The notes beneath the pieces are model-generated. The model ran no database searches. It was not told the DNA's origin and worked only from the letters and a program-made list of their open reading frames with translations. A program made the translations under genes and the position numbers. Below, in pieces: positions 1 to 44,852 of a stretch of DNA of 44,852 nucleotides (position 1 is the first letter of the stretch; every line of letters begins with the position of its first letter). Where the stretch lies: positions 1 through 44,852 of the IMG/VR virus record IMGVR_UViG_3300022218_000003; one strand, 5' to 3'. This stretch comes from a virus. Lineage: Duplodnaviria; Caudoviricetes.

Positions 1-130
1 CATACACCAGCCCCAGTCCTGCCGTGCTGTCACCTGCACCCTGCTGCTCGAACTTCTTGTGGTACTTGCGGATGCCCTCGTCGAGCTGCGTCAGCTCCCG
101 CATTTCCTGTCTCTCTGTAAGATTGCTCAT
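1..130 (-). CDS. N-terminal fragment of phage RNA polymerase (overlap copy of 43731-43860)
   Basis: Near-identical to 43731-43860; encodes MSNLTERQEMRELTQLDEG... Confidence 0.9.
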   Translation of the reverse strand, partial: MSNLTERQEMRELTQLDEGIRKYHKKFEQQGAGDSTAGLGLVY

Positions 131-202
131 TCAGTGTGACTCCTGTAGGTTGAGTCTGTTAATGATAATACCTTAAGGGATACACCTTAAGTGCCCTGCC
201 CT

Positions 203-220
203 TCTCTGCTGCAATACCCT
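203..220 (-). promoter_or_regulatory. Candidate phage RNAP promoter (AGGGTATTGCAGCAGAGA)
   Basis: 18-bp motif present 6 times, all in transcription orientation. Confidence 0.7.
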
Positions 221-263
221 GTTCATCCATCCAGTGTTTCCATCCCTTCTGGGGTGTCACCCC

Positions 264-494
264 CTACAGCCACCGACTCCCGGCTGCCTTCCATTCCTGC
301 TTGGCTATGTCCCACTCAATGTCCGCGTAGAACACGAACAGGGTGCGCTCGTTCCAGCCACCGTCCGGGCGGGCGTACTCGTACACCGCAGTCAACTGCG
401 TGGACAGCAGGTCACGCACGGTGCACACGTGCTGCTCGTGCTCACCCTCGCCCTCGTACACCCGGATCAGGTCGCCCACCTTCGGCTTACTCAT
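264..494 (-). CDS. Early hypothetical protein (allele of 44005-44226)
   Basis: ATGA overlap with upstream gene; conserved protein in the second copy. Confidence 0.75.
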   Translation of the reverse strand: MSKPKVGDLIRVYEGEGEHEQHVCTVRDLLSTQLTAVYEYARPDGGWNERTLFVFYADIEWDIAKQEWKAAGSRWL

Positions 495-733
495 AGCCAC
501 GTACCTCCGATGTCACGCAGCGTTGCGTTCATGTCACGTGCCCGCTCCCGGGCGTCGTCCTCCGCGATCTCGTCACGGTAGTACGCCTCGTTGTCCTGCT
601 CGATCTCGTACTCAAGGTCTTCCATCTCGCTGATGACCTCGTCGAGCTGCATCTCCAAGTCCGTGCGCAGGTCGGTCAGCTCAGCCAGCCTCTCCTCACA
701 CGCCTCGATGTTATCCATGCGCCACTGTCTCAT
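491..733 (-). CDS. Very acidic early coiled-coil protein (allele of 44483-44725)
   Basis: D/E-rich 80 aa; differences between the two copies are mostly synonymous. Confidence 0.8.
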   Translation of the reverse strand: MRQWRMDNIEACEERLAELTDLRTDLEMQLDEVISEMEDLEYEIEQDNEAYYRDEIAEDDARERARDMNATLRDIGGTWL

Positions 734-888
734 GTCAGTCTCCTTCGCAGTTCCTCAGCCACCTCACGCAGCGAGACGAAGCCATGCTCATCCCACCCCA
801 CGTTCCCGTCCGTGCGCTCCAGCTCACGGCAGTCATTGACGAGCGCCTCGAACAGCTCGTCTGTACCTACATCCTCGAAGATACTCAT
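730..888 (-). CDS. Small acidic early protein (MSIFEDVGTDELFEALVND...)
   Basis: Read by eye; 52 aa, ATGA-coupled to next gene. Confidence 0.6.
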   Translation of the reverse strand: MSIFEDVGTDELFEALVNDCRELERTDGNVGWDEHGFVSLREVAEELRRRLT

Positions 889-1051
889 GCGATTCTCCAG
901 ACTACAGCGGCGAACAGCAGCACGGACGCTGTCGCCATGATCTCATACGCCCACCGTGCGGGCGACCACGTGCGCATCTCACTCGTCCAGCGGGCGACGA
1001 TGCTTTTCCTTGCGCGGTATGCGCTTGCTCCGATCTTCATGCGCTCCTCCT

Positions 1052-1309
1052 TTACGCATCACCTCCGGCGTGCGACCAGCCCTTCGGCGCACAACGGGCA
1101 CGCTCACGGTTAATGAGCGCTTGCTTCCACCTGTTCGTGGGTTGTTCCTTGACATGGTTCTTCACCTCCGGCATCAGCCAGCCAATCGCCCGACTGCCCG
1201 GGCGTCCGTTGTTCACTCCCCACACACGCTGCGCTCCGGCAACGGGCGGGATGGAATCAGCCGACTCATTCCCGGCTGCGATAATCACGATCTCGTCGAA
1301 ATTTTTCAT
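1052..1309 (-). CDS. Early hypothetical protein
   Basis: GAGGAG RBS before ATG at 1309; packs between neighbours. Confidence 0.55.
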   Translation of the reverse strand: MKNFDEIVIIAAGNESADSIPPVAGAQRVWGVNNGRPGSRAIGWLMPEVKNHVKEQPTNRWKQALINRERARCAPKGWSHAGGDA

Positions 1310-1515
1310 TGCAAACTCCTCGGGCCTACGCCCATACAGTCCTGCCATTCTCTCGAACGACCCACGTTGTACAAGTGCGCGCAGTCCGTGGGTCTGTGAC
1401 TGCGCTGCACCAACGGTTCCTCGTCCTCGTCAGCGGGCGGCGTGCCCGTGCCTACCCCGCAGGTAGACACGAGCGCACACGCACACAGCGAGACGAGCAG
1501 GCTACGCCTCGTCAT
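1306..1515 (-). CDS. Small early protein with hydrophobic N-terminus
   Basis: MTRRSLLVSLCACALVSTCG...; overlaps neighbours in operon fashion. Confidence 0.45.
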   Translation of the reverse strand: MTRRSLLVSLCACALVSTCGVGTGTPPADEDEEPLVQRSHRPTDCAHLYNVGRSREWQDCMGVGPRSLQ

Positions 1516-2077
1516 CCAACAAGGCAGGGTCAACCACCCCCTGCTCCCCGATCACGTGGTCAGGCTTAGCTGACGCAGCCTGAGCGAGGATGCCGTCGGA
1601 CAGCCCGGTCTCGTACGCCAGCTCCGTGCCAGCACGCAGGTCGATGTCTGCCTGTGTCCGGTCGATGCCTCCGAGTACTGCGAGCGCCTCGATGCGCTGG
1701 TTCTCCAGCTCGATGCCGCGATTCACCTGCGCCTCAAGGTCAGCGACCTGCTTGCGCAGCGCCTCGACTTCCTCGCTGTCCTTCACCTTCTCAAGCAGCT
1801 CGTCGCGCTCCTCGATCACCTCGCGCAGGTCGTACACATCCTCGACGCCCAGACTGCTCGCCTCCTCCGCGAACTCCCGGGCTGCCTCGTACTCCTCGAT
1901 GTCCGAGTCCACGTAGCGGAGCTGGTTCTCGATCTCCTCGATTGCACTCGCGACCCCGTCGATCTGGTCGATGACATCTTCGAGCGGCGTCTCACGCAGT
2001 ACCTTCAGGCGATCATCTGCCTCCGTGATAGCGTCCGCTACATCCTGCACGTTGCTGTTGCTGTAGTAATTACGCAT
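1502..2077 (-). CDS. Highly acidic coiled-coil early protein
   Basis: GAGGAG RBS, ATG at 2077, directly downstream of promoter motif 2108-2125. Confidence 0.8.
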   Translation of the reverse strand: MRNYYSNSNVQDVADAITEADDRLKVLRETPLEDVIDQIDGVASAIEEIENQLRYVDSDIEEYEAAREFAEEASSLGVEDVYDLREVIEERDELLEKVKDSEEVEALRKQVADLEAQVNRGIELENQRIEALAVLGGIDRTQADIDLRAGTELAYETGLSDGILAQAASAKPDHVIGEQGVVDPALLDDEA

Positions 2078-2552
2078 GGTCGTTCTCCTCGTTGTCGTTT
2101 CCGGTCTTCTCTGCTGCAACACCCTCCGTTTCCAGCGGCCTTGCAGCCCATCCACCTGCGGTCTCGTAGTGCCCGCATGATTCACACTCGTACTCGTACA
2201 GCCCGTCGCCCTCGGCCACGCAGTACAGCTCGATCTCCTTGCAGCGCGGGCACTCGACCGGGTCTACGTTCCAGCGCAGCCACATCTCGCACCCTTCCTC
2301 GTCTGCCAGTTCGAGCGTGCACCAGAACGCCTCGCCCGAGAACGGGTAGTCCAGCCTGTGCGTCGGGCACTCAGCGTCCGCACCCTCAGCGTAGCCCGCC
2401 ACCTCGATCCCGTTCTGATCGTGGTCGAACGTGCACCCGCAGTCCGTGTACTTGTACACGAGACGGGCGACGGCCTTGTCGTACTCGCCTTGAAAGCAGG
2501 CGGGCACACCCACATGCTCCGCTAACTGCTTGATATTGTGGATCATTTTCAT
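2070..2552 (-). CDS. Early protein with C-terminal zinc ribbon (CPRC...CESC)
   Basis: GGAGG RBS, ATG at 2552; two CxxC pairs. Confidence 0.75.
   Translation of the reverse strand: MKMIHNIKQLAEHVGVPACFQGEYDKAVARLVYKYTDCGCTFDHDQNGIEVAGYAEGADAECPTHRLDYPFSGEAFWCTLELADEEGCEMWLRWNVDPVECPRCKEIELYCVAEGDGLYEYECESCGHYETAGGWAARPLETEGVAAEKTGNDNEENDHA
2108..2125 (-). promoter_or_regulatory. Candidate phage RNAP promoter (AGGGTGTTGCAGCAGAGA)
   Basis: Exact copy of 18-bp motif, ~30 bp upstream of an ATG. Confidence 0.7.
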
Positions 2553-2800
2553 GCTACTGCCTCCTCGATTGCGGCGAGTGTGTCCTGCACCCACGCCTCC
2601 AGCACCTCGACCTCCGTCGTGCGCTTCAGTCCGAGCAGCTTGCGCAGGTGCGTTGACACCTTGCGCCCGCCGCTCATGGTCAGGCCCACACGCTCCAGCT
2701 TGAGCGCGTGTTTCCATTGGAGCAGTTGAAACGGTGTCGTCGTGACCGTGTCGCCTGCGTCGTTGATCTCTACTACCACTGTCTGTGCTACGTTCATCAT
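2549..2800 (-). CDS. Early hypothetical protein
   Basis: AGGAGG RBS; coupled to both neighbours. Confidence 0.75.
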   Translation of the reverse strand: MMNVAQTVVVEINDAGDTVTTTPFQLLQWKHALKLERVGLTMSGGRKVSTHLRKLLGLKRTTEVEVLEAWVQDTLAAIEEAVA

Positions 2801-3399
2801 GCTCCTCCTGCGAGGTACGTCACGTGCCTACGCGATACGTCCTCGGCGTTGTCGTATGTCTTGTACGTGTTCGCAACGAACTCGCACCACCCATCCCACA
2901 GTTGCTCGCTCCCGCCGAGCGTGTCGCACACCCACAGGTAGTGCTCGATGCTCTCGTTGATGACTCGCAGTTGCGCGTCCGGGTCTTTGCGTTTCGGGAT
3001 GTCGAACTCCGCAGCCTCCAGCCCGAAGCGCGCGAGGTTGTGCATGTCGATGCACCCGGCCTCGCCCACGAGTAGCTGCACGCAGAACCCGGCCTTGACC
3101 AGCCCGAGTCCGGGCACCGCAAGGAAGTCACGCATCAGGTCGTTCACCCAGATGCGCCCGTTGCGTGCGTCCTCGCAGCGTTCGTGCAGGTACTTGCCGT
3201 GCTCCCGCAGGTACGCAGCACCCTCGGCCTTGAATCCCCAGAGCGGAGCCTCGTCGCCCGAGCGCACGCGCTGGAGCTGGCGTCCGATGCCGCCGAACTG
3301 CATCCTGATCGTGAGCAGCACGAAGATGCCCACATCCACCGTGTTGCGCCAGTCAAGGCGCGCCCACGCCTCGATCTCAGCTTGGTCTTTCGCGTACAC
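2797..3399 (-). CDS. Helix-hairpin-helix (HhH-GPD-like) DNA glycosylase-fold protein
   Basis: FLAVPGLGLVKAGF...GCIDMHN = HhH motif followed by a catalytic-Asp-like segment; GGAGGT RBS before GTG at 3399. Confidence 0.6.
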   Translation of the reverse strand: MYAKDQAEIEAWARLDWRNTVDVGIFVLLTIRMQFGGIGRQLQRVRSGDEAPLWGFKAEGAAYLREHGKYLHERCEDARNGRIWVNDLMRDFLAVPGLGLVKAGFCVQLLVGEAGCIDMHNLARFGLEAAEFDIPKRKDPDAQLRVINESIEHYLWVCDTLGGSEQLWDGWCEFVANTYKTYDNAEDVSRRHVTYLAGGA

Positions 3400-3400
3400 G

Positions 3401-3754
3401 TTACACCTCCACCGTGATGACACGGTCAGTTTTGATTTCGAGAATCTCGATCTCGGTGAGTTGCGCTGCCGGTGACCGGCCCGAGTTCATCGCGCGGCGC
3501 TCGAACGTCGTGCGCACGAGGCGTCCGAGTCCTGCGTCGTCGAGCACGAGCGAGAATACCACGCGCCCGGTCGGGTCGCTGATGCTGCGCTCGACGGCGT
3601 CCTTCGCGGCCTTGAGCGAGCAGTCCAGCGCGTTCTTGACCACGAGGATCAGCGCCACCTTGATCGACTTCGGCTCGCACTCCGGGTACCCGTACTCGTC
3701 GCACTCGAAGTCAGCTTGCTGCACGCGGATGCGTACGATGTTCATGCTTTCCAT
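3401..3754 (-). CDS. Protein with ribosomal bL12 C-terminal-domain-like motif
   Basis: KVALILVVKNALDCSLKAAKDAVE resembles bL12 [30 protein letters not shown] RBS. Confidence 0.6.
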   Translation of the reverse strand: MESMNIVRIRVQQADFECDEYGYPECEPKSIKVALILVVKNALDCSLKAAKDAVERSISDPTGRVVFSLVLDDAGLGRLVRTTFERRAMNSGRSPAAQLTEIEILEIKTDRVITVEV

Positions 3755-3787
3755 TTCGTTTCTCCTCACGTGTGAAAGTACACGATA

Positions 3788-3809
3788 GAGCGCACCCGAA
3801 GATGCGCTC
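3788..3809 (-). terminator. UUCG-capped hairpin (weak terminator or processing/stability element)
   Basis: GAGCGCATC-TTCG-GGTGCGCTC in intergenic space, no clean U tract. Confidence 0.4.
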
Positions 3810-3820
3810 GACTTGCACTC

Positions 3821-4315
3821 TCAGTACTGGTATCCGTGCTCAACCGCGCGGCTCGAAGCGTACCTGTCGGGCACCTGCGCGGTGCTCACAGTGTACTCGC
3901 TGCCGCAGCAGTCGCACGGGCACGAGCGCCCGAGTTCGCTGTTGATGAAGTCCACGCACTCGCCCGCAGCGTACCCGAGCAGCAGCCCGAGCTTGAGCTG
4001 GAGCTGCGCCCGCAGTTCGCGCTTGCGCTGCGCGTCGCGCGTCAGCACGGCCTCGCTCAGGCAGTCCACGATTGCGTCGCGGGCTTCGCGAGCGTACGGT
4101 GCGCCCGGTGCAGCGATCAGCACGTGCGCGTGCAGTTCGTTGTCCTCGCACACGAGCGGCTCCACGAGCACGGTCATCCCGTCCTCGCGAGCGATACCCA
4201 CGAGCGACTCGTAAGCGAACTGCGACTTGCCTGCGCTCACGATCAAGAGCGGCTTGCGCCCTTCGCGGACGTTCACGTAGTCCGCAAACACGGTTGCGAT
4301 GTATTCGTAGTTCAT
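3821..4315 (-). CDS. Early hypothetical protein with GxLLGY motif and Cys cluster
   Basis: GGAGGT RBS, ATG at 4315; LGLLLGY...CPCDCC. Confidence 0.7.
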   Translation of the reverse strand: MNYEYIATVFADYVNVREGRKPLLIVSAGKSQFAYESLVGIAREDGMTVLVEPLVCEDNELHAHVLIAAPGAPYAREARDAIVDCLSEAVLTRDAQRKRELRAQLQLKLGLLLGYAAGECVDFINSELGRSCPCDCCGSEYTVSTAQVPDRYASSRAVEHGYQY

Positions 4316-4422
4316 TTCCAGCACCTCCGGCCAAAGTCGATCACCTGCGCGAGCAGAGCCGCGCCAAAAACCAGCATAAACCATACCGCAGCGACATCCT
4401 GCGCGTTCGTGATTGCTTCCAT
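4312..4422 (-). CDS. Tiny single-TM early protein (36 aa)
   Basis: AGGAGGT RBS; MEAITNAQDVAAVWFMLVFGAALLAQV; ATGA-coupled to next gene. Confidence 0.5.
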   Translation of the reverse strand: MEAITNAQDVAAVWFMLVFGAALLAQVIDFGRRCWK

Positions 4423-4423
4423 C

Positions 4424-4774
4424 TCACACCTCCTGCGCGACGTAGCGCGCGTCCACATTCGCGGGCGGGATCACCACCCAAGTCCACACGTACTCCGGGC
4501 GTCCGTCGTCGAGCACGCCCACGTGCCATTCGCCCAAGCAAAACGCGCGCCATTCGGTCGCGTGCCTGTAGCTGATTTCGCGCGGCTCAGCGCCGTCATA
4601 GTCGCTGATTCCCGCGTCGCAATGCACGGTCACTTCCGCGCGCTCACCGAACCCGCGCGGCTCCGCGCCTGCGTAGTTCGTCATCCGCGCGTCCGTCCAG
4701 CCTGCGCGCTTCACGTGCGCGACCGGCTCCCGGCCTCGCGTGCCCGTATCCGGGTCGAATCTGAATACCTTCAC
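4424..4774 (-). CDS. Early hypothetical protein
   Basis: GGAGGT RBS, GTG start overlapping upstream stop. Confidence 0.7.
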   Translation of the reverse strand: MKVFRFDPDTGTRGREPVAHVKRAGWTDARMTNYAGAEPRGFGERAEVTVHCDAGISDYDGAEPREISYRHATEWRAFCLGEWHVGVLDDGRPEYVWTWVVIPPANVDARYVAQEV

Positions 4775-4929
4775 TTTGCACCTCCCATGCGTGCGTTGCG
4801 TTTCGCGACCACGTGCGCGACGTAGTCCCGGTCAATCGTTCGTGCGTGCGCCCGGGCTTGAATCCCGGCCTTGCGCATCAGCTTCGCGCCCTTGCGGGCG
4901 GCCTTGCGGCGCGACTTCGCGTTTCTCAT
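4771..4929 (-). CDS. Small very basic early protein 3 (52 aa)
   Basis: GGGAG RBS right after hammerhead C; MRNAKSRRKAARKGAKLMRK. Confidence 0.7.
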   Translation of the reverse strand: MRNAKSRRKAARKGAKLMRKAGIQARAHARTIDRDYVAHVVAKRNARMGGAK

Positions 4930-4937
4930 TTCGTGCT

Positions 4938-5006
4938 CCCGTGGTGACTCATCAGGTGCGCGTACCAATCGCGCACAAGCGGGACAATGCCCGCTTTCGT
5001 CGTGGG
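4938..5006 (-). ncRNA. Hammerhead ribozyme C (type II)
   Basis: CCCACGAC-GAAA-GCGGG(CAUUGU)CCCGC-UU/-GUGCGCG(AUUGGUA)CGCGCAC-CUGAUGA-GUC-ACCA-CGGG; predicted cut between 4977 and 4976. Confidence 0.9.
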
Positions 5007-5008
5007 TG

Positions 5009-5263
5009 TCAAACTATTTCGTACGCAGGTACGCTGCGCGTCGCGTCGTCGAGCCACTGGAGCGGCTCCACGCGGGCTTCGCGGGTGCGTCGTGCGCGGG
5101 CTTCCTGCGCGGCTTTCGCGCGGCGCTCGTTCTCGGCGCGCAATGCGATCCAGTTCACGTTCGAGGCTTCGCGGCGCTCGTTCAGACCACGTGCGGCTTC
5201 GCTTGCGAGGCGCTGCACGCGCGGGAGAGACTTGCTACGGACTGTCGTTTTTGTGTCGATCAT
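5009..5263 (-). CDS. Small basic early protein 2 (84 aa, Arg-rich)
   Basis: GGAG RBS after hammerhead B; stop codon 3 nt before hammerhead C. Confidence 0.7.
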   Translation of the reverse strand: MIDTKTTVRSKSLPRVQRLASEAARGLNERREASNVNWIALRAENERRAKAAQEARARRTREARVEPLQWLDDATRSVPAYEIV

Positions 5264-5272
5264 TTTCGTGCT

Positions 5273-5352
5273 CCGGGTGGTTTCTCATCAGGCGCGGGTA
5301 CCATTCCCACGCGACGCGCGCACCCTTGCGGATGCGCACGTTTCGTTCCCGG
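5273..5352 (-). ncRNA. Hammerhead ribozyme B (type II)
   Basis: CCGGG-AAC-GAAA-CGUGCGCAUCC(GCAA)GGGUGCGCGCG-UC/-GCGUGGG(AAUGGUA)CCCGCGC-CUGAUGA-G-AAACCA-CCCGG; predicted cut between 5313 and 5312. Confidence 0.9.
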
Positions 5353-5355
5353 GTG

Positions 5356-5544
5356 TTACGCGGCTTTCTTCGCGGGCTTCGCGGGTGCGAGCGCCTGCGT
5401 GTACCATGCTTCCAAGTCGGCCATTTTCTTCGCGACGGCCTTCGGGAGCGCGACGCCCGCGTTCGTGAGCGCGATAGCAGCCTTGCGGTTTTTCGCACGT
5501 GCGGACAGGATTGCTGAGCGTTCTTCGGTGGTTAATTTCGACAT
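5356..5544 (-). CDS. Small K/A-rich basic early protein 1 (62 aa), probable first gene
   Basis: GGAGA RBS after hammerhead A; ends APAKPAKKAA. Confidence 0.75.
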   Translation of the reverse strand: MSKLTTEERSAILSARAKNRKAAIALTNAGVALPKAVAKKMADLEAWYTQALAPAKPAKKAA

Positions 5545-5559
5545 GGTTTTTCTCCAATT

Positions 5560-5609
5560 TGCGTTTCGTGGTGACTCATCAGGTGCGGGTACCATTCCCG
5601 CACGACGCA
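5560..5609 (-). ncRNA. Hammerhead ribozyme A (type III, minimal stem II)
   Basis: UGCG-UC/-GUGCGGG(AAUGGUA)CCCGCAC-CUGAUGA-G(UCACCA)C-GAAA-CGCA; predicted cut between 5604 and 5603. Confidence 0.85.
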
Positions 5610-5990
5610 GCGCGCCCGTTCAAGAACAGCCCGTGCGGGCGCGCAACATGCCCTGCGCGCTCGTAGCCCGGAATCCCACCGGGCGCGCCTGTATTTTCGT
5701 GGCGTAACGTAGCTTCGCAGCCTTTCGGCCTTCACGGTTTTTCCCGCGCGCAGTCTCGCACCCATAGCGCCTCGGCGCTCGCTCCCGGTCGCGCGGCCCT
5801 TGCGGGTGCCCGTGACCTACCGGCGATTGCTGTACGCTTGCTCGCGAGCGCGGCCCGGGCTTGACGGGCGCGCTCACGTTCCATTGCTGGCGGTGCGTTC
5901 TGTCTCGGTCTATCCGTTTTTCACGGGCCGCCCGGGTGGTTCTGCGGCTCCGGGTGTGCCGCGTCGTCCGGTGGTTGTTGCGCCGAACTT
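5610..5990 (-). ncRNA. Structured non-coding 5' leader of the early transcript
   Basis: Several hairpins incl. CCC-GCAA-GGG, GGCC-GAAA-GGCU, GCCCGG...CCGGGC; no convincing RBS-led ORF. Confidence 0.45.
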
Positions 5991-5996
5991 GGAGCC

Positions 5997-6060
5997 ACCT
6001 TGCCTGAAGCCCGGAGCGCCGTCAAGCGATTTTTGGATTATTTCCGAATTATTTTTGAAA
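5997..6060 (-). promoter_or_regulatory. Host sigma70-type early promoter with UP element
   Basis: TTGACG (6025-6020), 17-bp spacer, CAAGGT (6002-5997), preceded by A/T tracts in an otherwise very GC-rich region. Confidence 0.6.
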
Positions 6061-6149
6061 TCCGAGCAAAATCAAGCGGTTACAGGCCGAAAAAAATGGC
6101 CGCCTACCCTTGCGGCAGCCCGAAATGCGCCGAAAATGCGCAGCGAGAC

Positions 6150-6768
6150 GGCACCCGGGCGGCGCACCCGGGCGGCGCACACACGCGCGCGAGCCGCGCG
6201 ACGCACATGCGGGCGCGAGCCGCGCACACGCACACACGCGCGAGCCGCGCACGCGACGCATGGGCGCACGCGACGCGCACACGCGACGCGCACTCGCGGG
6301 CACCTGCGCGACGCACGTGCAGGCACGCGACGCACGCGCACACGCGCACCCGCAGGCACACGCACGGGCACGCACGCGACGCGCACGCACGGGCGCACGG
6401 CGCGCGCACCTGCGGGCACCTGCGCGACGCACGCACGGGCACACGCACGGGCACCTGCGCGCACCCGGGCAGGCACACGGGCACGCGGGCGCACCCGGGC
6501 ACGCACCCGGGCACCCGTGCGGGCACCTGCGCGGCGCACGTGCGAGCGGGCAAAAACATATCACCGGGCACACGTACGCGCGCGAACGACCACCGCGCAG
6601 GCACACGCGGGCGCACGTGCAGGCACACGCGCAGGCACACGCGACGCGCGCACACACGGGCACGCGCGGGTGCACACGCGGGCACACGTGCGGGCACACG
6701 TGCGCGACGCGCGCGGGCGCGATTAGGGTACCGCACGGGCACTCGCGGGCGCACGCGCGGGCGCGCGA
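6150..6768. repeat. Low-complexity short-repeat array at genome left end (GCAC/GCGC/ACGCG units)
   Basis: Dozens of degenerate GGGCAC, GCACACGCG, GCACCTGC and GCGACGCAC units; T nearly absent on + strand. Confidence 0.85.
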
Positions 6769-6770
6769 CT

Positions 6771-6835
6771 GGGGTACCCCCGGGGGGCCGGGAGGCTCCC
6801 TATAGTATCGACCCCCCTTCGGAAAATCGCAGCAA
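6771..6835. other. Probable genome terminus / terminal-repeat and packaging signal
   Basis: GGGGTACCCC palindrome and G/C runs lying between the last late gene and the short-repeat array/early promoter. Confidence 0.45.
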
Positions 6836-6865
6836 ATGTTTGGACCCCCGAAGGTGCCCCGGTAG

Positions 6866-7030
6866 TCACCCTTGAGAATCTGCAAGGGACTCAAGGGCTT
6901 CCACGCACAAGCTCAACTGATAGTTCACCAAGTCGAGCCGTGCGAGCAGCTCGTCGAGGCAGTCGTGGAGTTCTTCGAGTTCATGCCGTGAGGCGAACCC
7001 GGTGTTCATCTCGGGGTGGTGCTCTGTCAT
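6866..7030 (-). CDS. Small acidic protein after terminase (last gene)
   Basis: AGGAGG RBS, ATG at 7030; 54 aa. Confidence 0.6.
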   Translation of the reverse strand: MTEHHPEMNTGFASRHELEELHDCLDELLARLDLVNYQLSLCVEALESLADSQG

Positions 7031-7158
7031 GGTCGTGCCTCCTATGGGCAACGCGCAGGGACCGCAAGGGACACCGCGCAGGAACCTCGCGTGCCCCCGG
7101 AGGGCCGTTACACCCGAGCACGGGTGGTGTTGCTCTCCGGGGTTCCCGCGAGTGATAG

Positions 7159-7258
7159 GGGTAAGGGCACACTCAATAGGGGTAATCATGTGTAGGTAAT
7201 ACCTCTACCGTACACCGAGCAGGTACTCCTGCTGCTACCCCTATAAGTGCCCTTACCC
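7159..7258. repeat. Nested inverted repeat downstream of terminase
   Basis: gggtaagggcac (7159-7170)/gtgcccttaccc (7247-7258) and ataggggta (7176-7184)/tacccctat (7236-7244). Confidence 0.75.
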
Positions 7259-7276
7259 TCTCTGCTGCAACACCCT
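7259..7276 (-). promoter_or_regulatory. Candidate phage RNAP promoter (phiOR-like position)
   Basis: Exact 18-bp motif overlapping the TerL stop codon. Confidence 0.7.
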
Positions 7277-9017
7277 ACCTCTGCCTCGTAAAGCTACGGC
7301 CTGTGCTCCGCTTCGGTGCAGCCGTGAGGCTGGTCTTGCGGTAGCCCATCTTGGCTGCCTTAACGAAATCCGCAAGGGCAGCGTCACGTAGCTTCTTCTC
7401 GGCACGATCAGCCGCGACATCTGTATCACGGGCAATCATCTGGGTGAAGTAGCCTACAGCCTCAGCCAGCACGTCGATCCTGTCGTCCTGACGCAGAGAG
7501 CCACGCTCCCGGGTCAGGTACGCCATTTGGTAGAATCCGTTGTACAGATGCTTCCTCTCACCTGCGTCGGGCAGGGAGTCGAGCTGGTCTTCGACTATAC
7601 GTTTGTCCATGATGAGCCGGTGAGAGTTCATCACGGGTTCGAGCTTGTCAGCGATCCGGGCTTCCTTCTGTCCAGTCACGCGGTACCCGTCAAGGGCGCA
7701 CTTGTGGTGTTTCTGAAGGACCGGGCCGAGCAGGGCGTTGAACATGCCGTCACCGAAGTTGTCCTCGGACCAGACCTCGTTCACGTTCTCCTGCTTGGCG
7801 ATCATCGCCAGAGCCTCAAGGGTGGACTCGTCGTAACCCCCAAGCATCCCGCCCCATCGTCGGACGAAGACCCTACCGTGTAGCATTTTCGCAACACAGA
7901 AGGAGGTCTCGTCCTTGCCGCGACCCGACGGGTCAACGAACATGACAGAGCCTTCATACTTGAGCATCGTCTCAGAGACACTGAGAGGCCCGTAGAAGCG
8001 ATCTCCGGCTAACCCTACGTTGGGTACCGTGAGCATCTGATCTTTGCCTGAGCCGTACGTCAGGCGGTCTGGGGCGATCTCAGGGTCTACATCGAAGACG
8101 ATCAGGTCGCGGAGCTTCAGTGGGTACCTGTTCTCATCGCTGAGGGTCGTGTCGAGCATGAACTGAAGTGCGAAACCAGAGCGTCCATATTCACTCTCAC
8201 GGTCGAGAAGGTCCGATTCGTCGAATCGAGCAGGATCGACTGGTCGTCCCACCAGAGAGGGATCGTCTTGTAACCGTCGTAGTAGACCGGGAGATAGGCG
8301 GTTTTCGCCGTACTTGAGCATGAGGTCACGATCAGGGTACCTCGCGGGCCAGATGCGAACGCGGTAGCCGCGCTCCTCGAAGCCTGCATAAATGGTTTGG
8401 ATGGACTGAGGCGTACCCAGACCGACGGACTGGCCGCCCGGTACAAGGATAGCGCCACCCATCTCGCGGGCGCGCTGGTCGAGTTTCTCTCGCTTACCTT
8501 CAGTGTCGGAGTTGTTCGGGACCTCGATGTCATCGAAGACGACCGTCGTGGCTCGACCACCTGTCATCTGTCCAGTAACACCCACGGCTCTCACCGATGG
8601 TGCCTGTGCAGGTTTGGCAGGTCCCACGTCGAACGCCAGCACTGAGTCACGCTGTCCGTCCTTCGTGCGGGCCTTCAGCCAGCTAAGCAACGGGATCGTC
8701 TCGATGAGCTGCTTGGTGAACGTGGAGAACTCAGTGGCCTTGTACTCCGAAGCGGAGACGACCATGACCTTCTCTTGGGGGTTCCTCATCAGCAGCCACA
8801 GCACGAAGGCCGCTGTGATCCACGACTTGCCCACTCCACGGAACGCCATGACGATGCGCTTCCGGGGGCCGTGCTGTAGCCAGTCAGCCATTTCGTACTG
8901 AGCGGGTGTCGGGTCTGGTAGCCCAAGCTGACGCCAGAGCCACCACAGGAACATCTTGAAGTCGTCGTGCATCTTGCGGTGCAGCTTCGACTGGACCCAT
9001 ACAGGGTACTTGTTCAT
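7275..9017 (-). CDS. terL: Terminase large subunit (T7 gp19-like)
   Basis: AFRGVGKSWIT Walker A, VVFDDIEVP Walker B, VDPSGRGKDET nuclease motif, QDDRIDVLA. Confidence 0.97.
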   Translation of the reverse strand: MNKYPVWVQSKLHRKMHDDFKMFLWWLWRQLGLPDPTPAQYEMADWLQHGPRKRIVMAFRGVGKSWITAAFVLWLLMRNPQEKVMVVSASEYKATEFSTFTKQLIETIPLLSWLKARTKDGQRDSVLAFDVGPAKPAQAPSVRAVGVTGQMTGGRATTVVFDDIEVPNNSDTEGKREKLDQRAREMGGAILVPGGQSVGLGTPQSIQTIYAGFEERGYRVRIWPARYPDRDLMLKYGENRLSPGLLRRLQDDPSLVGRPVDPARFDESDLLDRESEYGRSGFALQFMLDTTLSDENRYPLKLRDLIVFDVDPEIAPDRLTYGSGKDQMLTVPNVGLAGDRFYGPLSVSETMLKYEGSVMFVDPSGRGKDETSFCVAKMLHGRVFVRRWGGMLGGYDESTLEALAMIAKQENVNEVWSEDNFGDGMFNALLGPVLQKHHKCALDGYRVTGQKEARIADKLEPVMNSHRLIMDKRIVEDQLDSLPDAGERKHLYNGFYQMAYLTRERGSLRQDDRIDVLAEAVGYFTQMIARDTDVAADRAEKKLRDAALADFVKAAKMGYRKTSLTAAPKRSTGRSFTRQR

Positions 9018-9036
9018 TTTCTCTCCTCGTTCAATG

Positions 9037-9333
9037 TTATTGAACAGAGCCGCGCTTTGAACGCAGCACTTGGGCGATGCCCTGACCGATCTTGTCGATC
9101 TTCTCCTCGTCGTCGTTCAGGTCCTTCATGCCCATGTGGGTAGCGATAGCGTGCGCCACCTCATGCCAGAAGGTCGCCAGCGTGAAGCTGAACGCCTGAC
9201 CGGACTGTAGCTCGATGAGGTTCTTGCTGGCGATGAACCGCCCGTGACACTCTGCGTCATCGAGCAGGTCATCTCTCATGCGGACCTCTATTGTGTGACC
9301 GAGGATGTCGAAGTGTTTTGGGATTTTGCGCAT
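9037..9333 (-). CDS. Small HExxH zincin-like metallopeptidase-domain protein
   Basis: TFWHEVAHAI, followed by DEEKID. Confidence 0.7.
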   Translation of the reverse strand: MRKIPKHFDILGHTIEVRMRDDLLDDAECHGRFIASKNLIELQSGQAFSFTLATFWHEVAHAIATHMGMKDLNDDEEKIDKIGQGIAQVLRSKRGSVQ

Positions 9334-9758
9334 CGAGGGTAAGCCTCTCTCCAGTTCTCACGGACCAGATCGAGACGACCTTTGTCCATGACGTAAGCGT
9401 TATACACGTCCCACGCTATCTCCTCCGACGCGCAGTTCTCGTTGACGCCGTGAACTTTGGATTGGATATAGTGGGTCATCTCGTGGATCAGGACGGCAGC
9501 ACACTTGGTCTCGTCAGCGACCGGCGAGGTCGCACAGTCCAGTGTGATGAAGACTACGTCGGTTCCGAAGTAGTAGTAGCCGAGCGCACGTCCGGTGTCC
9601 TTGAAGACCACCATCGGTGCACGCAGGTCCTTGCACTCGTTGTACTCGCAGGCAATCGCGAAGTACTTCTGTACGTTGGGGTCCTGCGGAGGGAACTCAT
9701 ACGCGGCGGCGCTGAGGGTGAAGGTCAGCGCGATGAGCGCCACGATGAGTCGGTGCAT
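9288..9758 (-). CDS. Secreted HExxH metallopeptidase-like protein
   Basis: Signal peptide MHRLIVALIALTFTLSAAA; VLIHEMTHYIQ...EEIAW; several Cys. Confidence 0.75.
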   Translation of the reverse strand: MHRLIVALIALTFTLSAAAYEFPPQDPNVQKYFAIACEYNECKDLRAPMVVFKDTGRALGYYYFGTDVVFITLDCATSPVADETKCAAVLIHEMTHYIQSKVHGVNENCASEEIAWDVYNAYVMDKGRLDLVRENWREAYPRCAKSQNTSTSSVTQ

Positions 9759-9762
9759 TGGG

Positions 9763-9939
9763 TTAGTCCTTTAGTCTGGTGTCCGCATAACGGAAAGTCG
9801 TCCTTGTTCCGGCAGGTAGCCGTTTCATGGGTTCAATGGTTTGACAAGCGCACATCTGCTTGTCGATCTCCTCGCGTTTCACGAAGCGAGTCCGTACCTC
9901 ACCACAGGTGAGGCACTTGAAGTCGAACGTGATGTACAT
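9763..9939 (-). CDS. Small zinc-ribbon protein (FmdB-like)
   Basis: Read by eye: MYITFDFKCLTCGE...MCAC; 58 aa, TAATG-coupled. Confidence 0.6.
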   Translation of the reverse strand: MYITFDFKCLTCGEVRTRFVKREEIDKQMCACQTIEPMKRLPAGTRTTFRYADTRLKD

Positions 9940-10229
9940 TACTGGTTGCCCCCTCGCTTAGCGATCCCGCGCACGTGTGCAGGTTTGGTGTTGTACACCT
10001 TCTGCTTGTAGGCGGCGTCACGGTTGGCGTCACCTGCCCGCTCACCCATGCGCTCTGCGCGCTTCATGGTGAGAGACTTGGTGCCAGCCGAACGGTGCAT
10101 CGCGTCACCCAGAGGGTCTGCAAGTCCCGCGTAGCCGAGCTTGCGAGAGAGCGGATCGTTGACGCTGATCTTCTCACGCAGGCGACCCATGAGGGACTTG
10201 TTCATTATGTTGCTGATTGCTCCGCACAT
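9939..10229 (-). CDS. Basic protein starting MC, possible virion/ejection protein
   Basis: TAATG coupling on both sides. Confidence 0.65.
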   Translation of the reverse strand: MCGAISNIMNKSLMGRLREKISVNDPLSRKLGYAGLADPLGDAMHRSAGTKSLTMKRAERMGERAGDANRDAAYKQKVYNTKPAHVRGIAKRGGNQ

Positions 10230-10444
10230 TATTCGCCCTCCACAGCCCGCCTGATACGCTCACGGCGAGTCAGGATGGAACGCTTCGCAGCGTCGGCCAT
10301 GCCGTCACCCAGAGGGACGGATGCAGCCGCAGGGCGCTGCGGGGAGCCTGCGCCGTCAGGCACAGTGACAGAGGTACCGGAGGTGTCCTTGAGGAACTCA
10401 GGAATCCACGCTTGACCCTGCTTGGTCTGTAGTGATTGGCACAT
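10229..10444 (-). CDS. Small protein starting MC, possible virion/ejection protein
   Basis: GGGAG RBS; tightly packed. Confidence 0.65.
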   Translation of the reverse strand: MCQSLQTKQGQAWIPEFLKDTSGTSVTVPDGAGSPQRPAAASVPLGDGMADAAKRSILTRRERIRRAVEGE

Positions 10445-10445
10445 G

Positions 10446-10721
10446 TTATACTCCCACCTTGATGCTTACGTTAGCGCCAGTCATGGTGTTGCACTGGGCA
10501 CGGAGGTACGGCATGGCGGTGACTTGGAAGATCGCGCTTGCGGTCCTCGCGGTGTCGAGGTCGTTCCAGTTCGTGCCGTCGAAGCTGCCTTCGATGTCCA
10601 CGCTGAACGTGCCTGTGCCGAACAGGTGTACGCTGTACTTCTCGCGCAGCGTGCCGACGACGTTGACAGCGGTCTTAGCGCCTGTCGTGGTCTCGCCGGA
10701 TATTACGGTTACGACTCTCAT
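10446..10721 (-). CDS. Small beta-rich protein, possibly virion-associated
   Basis: VDIEGSFDGTNW...PYLRA beta-sandwich pattern; ATGA-coupled to TerS. Confidence 0.65.
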   Translation of the reverse strand: MRVVTVISGETTTGAKTAVNVVGTLREKYSVHLFGTGTFSVDIEGSFDGTNWNDLDTARTASAIFQVTAMPYLRAQCNTMTGANVSIKVGV

Positions 10722-10966
10722 TTGAAGTCTCCGTGGTAGATGTTATCGAACACTGGCATTTCCTCGGCCAGCAAATCTGTTGGGTCACCGGGGGTAACCG
10801 CACGGTCGATGCCGTTGTCTTTGAGGAACTTGTTGACTTGGGCGAACAGTGCCGGGGGGATGTCTTCTCCGCTCGCGATCTTGCGCTTGATTTCACTGAG
10901 TAGAGTGCGAGCCTGAAGATCATGTAGTTCATTGAGCAGCCCCTCGTTAGCTCTCTGCTTTGTCAT
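10718..10966 (-). CDS. terS: Terminase small subunit (T7 gp18-like)
   Basis: LNELH...AQVNKFLKDNGI motif; position after holin. Confidence 0.85.
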   Translation of the reverse strand: MTKQRANEGLLNELHDLQARTLLSEIKRKIASGEDIPPALFAQVNKFLKDNGIDRAVTPGDPTDLLAEEMPVFDNIYHGDFK

Positions 10967-11159
10967 CCTTCTTCTCCTTCTTCACGGCATTGTCTATTCG
11001 GACCTTATGCCACCTGATAGCGTACACGCCTGCGACGATAGCAACAGCCGTAGCGACGAGTTGCAGTACGTCATTGACGGCAGCCACCCATGTCCATGTG
11101 GCTGTAACGCCAGCTCCCGCAGCAGCTACGTCTGCGAGAATATCCTTATGCTGGTTCAT
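10947..11159 (-). CDS. Probable holin (T7 gp17.5 position)
   Basis: 70 aa, hydrophobic segments plus charged C-terminus, directly before TerS. Confidence 0.65.
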   Translation of the reverse strand: MNQHKDILADVAAAGAGVTATWTWVAAVNDVLQLVATAVAIVAGVYAIRWHKVRIDNAVKKEKKDDKAES

Positions 11160-11169
11160 TGTTAGGTTC

Positions 11170-11328
11170 CTATCTGGTGTCGAAGCGATCATCATAATCT
11201 TTCGGGACGCGCGGCGTTTGACGCGGCTGCGACTCCCGCTCCTGTTTCCGGGCGCGTGACTCCTCGACCTTCTTCCAGATGAAGACACCGAAAGCGGCGA
11301 GCACTACGAATGTTACAAAGTATTCCAT
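11170..11328 (-). CDS. Small N-terminally anchored membrane protein (52 aa)
   Basis: Read by eye: AAGGA RBS, MEYFVTFVVLAAFGVFIWKK. Confidence 0.55.
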   Translation of the reverse strand: MEYFVTFVVLAAFGVFIWKKVEESRARKQERESQPRQTPRVPKDYDDRFDTR

Positions 11329-11337
11329 GATAATTCC

Positions 11338-11595
11338 TTATACGTCTGTGGGGTCGATGGGGGTGTAGTTGGCGAACACGTTCTTGTGTTCTTCGAGCAG
11401 CTCGTACTGCTGCACCTGTCCCTTGATCCAGTTGCGGACCTGCTGCTTGAACTCAGCGAGCAGCTCAGCGTTGGTCGGGTCGCCGTGAGGCTCACCTGTG
11501 CCGGGGTCAATCTCGGCAGCGTCAGGGAACAGGGAGCGCACCCATGCCGTTACTCGTGGCACTTGCGCGTCGGGGATGTTGAACGAGATAATCAT
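11338..11595 (-). CDS. Hypothetical protein, possible fibre assembly factor
   Basis: GAGGAG RBS; follows fibre genes. Confidence 0.65.
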   Translation of the reverse strand: MIISFNIPDAQVPRVTAWVRSLFPDAAEIDPGTGEPHGDPTNAELLAEFKQQVRNWIKGQVQQYELLEEHKNVFANYTPIDPTDV

Positions 11596-11604
11596 TGTGT
11601 CTCC

Positions 11605-12579
11605 TCAGTAAACGAGTCTGTCGTTCGCGTAGAACAGGATGTTAGAGAATGTGTAGACCGGGCCGGGGAACTCGATTGGCCTGATCGCGGTGAGGGTGGA
11701 TATACCATTTTCGGTATGTATGACCATGCCGACTTCCAGCTTCTCGGGCAGCCCTTGATCCTTGTACTCGATCTCTGGGAACACGGAAGCAGGGCCGACG
11801 CCCTTCACGTGGAAGGGATGGTCAGTCGATGCTTTGATGACCGTGCCGTCCTCGAACTGGAGGGCGACCATCGGTCGGTTGAGTCGGACGAGAACTTCGT
11901 CCACTGGCTCTGCCACGTTGACGCCGTTGCGGAAGACGAGAATCTCGTCGCCCTCGCGGACATCCTTGATGGGCAGCTTCATGCCATTCGCCATAGTGAT
12001 GAGCGTGTCAGGCGTGAAGCAGCAGAGCGGACAGGCGTCGTGCCAGCGTCGAGCGGACCACGTAGCGCCACTCGTAGTTTGCAGCAGGTTGCCGCCAGTC
12101 GCCGCGTCGTATGACCGGAAGTAGCCGATGATAGTCTCAGCGCCACCGGCAGTCGAGCTGACCGTGTCCACGATTCGGAACGTGACGTTGGCCGTGACGT
12201 TGCGCCGGACGTTGTTGTAGCCGCCACCGAGAGAGTCCCAGTCACCGAGACTGCCGCCCGTGCGGGTCCACATGATCCACACGTCGGAGGCCGAGCCTGC
12301 CGTGAGCCACGTCCACGAATTAGTGACCGAGCCTGTGCTGCTGTACTCGTACTCAAGGCCGGTCGTGTAGAACGCACAGCCAGAGTAGCAGGGGTTGTCG
12401 AGCCGAGAGTTGGTACGCCCGTCAGCCCGCATGTTGGTGGTGGGAGCCACCGTGCCGACTTCCTTCCAAGTACCAGCCACGTTGATCTTGACGGACGAGG
12501 GTGTTTTCCACACCCCTGCCACGTTGATCTTAACTGTGGGGTCTTTCCATACGCCCGCGACGTTAATCTTGGTTGCCAT
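11605..12579 (-). CDS. Tail-fibre tip/adhesin-like protein with C-terminal Hint (intein-like) domain
   Basis: 3x KINVAG(V/T)WK at N-terminus; CFTPDTLITMANG (block A), STDHPF (block B), VYTF...FYAN (blocks F/G) but no terminal HN. Confidence 0.8.
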   Translation of the reverse strand: MATKINVAGVWKDPTVKINVAGVWKTPSSVKINVAGTWKEVGTVAPTTNMRADGRTNSRLDNPCYSGCAFYTTGLEYEYSSTGSVTNSWTWLTAGSASDVWIMWTRTGGSLGDWDSLGGGYNNVRRNVTANVTFRIVDTVSSTAGGAETIIGYFRSYDAATGGNLLQTTSGATWSARRWHDACPLCCFTPDTLITMANGMKLPIKDVREGDEILVFRNGVNVAEPVDEVLVRLNRPMVALQFEDGTVIKASTDHPFHVKGVGPASVFPEIEYKDQGLPEKLEVGMVIHTENGISTLTAIRPIEFPGPVYTFSNILFYANDRLVY

Positions 12580-12596
12580 GAAAAGACCCCTAATCG

Positions 12597-14990
12597 TTAA
12601 GTGTATTGATACCAGATGTCACCCGACGAGCCGCCAGTTGCAGCGGAGGTCGAGTACGTGACCTTGCCAGAGGCGTAGGTCGAAGCGCCGTTATAGTACA
12701 TAGCACCGAGGGCGTAATACTTCGGCTGACCCGCGAAGTGCGCTCCCTTGTTGAAGTAGAAGTTCGCACGGTCGGTGTTGAAGTGCGCCCATGAGGTGTT
12801 GTTAGGACCGATCTCAGTGTAGCCGTATGAGGTCTGGACCCGACACTGTGAGGAACCCTGACGGGACAGCGTGCAGTCGGCGTTGAGCTTCAGCGAACCG
12901 TCAACCCGGAGAGCACCCGGAGTGTACACACCAGACGAGAAGTCCGTGTTCTGGTTGAGCCGCATGTACGTGTCGTTACCGTCAATCGCTTCCTTGCCGT
13001 CGATGTGAAGCATGTTGCTGGACAAGGCCGAGACCAACGCGCCGGGGTTCGTGTCCGTACCCTGCACGTAGAGACCAGCAGAGTGAACGCGAGCGTCCCA
13101 CGTTGAGCCACCATGACCCATGTACACACTACTACCTTCGTAGTAGTTGATGTACGTGGACGCCCCAGTCTCAGAGTCTATATGCAGGTTGCCGCTGGTA
13201 CACTTGATCGTGGCAGTCTTGTTGATCGTCGTGCCGTGTAGGTTGAGAACGCCGCCCTGCGTCGTGCCGTAGACTCCGAGGTTCAACGCACCTGCCGGAA
13301 TGTGGACGGTACTGTCGTCGTCGAAGCGGGCAACCTCGCCCGTGCCGTCGTTCCAGATTGCGACCGAGCCAGAGGCAGGTGCCTGAATGTACCCGAGGGT
13401 TGCTGTGTACTGACCGAGCCGGAGACCCGTAGGGTTCGTCTTGTAGGACGAGCCGGTGATCTCCAGTGCGCCTGTCGCTCCGAGGAGCATCAGTACGTCG
13501 CCAGCACCCACAGTACCCATGCGGATGTTCTTCCCGCTTTCGCTGTGGTAGATGCCGAGGTCGTTGTTGGAGTTCGAGCCGAAGCCGAGCCATGCCATGT
13601 CCGTACCGGCGCTGTCCTTCCAGCGTATCCACGAGTTGAGCAGATTGTCGGACGACGTGTGGTTGTCGTTCTTCAGCGTCAGCAGCTCACCGTCGCCGTT
13701 GATCTCGACGTTGCCCTGATTGATCTTGACAACGTCACTCGTCGGTGTTCCACCGATGACGCCGCCGCCGAACTGGGCGACCGGACCAGCACCAGCCTGC
13801 GTGACATGTAGCACCACGTTCGAGGCGTTGTTGCGGTTCAGGAGAACGTAACCGTCTTCCTGCGTCAGCGTGTTCGCCTTGATGATGCTCGCGTCTACAG
13901 GCTCGTAGACGCCTGAGTGGTTGTGCGAGAACGCCGCGACCGTGACACCGATGTCGGCATCCTTCAGGATCGTTGCGTCGGCTGGCTCGTAGACGCCCGC
14001 GTGGTTGTGCGCGGCCAGTGAGTAGAGACCCGCGTGGTCGCCCCAACCGTACGCGGTGTCCCAGTTGGAGACGTTGAGGTTACTGCCGGTGACCGCGCCA
14101 GTGACACTCAGAGCGGCACCCATAGTGATGTTGCCGGTGTCGGTGTCGATCACGAACGCGGACCCCTGCCATACACCGGATGAGTTGTACCAGTCCATGT
14201 AGAAGTCTTGGGCGTTCGACAGGTAGTTCGTCAGCCGACGTACGCCGGACTCGTTAATGAAATCAAGCCCGACGGTGTTACTCGCTCCGCCCTTCTGGAG
14301 CTTGAGCCACGACGACACGCCTGTGTTCAGGAACTTCCACTGGCCGGTGATCGTCTCGTCATCTGCGAGTGCAGCGTAGAGCGCCGGGTCGAACGTGGCA
14401 GCCGCAGCCGCAGAAGCAGCAGCAGCAGTCTCAGAGGCAAGGGCAGCAGCAGCACTGGCGGCACCCTTAGTAGCGTGGTGCATGGCCGAGTAGTCGTCCA
14501 CGTTGTCACCGCCAGCGGCGACAGAGACGAGAGAGTCTACAGCTTTGTTGGCCCATTCCTGAGCGTAGCCTGCGCGGTCGGTAGCGAGGTTCGCTTGCAC
14601 GACCGAAGTATTCTGTGCCGATGTAGCGTTGGCTTCAGCAGCCTCCGCAGCGACACGGTCAGCGTCCGCGAGTACAGCTTGGGCCGTAGCCGTTGCCGCG
14701 CTCGTTGACGCATTGGATTCGGAGGTCGCCGCAGCAGCAGCACTGGCCGCTGCCGCAGCTTCCGATGCAGAAGCGAGGCCGACGTATCCTGAGACGTTGT
14801 CGGCCAGCTTCGCTGGAGAGTCCACGAGAGTCTCGACGCCCGCCCAGTTCGTGAGCGGATACTTGCCGTCTGATCCCGGTCCACCATCGACAGTCCCGCC
14901 GAGCCAGTTATCGTACTCTTGTACGAAGCTCGACCAGTAGTCGATCAGGTTGCTGATCTTCTGCGCGAGCTGTGCGTTGGTGAAAGACAT
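12597..14990 (-). CDS. Second (long) tail fibre
   Basis: Ala/Ser-rich stalk, two HNH(A/S)GVYEP repeats, Gly/Asn-rich beta region, C-terminal GDIWYQY. Confidence 0.85.
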   Translation of the reverse strand: MSFTNAQLAQKISNLIDYWSSFVQEYDNWLGGTVDGGPGSDGKYPLTNWAGVETLVDSPAKLADNVSGYVGLASASEAAAAASAAAAATSESNASTSAATATAQAVLADADRVAAEAAEANATSAQNTSVVQANLATDRAGYAQEWANKAVDSLVSVAAGGDNVDDYSAMHHATKGAASAAAALASETAAAASAAAAATFDPALYAALADDETITGQWKFLNTGVSSWLKLQKGGASNTVGLDFINESGVRRLTNYLSNAQDFYMDWYNSSGVWQGSAFVIDTDTGNITMGAALSVTGAVTGSNLNVSNWDTAYGWGDHAGLYSLAAHNHAGVYEPADATILKDADIGVTVAAFSHNHSGVYEPVDASIIKANTLTQEDGYVLLNRNNASNVVLHVTQAGAGPVAQFGGGVIGGTPTSDVVKINQGNVEINGDGELLTLKNDNHTSSDNLLNSWIRWKDSAGTDMAWLGFGSNSNNDLGIYHSESGKNIRMGTVGAGDVLMLLGATGALEITGSSYKTNPTGLRLGQYTATLGYIQAPASGSVAIWNDGTGEVARFDDDSTVHIPAGALNLGVYGTTQGGVLNLHGTTINKTATIKCTSGNLHIDSETGASTYINYYEGSSVYMGHGGSTWDARVHSAGLYVQGTDTNPGALVSALSSNMLHIDGKEAIDGNDTYMRLNQNTDFSSGVYTPGALRVDGSLKLNADCTLSRQGSSQCRVQTSYGYTEIGPNNTSWAHFNTDRANFYFNKGAHFAGQPKYYALGAMYYNGASTYASGKVTYSTSAATGGSSGDIWYQYT

Positions 14991-15008
14991 GGAGTGTCTC
15001 CTTGAGGT

Positions 15009-15191
15009 TTAGTCTTCGGTTACTTCCTCGACCTCAGCTTGCGGCTGGAGGGCGTCGAACATCTGGAGCTGGCCCTGTAGTACCATGAGCTGCTTATCAG
15101 CCTGCTCTACTACGTCTTTGGCCTGCGCCTTCTGAACGATAAGGGAAGTGATTGCTTTGACCAGTTGGTCACGGTCGATCTTTTGGGACAT
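15009..15191 (-). CDS. Small coiled-coil protein, possible fibre chaperone
   Basis: GAGGAG RBS, ATG at 15191; lies between the fibre genes. Confidence 0.65.
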   Translation of the reverse strand: MSQKIDRDQLVKAITSLIVQKAQAKDVVEQADKQLMVLQGQLQMFDALQPQAEVEEVTED

Positions 15192-15213
15192 GAGATTTCT
15201 CTCCTCGTTGTGG

Positions 15214-17460
15214 TTAATCCGTGATGACCTGCTCACCAAGATCAATGACGCCTTGCAGCTTCACATCCTTGATGTAGGTCGCGGTGATGACAGGCTCAGT
15301 CGTGTTGCGCTCAGCGGCTCGAAGTTCGATGGTGATGTAGTCCGAGGTCTCTGTCGTCGTGATGACATACGACTGGGTGATGTAGCCGGAGGTCGCGACG
15401 GTGTTCGTATCCTTCACGACGCCGTCCAGCTTGATCCTGACTTGACCAGACTGAACGACACCACCACTGGTGGAACCGATCCGGGTCTGGTAAACCACCC
15501 GTAGCGTACCGGGCTTGTTGATCTTGAACTTCTTCTTCTCAGTGAACACAAGCGTATTGTGCGAGCGCTCAGTCAGAGCCTCCAGAATGGAGTCGGTCGT
15601 GTTCCAAGTGTAGCTGCCGAGCGAGAGGTTGCCTCGCACCTTCAGCTCCGTGCCGTCCCACGTGATGAAGTCCGTCTGGTCACCCAGAGAGAACCTGTAG
15701 GCTCCACCCGAGTACCCGAGGAAGAACCCCGTGCCGGAGTGATACGTCGTCTGTCCACCCTTGATGTAGCCGGAGGTGTTCAGCGTGATCGTGCCTGCCG
15801 TGATGTTACCCATGTCGGCGTTCACCGCCGCGAGGTTCGTCACGTTGATCTTGTCAGCAGTCACAGCGTTGGCGCTGATCTTCACCGCAGTCACCGCGTT
15901 GGCATTGAGCTGCGTTGTGGTGATCGCGTTGGGTCCGATCTGCGTCGAGCCGATGGTGCCGTTGACGAGAGCCGAGCCGTTGATCGTGCCGGTGACCATG
16001 AGGTTGCCGTCGATCTTCACGTCGCTTCGCATGTTGATCTTGCCGCCGCTGATCTCGAACGGGACATACTCTGTCTCGCCCGGGTCACCCGAAGGATCGA
16101 CCACAGCGAACTTGTTGGCAAGGATCACGAAGCTGCCGGAGGTGCCGTTGTTGTTCTGCACGAACCCGGTGACGTAGCCGTTGACGTTCAGGCTCACGCC
16201 GTACTTCGCCTCAAGCGTACCGACATCCGTTTGCAGGCCGTCCACGTCCGTCTCGATCCCCGGGAGGGAGACCGTCTGGATGGTGGTGATGCTGGCTGAG
16301 TTGGCACTGTCGGCTGCCTCAAGCGCGGTGATCTTCTGAGCGAAGGTCTGTCCAGCGTCCGAGTCAATCTTCACCGTGTTGGAGTCGAGGATGAACGCCG
16401 TCTGTGCTCCGTTCTCTGCACCGATCAGGGCAATCGTACTGGCGATAGCGCCGTCCGCACTGGCCCTCGCAGATGCCTCGTCGGTGATCTGCGTGCTGAG
16501 CGTGGAGTCTGCCCCCTGCCAGTCGGCGGTGATCTGCGAGAATCTCTGCGAGAGACTTTCGGTTGCACCCACCTGAACCTTGTCGAGGTCAAGGATGAAG
16601 GCGCTGCCGTCAGCGTTGGTCGCGCCCAGAATGTTCAGGCGTTGCGACAGTGCGGTCGTCTCGGTTGCCCGGACGTACATCTCATCCAGCAGGGCAGCGT
16701 TGGTGTTATCCGTCTGCACTTGCAGGTAGTCGATGTCAGCCGCAGCCACACCGATGCGCGGGTCACTGATAGGTACCCACGCGGAGGACTGGTAGATGTA
16801 CGGGGCGTTGCTGTCGTCAGTGTCGTACCAGCGTGCACCTTCAGGGATCGGGTTAGGCACGCCGCCGACACCCGGGACCGGCTCGTCAGGCTGCACGAAT
16901 ACAGCAGCAGCCACACCCTCAGCGAGAGTGTTGACCTGAGCTTGCAGTCCTTCACCGAGCGTGATGATAGCCTCAGCGTTGGCGTCGATGTCACTGATGC
17001 GCGCTTGCAGGTTTGACGCTGCCGCGCTTCCGACCATGTCCGCGACGAGGTCGAGGATGATCTGGTCTGGTTCTGTCTCCTCGATGCCTTGCGCTGTGGC
17101 GAAGCGGACGAGGGTCTGTTGGATCAGGTCGTTGAAACTGTCAGCGTACTCCTGACCCAGATAGAAGTTGTGGAGGTAGGCGGTGTCGAGATCGCTCTCG
17201 CGCAGGACGCTACCGTCCACGAAGTCCACCAACGTACTCGTCGGTGATGTGTTGCGCTTGATCTCAATGGCGTCATCGAGACCGGGAGCGGACGAGAACT
17301 GTATCGTCGCACTCCCGGTCCACGAGAAGTTCATTGGTACAAGCTGGAGAACGTCGTTCACGAACACCGAGACGTGCGAACGGCTGATAAAGGGAAACGG
17401 CACGTTGTAGGTATCCGTTACCCCGTCACCCGTGTACAGCACTTTCGATGAGTATGACAT
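15214..17460 (-). CDS. Tail fibre: T7 gp17-like N-terminal anchor plus lambda-J-like (DUF1983-like) segment
   Basis: YTGDGVTDTYNVPFPFI...VDFVDGSVLRESDLD; later AKYGVSLNVNGYVTG...ANKFAV...PF. Confidence 0.85.
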   Translation of the reverse strand: MSYSSKVLYTGDGVTDTYNVPFPFISRSHVSVFVNDVLQLVPMNFSWTGSATIQFSSAPGLDDAIEIKRNTSPTSTLVDFVDGSVLRESDLDTAYLHNFYLGQEYADSFNDLIQQTLVRFATAQGIEETEPDQIILDLVADMVGSAAASNLQARISDIDANAEAIITLGEGLQAQVNTLAEGVAAAVFVQPDEPVPGVGGVPNPIPEGARWYDTDDSNAPYIYQSSAWVPISDPRIGVAAADIDYLQVQTDNTNAALLDEMYVRATETTALSQRLNILGATNADGSAFILDLDKVQVGATESLSQRFSQITADWQGADSTLSTQITDEASARASADGAIASTIALIGAENGAQTAFILDSNTVKIDSDAGQTFAQKITALEAADSANSASITTIQTVSLPGIETDVDGLQTDVGTLEAKYGVSLNVNGYVTGFVQNNNGTSGSFVILANKFAVVDPSGDPGETEYVPFEISGGKINMRSDVKIDGNLMVTGTINGSALVNGTIGSTQIGPNAITTTQLNANAVTAVKISANAVTADKINVTNLAAVNADMGNITAGTITLNTSGYIKGGQTTYHSGTGFFLGYSGGAYRFSLGDQTDFITWDGTELKVRGNLSLGSYTWNTTDSILEALTERSHNTLVFTEKKKFKINKPGTLRVVYQTRIGSTSGGVVQSGQVRIKLDGVVKDTNTVATSGYITQSYVITTTETSDYITIELRAAERNTTEPVITATYIKDVKLQGVIDLGEQVITD

Positions 17461-17463
17461 TGG

Positions 17464-20400
17464 TTACTCCTGTTTGCGGGACTCTGGGAACTGTTCCTCC
17501 AGAGCGTGTACTACGTTCTTGATGCCGAGCAGTCGATAGCCCGGAGCGAGTTGAGCCAGCGACCTGAAGTCACTCTGGCTGTACTGGATGTCGTCGTGAG
17601 CCGCAGCCCGGACGCCACCGAGCACACCCTTGTTGAAGTTACTCAGGGCTGTCATGGTGGGGTTACCCGTTGTGGGTATGAGCGTACCCAGACCCGACGA
17701 GCGGCCCATAGCGAACCACGGGTCGAACCCCGCAGCTTGGATGCCCGTGTCCCACAGACCCGGCAGCATGGAGCTGAACCCAGTCCGCATGAACGTCACC
17801 TTCGCGAGGTTCTTCGGCTCCAGTCGCTTCGCCCGCTCCTCCGGGTCGTTGGCAAACTCGATGTTCGTCTGCGCCATGTACACGAGCGAGGCAATGCCAA
17901 GACTCGCGGCGTACGCAGTAGCGGTCTCCGAGTCCATGTGGTGCATCTGACGGAGTAGCTGCTTGTTGACAGCGTCCATCGGGAAGCGCATGAACTGGAA
18001 CATGAGTCTGCCCACCGGATGATGGAACAGGAGAGTTGATGTGGAGATGTCGGTCATCTGAATAGCGTTGCGAACCTCACGGCTGGCAGCTTGCGAGAAC
18101 ACCTCAAGTGCCTCCTGATCCACCCAACGATCCGGGTCGATGTCAGTCAGCCTGCCCTTGCGCCACGTACCTGCCTGCCGGAACATCTCGAAGATGCGTT
18201 CCTGCATGTCGGCGTTGATACCGTTAGCGCGCAGTCGGCGTACCTGCGAGTCACTGATGCGTCCGTTCTTGGCGAACCTTCCGAGCTTCTCGATCCACGT
18301 GATAGCCGAGAGACGCTGAGTAGCGTCGGTGATCGGCCCGAGACCTGATGCGATAGACGTGAACCTGCCGCCCGACTTGATGAACGGGTCGAGCTTTGCG
18401 GTCAGCTTGGAGATGACGCTGGTGCCCGCGAAGTCCTCAGCGAGTTCGTCGAGGTTGCGGACTGCGTGTTTCGTGAGAGTCTGGATACCCGGCGCGAACG
18501 CCAGCTCAGCGAACCGAGCGACGCTGTGCTCAAGGTCTCCGTCCTGTGCCCGCTTGAGCACCTTCGGGAGGTCCGTGAACATACGGAAGACCGAGCGGAG
18601 TCCACCCTGTCCGACGATGTTGCCTGCCTCAGCCAGCGCGTTGACACCGAACTGACCACCACGGGTCATGTAGTTGTAACCAGACACCGTGCGTGACAGC
18701 TTGGCACCGTCACCAGTGGGGTTGAACCGTTCGATGGGCTGACCCAGTAGCAGGTTGTACCCGTCTTCCAGAGCTTGTATTTCCTTCTTCACGTCGCCGC
18801 CAGCTTCTTCGATCTCGCTTGCGATCTGCTTCTTGAACTCCTCGAACTCCATACGCGACCGCACGCCGAGCTTCTCAGCAATGGCGATGTGCCCGTGCAT
18901 GGCGCGCCCGTAGCGGGCGAGTACCATCCGAGCGTCGTTCTCGTACAGGTCGGTGAAGCGAAGCCGTGCGCTGCCGCCCATGCCGTCGTCCAGCAGGTCA
19001 GCGTGCGTCTCGTCGAACTGGATGCGCTTCTTGCCGAAGCTCACGGTTCCACGGTCGGCCATTTCTTTGGCCTTGATGTATTCGATCTCAGAGATGATCT
19101 CGTCGATCCCATCGTACCCGTCGAACATCTCGCGCAGCTTGTCCACGTCGTCCAGCCGGATACCGTGGAGCAGGTCGGTCTCGATCCCTGCGGCCTTCAT
19201 GCGCATGGTGCGCACGTAAGCCTTCGCGATCTTCTCGGCCAGCTCTGAGGTCATGCCTTCGTTGGCACCCTTCAGGATAGCGTCGGTGTAGAACTGCGTG
19301 AGCACGGAGCTGCCGTACTTGCTGTGCATTTCTTGGAACTTGGACTTGTTCAGCATACGCGGGAAGTAGTCCTCCAGCCCTGCCTTGTCGAAGCCCTTGA
19401 CGCCAGCTCGTTGTGCCAGCGCGTGCACGTTGTCCATGTACCCGCGAATCTTCTGGGCAGCACGAGCCGCTTCAGGCCCGACACCCACGGTAACCCCACG
19501 CATGGCGAGGCCGACTTGTGAGTAGAACTCCTCACCTGTGGAGGTGGTGAAGTTCCGGCGTGCAGAGCCGTGCCCTTTCCGCTTCGCCCATGCCTTGAAG
19601 TCTGACAGGGTTTCGGCGTAGACACCGCGCTCGAATACGTCTTGCAGTTGGTTGGCGCGACCTTCGGCGGTCAGCTCGCGAACCTTGTCCTTGTTCTTCA
19701 GGAAGCCACCCTCGAACAGGGCGCTCGATACCTTACGCATCGAGTCGGACTTCGACCAGAACAGCTTGGACTGGAGGTTGTTGAGCAGCCAGTTCCAACC
19801 CTTGAAGCGGAACTCAGGAGCTTCCATGTCGTCAAGGATTTCTTCGGTCGAGCGTGACAGGGGAGTGTCATCCTCAAGTCTCTGAAGGCGACGGCGAGCC
19901 GCACCAGCAGAATCTTCAGGGATACCCAGTCGTGTCGCAGCCGCGTCGATCTCGCCGTTGGCAAGGTCGTTGGCCGCGCGCATGAGGTCGTCGTTCTCAG
20001 CCTTCGACAGCGAGGCCAGCCCGCCGCCGAGAGTGATACCCGCGAGTGCAGCGAAGGCCACGTCGGTCTCATCGCGGAACGCATTGTTCGACGCGAGGAT
20101 CGCTTCGGTGCCCGCACTGGCAGCGCCAGCAGCAGCCGCGCTCGTGAGGATGCGGCCCATCTTGCCAGCTTTCGCAATGGCACCGACAGTACCGCCCGTG
20201 CCTGCGGCGATAGCCCAGTCCACCGGGTCAAGTACCGCCGCACCCATGCGCAGCAGCAGGGCCGAGCCGCCCCCCTCGATGAGGAGCTGCTCGTTCTCGT
20301 AGTCCTTCTCGATCTGGCCGAGTCGGAAGTCCGCTTCTTCTGCGGAGCTTGAGCTGCCAATGTCCGCAGCCAGCTCCTCGATGTCCACACCCTGAAGGGC

Positions 20401-20706
20401 GTCGATGCGAGGCTTGTTGTCTGCGAGGAACTGCTTGGGGTCGTAGTTGGTGTCGATCAGGAACTCAGGCTCAGTCCGTACGAGTCCACGCACGAACGAG
20501 TTGTCCTGAGTGAAGGCGGCCTTTGTCTCGTCCCACAGCGAGTGGGTCGGTTCAACATCAGCCGCCAGCTTTTCACCCTGAATCTCGGCAGCCGACTTCA
20601 GCGTTGGGTTACGGGGTGCACGGAACTCCATCTCGACAGCATCCGTAGATACTCCGAGGGATTCGCGGGCGTCCATAGCCTGCTCTGTCGTCAGCTTCTT
20701 AGCCAC
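17464..20706 (-). CDS. Internal virion (ejection) protein, gp16-like
   Basis: 1080 aa, synteny before fibre, GRLMFQFMRFP motif. Confidence 0.8.
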   Translation of the reverse strand: MAKKLTTEQAMDARESLGVSTDAVEMEFRAPRNPTLKSAAEIQGEKLAADVEPTHSLWDETKAAFTQDNSFVRGLVRTEPEFLIDTNYDPKQFLADNKPRIDALQGVDIEELAADIGSSSSAEEADFRLGQIEKDYENEQLLIEGGGSALLLRMGAAVLDPVDWAIAAGTGGTVGAIAKAGKMGRILTSAAAAGAASAGTEAILASNNAFRDETDVAFAALAGITLGGGLASLSKAENDDLMRAANDLANGEIDAAATRLGIPEDSAGAARRRLQRLEDDTPLSRSTEEILDDMEAPEFRFKGWNWLLNNLQSKLFWSKSDSMRKVSSALFEGGFLKNKDKVRELTAEGRANQLQDVFERGVYAETLSDFKAWAKRKGHGSARRNFTTSTGEEFYSQVGLAMRGVTVGVGPEAARAAQKIRGYMDNVHALAQRAGVKGFDKAGLEDYFPRMLNKSKFQEMHSKYGSSVLTQFYTDAILKGANEGMTSELAEKIAKAYVRTMRMKAAGIETDLLHGIRLDDVDKLREMFDGYDGIDEIISEIEYIKAKEMADRGTVSFGKKRIQFDETHADLLDDGMGGSARLRFTDLYENDARMVLARYGRAMHGHIAIAEKLGVRSRMEFEEFKKQIASEIEEAGGDVKKEIQALEDGYNLLLGQPIERFNPTGDGAKLSRTVSGYNYMTRGGQFGVNALAEAGNIVGQGGLRSVFRMFTDLPKVLKRAQDGDLEHSVARFAELAFAPGIQTLTKHAVRNLDELAEDFAGTSVISKLTAKLDPFIKSGGRFTSIASGLGPITDATQRLSAITWIEKLGRFAKNGRISDSQVRRLRANGINADMQERIFEMFRQAGTWRKGRLTDIDPDRWVDQEALEVFSQAASREVRNAIQMTDISTSTLLFHHPVGRLMFQFMRFPMDAVNKQLLRQMHHMDSETATAYAASLGIASLVYMAQTNIEFANDPEERAKRLEPKNLAKVTFMRTGFSSMLPGLWDTGIQAAGFDPWFAMGRSSGLGTLIPTTGNPTMTALSNFNKGVLGGVRAAAHDDIQYSQSDFRSLAQLAPGYRLLGIKNVVHALEEQFPESRKQE

Positions 20707-20716
20707 GATTTGCTCC

Positions 20717-22846
20717 TTACTTCATCTCTGCTTGGATGAGGCGTTGTCTTGTTGCGGGGTCCATGTTGCGCCAGCGCTCCCGTTGCGAGTCTCTCACCGC
20801 AGCTTTCATGCCGGGTTCGAGCCACGTGTTGTCGGGGTACATGCGGTTGAACGCACGTTCCTCGGCGTCAGCAACCATCGCGTCATTCGTAGGACGGTTG
20901 CTCACGGTCAGATCGACAAGCTCCTCCTGCTGCCTCTCGGCGTACAGGCGCTCGATCTCACTGATGGGAACTGCTGGTGTACTCATGGGTAGTATCTGAC
21001 CCTTGTCCCGAATCACGACGTAGCCGTGACGGTTGGGATGCCGAATCATTTCCATGTTGTCCGGGTCCGCGTTGAACTCCGGGGCGATGCTGTTCAGATA
21101 CCAGTCGGCTGCCGCCTCACCCTTGACCCAACCTGAGTCGATGGGGTAGTTGACATCCTTGACGCGCACGTTGCGCTTCCGCATACCTTCCTCAACAGCC
21201 GCAGCGATGCGGTCTTCGTCGAAGCCCATGTTGGCGTAGTGGTTCGCGAGTTGCGTTGCACGCCGACGGTCGGCCCCCGTGATCGGATAGTCGCCCCACC
21301 CGGCCTTGTCATTCGCCAGCCGGTCGAGAGCCGAGTCAACGGCTTCCCCGATCTGCTTCTTCATGGTCGGCGCGAGTCGGTGGTCGTACGCTCCGAGTGC
21401 CTCAAGTGCCATGTCGGGGTCCTTCATGTCTGCGAGGTGCAGAGCGTAGGCGTCCAGCATGGCAGCGTTCCGGTCAGGGATGCTGCGTTGCACGAGGGTC
21501 GGATCGTATGCGTCTATCTGGAGCTTCAGGTCGAACGCCTCCTTGAAGCGCTCAGGCGAAGCCGGGGTGACCGTGATGAAGTCCGTGATGAACTTCGGGA
21601 GACGGTCGTGCACGTACGCACGCTCAAGGACAGCGGCCCTGACGGTCTGCTGGATTTCAGCAGGGTCAGCGTTAGGGTCTTGTGCCTGAAGCTGCTCAGT
21701 GAGGCGCTGTGCGTACTCAGAGGCCGCCGAGTCGAACTCGTTGGCCGTCATGCCGTACGCCTTGCCCGCACCATAGAGCTGCGCTGAGTTGGCGGCGATG
21801 CCGTCAGCCTCACGCGATGCGTTGTACTGGTCGAACAGGGTCTTCTGTTGGGGTCTGGTCAGCAGGCGCGGCTCACCGTTGGGACCGTCCACGCCGCCCT
21901 CGAAGATGTCTTGGAGGACCGAACCGTCGCCTTCTTTGGCACGACGAGTCAGCTCCGAGTGAGCTGCTGCACGCTGCCCCTGAAACTGGGCGTTGTACGC
22001 TTCCTCGTAGGCTTCCTTGTCGGCGTCGATGAGTGCCTGTATGCGTGCGCGTGCCGGGTTGATGACCTGCTCCAGCATCTTCGGATCGGAGATGCCGGTG
22101 AGGTCGCCGTTGGGCAGGCGCTCTGGTACGTTGTCGAGAATCGACAGGTCGCGGAGCTGCTCTGCGGCGTCCGTGAGGGACTCCCAGTAGAACAGCTTCT
22201 TCTCCTCAGACGGCAGGTTGGCCGCGAGGTCTGCGAGCATGTCATAGTTGGGTGCGCCGTTGGTCTCCATGTCGTCGATGAAGGCACCATACGAGGCGCT
22301 GCGGTACTCCTCCAGCTCACGCGCAGCGAAGGCGTTTGCGTGGGTTTCGAGGAGCGTAGCGTTCTGCGCGAGGATCGCCGGGGCTATGGTCTGTCCGTAC
22401 ACGGACTCCATGTTGATGCCCGCGAGCTGGTTCTCGAAGTAACCGTCGATCCGCTTCTGCACTTCCTCGTGCGGTAGCTGATCCCAGTCTTCCTCGACCA
22501 TCATCTTCGACAGTTCCTTGCGGAACAGGGCGAGGTCCTGCGTGGCTTCGATCTTCTGCCACGTTTCCTCGTAGCCCTTGTTCTTGTCGAGCGGGTCGCG
22601 CTTGTTGCCGGAGGCTGCGTCGCCCATAGCACGGGCTGTGCCTTCAGCGTTGCGCTCCTCCAGCACATCCTTATAGGTGTCGATGCCGAACCCGAGAGCC
22701 TCCTGAAGGGCGCGAGCCTTGTCCACCGGACCACGGTTACCCTGCGCTGTGAAGAAGCGACGGTTCTGGTCGATGCGCACAGGACTCTGGTTATCCACCA
22801 GTGACGGGTCGCGCCTTACGCTGCGCTCTGTAGTGTCACGCGCCAT
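20717..22846 (-). CDS. Internal virion protein, gp15-like
   Basis: 709 aa, helical; synteny. Confidence 0.7.
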   Translation of the reverse strand: MARDTTERSVRRDPSLVDNQSPVRIDQNRRFFTAQGNRGPVDKARALQEALGFGIDTYKDVLEERNAEGTARAMGDAASGNKRDPLDKNKGYEETWQKIEATQDLALFRKELSKMMVEEDWDQLPHEEVQKRIDGYFENQLAGINMESVYGQTIAPAILAQNATLLETHANAFAARELEEYRSASYGAFIDDMETNGAPNYDMLADLAANLPSEEKKLFYWESLTDAAEQLRDLSILDNVPERLPNGDLTGISDPKMLEQVINPARARIQALIDADKEAYEEAYNAQFQGQRAAAHSELTRRAKEGDGSVLQDIFEGGVDGPNGEPRLLTRPQQKTLFDQYNASREADGIAANSAQLYGAGKAYGMTANEFDSAASEYAQRLTEQLQAQDPNADPAEIQQTVRAAVLERAYVHDRLPKFITDFITVTPASPERFKEAFDLKLQIDAYDPTLVQRSIPDRNAAMLDAYALHLADMKDPDMALEALGAYDHRLAPTMKKQIGEAVDSALDRLANDKAGWGDYPITGADRRRATQLANHYANMGFDEDRIAAAVEEGMRKRNVRVKDVNYPIDSGWVKGEAAADWYLNSIAPEFNADPDNMEMIRHPNRHGYVVIRDKGQILPMSTPAVPISEIERLYAERQQEELVDLTVSNRPTNDAMVADAEERAFNRMYPDNTWLEPGMKAAVRDSQRERWRNMDPATRQRLIQAEMK

Positions 22847-22855
22847 GATAGCTCC

Positions 22856-23416
22856 TTATGCGAGTCCAGCCGTGCTGGTACCCATGTTGATTGAGTCGGC
22901 TATTGCCGTTCCTTCGCTTACCGAGTCGGCCACTACGCGGCCACTGTCGGCTGCGCTCTGAAGTCCCTCGATGCCGAGACCCGTGCGGTACCCATTGATA
23001 CCTGCGGTCGCGATCTGAAGGCCAGCTTCGAGAGCCGACGGGTCGCGTATCTGCGACAGGGCAACAGCGGCGCGATCATTCACGCCACGCTGCGCGAACG
23101 CTGCGTTCTTCGAGATGAGCGCTGCGTCCATGTTGGTGTCACTGAGGGACTGGTTGAGCATAGCCGCGAAGCTCGCTCCGAGTGCGCCGGACTCACCGGC
23201 TGCCACGCGGGACCGGGCACGCCGCTCACGCTGCGCACGTATGCGCTGTCCGAGTTCTTCCTCCGACTTCTCGTACGCTTCCTCACGCTCGTTCGCAGCC
23301 TGTGATTCGATCTGCTTGCGTTGAGCTTTAGCGGACTGCTGCTGTGCATACACGCTGACAGCAGCCGACGCAATGGAGATGTATGCCATTGTCGTTGCGG
23401 AGATAGGCTCGCACAT
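22856..23416 (-). CDS. Internal virion protein, gp14-like
   Basis: MCEP start, Ala-rich, VAAGESGALG motif. Confidence 0.8.
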   Translation of the reverse strand: MCEPISATTMAYISIASAAVSVYAQQQSAKAQRKQIESQAANEREEAYEKSEEELGQRIRAQRERRARSRVAAGESGALGASFAAMLNQSLSDTNMDAALISKNAAFAQRGVNDRAAVALSQIRDPSALEAGLQIATAGINGYRTGLGIEGLQSAADSGRVVADSVSEGTAIADSINMGTSTAGLA

Positions 23417-23418
23417 TG

Positions 23419-23910
23419 TTAGCTCCTTTTGGATACCATTTGGATGAACGGGGTTCGTGCATACCCGTACTCAGCCACGTGCGCGGCAGCCCTGAAGTCA
23501 AGGCGGCGCAGCCATGCGAGTGTCGGGATGTTGTCCGCATCCACAAAATTAGTGAGGTACTCGTACCGTTCGTGCATGACTGCGAGATACTTGACGCAGT
23601 TGCGCATGAAGTCGAGCTTGTTGCGGTAGATGCCCGGCGTAGCCAGCAGCCAGATACCACCAATCGTTACGTCCTCCCACTCTGGGAGTCCGGGGTTGAT
23701 GTCGTTCACCCCGAACATCGCCACAGGCAGCTTGTTGTAGAGCGCTGCCCAACACATGTCCTCGTCTGACACGTCAACGGAGTCCAACAGGGCGTCGCGG
23801 ATGTTCTGCCCGGACGCCCTGTAGACTTCTAACTTGTCAGTATCTCGAACGTGATTCGCCATTTGATTCGCGTACACGCGACCAGCAGGCACAATCTCGA
23901 ACCTCTCCAT
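23419..23910 (-). CDS. gp13-like (GNAT-fold) virion assembly protein
   Basis: LTNFVDADN...WLRRLDF pattern; synteny after gp12. Confidence 0.8.
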   Translation of the reverse strand: MERFEIVPAGRVYANQMANHVRDTDKLEVYRASGQNIRDALLDSVDVSDEDMCWAALYNKLPVAMFGVNDINPGLPEWEDVTIGGIWLLATPGIYRNKLDFMRNCVKYLAVMHERYEYLTNFVDADNIPTLAWLRRLDFRAAAHVAEYGYARTPFIQMVSKRS

Positions 23911-26126
23911 TAGATACTCCTTGTGCGTTTCGTGAACTTGCCCTCCCACTCAGCCGATGTGAACTTGCTTTGTAGGTGGGAAGCGTTGCGTAGTGTGACC
24001 ACGCAGTCTTGCGAATTAGCGTCGATGTAGACCGTGTACCGGCCAGTATCGAACGCCGCTTCACCCGTGATGAGGGATGCCTCTCCGAGCGTGCGCCCGG
24101 TGAAAGCGTCCAGCGAGGCAGGTACGACTTCCTCCACGTTGGACGTGAAGTCGGTGCCGTAGGGCCAAACCTCTACCTCGAAGAACCCTGCGTCCTTGTA
24201 GTTCACGGTGAGGGTGCGGAGGTTGAGTCGCCCGGTGGTGTCTGCCTGCTGGTTCCCGTCGTAGACGAACTGCTCACTCAGGGTGTACTCTGCGGTGTAC
24301 GCGAGGCCAGCTACGGGAGCTTTGGCCGTCACGTCACCGGGCACACTGATCTGATTGTAGCCCGCGACCACCTCGAAGGTGTACTGAGCGGGATCGAGCA
24401 GCCTGCCCACGTCGCCTGACCCGGAGGTCAGCACGACACGGAACGGTGTGGTGCACTGTTGGGTGTTGTAAGGTACGGTGATCGTGGTCTCGTCGAGGCC
24501 CGCCGAGTACACCATGTCACCCGGCTGAACCTCATACCGGCGATCCAGCATGATGTCGTAGCCGAGCGAGAGTGTCGTCGAGTTTACGTCGAGGTCGATC
24601 TTCTCAAGGTACGTGGCGTCCGTCCGCTTGATAAGCAGGAACACCTCATCCTCGATCACGTCAACCGACAGGATGATGTCGTCGGCGTTGAACTCCCAGT
24701 ACGACCATGCGCTCTGAACCTTCTCGTCGCCTGACCAGAAGACCTTGTAGGTGTACACACGGTTCTTCTCGCCGGTCTTCGACGAGCAGATGAACAGGCA
24801 GTCCTCAACATCCGAAGCGGACATCGAGCGTACCTGCGAGGGTACATACCGGGGAACGTGGGCCGTTACGTCAGCCGCGTCGAGCGCGAGTGACTGGTCG
24901 TTGACGAAGTACTCACGGATTCGCGAGTATGCTCCGGCCTTTGAGACGAAGTAGACTTCCGAGCCAACACGTACTGGCGCGACGGTGTCATCCATCTCGA
25001 AGCCAGTAGCCTCGTCAATGGACACTGAGGTTGGTGTGAGGACATCTCGTACACTCAAGCTGAACTGCGTCTGATCGCTGAACAGCATCATGGTCTTGTT
25101 GAAGGGAACGGCGAACTTGAGGATGCTCACCTTGTTGGTGGTAAGCGCCACGTCCACGAGGTCGCTGTCGAGCAACGTCGTCATCGTGTTACGCCAGAAG
25201 TTACCGTAGTCGCCCGCTGTGCTGAGCACGACGTTCTCGTCCGTGATGAACCCGAGTCGGTTCTTCCAGTAGAAGACGCCGTTCAGGGTACGACCAATGA
25301 AGGTGGGAGGTGGGTTCGACTTGGCATCACCGAACTGGCGCGCCGTCCACGCGAACTGCGTGAAGGTGAACGTGCCGTCGGTCTCGCGTACCAGCGCGTG
25401 AGGCAGGGTAGCCTCGTCCATCGCGGTGTTCGCGCCGACGCCGTAGGTCTCCACCCATACGCCACCCGAGTAGCGCACGTAGTAGCCGCCGAAGTTGTTC
25501 TCGTCGTAGCCCACGACCTTGTACAGGTCACCGGGCGAAGGCGGCGAGGCGTCTTCGGGATGCGGCAGGTCACTGAAAGTGTTGACCGTGCCGGTGAGCG
25601 TGCCTGCCCCGGTGGGGTTGTAGTAACGCACGGGGTCCTGATAGCCCCACTGATCGGGGTAGTACCAGTTGGCGTAGCCGGTCGGCGTTGTGGTCGGTGC
25701 TGTCTTCGTGGCAGCGACAACCGTGTTGTTCACGACGAACGAGTAGTCCGCAATCGAGTCGATGCGGAAGGTCTGCTCTGCCGTCTGCGAGCCGACGACC
25801 GTGAGGTACGTCTTGCCGTTGGGGAAGTTGACCGTCTTCTCTGCACCAGTGTTCGCGTCGAACACCTTCAGGTCACCATCAGTGACCACGACGATGTAAC
25901 GCTCGCTGGTGTCGCGGTTGATCGTGTGCACGTGTGCATCTGACCAGTCCGCAGTAGTGACCTGTGCGAGGTGCTGCGCGGGTGGGCGCTTGCGTAGCCC
26001 ATCCTGCACAGCTCCGTACATGTTGACCTGAGCCTCAGCCTGCGACGGTGCACGGAGCGTGGGGTTCTGTTGGGATACCCCGTTGTAGAGCGCCGGGATA
26101 TGCCGCGAGACGAGTGCGTCAGCCAT
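23910..26126 (-). CDS. Tail tubular protein B / nozzle (gp12-like)
   Basis: IPALYNGVSQQ, FGDAKSNPPPTF, WKNRLGF, QSAWSYW. Confidence 0.93.
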   Translation of the reverse strand: MADALVSRHIPALYNGVSQQNPTLRAPSQAEAQVNMYGAVQDGLRKRPPAQHLAQVTTADWSDAHVHTINRDTSERYIVVVTDGDLKVFDANTGAEKTVNFPNGKTYLTVVGSQTAEQTFRIDSIADYSFVVNNTVVAATKTAPTTTPTGYANWYYPDQWGYQDPVRYYNPTGAGTLTGTVNTFSDLPHPEDASPPSPGDLYKVVGYDENNFGGYYVRYSGGVWVETYGVGANTAMDEATLPHALVRETDGTFTFTQFAWTARQFGDAKSNPPPTFIGRTLNGVFYWKNRLGFITDENVVLSTAGDYGNFWRNTMTTLLDSDLVDVALTTNKVSILKFAVPFNKTMMLFSDQTQFSLSVRDVLTPTSVSIDEATGFEMDDTVAPVRVGSEVYFVSKAGAYSRIREYFVNDQSLALDAADVTAHVPRYVPSQVRSMSASDVEDCLFICSSKTGEKNRVYTYKVFWSGDEKVQSAWSYWEFNADDIILSVDVIEDEVFLLIKRTDATYLEKIDLDVNSTTLSLGYDIMLDRRYEVQPGDMVYSAGLDETTITVPYNTQQCTTPFRVVLTSGSGDVGRLLDPAQYTFEVVAGYNQISVPGDVTAKAPVAGLAYTAEYTLSEQFVYDGNQQADTTGRLNLRTLTVNYKDAGFFEVEVWPYGTDFTSNVEEVVPASLDAFTGRTLGEASLITGEAAFDTGRYTVYIDANSQDCVVTLRNASHLQSKFTSAEWEGKFTKRTRSI

Positions 26127-26128
26127 GA

Positions 26129-26734
26129 TTAAATCCTCGTCGGGTTACGATGACGGTGGAGTGCCACCGAGTACTTGTTGATGTTGTAGTTCTTCTGCCG
26201 CTTCTCTACCCGACGGAACGTGGCGTATGCCTCGGCCTCGTCGTCGCGAGTAAACTGGTGGAGAACTGCGCTCGCCATGATGCCCGACTGGAACTTGCGG
26301 GCTGCCTTCATAGCGACGTATTGCCGCGCGTGCTGCGGAATCTGCTCGAACTCATACGACCAGACGATGTTCACCTCGATGTTACGGTTGAAGGTGAACG
26401 ACTGCTCGTCGCGGTTGTAGAGGAACATGCCAGCAGGTGCGGTCGCGTCGTAACGCGGAGTGTAGTCTTCGCCATGCGAGGGGTCTACCTGCATCGCGGC
26501 GGCTGGTATGGCGATCCGATTGGTACCGTCGGGTACCAGCTCGTAATCGTAGTCGGTGTTGAAGCTCCAGCCTTGAGTCAGTACCTCCCGCAGCGCCGAG
26601 TCCAGCGCACGGACAGCCTTGTTCACGTCCACTGGCAGCGTGCCGGTCAGGGTATTGACAGGAGACTGACCGATGCTGGCAAGCATCAGGTTGACGGCAT
26701 CGAGCTTGAGCTGTGCCTGTGTTGGTGTAGTCAT
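26129..26734 (-). CDS. Tail tubular protein A / adaptor (gp11-like)
   Basis: LDAVNLMLASIGQSPVNTL, QGWSFN. Confidence 0.93.
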   Translation of the reverse strand: MTTPTQAQLKLDAVNLMLASIGQSPVNTLTGTLPVDVNKAVRALDSALREVLTQGWSFNTDYDYELVPDGTNRIAIPAAAMQVDPSHGEDYTPRYDATAPAGMFLYNRDEQSFTFNRNIEVNIVWSYEFEQIPQHARQYVAMKAARKFQSGIMASAVLHQFTRDDEAEAYATFRRVEKRQKNYNINKYSVALHRHRNPTRI

Positions 26735-26749
26735 CGTCAGTCCTTAATG

Positions 26750-26778
26750 AAAAAATGGAGCAGGATTTCGCCTGCTCC
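26750..26778 (-). terminator. Intrinsic terminator (T-phi-like)
   Basis: GGAGCAGG-CGAAAT-CCTGCTCC-ATTTTTT. Confidence 0.85.
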
Positions 26779-26805
26779 GGGGATAGTTTTAGTGGTGCGA
26801 GTGGG

Positions 26806-27018
26806 TTACTCAGCGCCGCCGAGCTTGTCAAGTGACCAGTCCCGCTTCAGACCCAGAGGGATCGTGTAGCCGGTGTTGGGCAGAGCCTCGATAAAGGCAA
26901 TGACGTTGCGCAGGTCGCGAACAGCCTCACGAGCACCCGGGACCGTCAGGTCTTCAGCCAGCGTGTTTTCAAGGTCTTGAATCGCCGCTTCGACTGTAGC
27001 TTCCAGTTCATAAGCCAT
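26806..27018 (-). CDS. Small protein co-transcribed with capsid gene, possible decoration protein
   Basis: GGAG RBS; between MCP and terminator. Confidence 0.7.
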   Translation of the reverse strand: MAYELEATVEAAIQDLENTLAEDLTVPGAREAVRDLRNVIAFIEALPNTGYTIPLGLKRDWSLDKLGGAE

Positions 27019-27043
27019 GATAATAGCTCCATGTAGGGTGAAT

Positions 27044-27066
27044 GAGGACCCCCGAAGGGGTCACTC
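27044..27066 (-). terminator. UUCG hairpin after capsid gene (leaky terminator or stability element)
   Basis: GAGTGACCCC-TTCG-GGGGTCCTC, no U tract. Confidence 0.5.
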
Positions 27067-27088
27067 AGGAGGGGTTATATCAAAATCC

Positions 27089-28036
27089 TTACGGAATCTT
27101 GATTTCGTACGCGCACTTGTTGATGAGCGGGCCGTGACCTACGGCGATCTTGCCGAGCATCAGGGTGCCCTGACGACGACCGTCGTAGATTTCTTCGGTA
27201 GCAAGACCGATGAGCTGAACCGTAGCGGCAGCGCGGCTCGTGAATACGAGTGCCTGCGTCTTGCTCAGGTCCAGACGGTACTCAGCCGGGATCGTGGTCG
27301 TGCCCGAGTCATTGATGAACGGCATGTTGTTGGAACGCGATACGTTCACACCGCCGATCATCGAGAACGAACCCTTCGAGTAGGAACCGTCACCGTCAAC
27401 GTCGCGGTTCATAACCAGCGTCGCGTCTTGTGCCAGCAGGTACCACTGAGCGGGCTTCATTACAGCCTGAACAGGAACCTGATCTACAGGTACGTCCTTT
27501 TCTTCCATAGCCTGCTTAGCGTCCCAGATAGCACCGGCCAGAACGGTCGCGGAGCTGTCAGCAGACGCAGTAGCTACGGAGCTACCGCCAGAATCAGCGG
27601 AGAACAGGGCCGAGCCACGTGCGGCGCGGGCGATATTACGAGCGACGTTCTTGTCGTAGACGTAAGCGAGGGCGAGGCCAAGCTCAGTCGAGTACGGCGA
27701 ACGTACGTCGTAGTGGTTCATTGCCTCGTCGATGTTCGCGATGAACACGTCAGAGATGAGCTGGTCGTCAACCGAGACAACAACTTCGTTGTGCTCGATG
27801 GTGCCGCCAGTGAGTTCCGAACCCGGAACGTGGTAGCCTGCACTTGCGCGGTAAATCGCAGGGAACGAAGCGGAACGACCAGAACTGATCGTCTTGTGCT
27901 CCGTGAGTGGCTTGAGGATCGTGCTCGTCTCGAAGGTCGTCAGGACTTCGCCTGCGAATACCTTCTCGAACAGGGCACGCGGATCGCCACTCGCATTGAC
28001 TTGACCAACGCGGTTAGGCGTAGCGGGAGATGCCAT
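27089..28036 (-). CDS. Major capsid protein (gp10-like)
   Basis: ALFEKVFAGEVLTTF, ISSGRSASFP, DEAMNHYDVRSPYSTELGLALA. Confidence 0.96.
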   Translation of the reverse strand: MASPATPNRVGQVNASGDPRALFEKVFAGEVLTTFETSTILKPLTEHKTISSGRSASFPAIYRASAGYHVPGSELTGGTIEHNEVVVSVDDQLISDVFIANIDEAMNHYDVRSPYSTELGLALAYVYDKNVARNIARAARGSALFSADSGGSSVATASADSSATVLAGAIWDAKQAMEEKDVPVDQVPVQAVMKPAQWYLLAQDATLVMNRDVDGDGSYSKGSFSMIGGVNVSRSNNMPFINDSGTTTIPAEYRLDLSKTQALVFTSRAAATVQLIGLATEEIYDGRRQGTLMLGKIAVGHGPLINKCAYEIKIP

Positions 28037-28099
28037 TGGTTAAATCCTTTGGAGTAAAGGTTAAGGGGAGGGTTGAGGTCGCCTTGCTTGCTACTCTGA

Positions 28100-28252
28100 T
28101 CGGATTGTCCAGCAGTACCGGAGTCGTCACTTTCGCTTGTAGGGCGGGAGGGGTATACCGCAAGTGTCCATACCTGCGGTATAAGAAATTAGTGCCTACC
28201 CCCACGTTGCGCAGGGGTAGGGCTTTATGTCTGTGGAGGAGAGGACACAGAC
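28100..28252 (-). promoter_or_regulatory. Structured leader upstream of major capsid gene
   Basis: Hairpins at 28229-28252, 28195-28221 and 28154-28183 in a 228-bp intergenic gap. Confidence 0.6.
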
Positions 28253-28264
28253 GGGAGGGACTGG

Positions 28265-29062
28265 TTACAGGTTAGAGCGCGACAGCTTCTCCATGACTTC
28301 CCTGCGGAAGGCAGCGTCGGTGCGGTAACGCGGACTATTCATGTCCTTCATCATTTCTGCTGAGGACTTGTAAGCTCCACCTGTGACAACATTGTTGTTG
28401 CCTCGTATTGCTTTTGGTTCGACATCGGCGTTCGCCTCATACGTGGCGAGTAGGGACTTTGCGCCCTCTGCTACGATGTCGGGGTTCGTGCTGGTAAGTT
28501 GTACGTCGAGCGCCCTGATCTCTGCTTCAGAGAGATTCTCAGCAGCCCAGTTCGCGGCGGCTTCGTAGCCTTCATTACCACCGAACGGACCATACGCGGC
28601 ACCTTGCAGGTTCGAGATGATTGCCTGCTGGCCTGCGATGTACGTCTCTACCATGTCACGCGACAGCCCCACCTTTTCGAGAGACGCGAACGTGTCGTCA
28701 GACAGCTCGCCCTTCTCGGCCCACTCAGCGGACGCTGCGTTCACGACGTTGGCCTGCTCTGGAGTCTCGGCCTCAGCCGGGGTCTCCTCAGACTCGTCGT
28801 TGTCCTTCTGTTGCGCCTGACGCAACGCGGCTTCAGCGTCTTGCTGTGCCTTCAGGAGTGCCTCCGTGTTCACGGCACCCTTCTCGGCATCCCAGAATTT
28901 CTCGGGGATGTTCTCAGGGCGCTCCGCTACTTGCGGTGCATCTGCTGGTGATTCGGGGGTGTCGCCCGTCGGTGCGTCTTTGATGCCGAGCATCTTCTCA
29001 ACGTGACCTTCAGGTGACCCGTCGTCAGGAACACCACCACCATTCGGAATGACTTCACTCAT
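28265..29062 (-). CDS. Capsid scaffolding protein (gp9-like)
   Basis: RPENIPEKF, WAAENLS, DMNSPRYRTDAAFRREVMEKLSRS. Confidence 0.92.
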   Translation of the reverse strand: MSEVIPNGGGVPDDGSPEGHVEKMLGIKDAPTGDTPESPADAPQVAERPENIPEKFWDAEKGAVNTEALLKAQQDAEAALRQAQQKDNDESEETPAEAETPEQANVVNAASAEWAEKGELSDDTFASLEKVGLSRDMVETYIAGQQAIISNLQGAAYGPFGGNEGYEAAANWAAENLSEAEIRALDVQLTSTNPDIVAEGAKSLLATYEANADVEPKAIRGNNNVVTGGAYKSSAEMMKDMNSPRYRTDAAFRREVMEKLSRSNL

Positions 29063-29065
29063 TGG

Positions 29066-29455
29066 TTAGTCCTCCTTCTTGGCGGTCTTCTTCAGCTTGG
29101 CAAGCGCCGCCTTGACAGCGGGGCTGTGCTCACGATCCGTCTGGTTCTTTGCGGTAGACTTCTCGGGCACGGCAACGCCTGTGCGCTTGTACTCAAGGTA
29201 CGCCGGGTGTTTGGCACCGATGCCACACACGTCGGTATCACCGTTGGTGTAGATGATCGTGCGAATGACAACCTGCACCTGATCGCCAGTGCGTGTGTTG
29301 ATAACTTCATCGGTCTCATCATAGACGATGTCCGCTATCTGTCGGCGCGCTGGTTCCGGCATGTTGGTGAGTACATAGTGCGGCTGGCTATCCAGCGTAG
29401 CTGCGGGCCGCGCCGAATCACTTGAGTCGATTCGGTATTCCTTCTTGACTGACAT
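29066..29455 (-). CDS. Hypothetical protein between portal and scaffold
   Basis: GAGGAG RBS; fills the gap exactly. Confidence 0.75.
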   Translation of the reverse strand: MSVKKEYRIDSSDSARPAATLDSQPHYVLTNMPEPARRQIADIVYDETDEVINTRTGDQVQVVIRTIIYTNGDTDVCGIGAKHPAYLEYKRTGVAVPEKSTAKNQTDREHSPAVKAALAKLKKTAKKED

Positions 29456-29469
29456 GGTTTCTCCTCATG

Positions 29470-30993
29470 TTACTGCTGTTGATTCACAGATTCGGCTACG
29501 CCTCCGGCGACGGCACCAGCGACGGGTCCTGCGACCTTGTCCATCATGTTCGCTTGTGCCTGCGCTTCAGCTTCAGCCTGCTTCTGCTCAGGGGTCTTGC
29601 GCATACCCTCAACATTGACGTTGTGGTGCATGGCAAGGGTCGATGCGACTGCGCCAGCGTCGAACTCACCCATGAACTCAGGTCCATACAGGGCGACTCC
29701 ATCACTGAAGTAGGCGCGAAGTTTGTTCAGCTCGTGTCCACGACCGAGAGCCTCGAAGCCCGTCACGATGACAGGCTGGAGCGTGCCGGAAGGCAGGGTC
29801 GGGAACCGTCCCTTTGACTTCAGGCGCTCTATTAGACGGCGCACTACCTTATGTTGTAGCTCAGCCGCGAGGACGGTGTAGACACCCCCAAGTACATCTT
29901 CGAGTTCCTGAGCCTGCATACGGATTTCTTCTGCCGTCACGCGCTCAGCGTTTCGGACAGTACCAGTTGTCAGCAGAAATGCGTGCGACAACCGCAGACT
30001 CAGATCGTCGATCTGTGATTTGGTTACTTGGAAGTCGTGGTACTTGTTGAGCTGGAGCACACCGATGTCTTCGATGTTGCCCTCGACGAACTCTCCGCTC
30101 TGTGCCTCCTGTAGAGCCTCAAGGTCCGTCGTGCTGTTGGGTCGGTCAAGGAAGATGACCTTAGCTGCTGCCGCCGAGAACGCAACCACGTCCTTCGAGA
30201 GGTCTTCGAGCGACCGAAGGTCACCCAGATATTCCTCGCAATGGCCGCGACCGTAGTTCTCATTCTCCAGCGCGCTCCAGCGCAGCGGGATGTACGGGCA
30301 GTTGTCGTAGTCAGACCGTCCGTCGGTGCCGGGGATCGTCTTGTCGTCGATCTCCTGATACCAGACGGCCTTGTCGTCCTCCTTGCGGACGTGTGTGTAG
30401 ATGGTGATGTCCTCGTCGCCCGCCTTCTTGGGGTCTACGAGTCCACGTGCAGCTTCGGGTAGCGTCTGGGCAGACACCACCTCCTGAGCCACGATCTCGA
30501 ACCAGTTACCACTGGCGTCGCGGACGACGACGTAGTTCTGGAGTCGGAAGATGCGGCTGTTGTCGTCCTTCGGCATGTGCAGTAGCACGTTACCGACGAC
30601 GATGAGCTGCTTCAGCGCAGCGTGCAGGATAACTGCGTCGCTGGACTGTTCGAGTTCTTTGAGTGCCTCGTTCTCAAGCGTCTGCATCGACGCCTCGATA
30701 GCCTGCGCTACCCGTGCGTCCTGCTGCGCGATCTCATCCAGTGTGTCGGGGTCGATCTGGAAGCGGAAGAACGGCTGGCCCGGTGGGAACAGGCTGAGCC
30801 TCAGCTTGGAGGTCAGGTTGTTCACGCCACGTGAGCCGAGTGACTGGTACGGCGTCGAGAGGTTGGTGTTCTCGTCGCTGCCCTGCGGTGGCATCAGTGC
30901 CGGGATGGTAATGTCGGCGCAATCACGCCCCCGCTGGAGCACTTGCTCGCGCTTACCGTCGAGTGTCTCGAAGCGTTCCTTTGCGGTTGCCAT
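29470..30993 (-). CDS. Portal / head-tail connector (gp8-like)
   Basis: TPYQSLGSRGVNNL, ENYGRG, RNAERVTAEEIR, TGFEALGRG. Confidence 0.97.
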   Translation of the reverse strand: MATAKERFETLDGKREQVLQRGRDCADITIPALMPPQGSDENTNLSTPYQSLGSRGVNNLTSKLRLSLFPPGQPFFRFQIDPDTLDEIAQQDARVAQAIEASMQTLENEALKELEQSSDAVILHAALKQLIVVGNVLLHMPKDDNSRIFRLQNYVVVRDASGNWFEIVAQEVVSAQTLPEAARGLVDPKKAGDEDITIYTHVRKEDDKAVWYQEIDDKTIPGTDGRSDYDNCPYIPLRWSALENENYGRGHCEEYLGDLRSLEDLSKDVVAFSAAAAKVIFLDRPNSTTDLEALQEAQSGEFVEGNIEDIGVLQLNKYHDFQVTKSQIDDLSLRLSHAFLLTTGTVRNAERVTAEEIRMQAQELEDVLGGVYTVLAAELQHKVVRRLIERLKSKGRFPTLPSGTLQPVIVTGFEALGRGHELNKLRAYFSDGVALYGPEFMGEFDAGAVASTLAMHHNVNVEGMRKTPEQKQAEAEAQAQANMMDKVAGPVAGAVAGGVAESVNQQQ

Positions 30994-31002
30994 GAGTGCT
31001 CC

Positions 31003-31311
31003 TTATCTGCGGTTACGACGGGCTTCGAGCGTGTTGCCCGGTACGCCCTGTCGGAATCCGGGGAGTGCCCCGTTAGATGGGCCACTACGTCCGGTCGTTG
31101 GTTGTCCTGTCGGGGTGCGAACGAGGCTGTCGCCTACGGCACGCCCGCCGACGGCGAGTGCGCTACCCATGTCGATCCTCAGCGAGGACCGGCCAGTGCG
31201 CAGGGAGTTGACTGCTTGTGCCTCACCGACGAACTCGTCGAGGTACCTGTTGCGGAGGAACATGGGTTTCTTGGGTTCCTTCTGCTTCGGTGGCTTCGGC
31301 GCTTTGCACAT
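31003..31311 (-). CDS. Small virion protein (gp6.7/7.3-like)
   Basis: MCKAPKPPK start, GRSSLRID motif, directly before portal. Confidence 0.7.
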   Translation of the reverse strand: MCKAPKPPKQKEPKKPMFLRNRYLDEFVGEAQAVNSLRTGRSSLRIDMGSALAVGGRAVGDSLVRTPTGQPTTGRSGPSNGALPGFRQGVPGNTLEARRNRR

Positions 31312-31320
31312 GGCCCGCTC

Positions 31321-31500
31321 CTATTTGTAGGTGGTGAGGGGCTTCCGCTCGAATCTGGCCCGAAGCTCCTCTATGAGGTCTACCTTGCCAGCGTAGCGCT
31401 CGTGATCCAGCTCCGACTCGTTGGGTTTACGGCAACGGGTGGGGTATTGGGCCTCAAGCTCAGTGAGCAGGGTATAAGTGTCTGTTGGTAATGAGCGCAT
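31321..31500 (-). CDS. Small first late protein (59 aa)
   Basis: Read by eye: GGAGAG RBS, MRSLPTDTYTLLTELEAQYP...YAGKVDLIEEL. Confidence 0.7.
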   Translation of the reverse strand: MRSLPTDTYTLLTELEAQYPTRCRKPNESELDHERYAGKVDLIEELRARFERKPLTTYK

Positions 31501-31530
31501 GGTGTCTCTCCGTATAGGGTCGCGCTATCT

Positions 31531-31548
31531 TCTCTGCTGCAACACCCT
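31531..31548 (-). promoter_or_regulatory. Candidate phage RNAP late promoter
   Basis: Exact 18-bp motif between class II terminator and first structural gene. Confidence 0.8.
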
Positions 31549-31567
31549 ATGTAAGTCATTGATAGTG

Positions 31568-31593
31568 AAAAAAAGGGCACCCGAAGGTGCCCT
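31568..31593 (-). terminator. Intrinsic terminator closing the replication module
   Basis: AGGGCACC-TTCG-GGTGCCCT-TTTTTT. Confidence 0.9.
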
Positions 31594-31599
31594 CAGAGA

Positions 31600-32427
31600 T
31601 TACGCCAGAATGAGATTCTCTGGCGTCCACAGGATCGGTTGTTTGCGCTCGAAATCGTACGTCTCGAAGCGCAGGATGTGAGCGCATCTGGCCTGCACCA
31701 GTGCGTCCTCCTCAGTCAGGCCAGCTCGACAGTAGACCCAGACCACGTAGTCCCACAGGTCCTCGTAGTCACACTCGAACACCTCATGGGCGATGCCGAA
31801 GCTGCGTGCTCCCTCCTCGAAGCCAGTGGCGGTGTACTTGCCGCCCTCAGCCACACCCGGGCACCCCGGGTATCCGTCAACCCGATCACCCACGATGGTC
31901 TGCCACATGAGGAACCTGTTGGCGTCCTCCTCGTTGATGTCGAGGATGCCCCGGTCAGGGTGATCCGGGTTGTAGAACTTGCCCGGGATCGTCCGCATGT
32001 CCTTGTCGATGGACACCATGATAGCCTCGTCCACCTTGCCGAGCTGCTTGTGGAGCAACGAGGGTCGGGTAGCGAGGATGCCCATGATGTCGTCAGCCTC
32101 CAGCGTGGGCCGGATGAACGACTGGTACTCATGGGCGAGGTGCGCCTTGACAGCGCCGAGCAGCCGGGGCCGCTCCAAGTTCTTGCGGTTGGTCTTGTAC
32201 GGTGGGTATACCAGATTCCTGAAATTAGAATCCGGGTCGGTCAGGCAGATCATCGCTTTGTCCGCATCGAGGTCGATCATGGTGTCGGTGATTAGCCGGT
32301 CGCACTCAGCGAGCGCCTTGTCCATGTCCTCATCATGCGTCTCGACGCCGCCCCAGTCGATGTCCGTTTGGGACACCGACGAGGCAACGTAAGCAATGAT
32401 GTCTGCGTCAAGTAGCAGAACTCTCAC
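31600..32427 (-). CDS. 5'-3' exonuclease (gp6-like)
   Basis: LLLDADIIAY, YKTNR, LEADDIMGILAT, SIDKDMRTIPG, GDRVDGYPGCPG. Confidence 0.95.
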   Translation of the reverse strand: MRVLLLDADIIAYVASSVSQTDIDWGGVETHDEDMDKALAECDRLITDTMIDLDADKAMICLTDPDSNFRNLVYPPYKTNRKNLERPRLLGAVKAHLAHEYQSFIRPTLEADDIMGILATRPSLLHKQLGKVDEAIMVSIDKDMRTIPGKFYNPDHPDRGILDINEEDANRFLMWQTIVGDRVDGYPGCPGVAEGGKYTATGFEEGARSFGIAHEVFECDYEDLWDYVVWVYCRAGLTEEDALVQARCAHILRFETYDFERKQPILWTPENLILA

Positions 32428-32852
32428 TGTCGCATCTCCTTCACGAGGTCTATCCCCGTGTTCATATCACGCCTCCACATGCGGAGACCAAACGTGGCGA
32501 GGTAGATCGAGCCTACCGTCACCCTGTACCAGAGCGGCGTGCTCTCCAGAGCTACGAAGCCCTGCTGCACGATGCTCTGTGTCCACGGCAGGAACACACC
32601 GATCATCGGGATGGACAGGACGATGAGTACCCACTCATCCTTCCAGCCTGAGTTGCGGATCGACTCCAGCTCCCACTCGTGGTCGCGCCCTTCGCTCTCG
32701 CTGGCACGTTGGGACTTCGCCCGCTCGTACTCAGCCTTCCCTCGCAGCTTCTCAAGTTCGATCTCACCCTTGAGTCGCGCCTTCTCCTGCTTGTAGTTCA
32801 GCACGGCCTCGACCGTCTGACCTGTCAGTGTTGCAATGATCTTGGCCCACAT
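32424..32852 (-). CDS. Membrane protein, holin-like (GTA '3TM holin'-type)
   Basis: SGWKDEW followed by two hydrophobic helices and FGLR. Confidence 0.6.
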   Translation of the reverse strand: MWAKIIATLTGQTVEAVLNYKQEKARLKGEIELEKLRGKAEYERAKSQRASESEGRDHEWELESIRNSGWKDEWVLIVLSIPMIGVFLPWTQSIVQQGFVALESTPLWYRVTVGSIYLATFGLRMWRRDMNTGIDLVKEMRQ

Positions 32853-33442
32853 CAGATGTAGCCTCCTATCTCATCAAGTACATGTTCTGCCACTGTCGGC
32901 AGCATCCTGAACCACTCACCTTCGGCCCTGTAGTCGGCCAGTGTGTCGTGGATCAGGCGCTCTGCCGTATGGCAGTCCTCGAAGTACACGGCATACTTCA
33001 GTTCATACGCCCGTCGTGGGCATCCCGTCTGGTACCCGGAGAGCCGTGACTCCGGGTCGAACGCACGTCCGATCTTCACATACTCAGGGAACGCCGGGTG
33101 CGCTATGACGTACACGAAGCCGCGCTTGTCGGTAGCTTCTCGCGCCTGTGCCGTCGCGAAGTCCTGCCCGTTGTCGTACATCTGGGCAGCGACCGAGCGC
33201 ACCTTCATGCGCTCAGCCTTGTCCATCGAGAACAGGGCACGACTGCCGCCCACGATCTGAGCGGCGAGCCGAGTGATCCCGTTGGTGCGGTCGTTCGTCT
33301 GCTTGTGCAGTTCCCGGTCGCACGCTCGACAGCGATGGAAGTGACCGTCGTCCGACTGAGCGTAGCTCACGTACTCGTCGAGCGAGAGGTCACGCTTGCA
33401 CCGTGAGCAAGCCTTAGTGCGTTTCGGCCCAGTTGACTCCAA
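32852..33442 (-). CDS. GIY-YIG-like (T5orf172/MUG113-type) protein with N-terminal zinc finger
   Basis: CSRC...CRAC; GFVYVI...VKIG...RLSGYQTG...GEWF; probable TTG start inside the polymerase 3' end with AGGTGA RBS. Confidence 0.75.
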   Translation of the reverse strand: MESTGPKRTKACSRCKRDLSLDEYVSYAQSDDGHFHRCRACDRELHKQTNDRTNGITRLAAQIVGGSRALFSMDKAERMKVRSVAAQMYDNGQDFATAQAREATDKRGFVYVIAHPAFPEYVKIGRAFDPESRLSGYQTGCPRRAYELKYAVYFEDCHTAERLIHDTLADYRAEGEWFRMLPTVAEHVLDEIGGYI

Positions 33443-35405
33443 CGTCGTAGTCACCTGCGAGTGGGCAGCGCAGACTGTAGTACTCGCCTGCTCTGCAAAT
33501 AGATTGTGCTGCAATCCGTCCAACATGTTCAGCCTCCTGTGGCTTAACTGATAACTGCACCTCGTCGTGCACGTTGAGCAAGGGCAGGACATCGAGTCCC
33601 TGCTTCTTGAACTCCTCGAACATGATGACGAGGGCCTTCTTCATTACGATAGCGCCTGCTCCCTGACACAGGAAGTTGAGCGCCGAGTGTAGCGCCCGGA
33701 TAGGCACCTTGCGTCCGTCTAATCCCTTGATCCATCCTCGCTTCGCTGCCTTGCGGACAGCCGCGACCAGTTTACCGAACGCCGGGATGCTTGACTCCAG
33801 CCGATCACGCGACCGTTTTCCGAGTCGAGCAATAGCCGCCTTCCGTCTGCGTCCGGGTGGGAACTTGTCATAGAAGTTCGTGAGCTTCTCGACATCCCAC
33901 TCTGAGATGACGATTGTCCCGAGCTTGAAGTCGCCCGCCCCGTAGATGAAGGCGTAGAACCACGTCTTCGCAGTCTCCCGTAGGTGCAGGCCAACAGCGT
34001 CGCGATTCCTTGAGTGCATGTCCGTGCCGTCAGCCTTGCTGCCATTGAGGACCGTGTCCACATAGGCACCGCCGTCGAATCTGGCAAGGAAGTGAGCGAG
34101 GATACGAAGTTCGAGAGCATCCGCGTCACAACCAACAAGACTACGGTCGGTATCAGCAAGGAACAGAGCGCGACACTCAGCACCATAAGGCTTGCCACAC
34201 TTAGGAACTTGAGCAAGATTCGGGCCGAAGTGCGACATGCGCCCGGTCCCTGTACCCAGTTGGTCAACCCTTCCATATATCCTCCCGTCTTCCTTGACCG
34301 CCTTGATCCACGCCTGCTTGCCCTCAGCGAGCTGCGACAGGCGCTTCTGCACGGTCATGTATTCCGCGAACACCTTCGCTTCAGGGAACGGCAGAGACCC
34401 GAGCACGTCCTCGTCAATCTTGGCGAGGCCACTGTCGGTGAACTCCGTGGGTTCCCAGTTGTACTTCCACCGCAGCCTGTTCTCGATGTGTCTGCGAGAG
34501 CCGGGGTTGAAGTCTTCCAGCTTGACGGGCTGATGTGCACCGCCAGCGCTGAGCCATTCCTTGTACTGCTGACCAGCTACCTTGCGCACCTGATCCCGCT
34601 TGTACGTCTTGATCGTGCCCTTCGGCAGGTAGAACGCAGCGAACTGTACGCGCGCCTCGTTCTCCAGCTCGTGCAGCCTACCGTACAGCTCAGCGGCCAG
34701 CCTGTCGCTCGCCTCCTCGTCGTACCGTATGCCCACTCGTTCCTGTAGCTTGATGATCTTGGCGACGGCGTGCTCCAGCTCGACAGCTTCGGGCTGATCG
34801 GCCAGCCGTTGCTCCTGCCAGTAGATCACGTCCACGTTGGCGAGCACGTCATCCATGCAGTAGTCGTCGAACGCCTGCGTGAACGGCATGGTCTTCCACG
34901 TGTGCCCGAAATCCTCCGGGTTGAACTCCGTCTTCAGATGCTTGCCCACGCGCAGCGCCCAATGCTTGAGCTTCTGCGAGCCAGCCTTGAAGTCATCGAC
35001 TTCTTGGAACTTGCCCTTGCGTAGGGCGGCATGATCCTGTCCCTTCAGGTCAGGCACCGCCAGCTTGCCCATGATCTGCGAGTCGAACACCTTCTTCGGC
35101 AGTCGCAGGCCGGGGAACAAGAACTCAAGCGCCGGGTTGTCGTACCCGATGATGTTGTGACCGCCGATGCAGTCCGCTTCTTCGAGCCAGTACAGCCCGT
35201 CCCTTATGCTGCCGTCTCGTGGGCAGCGCACGTCCGTCACATTCCCGTCGAGGTCTTGGTAGAACTCGTGGTCGGTGAACCTGTACGCACGACCTTCGCG
35301 GCGGTCGTAGCCGTTTATGCAATGCACCTTACTGATGACCGAGTCAGCATCCGCTTGTCCCGGCAGTAGTCCATCTGATTCGATGTCATACACTCTCATC
35401 TGCAA
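33414..35405 (-). CDS. Family A DNA polymerase (gp5-like), Tyr at the 762-equivalent position
   Basis: YDIESDG exo I, DADALELR motif A, RETAKTWFYAFIYGAG motif B, NVHDEVQ motif C. Confidence 0.98.
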   Translation of the reverse strand: MQMRVYDIESDGLLPGQADADSVISKVHCINGYDRREGRAYRFTDHEFYQDLDGNVTDVRCPRDGSIRDGLYWLEEADCIGGHNIIGYDNPALEFLFPGLRLPKKVFDSQIMGKLAVPDLKGQDHAALRKGKFQEVDDFKAGSQKLKHWALRVGKHLKTEFNPEDFGHTWKTMPFTQAFDDYCMDDVLANVDVIYWQEQRLADQPEAVELEHAVAKIIKLQERVGIRYDEEASDRLAAELYGRLHELENEARVQFAAFYLPKGTIKTYKRDQVRKVAGQQYKEWLSAGGAHQPVKLEDFNPGSRRHIENRLRWKYNWEPTEFTDSGLAKIDEDVLGSLPFPEAKVFAEYMTVQKRLSQLAEGKQAWIKAVKEDGRIYGRVDQLGTGTGRMSHFGPNLAQVPKCGKPYGAECRALFLADTDRSLVGCDADALELRILAHFLARFDGGAYVDTVLNGSKADGTDMHSRNRDAVGLHLRETAKTWFYAFIYGAGDFKLGTIVISEWDVEKLTNFYDKFPPGRRRKAAIARLGKRSRDRLESSIPAFGKLVAAVRKAAKRGWIKGLDGRKVPIRALHSALNFLCQGAGAIVMKKALVIMFEEFKKQGLDVLPLLNVHDEVQLSVKPQEAEHVGRIAAQSICRAGEYYSLRCPLAGDYDVGVNWAETH

Positions 35406-35787
35406 TCCTCCTCAAGTCAGCGAGCACAAGCTCAAGCTCCCTCACGGTAGCGTTGCTCTTGAGCAGGTTGGCACGAGCAGATATGATCCGCACGTTGCCC
35501 TTCATGTACCCACCGTCGGGATCAATCCGATCACAGGATGGTGAGTTGTTATGGAACCCCTTGCCCTTCCCGGTCTGCGGCTCGATCTTAATTCCGAGCA
35601 CAGGACACACGTCAGGGATGACGTAGTCCGACGGGTCGAGGTTATACGGGATGCCTTGACGCTTGGCCCTGCTCTTGATGCGGTAGTGCATCCGCTTGGG
35701 CACGTCCTCGTTGTACTGCTGTTGCTTCCCGCGAAGCATGGCTCGATTCTTTCGCCTGTATCGAGCAGCAGGTGTGTCATTATCCAT
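35386..35787 (-). CDS. HNH/His-Me finger endonuclease-like protein
   Basis: CPVLG...SPSCDRIDPDGGYMKGNVRIISARANLLK. Confidence 0.8.
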   Translation of the reverse strand: MDNDTPAARYRRKNRAMLRGKQQQYNEDVPKRMHYRIKSRAKRQGIPYNLDPSDYVIPDVCPVLGIKIEPQTGKGKGFHNNSPSCDRIDPDGGYMKGNVRIISARANLLKSNATVRELELVLADLRRIADESV

Positions 35788-35801
35788 ACGATACGACTCC
35801 T

Positions 35802-36017
35802 TTATTTCCTTCGGTGTAGCCAGTTGAAGAACCGACGGAACACGTAGCTGCGTGCCAGTGACACGGCCACGAAGATTGCCGTCAGTCCGATGTTGTGCCT
35901 GATGGTCACGTCATACCCGAACAGGGGGTAGACCAGTTGGCCCACCCCCACGGATATAGCGAAGCCGATCAGGGTATTACTCGAAGCCTCCATGAGACTC
36001 TGCAAGCGCGTTTGCAT
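35802..36017 (-). CDS. Small two-TM membrane protein common in phages
   Basis: MQTRLQSLMEA...RSYVFRRFFN; AGGAG RBS. Confidence 0.7.
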   Translation of the reverse strand: MQTRLQSLMEASSNTLIGFAISVGVGQLVYPLFGYDVTIRHNIGLTAIFVAVSLARSYVFRRFFNWLHRRK

Positions 36018-36303
36018 CCTCGATCTCCTTCTGCAAGTTCGCAAGTGCACGCCACGCTACCTTCGTAGAGTGACGCATACCGTCAGTGTCGAAGGTGCCC
36101 GCCTCCATGAGGTGTCTCGTGAGTGCGTCCAGCTCGTCACCACTCTTGGAGCGATCCCAGTGCAGCGGCTTGCCGGGGTTATGCTGGTCGTTGCCTATCC
36201 GTGACAGGATGGCAACCTCAGCGATTGCATCGGGGAAGTACCGGAGTACCCCCGAAAATATGGGCACGCCTTTGCGCACCGTTGCTTCAGTCGGTAGACT
36301 CAT
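35977..36303 (-). CDS. DUF5664-like (dATP/dGTP diphosphohydrolase N-terminal-like) protein
   Basis: FPDAIAEVA...GNDQH...DALTRHL...HSTKVAWRALA. Confidence 0.7.
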   Translation of the reverse strand: MSLPTEATVRKGVPIFSGVLRYFPDAIAEVAILSRIGNDQHNPGKPLHWDRSKSGDELDALTRHLMEAGTFDTDGMRHSTKVAWRALANLQKEIEDANALAESHGGFE

Positions 36304-37931
36304 CAGTACTCTCCAATATCAGCTTCCGAAACACGGAAGGGATTCCCACCATCTCCGTCCGCAGGTAGCGGACATTCCTCAAGCAGCCCAGTGTCGGTGC
36401 TGTAGCTGAGGCCAAACCGCAACCCCGCTGCGTCACCTGTGTAACGGTCCTTGAGCACACGGAACACTGTAACTCCTCCAGTGTCCTGCTTGTCGCGCTC
36501 GATGCCGAACAGGAAGTGCGACCAGTACGCGATGCTGCGAGAACCTCGGAACTGCTTTTCGAGGACTCGTCCTCCTTCTTCATGCGCCTTGCCCTCCGGT
36601 GTCGTTAGGTGCGACACGTAGTAGATGGTGCAGTCAAGCTCCTGCGTCAGCGAGCTAAGCTCAGCCATGATCTTGTCGATAGCCTTGCGCTCGTCGTCGT
36701 CGATGCTCGCCGCCAGTGCGGTGAGGTGGTCGAGGAAGATGTCACGGATGCCAAGTGCGCGCACCATGTAGCGTATCTTCTCGCGGATGACCTCGAAAGA
36801 CATGCTTCCGAAGTGATCGTACAGGTACACTCTGCCCCCGAGCGAGGACAGCACCTCTCGTAGTTCCTCCCGGTCATACTCCACCTCCGGCACGTGGACA
36901 CGCTTGCCCATCTTCATGCCTGCGATTGTCTTCGCCGTCATGCTTGGCGGTTCCTCCAGCATGAGCAGCCCCACGGGTACGTCCTCGGTGTTGATGATGT
37001 GCAGAGCGATCTGCTTGAACACCGTTGACTTGCCGCACCCGGTACCACCACCGAACCCGTACAGCTCACCATACCGGCGACCGTACGTGCGATCCGTGAG
37101 TGACTGCCACGGCCATGCGCGTCCGACTTCGATGTCCTCGGCTGCCTTGTCCGCTACCTCCGTGATGTCCACGATCCCATCCGGTCGGTATGGCTTCGCG
37201 TTCCACATGGCGTCGATGACCTGCTTGCCCTTGCCTTCGAGCAGACACTCGTTGGCGTCCTTCAGGGGCAGGCTGGCGATGAACGCCTTGCCCGGAGACA
37301 CGATGCCAGCGCACGCCTTCGCCGCCTCACGACCCGGCTCATCCATGTCGTACATGAAGATGACCTTGTCGAACGAGTTGACGAACTCGATGCTGTTAGC
37401 CACAGCTTTCGCCGCTGACTGCGCACCGTTGGGCACGGACACGACCGGCCATTTGTTCTGCTGGAGCTGGCTCACCGTGAGTGCGTCGATCTCACCCTCA
37501 GTGATGACGAGCATCTTGCCACCCGGCTTCCAGAGCTGCTCCCCGAACAGGCCCATCTTCTTCGCGTCGCCTGTGATGACGAAGCGCTTGTCCTTGTCCC
37601 GTAGCTTCTGGGCTACAGGTCTCCCGTCCTGATAGTACGTGGCTACCTGCACCTTGCTGCCGTTGTACGTGCCGTAGCCGTACCCGAACTTCTTGCAGGT
37701 CGCCTCGTCGATGCCACGTGCGGGGAGGCGAGCAGGCTCGAAGTCGATCAGACCAGACGACGCCTTGTGTTGCTTCCGTACTGGTCTGTCCGACTCGTCA
37801 CCAAACTCGTGGTACCCGCAGGCATGACAGTGTGCTCCTCCGTCTGCGTAGCGTGCGAGGTTGTCCTCGCTGGAGTCACCTCCCGCCTGTGCGCAGTCGG
37901 GGCATTGCTCACGATCTACTACGTCGCCCAC
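36303..37931 (-). CDS. DNA primase/helicase (gp4-like)
   Basis: CPDC...CHAC zinc-binding domain, ITEGEIDAL TOPRIM, GGTGCGKST Walker A, FLDHL, VLKDRYTG. Confidence 0.97.
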   Translation of the reverse strand: MGDVVDREQCPDCAQAGGDSSEDNLARYADGGAHCHACGYHEFGDESDRPVRKQHKASSGLIDFEPARLPARGIDEATCKKFGYGYGTYNGSKVQVATYYQDGRPVAQKLRDKDKRFVITGDAKKMGLFGEQLWKPGGKMLVITEGEIDALTVSQLQQNKWPVVSVPNGAQSAAKAVANSIEFVNSFDKVIFMYDMDEPGREAAKACAGIVSPGKAFIASLPLKDANECLLEGKGKQVIDAMWNAKPYRPDGIVDITEVADKAAEDIEVGRAWPWQSLTDRTYGRRYGELYGFGGGTGCGKSTVFKQIALHIINTEDVPVGLLMLEEPPSMTAKTIAGMKMGKRVHVPEVEYDREELREVLSSLGGRVYLYDHFGSMSFEVIREKIRYMVRALGIRDIFLDHLTALAASIDDDERKAIDKIMAELSSLTQELDCTIYYVSHLTTPEGKAHEEGGRVLEKQFRGSRSIAYWSHFLFGIERDKQDTGGVTVFRVLKDRYTGDAAGLRFGLSYSTDTGLLEECPLPADGDGGNPFRVSEADIGEY

Positions 37932-38066
37932 GTTTCTTTCCTCCCGTCTGTTTACGATCCACTGACCAACCCCCAGAGGCAGGGCGCTTGATGCGCTTGT
38001 CTGCCTTGAGGATCAGGTCGCCCACTACTCCCGGGTAGGCTCTCGCCGCCGAGACCAGTGCGTCTC

Positions 38067-38381
38067 TCACTTGCGGCTCAGTGCGTAGTCGCTGAGTGCA
38101 GCGGCACGCGAGAGCAGCTTGTTGCTGCGTGACAGCAGGTGGTGTACGGATTCCTGAAGGTCACCCTTCGAGGCGTACGCCGCCAGCTTGTACCCGCGCT
38201 GACCCGTAACGAGCAGGGTCGGGTAGTCCTGAGCGACCTGCCGGATCGCACGAGTGCTGATGCCAGTCCAGTTGCTCAGCTCACGGGCGGTAGTCCATTC
38301 GGCTACCGGCTGCGTCATCAGGAACGAGCGGATGATCGCCCGGTCGCTGTAGTTTGTTGCGTTTGTGTTTGCGAATCCCAT
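38067..38381 (-). CDS. Winged helix-turn-helix-like protein
   Basis: TARELSNWTGISTRAIRQVA...GQRGY. Confidence 0.6.
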   Translation of the reverse strand: MGFANTNATNYSDRAIIRSFLMTQPVAEWTTARELSNWTGISTRAIRQVAQDYPTLLVTGQRGYKLAAYASKGDLQESVHHLLSRSNKLLSRAAALSDYALSRK

Positions 38382-38382
38382 G

Positions 38383-38820
38383 TTAGTTCTCCTCTATCTT
38401 CGCATACCATTCGCGCACGTCGAATGACGGGCACGCCTTGTTGACGTTGGGCAGGTCACGGTGTCCGAGTACCTCGGCATCCGGGTTGCCCACCTTCAGT
38501 CCCTTCACGAGGCCCGCGAGTGCATCCCACTGGTCGTCAGTGAAGTTGTTCTCGGGTTCCCCATTCTCTGCTACACCACCCACCAAACAAATGCCCAGTG
38601 ATATGTGGTTCACGCCACGTGCATGTGCACCCGGCCTGTCGTGCGGTCGTCCGTCCTCGATGGTGCCGTCACGCCTGATGATCCAGTGGTAGCCCACGTC
38701 GAACCATCCCCGGCGCAGATGCCACAGGCGTATCTCCTCAACGCCCACGTCCTGCGACGGTTTCGTAGCGGCACAATGGATGACGATGTACCTTACCTCC
38801 TCGATTGTTTTCCAGCTCAT
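38383..38820 (-). CDS. N-acetylmuramoyl-L-alanine amidase (T7 lysozyme, gp3.5-like)
   Basis: VIHCAAT, VGYHWII, GAHARG, GHRD...KACPSFD. Confidence 0.96.
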   Translation of the reverse strand: MSWKTIEEVRYIVIHCAATKPSQDVGVEEIRLWHLRRGWFDVGYHWIIRRDGTIEDGRPHDRPGAHARGVNHISLGICLVGGVAENGEPENNFTDDQWDALAGLVKGLKVGNPDAEVLGHRDLPNVNKACPSFDVREWYAKIEEN

Positions 38821-39257
38821 GCCTGTTCGATCCGCACGGTGAAGTGCGGAACCTCCGTTGGGTTGGGCCAGCGCTTGTGCGCATACAGATGCACGATCTG
38901 GTCGTCGTCATTCCAGTATCGCTTCTTCGTCAGCGCATCGAGCACGGCCTTGATGTAGTTGTCAATGTCACCTCTCGGGTTGTCACGTTTGGTGGTCTTG
39001 GGTTTGTCGGCAACGAGGTCGAGAGTCACGGACAGGTTGCCCTGCCACGTGACCTCTGCCTCTGGTATCGCTGCATCCGCGTCTTTGAGCCAGCGCTTGT
39101 AGGTACCCGTGTAGTAGGTACCCCATTTGCTGACCCTCGGACGTGCTGCCGGGACGGGAGCAAGCTCAACCCGTAGCTTAGAACTCCGGGTCGTCGCCAC
39201 CGTCGCTGCCGCCGAACGATTCCTCGCCCGACTCATCTCCGAACGGGTTGCTGTCAC
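38817..39257 (-). CDS. rusA: RusA-like Holliday junction resolvase
   Basis: PVPAARPR, GDIDNYIKAVLDAL, WNDDDQIV; start codon lies within SSB 3' end. Confidence 0.85.
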   Translation of the reverse strand: MTATRSEMSRARNRSAAATVATTRSSKLRVELAPVPAARPRVSKWGTYYTGTYKRWLKDADAAIPEAEVTWQGNLSVTLDLVADKPKTTKRDNPRGDIDNYIKAVLDALTKKRYWNDDDQIVHLYAHKRWPNPTEVPHFTVRIEQA

Positions 39258-39786
39258 CCGAGCTGAACTCCACGAGTTCGAGAATCTGCACGTTGTTGCA
39301 GCGCAGGCTCACGCCTACTTCCTTGCTCGACTCCATGTAGTACGGGAACATCTCGCCGTGAATCTTGGCGACGCTGTCGTTGCCCACGTTGGGCAGCGGG
39401 TCAGTGTAGCGCCCGCCCTTGCTGTCGAACAGCTTGGGTGACTGCGAGTACTGGTTGTCCCGTCCGAAGAACGGCTTCAGCTTGTACTTGAAGATGACCC
39501 GGCCTGTCTCGTTGCCCTCGTCATCGTACTCGACATCGTAGAAGTCCGCGACCTTCTTGCCGAACGCCGGGTTCTTGATCTCCTTCGGGTTGGTGTTCAC
39601 GAACCGATCAAGTTCATCGGCCAGCGTGTTCACGTAGGCATCCAGCTCCGGGCCACGTTCGACCGCGAGCTTCGCATGGTACACACCGTCGGGCTTGACG
39701 AACTTGTCGTCAGGCGTATTCAGGTGCGGCCATACGAGCGTGCCTTCAGGCGACATTGCCTTCTTGTACTGGTACTTACTTGCCAT
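39178..39786 (-). CDS. Single-stranded DNA-binding protein (gp2.5-like)
   Basis: WPHLNTPD, GVSLRCNNVQILELVE, acidic tail ending in Phe. Confidence 0.92.
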   Translation of the reverse strand: MASKYQYKKAMSPEGTLVWPHLNTPDDKFVKPDGVYHAKLAVERGPELDAYVNTLADELDRFVNTNPKEIKNPAFGKKVADFYDVEYDDEGNETGRVIFKYKLKPFFGRDNQYSQSPKLFDSKGGRYTDPLPNVGNDSVAKIHGEMFPYYMESSKEVGVSLRCNNVQILELVEFSSGDSNPFGDESGEESFGGSDGGDDPEF

Positions 39787-39943
39787 TGGTGCTCTCCTCT
39801 ACCTTGCGGTAATGCTTGTTGATTCGTTGGTGTGCCGCACGCTCAGGCGCGCTCATCGGCACGAGTGGTCGGTCGTGTTGGTCGTTCTCGACGTGAGCGT
39901 GCACGACCGTCGCGCCGCCCCAGTCCCTCATCCAGTCCTTCAT
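39776..39943 (-). CDS. Small hypothetical protein (55 aa)
   Basis: ATGA coupling to upstream gene. Confidence 0.45.
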   Translation of the reverse strand: MKDWMRDWGGATVVHAHVENDQHDRPLVPMSAPERAAHQRINKHYRKVEESTNGK

Positions 39944-40206
39944 CTCATCTGCTCCCTCGCGTACGCTTCGAGTGCCCGGTAGTGCGAGGTGAACGGCGAC
40001 TCGATGTCCCGAGTCATGTTCTCCGTACTCACGAGCAGCCGACGTACGTCCACGTTGAGCGCGTTGCACATCGCAAGCAGGCACATCGCCGTCGCTTGCA
40101 GTTGAACTTGCGGCTGATCCTGTAGCTTGACCACCACCTCATACATCGCGCGTCGCAGCATCTCCGGGTCTGCTGCGGGTAACCCGTACAACTTGTCGGT
40201 GTTCAT
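39940..40206 (-). CDS. Hypothetical class II protein (88 aa)
   Basis: GAGGAG RBS, ATG at 40206. Confidence 0.7.
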   Translation of the reverse strand: MNTDKLYGLPAADPEMLRRAMYEVVVKLQDQPQVQLQATAMCLLAMCNALNVDVRRLLVSTENMTRDIESPFTSHYRALEAYAREQMR

Positions 40207-40219
40207 CCTGTCTCCTCGG

Positions 40220-40248
40220 AAAAGGTGGGGGCGACCGAAGCCGCCCCC
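40220..40248 (-). terminator. Intrinsic terminator
   Basis: GGGGGCGGC-TTCG-GTCGCCCCC-ACCTTTT. Confidence 0.65.
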
Positions 40249-40255
40249 GAATAGG

Positions 40256-40768
40256 TTACTGGATTCCCAAGTACGCCTTGAGCGCAGCCTCGGCAGCATC
40301 GAAGGTCTGGAAGCCAGCCTCGATGATGACCCAGTCTGCATCCGGCGCGTTCAGCTCGAACGCAAAGCAGAAGCGATACTCAGACGGGGAGGTGTTATAC
40401 CTGTACCACGGCTGAGCGCATCCACCATTGCTGGTTGACTGCACGCCACCAACCCAGAAGTACTGACCAGAGTTCAGGTCGATGTATTCCTCACGGTCGA
40501 TGTTGGGATCACGGATGTACTCGATGATGTCACGAGCAGGCGTGCTGTTAGCAGCCTCCAGTGCATCGAGTCGTGCGAGTATGTCGGTCAGATCGACCGG
40601 CTGAATCGCCGCAACGTCAGCCTGAAGCTGAGCAACGTCAGCCTCCAGCGTCGTGATGCGGGTGGTGTTACCCACACGTCCGTTCGTGTTAGCGTTGACC
40701 TGCTCAGTCAGCTCAGCGTATGCGTTCACGCTGAACAGGCACGCCAGTACGAGTACCAGTTTCTTCAT
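40256..40768 (-). CDS. Secreted/periplasmic protein with coiled-coil stalk
   Basis: Signal peptide MKKLVLVLACLFSVNAYA; heptad repeat; one Cys pair in C-terminal domain. Confidence 0.8.
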   Translation of the reverse strand: MKKLVLVLACLFSVNAYAELTEQVNANTNGRVGNTTRITTLEADVAQLQADVAAIQPVDLTDILARLDALEAANSTPARDIIEYIRDPNIDREEYIDLNSGQYFWVGGVQSTSNGGCAQPWYRYNTSPSEYRFCFAFELNAPDADWVIIEAGFQTFDAAEAALKAYLGIQ

Positions 40769-40807
40769 TTACTTCTCCTCTCACTGTGACAAGGGGTGAT
40801 TCCCTCA

Positions 40808-40825
40808 TCTCTGCTGCAACACCCT
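40808..40825 (-). promoter_or_regulatory. Candidate phage RNAP middle promoter
   Basis: Exact 18-bp motif ~40 bp upstream of ATG 40768. Confidence 0.75.
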
Positions 40826-40915
40826 GTTCATCCATACAGTAGTCGAACTCAGCATGGGGGTGCCACGTACCATTCTGCATCCGGGCGCAACAGGCGTTAT
40901 ACACCTGCAACCATG

Positions 40916-41074
40916 TCATGCTGCCTCTGCGCATATCAGGAACAGGCCCGCCATTGCGAGGCAGCCGACTGCGACTGCGCCCGCCATGTCCACGCCCGTC
41001 ACTCCCCACAGTACAGTCCAGCCTGCGCTCGACGCAGTCCAGACGTACGCTCCGCTCACGAATATCCGCTTCAT
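40916..41074 (-). CDS. Small two-TM membrane protein (52 aa)
   Basis: Read by eye: MKRIFVSGAYVWTASSAGWTVLWG...AMAGLFLIC; ATGA-coupled. Confidence 0.5.
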   Translation of the reverse strand: MKRIFVSGAYVWTASSAGWTVLWGVTGVDMAGAVAVGCLAMAGLFLICAEAA

Positions 41075-41241
41075 GCGAGTCGTGCCCCCCTGAAGAAGTA
41101 GCGACCGTCCTCGGTCTTCTGAATGTCAACGGCAACCTGCCGCTCCTGCTTCTCGACGACGTGGTCGCCGCTCTCGTTGACTACCTTGCGGCCCACGGTG
41201 TAGGTCGCCTCGATGTTGTGGCTCTCGGTCTTCGTGCTCAT
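41071..41241 (-). CDS. Small hypothetical protein (56 aa)
   Basis: GAGGAG RBS before ATG at 41241. Confidence 0.6.
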   Translation of the reverse strand: MSTKTESHNIEATYTVGRKVVNESGDHVVEKQERQVAVDIQKTEDGRYFFRGARLA

Positions 41242-41403
41242 GGTTCTCTCCTCAGATTCATGTGACCGCAAAGGTGCGGCGGTTTGTAGCAGTCGGGGCA
41301 CACAGGGTACCCCGGCCACGTGTCGTGCGCACGTTTCATGCGCTGGTTGTGTTCCTCAATGAGCTGGTGCTCAATGCGGTACGTCTTGGGCAACGGCCTG
41401 CGC

Positions 41404-43860
41404 TTAGGCGAAGAAGAAGTCGGCATCACGCACCTCCTCGATGTTGTACTCGCCAGCTTCAGGCGGCTGGTCGATGTCCGGCCATGCCTTACCCGGCAGG
41501 CGCAGCAGGCTCTCACGGTAGAACTCCACGAGTACCTCCTGCGAGTACAGGTTGATGAACTCATCACGCAGGGCGTAGTGCAGCTCATCCACGTCGCACG
41601 CATGGACACCGAACGAGTCATGGATGACAGCGAACGAGGTTGTCACCCCGGCGTCAGCCATGCGGTTCACCGTCATCATCAGGTGCGTCGCATCGAGCGA
41701 GTGCACGTAGTTGGGTGCGACTGCGCTTGACTGCTTCGCCCCGTCGATCTTGTCGCCCTCGAACGTGAGCGTCAGGAACATGGGCTGCCCCTGAAACAAG
41801 ACCTTGATGCGCTTGCCCTTCGACTTCAGGTACGGTTGCAGTACCCGGAACCCGAGCGGCGTAGTCCAGCCCGTCGGGATGTCCTGCTTGCTGACATGCT
41901 TGGACACATGCTTCAGCCAGTCCATCGCTTCGGCTGCCCGGTCTACCACCGAGCGGATGCTTGCTTCAACGATGGGTGCGAGGAACGCAGCCGCCTCCCA
42001 GTCAGGCGTACCCGGAAGGTAGTCTCCTTCCTGCCGCTTCCTGATCTCGTCGAGTATCTGCTGCCTGATCCCGGCGCTCGTCACCGAGTAGGCGAACGTC
42101 ATGCACGGGCGCTTAACGATCTTGCGATCCACCTTGCCCTGCCACACCTTAGCCAGCGGCTCAGCGCTCGCCTTCAGCGCATCGTTCACCACGTACAGTA
42201 CCTCGGTGTAGATGTCGTTGGGCAGCGGAGTGTTGGTCAGGTTCACCGCCTCCGCTCCACGTTGGTCACGCAGCATGGCGCTGAAGTGCTGGATGCCCGA
42301 GCACGACCCGTCCATTGCGATAGGCAGGTGCGACACGTGAGCTGCGCCCTCCATCTTGAACCCGGCGTACTCGAAGCAGGCTGCGAGTGCACCCCACGGC
42401 TCGTCGGCCTCAGTCCAGAAGCGCTGCCCGTCGAGCGGAGACAGGGCGCTGTCGAGGATGCGATCCTCGTGCTCCATCACCCACTCGACACGCTGGTCGA
42501 AGGACACCTTGTCGAACCCGAACAGGTTGGCGAGCTGCACGCACAGCCAGAACCCACCGTTCTCTCCGAGTGCCTTACCGTTGGCGAACTCAAGCAGGGC
42601 CTTCGATGTGTCGTCCGACTGAGGCGACAGCTCCGCACTCATCGGGTACACCCGGCCCCTGAAGTCCAGCGAGTGAGGGAACCAGATGCGTTCCTCATCG
42701 CGCACTTCCTGTGCCAGTGCGAGCTTCGTCGCAAGCGCCACCCGTTTGCTTCGGTTGGCTGCGTTGTACCCGTGCACCGCACGTGCCTCGTTCTTCCACC
42801 GACGCAGCGCATCCTTCTGTGCCTCGTCGTAGTCCTCGTACGCCACGGTGCCACGCTCAGGGATACCGAGCGGGACGGGCGGGAGCGGCAGGTCGTCAGC
42901 CTCCGGCAGCACACCCATGTCCATGTCCGAGCGCCATGCCTCAAGCATGACATCGAGCACGCCCTTGTTGATGCGCCACTCCGTAGATTGGATGCTGTTC
43001 ACCGCATCGTACACCTGCGTCATGTCCGTGGAGAACAGCTCATCGAGCAGCCCCTCGGTCACCTTGCGGAACCCCGCACCCCGCAGGATGGGCTGCTTCA
43101 AGCGCTCCGTCAGGTACCCACCGGAGAGCGGCGTCGTCCACGGGCGAGGCGGGCACACCATCGGCTTGTTCACCGGCTCGTCGCCCTCGATCTGGGCGTG
43201 CCGCAAGCGCAGCCGTTCGAGTGCATCCTCCGTCATGGTGATGATCTTCTTCACCTGACTGCCACCCTTGTCCGGGTCGCTCACTGTCTTCAGCTCAGCC
43301 AGCCCGGACTCCTGCACGAACACCTCCATCAGCTTCAGGCCGAGCTTCAGTTTCTCCTGCTCAGTCCAGCCCATGCGCTTGACACCTGCCACATCCGCAG
43401 CCTTTCGCATGATCTTGCGACGGGTGCTGGCACGTGACCAGCGCTTCGCCTTCATGCTCATGCTGTTGGCGAGGTGCGGCTCAGCCTGCTCCAGCTCCTC
43501 GTACCTGTAGTGCTCCTCGATCAGGTTGGCAATCTTCATCGCCGTCCGTGTCACGTTCGCCTCGTTGTACGCAGCCGACACCGTGAGCTTGGCCGTGATG
43601 TACGCCACCGCATCCGGGTTCATCTCCGTCAGCCAGTGGATACCGAGCGGCACCTGCGACGGGTGCGACTCGCCGTCCTCCAGCATCCGCACCTGCTCGT
43701 TGATCCACGGGATCATTGCCTTCATCGCCACATACACCAGCCCCAGTCCTGCCGTGCTGTCACCTGCACCCTGCTGCTCGAACTTCTTGTGGTACTTGCG
43801 GATGCCCTCGTCGAGCTGCGTCAGCTCCCGCATTTCCTGTCTCTCTGTAAGGTTACTCAT
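41404..43860 (-). CDS. Single-subunit T7-type RNA polymerase (gp1-like)
   Basis: DFRGRVYP, DGSCSGIQH, RKIVKRPCMTFAYS, IHDSFG, C-terminal FFFA. Confidence 0.99.
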   Translation of the reverse strand: MSNLTERQEMRELTQLDEGIRKYHKKFEQQGAGDSTAGLGLVYVAMKAMIPWINEQVRMLEDGESHPSQVPLGIHWLTEMNPDAVAYITAKLTVSAAYNEANVTRTAMKIANLIEEHYRYEELEQAEPHLANSMSMKAKRWSRASTRRKIMRKAADVAGVKRMGWTEQEKLKLGLKLMEVFVQESGLAELKTVSDPDKGGSQVKKIITMTEDALERLRLRHAQIEGDEPVNKPMVCPPRPWTTPLSGGYLTERLKQPILRGAGFRKVTEGLLDELFSTDMTQVYDAVNSIQSTEWRINKGVLDVMLEAWRSDMDMGVLPEADDLPLPPVPLGIPERGTVAYEDYDEAQKDALRRWKNEARAVHGYNAANRSKRVALATKLALAQEVRDEERIWFPHSLDFRGRVYPMSAELSPQSDDTSKALLEFANGKALGENGGFWLCVQLANLFGFDKVSFDQRVEWVMEHEDRILDSALSPLDGQRFWTEADEPWGALAACFEYAGFKMEGAAHVSHLPIAMDGSCSGIQHFSAMLRDQRGAEAVNLTNTPLPNDIYTEVLYVVNDALKASAEPLAKVWQGKVDRKIVKRPCMTFAYSVTSAGIRQQILDEIRKRQEGDYLPGTPDWEAAAFLAPIVEASIRSVVDRAAEAMDWLKHVSKHVSKQDIPTGWTTPLGFRVLQPYLKSKGKRIKVLFQGQPMFLTLTFEGDKIDGAKQSSAVAPNYVHSLDATHLMMTVNRMADAGVTTSFAVIHDSFGVHACDVDELHYALRDEFINLYSQEVLVEFYRESLLRLPGKAWPDIDQPPEAGEYNIEEVRDADFFFA

Positions 43861-43931
43861 TCAGTATGACTCCTTTAGGTTGAGTCTGTTAATGATAATC
43901 TCTAAAGGGAACACTTATAGTGCCCTGCCCT

Positions 43932-43949
43932 TCTCTGCTGCAATACCCT
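43932..43949 (-). promoter_or_regulatory. Candidate phage RNAP promoter upstream of RNAP gene
   Basis: AGGGTATTGCAGCAGAGA, preserved in both alleles although nearby sequence differs. Confidence 0.7.
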
Positions 43950-44004
43950 GTTCATCCATCCAGTGTTTCGGGAGTTGCTTCCTCCCTTCTGGGGTGTCAC
44001 CCCC

Positions 44005-44226
44005 TCACCCTGCCTTCCCGATCCACTCCCGCAGCGACGGCGACCACTCGACATCCGAGTAGAAGCAGAACAGCGTGCGCTCCACCCACCCACCGTCCTT
44101 GCGGGCGACCTCGTACTTGGCCGTGAGCTGCGTGCTCAGCAGGTCTACCACGGTGCACACGTGCTGCTCGTGCTCACCCTCACCAGTGTACACCCGGATC
44201 AGGTCGCCCACCTCCGGGCGGCTCAT
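44005..44226 (-). CDS. Early hypothetical protein (allele of 264-494)
   Basis: Homologous to 264-494. Confidence 0.75.
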   Translation of the reverse strand: MSRPEVGDLIRVYTGEGEHEQHVCTVVDLLSTQLTAKYEVARKDGGWVERTLFCFYSDVEWSPSLREWIGKAG

Positions 44227-44486
44227 GGTGCGTGCCTCGCAAGGTACTCGTCGAACTCCGGCGTGCTGCTCACCAGCTCACCGAACCGCAGCACCTCAAT
44301 GGCGTACGTGTCGCCCATGTCCCACCCACCGAACGTCATGGGTGACTGGGCCGCCACCATCCACGTGCTGTACGGTGCACGCGGAGACTTGCTTGGCTGG
44401 TTCACCTTGAGCACGTGCCAAGTCCAGTCGCCTGCCTTGTACGTGGCGTGCGGTGCCTTCATCTCTGCTGTCTTTCTCAGGCTCAT
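44223..44486 (-). CDS. Allele-specific early hypothetical protein (Trp-rich)
   Basis: ATGA-coupled on both sides; absent from the 1-860 copy. Confidence 0.75.
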   Translation of the reverse strand: MSLRKTAEMKAPHATYKAGDWTWHVLKVNQPSKSPRAPYSTWMVAAQSPMTFGGWDMGDTYAIEVLRFGELVSSTPEFDEYLARHAP

Positions 44487-44725
44487 AGCCATGTCCCTCC
44501 GATGTCACGCAGCGTAGCGTTCATGTCACGTGCCCGCTCCCGAGCGTCGTCTTCCTCGATCTCATCCCGGTAGTACGCCTCGTTGTCCTGCTCGATCTCG
44601 TACTCCAAGTCCTCCATCTCGGAGATGATCTCGTCGAGCTGCATCTCCAAGTCCGTGCGCAGGTCGGTCAGCTCAGCCAGCCTCTCCTCGCACGCCTCGA
44701 TGTTCTGCATCCTCCACTGTCTCAT
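44483..44725 (-). CDS. Very acidic early protein (allele of 491-733)
   Basis: Near-identical to 491-733. Confidence 0.8.
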   Translation of the reverse strand: MRQWRMQNIEACEERLAELTDLRTDLEMQLDEIISEMEDLEYEIEQDNEAYYRDEIEEDDARERARDMNATLRDIGGTWL

Positions 44726-44852
44726 GTCAGTCTCCTTCTCAGTTCCTCAGCCACCTCACGCAGGGACATGAAGCCATGCTCATCCCACCCCACGTTCCCG
44801 TCCGTGCGCTCCAGCTCACGGCAGTCATTGACGAGCGCCTCGAACAGCTCGT

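Follow-up and report, generated by a model that had tools for sequence, protein, structure and literature searches.

Predicted hammerhead ribozymes and RNase III-like hairpins at the same early gene junctions in a T7-like phage lineage

The window analysed here is the whole of viral record IMGVR_UViG_3300022218_000003 (44,852 bases, rated 100% complete), in which PHROGs-named genes encode a T7-type RNA polymerase, a gp2.5-like SSB, primase/helicase, DNA polymerase, portal, capsid, tail tube, internal virion proteins and terminase, all on the minus strand. The single-subunit RNA polymerase, the T7-type replication and virion genes and the use of one strand throughout identify an autographivirus, in agreement with the first-pass annotation, which had read the sequence as a T7-like phage. 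No integrase was found among the 55 ORFs by PHROGs, nor by tblastn with six autographivirus integrases at E 0.01. The closest cultured phages share 50% identity in the terminase and 39% in the polymerase, a blastn search of positions 4800–6100 against cultured phages returned only chance matches of 29–36 nt, and no close prophage was found in GTDB genomes (best 45%).

The polymerase gene (41404–43860, minus strand) marks the end of the early operon, and the terminase large subunit gene (7275–9017, minus strand) served as our clade marker. The two ends of the record overlap imperfectly (490–860 with 44482–44852 at 94%, and 1–485 with 43731–44217 at 85%), and a variant, cut-off copy of the polymerase start lies at about 130–1; from this overlap we take the early operon to begin at ~5990 and to extend to the polymerase start near 130. 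At its head is a sigma70-type promoter-like site (5997–6025, minus strand; TTGACG, 17 nt, CAAGGT) with an A/T-rich tract upstream and a predicted start near 5990. A stock consensus promoter scan did not list this TTGACG-17-CAAGGT site at 6025–5997. A similar site lies 207–562 nt ahead of the first hammerhead or hairpin in eight of 20 early regions (window, L002, L004, L014, L339, L342, L349 and L350), and another in the hairpin-only region L348 brings the count to nine of 20.

The promoter-like site is followed by a leader of ~380 nt (5610–5990, minus strand), poorly conserved in length and sequence and without an Rfam match, whose removal by the first hammerhead is predicted. ORF1 (5356–5544, minus strand; 62 aa) belongs to a clade-wide family, with 112 homologous proteins among 4,868 candidates; PHROG, Pfam and atlas searches gave no usable lead for it, and no ocr or ArdA homologue was found. 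ORF2 (5009–5263, minus strand; 84 aa) also has relatives in the clade. Next come four overlapping or abutting ORFs (4929–4771, 4774–4424, 4422–4312 and 4315–3821; together 3821–4929, minus strand), predicted to share a single RNA piece, with neither hammerheads nor hairpin-model matches between them. ORF7 (3401–3754, minus strand; 117 aa), which shows weak similarity to the ribosomal L7/L12 C-terminal domain, is preceded by a hairpin, and the majority of the window's junctions further downstream have neither hammerhead nor hairpin. All 18 of the small early ORFs scanned lacked a PHROGs family.

A descriptor covering all three hammerhead permutations, run on both strands of the entire window, found three hammerheads and no more, each on the minus strand. 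Their cut sites, stem I sequences, cores and triplets are those that the first-pass annotation had given. Hammerhead A (5560–5609, minus strand) is of type III, with a GUC triplet, a predicted cut at 5604/5603 and stems I/II/III of 7/2/5 bp; hammerhead B (5273–5352, minus strand) is of type II, with GUC, a predicted cut at 5313/5312 and stems of 7/1/12 bp; and hammerhead C (4938–5006, minus strand) is of type II, with CUU, a predicted cut at 4977/4976 and stems of 7/3/6 bp. Each carries CUGAUGA, GAAA and the pairs G10.1-C11.1 and A15.1-U16.1, so that the CUGANGA/GAAA/NUH core of the hammerhead class sits around a three-way junction of stems I–III. The stem I pairs are GUGCGGG/CCCGCAC, GCGUGGG/CCCGCGC and GUGCGCG/CGCGCAC, and the proximal stem II is short (2, 1 and 3 bp in A, B and C). 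A 4-bp pseudoknot is predicted in all three between UGGU of loop I and an ACCA 3' of the core, which in A lies in loop II; it is kept in the relatives L014, L343 and L345, the first of which also has the CUU triplet and layout of hammerhead C. The type II elements had been placed 3–4 nt after the upstream stop codon, which is right for B (3 nt) and slightly off for C (2 nt). All three had also been described as ending at the next ribosome-binding site, whereas the distal stem II of B and C in fact reaches over part of the Shine-Dalgarno sequence, pairing CCGGG/CCCGG in B and covering the GGG in C.

Such an array is not expected by chance. Under the strict setting, none of 5,000 dinucleotide shuffles of region 4700–6100 gave any hammerhead; under the loose setting, six of 5,000 gave one match, and when the whole window was shuffled, six of 200 had one or two matches and none had three. 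A search with Rfam models, proposed in the first-pass annotation as a check, recovered part of the array: nothing in the window matched at gathering score, so that none of the three reaches the threshold for membership of Hammerhead_II (RF02276) or Hammerhead_3 (RF00008), while by E-value Hammerhead_II picked up B at 29.7 bits and A at 21.2 bits (gathering 37) and left C unmatched. Hammerhead B folds as drawn (z -3.86). For A (z -0.49) the minimum-energy fold computed without pseudoknots draws the core bases into a lengthened stem I, and the stability of C, also folded without pseudoknots, is not significant (z -0.98). A U at position 17, as in the CUU triplet of C, makes for slower cleavage. 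We consider that A, B and C very probably self-cleave.

The predicted cuts would leave a stem I hairpin at each new 5' end and a stem III hairpin at each new 3' end, and would divide the transcript into a leader of ~390 nt, two RNAs of 291 and 336 nt and one of ~1,190 nt. The monocistronic pieces foreseen earlier thus apply to the 291- and 336-nt products, each with a single gene, and not to the third, which holds four ORFs. Two RNA runs covered small parts of the region, solely in contig form, with no piece ending at a predicted cut; one piece of 151 nt, at depth 2, spans cut B by 25 letters. Pieces from these runs also lie over the promoter and the repeats upstream of it, and DNA carry-over is possible.

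The spacer ahead of ORF7 holds a device of a different kind, an RNase III-like hairpin (3773–3823, minus strand) with a 10-bp lower stem, a 4x5 internal loop (UC, UAU), a 9-bp upper stem, a UUCG terminal loop and a predicted cut after UAU, at 3785/3784. It is stable (z -3.26) and has the geometry of an RNase III site, being intercistronic, about two helical turns long and asymmetric in its 4x5 loop; it likely does the job of such a site one block downstream of the hammerheads. The processing of this transcript is therefore probably not independent of RNase III, contrary to the earlier claim, and relatives have such hairpins at the very junctions that hammerheads occupy elsewhere.

Relatives that lack a hammerhead at a junction often have a long imperfect hairpin there instead. 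In hairpin family A (16 aligned copies), 12 of 20 pairs show two-sided changes and 94% of cells are paired, a level reached by none of 500 shuffles, a test that kinship inflates; slid controls fell far lower. Covariance models were used in place of a generic long-hairpin descriptor, which in this G+C-rich DNA was not selective enough and matched inside genes. The first model, R1, was built from the 16 relatives' hairpins with both the window and T7 left out. Over 52,852 bases at E up to 2, R1 gave five matches. Those in the window were the hairpin at 3823–3773 (32.7 bits, E 3e-7), the stem III of hammerhead B (5339–5314, 18.6 bits) and one weak match in the terminase gene. In T7 it matched only 5859–5887 (18.1 bits), between genes 1 and 1.1, and 864–890 (15.0 bits), both partially; we take these to be R1.1 and R0.3, cut after UAU at 5887 and 890, the sequence records annotating neither signal. 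The available text of one study places R1.1, with its 4/5 loop, between T7 genes 1 and 1.1 (PMC6121014). A UC/UAU loop and, at position 8, a U-G pair are common to the T7 and clade hairpins. As in R0.3 and R1.1, an A-U then a U-G pair lies near the terminal loop, the U-G in 12 of the 16 relatives, and the upper stem of the window hairpin ends in AUC/GGU like the T7 hairpin at 864–890. Upper stems in the clade start with G-C where those of T7 start with A-U. According to the accessible part of PMC1540722, proximal-box G-C pairs can block E. coli RNase III, and the G-C pairs near the internal loop of hairpin 3823–3773 may be antideterminants. R1 had no match in 31 distant T7-like loci and reached at best E 0.46 in eight cultured-phage regions.

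Hairpin family B comprises six copies with the same overall length as family A; its model, R2, recovers its own seeds and nothing else, and neither family has an Rfam counterpart. Two family B members, L011:6739-6793 and 7212-7264, had been entertained as decayed hammerheads, a reading we dropped. Downstream of two family B copies stands a core-like (C/A)UGAYGAGGA.

The first-pass annotation had suggested searching related genomes for the same array, and hammerhead arrays are indeed present across the clade. A terminase query in viral contigs returned 15 loci; six of the 15 carry two to six hammerheads, seven stop no more than 1,640 bases from the terminase, L015 is a distant relative, and in L011 a single type III copy was overlooked at the setting used. 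The RNA polymerase as query in viral contigs gave no confirmed loci, and an ORF1 alignment search gave 22 metagenome and six viral loci. After removal of L337 (the window itself) and of L351, L352, L354, L357 and L359–L361 (copies or re-fetches), 25 early regions including the window were kept, with L005/L009, L338/L341 and L347/L348 as close pairs. Thirteen have hammerheads only, eight (the window included) have both devices and four have hairpins only, where 'only' means within the recovered sequence, many regions being fragments of 1–5 kb. Type III occurs in 19 loci, never more than once and always first (the parse of L353 is doubtful), and all 41 later copies are of type II. Five copies in relatives pass the 37 bits of RF02276. 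The clade is monophyletic on the terminase tree (100/100). A further 77 T7-like loci are more distant; in 31 of them the sequence continues for at least 3 kb past the terminase, in 12 as far as the polymerase. None of the 31 has an array, and the single stray match fell inside a terminase gene. Among the early regions of eight cultured autographiviruses, one has an array, that of the temperate Caulobacter phage S2B, with a type III copy (Rfam 46.6 bits, E 4e-7, under cut-off) and two type I copies found via a relaxed descriptor only.

Comparison of orthologous junctions shows that the two devices trade places. The ORF1 family (n = 23) is preceded by type III in 11 cases, type II in seven, hairpin B in three and neither model in two; a family of 36-aa membrane genes (n = 9) is preceded by a hammerhead in three, a hairpin in four and nothing in two, as counted by BLAST family (motif-based sorting drew in false members); and the ORF7 family (n = 4) is preceded by one hammerhead, one hairpin and, in two cases, neither, ORF7 itself following the hairpin in the window and a type II hammerhead in L002. 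The clearest pair is L338 and L341. Their flanks are 96% identical, with 403 of 419 bases alike upstream and 25 of 28 downstream, and between the ORF1 stop and the next Shine-Dalgarno only 24 of 69 bases agree, L338 having a type II hammerhead and L341 a family A hairpin. The devices themselves resemble one another: after ORF1, the stem III of the L012 hammerhead and the upper stem of the L344 hairpin are nearly one hairpin, hammerhead B has a 12-bp stem III similar to the upper stem of the RNase III-like hairpins, and in both devices the predicted cut falls 1–3 nt 3' of a similar hairpin. Hairpin use is not limited to one branch, since on the terminase tree L011 groups with the hammerhead-only L002 (100/99) and L344 with the hammerhead-only L004/L005/L009 (90/95), in separate branches; recombination of early regions could give the same picture as device switching. 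Because relatives carry either device at the very same junctions, the two likely do one job, and we regard hammerhead and RNase III-type hairpin as probably equivalent in function.

Their position on the coding strand at gene junctions, the promoter-like site and the conservation across the clade make self-processing of the earliest transcript, as put forward in the first-pass annotation, the best reading of these elements. To judge from sequence, the three hammerheads likely cut the early host-polymerase transcript during its synthesis, doing the job of T7's RNase III sites. Host RNA polymerase would start near 5990. The type III structure of hammerhead A would, on cleavage, remove the non-coding leader, and the type II structures B and C would cut between genes. 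After a type II cut, the upstream mRNA would end in the stem III hairpin, and the downstream mRNA would begin with a 5'-OH and the hairpin of stem I. More tentatively, cutting and product release may free the next Shine-Dalgarno, since stem II is the sole helix joining the products and covers that site. Host RNase III would cut at 3785/3784 and leave the same kind of 3' hairpin. What is selected is most likely a cut and a hairpin-protected 3' end ahead of a fresh ribosome-binding site, whichever device supplies them.

The anatomy of the type II copies bears on whether translation, and not mRNA stability, could be the main concern. Thirty-five of the 41 end in CUGAYGA-GG, with the start codon 8–12 nt after the core. 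In 34 of these 35, GGAG, GAGG or AGGA wholly 3' of stem II is absent; with no such 4-mer beyond stem II, the Shine-Dalgarno site is the GA of the core plus the GG of stem II. Loop I of the GG-type copies pairs with the 5' flank, by at least three Watson-Crick pairs in 31 of 32 distinct copies (mean 3.69 against 2.90 +/- 0.14, reached in none of 10,000 permutations, a test that shared ancestry inflates). In a fixed register 21 of 24 pair, through six different partner triplets, against 7.2 +/- 2.1 expected (maximum 15 in 20,000), and shifting the register lowers the count to 14, 5 or fewer, with shared ancestry again inflating the test. For the GG-type copies we discarded a pseudoknot on the 3' side, since 7,069 of 10,000 permutations reached the observed value. 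The remaining six type II copies, window B and C among them, keep the 3' ACCA pseudoknot and place a distal helix of 3–5 bp (-5.1 to -10.8 kcal/mol) over the Shine-Dalgarno. In 28 of the 31 type II copies with a called upstream ORF the upstream stop lies at most 11 nt from GAAA, and stem III is worth -8 kcal/mol or better in 37 of 41.

Such an arrangement would suit cleavage-gated translation as the main job, in which the ribozyme buries the next Shine-Dalgarno, a ribosome completing the upstream gene strips off the cut product and genes come on in order, with stability secondary. The burial of the site in the core and stem II of 34 of 35 GG-type copies, and under the distal helix in the other six, speaks for it, as does the closeness of the upstream stop. 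Against this, CUGAUGAG is Shine-Dalgarno-like anyway, so that the overlap may be compaction; a stem II of only 1–4 bp may yield to the 30S subunit; and most hairpin-type junctions have the Shine-Dalgarno outside the hairpin. We hold this reading to be possible, if on balance doubtful. With similar reserve, we postulate that each early junction may be a slot for either an RNase III site or a hammerhead built on the same 3'-protecting hairpin and switched among near-identical strains; loop I of the type II form would pair with the end of the upstream gene and its core would hide the next ribosome-binding site, so that cutting and the terminating ribosome would turn on the next gene in a cleavage-gated cascade during genome entry.

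Processing by hammerheads as preferred here may also be asked what its ends are for. RNase E prefers a 5'-monophosphate. The first-pass annotation saw host-independent processing as a way to 5'-OH ends, possibly poor substrates of 5'-monophosphate-stimulated RNase E, and hammerhead products do have a 5'-OH and a 2',3'-cyclic phosphate, as stated in the available portion of a review (PMC6765202). A hammerhead also sits at the first junction in 19 loci, even where hairpins follow (L011, L342, L344). The hairpin that replaces it would, however, give a 5'-phosphate, which argues against the 5'-OH end as the purpose; hairpins alone serve four of the 25 loci, and the window itself keeps hairpin 3823–3773. 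We therefore find this purpose rather unlikely, a little more so than gated translation.

Less probable still is that the hairpins are uncut stabilisers, pause sites or weak terminators, in which case the swap would be silent on cutting. Some copies have UUUU after the upper stem, the G-C pairs near the loop may be antideterminants, and no Rfam family matches. The U run, however, pairs into a conserved, covarying lower stem; several copies read UAUU or GCUU with no U tract; the loop bases and geometry are like those of T7 R0.3 and R1.1; and with a terminator at as many as four early junctions, too little transcription would reach the polymerase gene.

That the ribozymes serve mainly as recombination joints for early cassettes, or as ends for ligation into circular mRNAs, is very improbable: gene order and content between devices vary widely, close-strain DNA contigs are joined at devices (for example 3820 to 5354 and 4941 to 5568) and a gene flanked by two hammerheads would have 5'-OH and cyclic-phosphate ends, but the contig joints, which fall at repeats and whose shorter side measures only 30–32 letters, may be assembly effects, recombination needs neither a catalytic core nor pseudoknot covariation, RNase III ends are not ligatable in that way, and spliced or circular products were sought and none found in the work described in the accessible text of PMC3088659.

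Processing of the early transcript by either device, the reading we prefer, has precedents on both sides. In RiboJ-type synthetic insulators, a type III hammerhead sits downstream of the promoter and ahead of the ribosome-binding site, where it cuts off the leader so that the RNA starts with a 5'-OH and a hairpin; element A is like them in position and differs in being natural, stabilised by a predicted pseudoknot and followed by type II copies between genes. The first-pass annotation knew only of isolated hammerheads near phage genes, which falls short of the record: in the part of Perreault 2011 available (PMC3088659), arrays flank prophage genes and processing into gene- or operon-length mRNAs is proposed, triple arrays are given for Clostridium scindens, Azorhizobium caulinodans and Agrobacterium tumefaciens, and an early hammerhead for the halovirus HF1/HF2. 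Cleavage is shown there for three triple arrays in vitro and for one in E. coli, and a hammerhead with a 1-bp stem II and a pseudoknot cleaves at >1.2 per min, the pseudoknot being needed for speed (PMC3088659). In the portion of its Dataset S1 searched, the only podoviruses named are LUZ24 and PaP3. Like these arrays, the window has several hammerheads at the junctions of one phage transcript, on the coding strand around single genes or short blocks, with a short stem II and a 3'-tail pseudoknot. Unlike their common (not strictly required) prophage or integrase context, the window is T7-like and no integrase was found; the clade further differs in its order of type III then type II, in the exchange with RNase III-like hairpins and, in most relatives, in a 5'-flank pseudoknot partner and a Shine-Dalgarno overlapping the core. 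In core and topology the window copies are like RF02276 and RF00008, and they share the UGG/CCA pseudoknot of the RF02276 consensus. Other permutations are covered in the available text of PMC10085705.

The likeness to T7 R0.3–R1.3 lies in an early polycistronic mRNA that is cut between genes, here by prediction, and that would keep a protective 3' hairpin, as single RNase III cuts do according to the accessible part of PMC1540722; the window hairpin and family A share with the T7 signals the UC/UAU loop, the upper stem of 9–10 bp and the U-G near the terminal loop. Unlike in T7, the first three predicted cuts of the window are made by ribozymes, giving 5'-OH and cyclic-phosphate ends, and the upper stems of the hairpins are G-C-richer. 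Self-cleavage aids translation in eukaryotic RNA viruses, as far as the available text of PMC13725137 goes, and the accessible part of a 2019 review describes what self-cleaving ribozymes do in bacteria and phages as still largely elusive, and the processing of polycistrons as no more than a suggestion (PMC6765202). In literature searched largely outside subscription papers, we found neither a T7-like hammerhead case nor a hammerhead/RNase III exchange.

The array arrangement is thus already known. What appears to be new is the strain-level swap with T7-type sites in a T7-like lineage, together with the 5'-flank pseudoknot, the embedded ribosome-binding site and a cultured test case, S2B. The L338/L341 swap links phage hammerheads to the textbook processing of T7 early mRNA and provides a two-allele comparison, and the three-hammerhead early array of S2B, a cultured Caulobacter autographivirus, makes the question testable in infection. 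Compact type II ribozymes that contain a 5' pseudoknot and carry their own ribosome-binding site could serve as parts for dividing synthetic operons. Hammerhead arrays are not peculiar to T7-like phages: two to nine hammerheads were present in 47 of 256 loci, most of the loci having been fetched by hammerhead-like patterns and some being duplicates.

Hammerhead motifs were also found at the early junctions of a cultured, temperate autographivirus, Caulobacter phage S2B (MN857473; locus L366), which carries one motif of type III and two of type I on its minus strand (6541-6484, 4634-4568 and 4048-3988). A long imperfect hairpin also occurs twice in this phage, at about 6035-5975 and 5185-5122, in junctions other than those with the hammerhead motifs. 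One S2B motif (L366:4048) has an extra base in the core, as does one motif in each of three related loci (L342, cut 1072; L344, cut 6930; L345, cut 1185); these variants read CUGACGA-U ahead of G10.1 in three cases, plus CUGAACGA.

In two further relatives a core-like (C/A)UGAYGAGGA follows hairpin B, from the smaller of the two hairpin families, and serves as ribosome-binding site (L011:6739-6815 and L358:2069-2146). Within the near-identical pair L338 and L341, the GAGGAU of the L338 hammerhead core is retained in L341, which has hairpin A at that junction. Both sequences are possibly the remains of hammerheads that were replaced. Separately, six viral contigs (L059, L153, L180, L182, L140 and L073) hold arrays of four to nine type II hammerheads each, with no T7-like marker match in the stretch covered.

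A repeated GGGCACTWWA(A/G)-type motif lies ahead of the polymerase gene and past the terminase (window 7252, 6809, 196 and 43925, minus strand), and is a candidate phage-polymerase promoter. The contig ends (1-860 and 43731-44852) are two variant copies of the stretch preceding the polymerase gene, 85-94% identical. One of them has an additional ORF (44492-44223), suggesting that the assembly combines mixed strains. Degenerate GTGCGC-type tandem repeats (73-78% self matches) fill about 6160-6720, immediately upstream of the early promoter, and are perhaps a genome-end region. Seven of the 15 loci scanned (L004, L006, L012, L014, L342, L344 and L348) have a tRNA-Ile(GAT) or tRNA-Thr(TGT) gene in the interval separating the terminase from the early promoter; a tRNA scan found none in the corresponding stretch of the window.

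The early protein at 3401-3754 (minus strand) weakly resembles the C-terminal domain of ribosomal protein L7/L12 (E 0.0097), as does its homologue at L002:4366-4674 (E 0.00023), both below the Pfam cut-off; the homologue in the relative L009 gave no match to this domain. A late protein (11605-12579, minus strand) shows weak Hint/Vint-domain similarity (E about 0.003-0.006).
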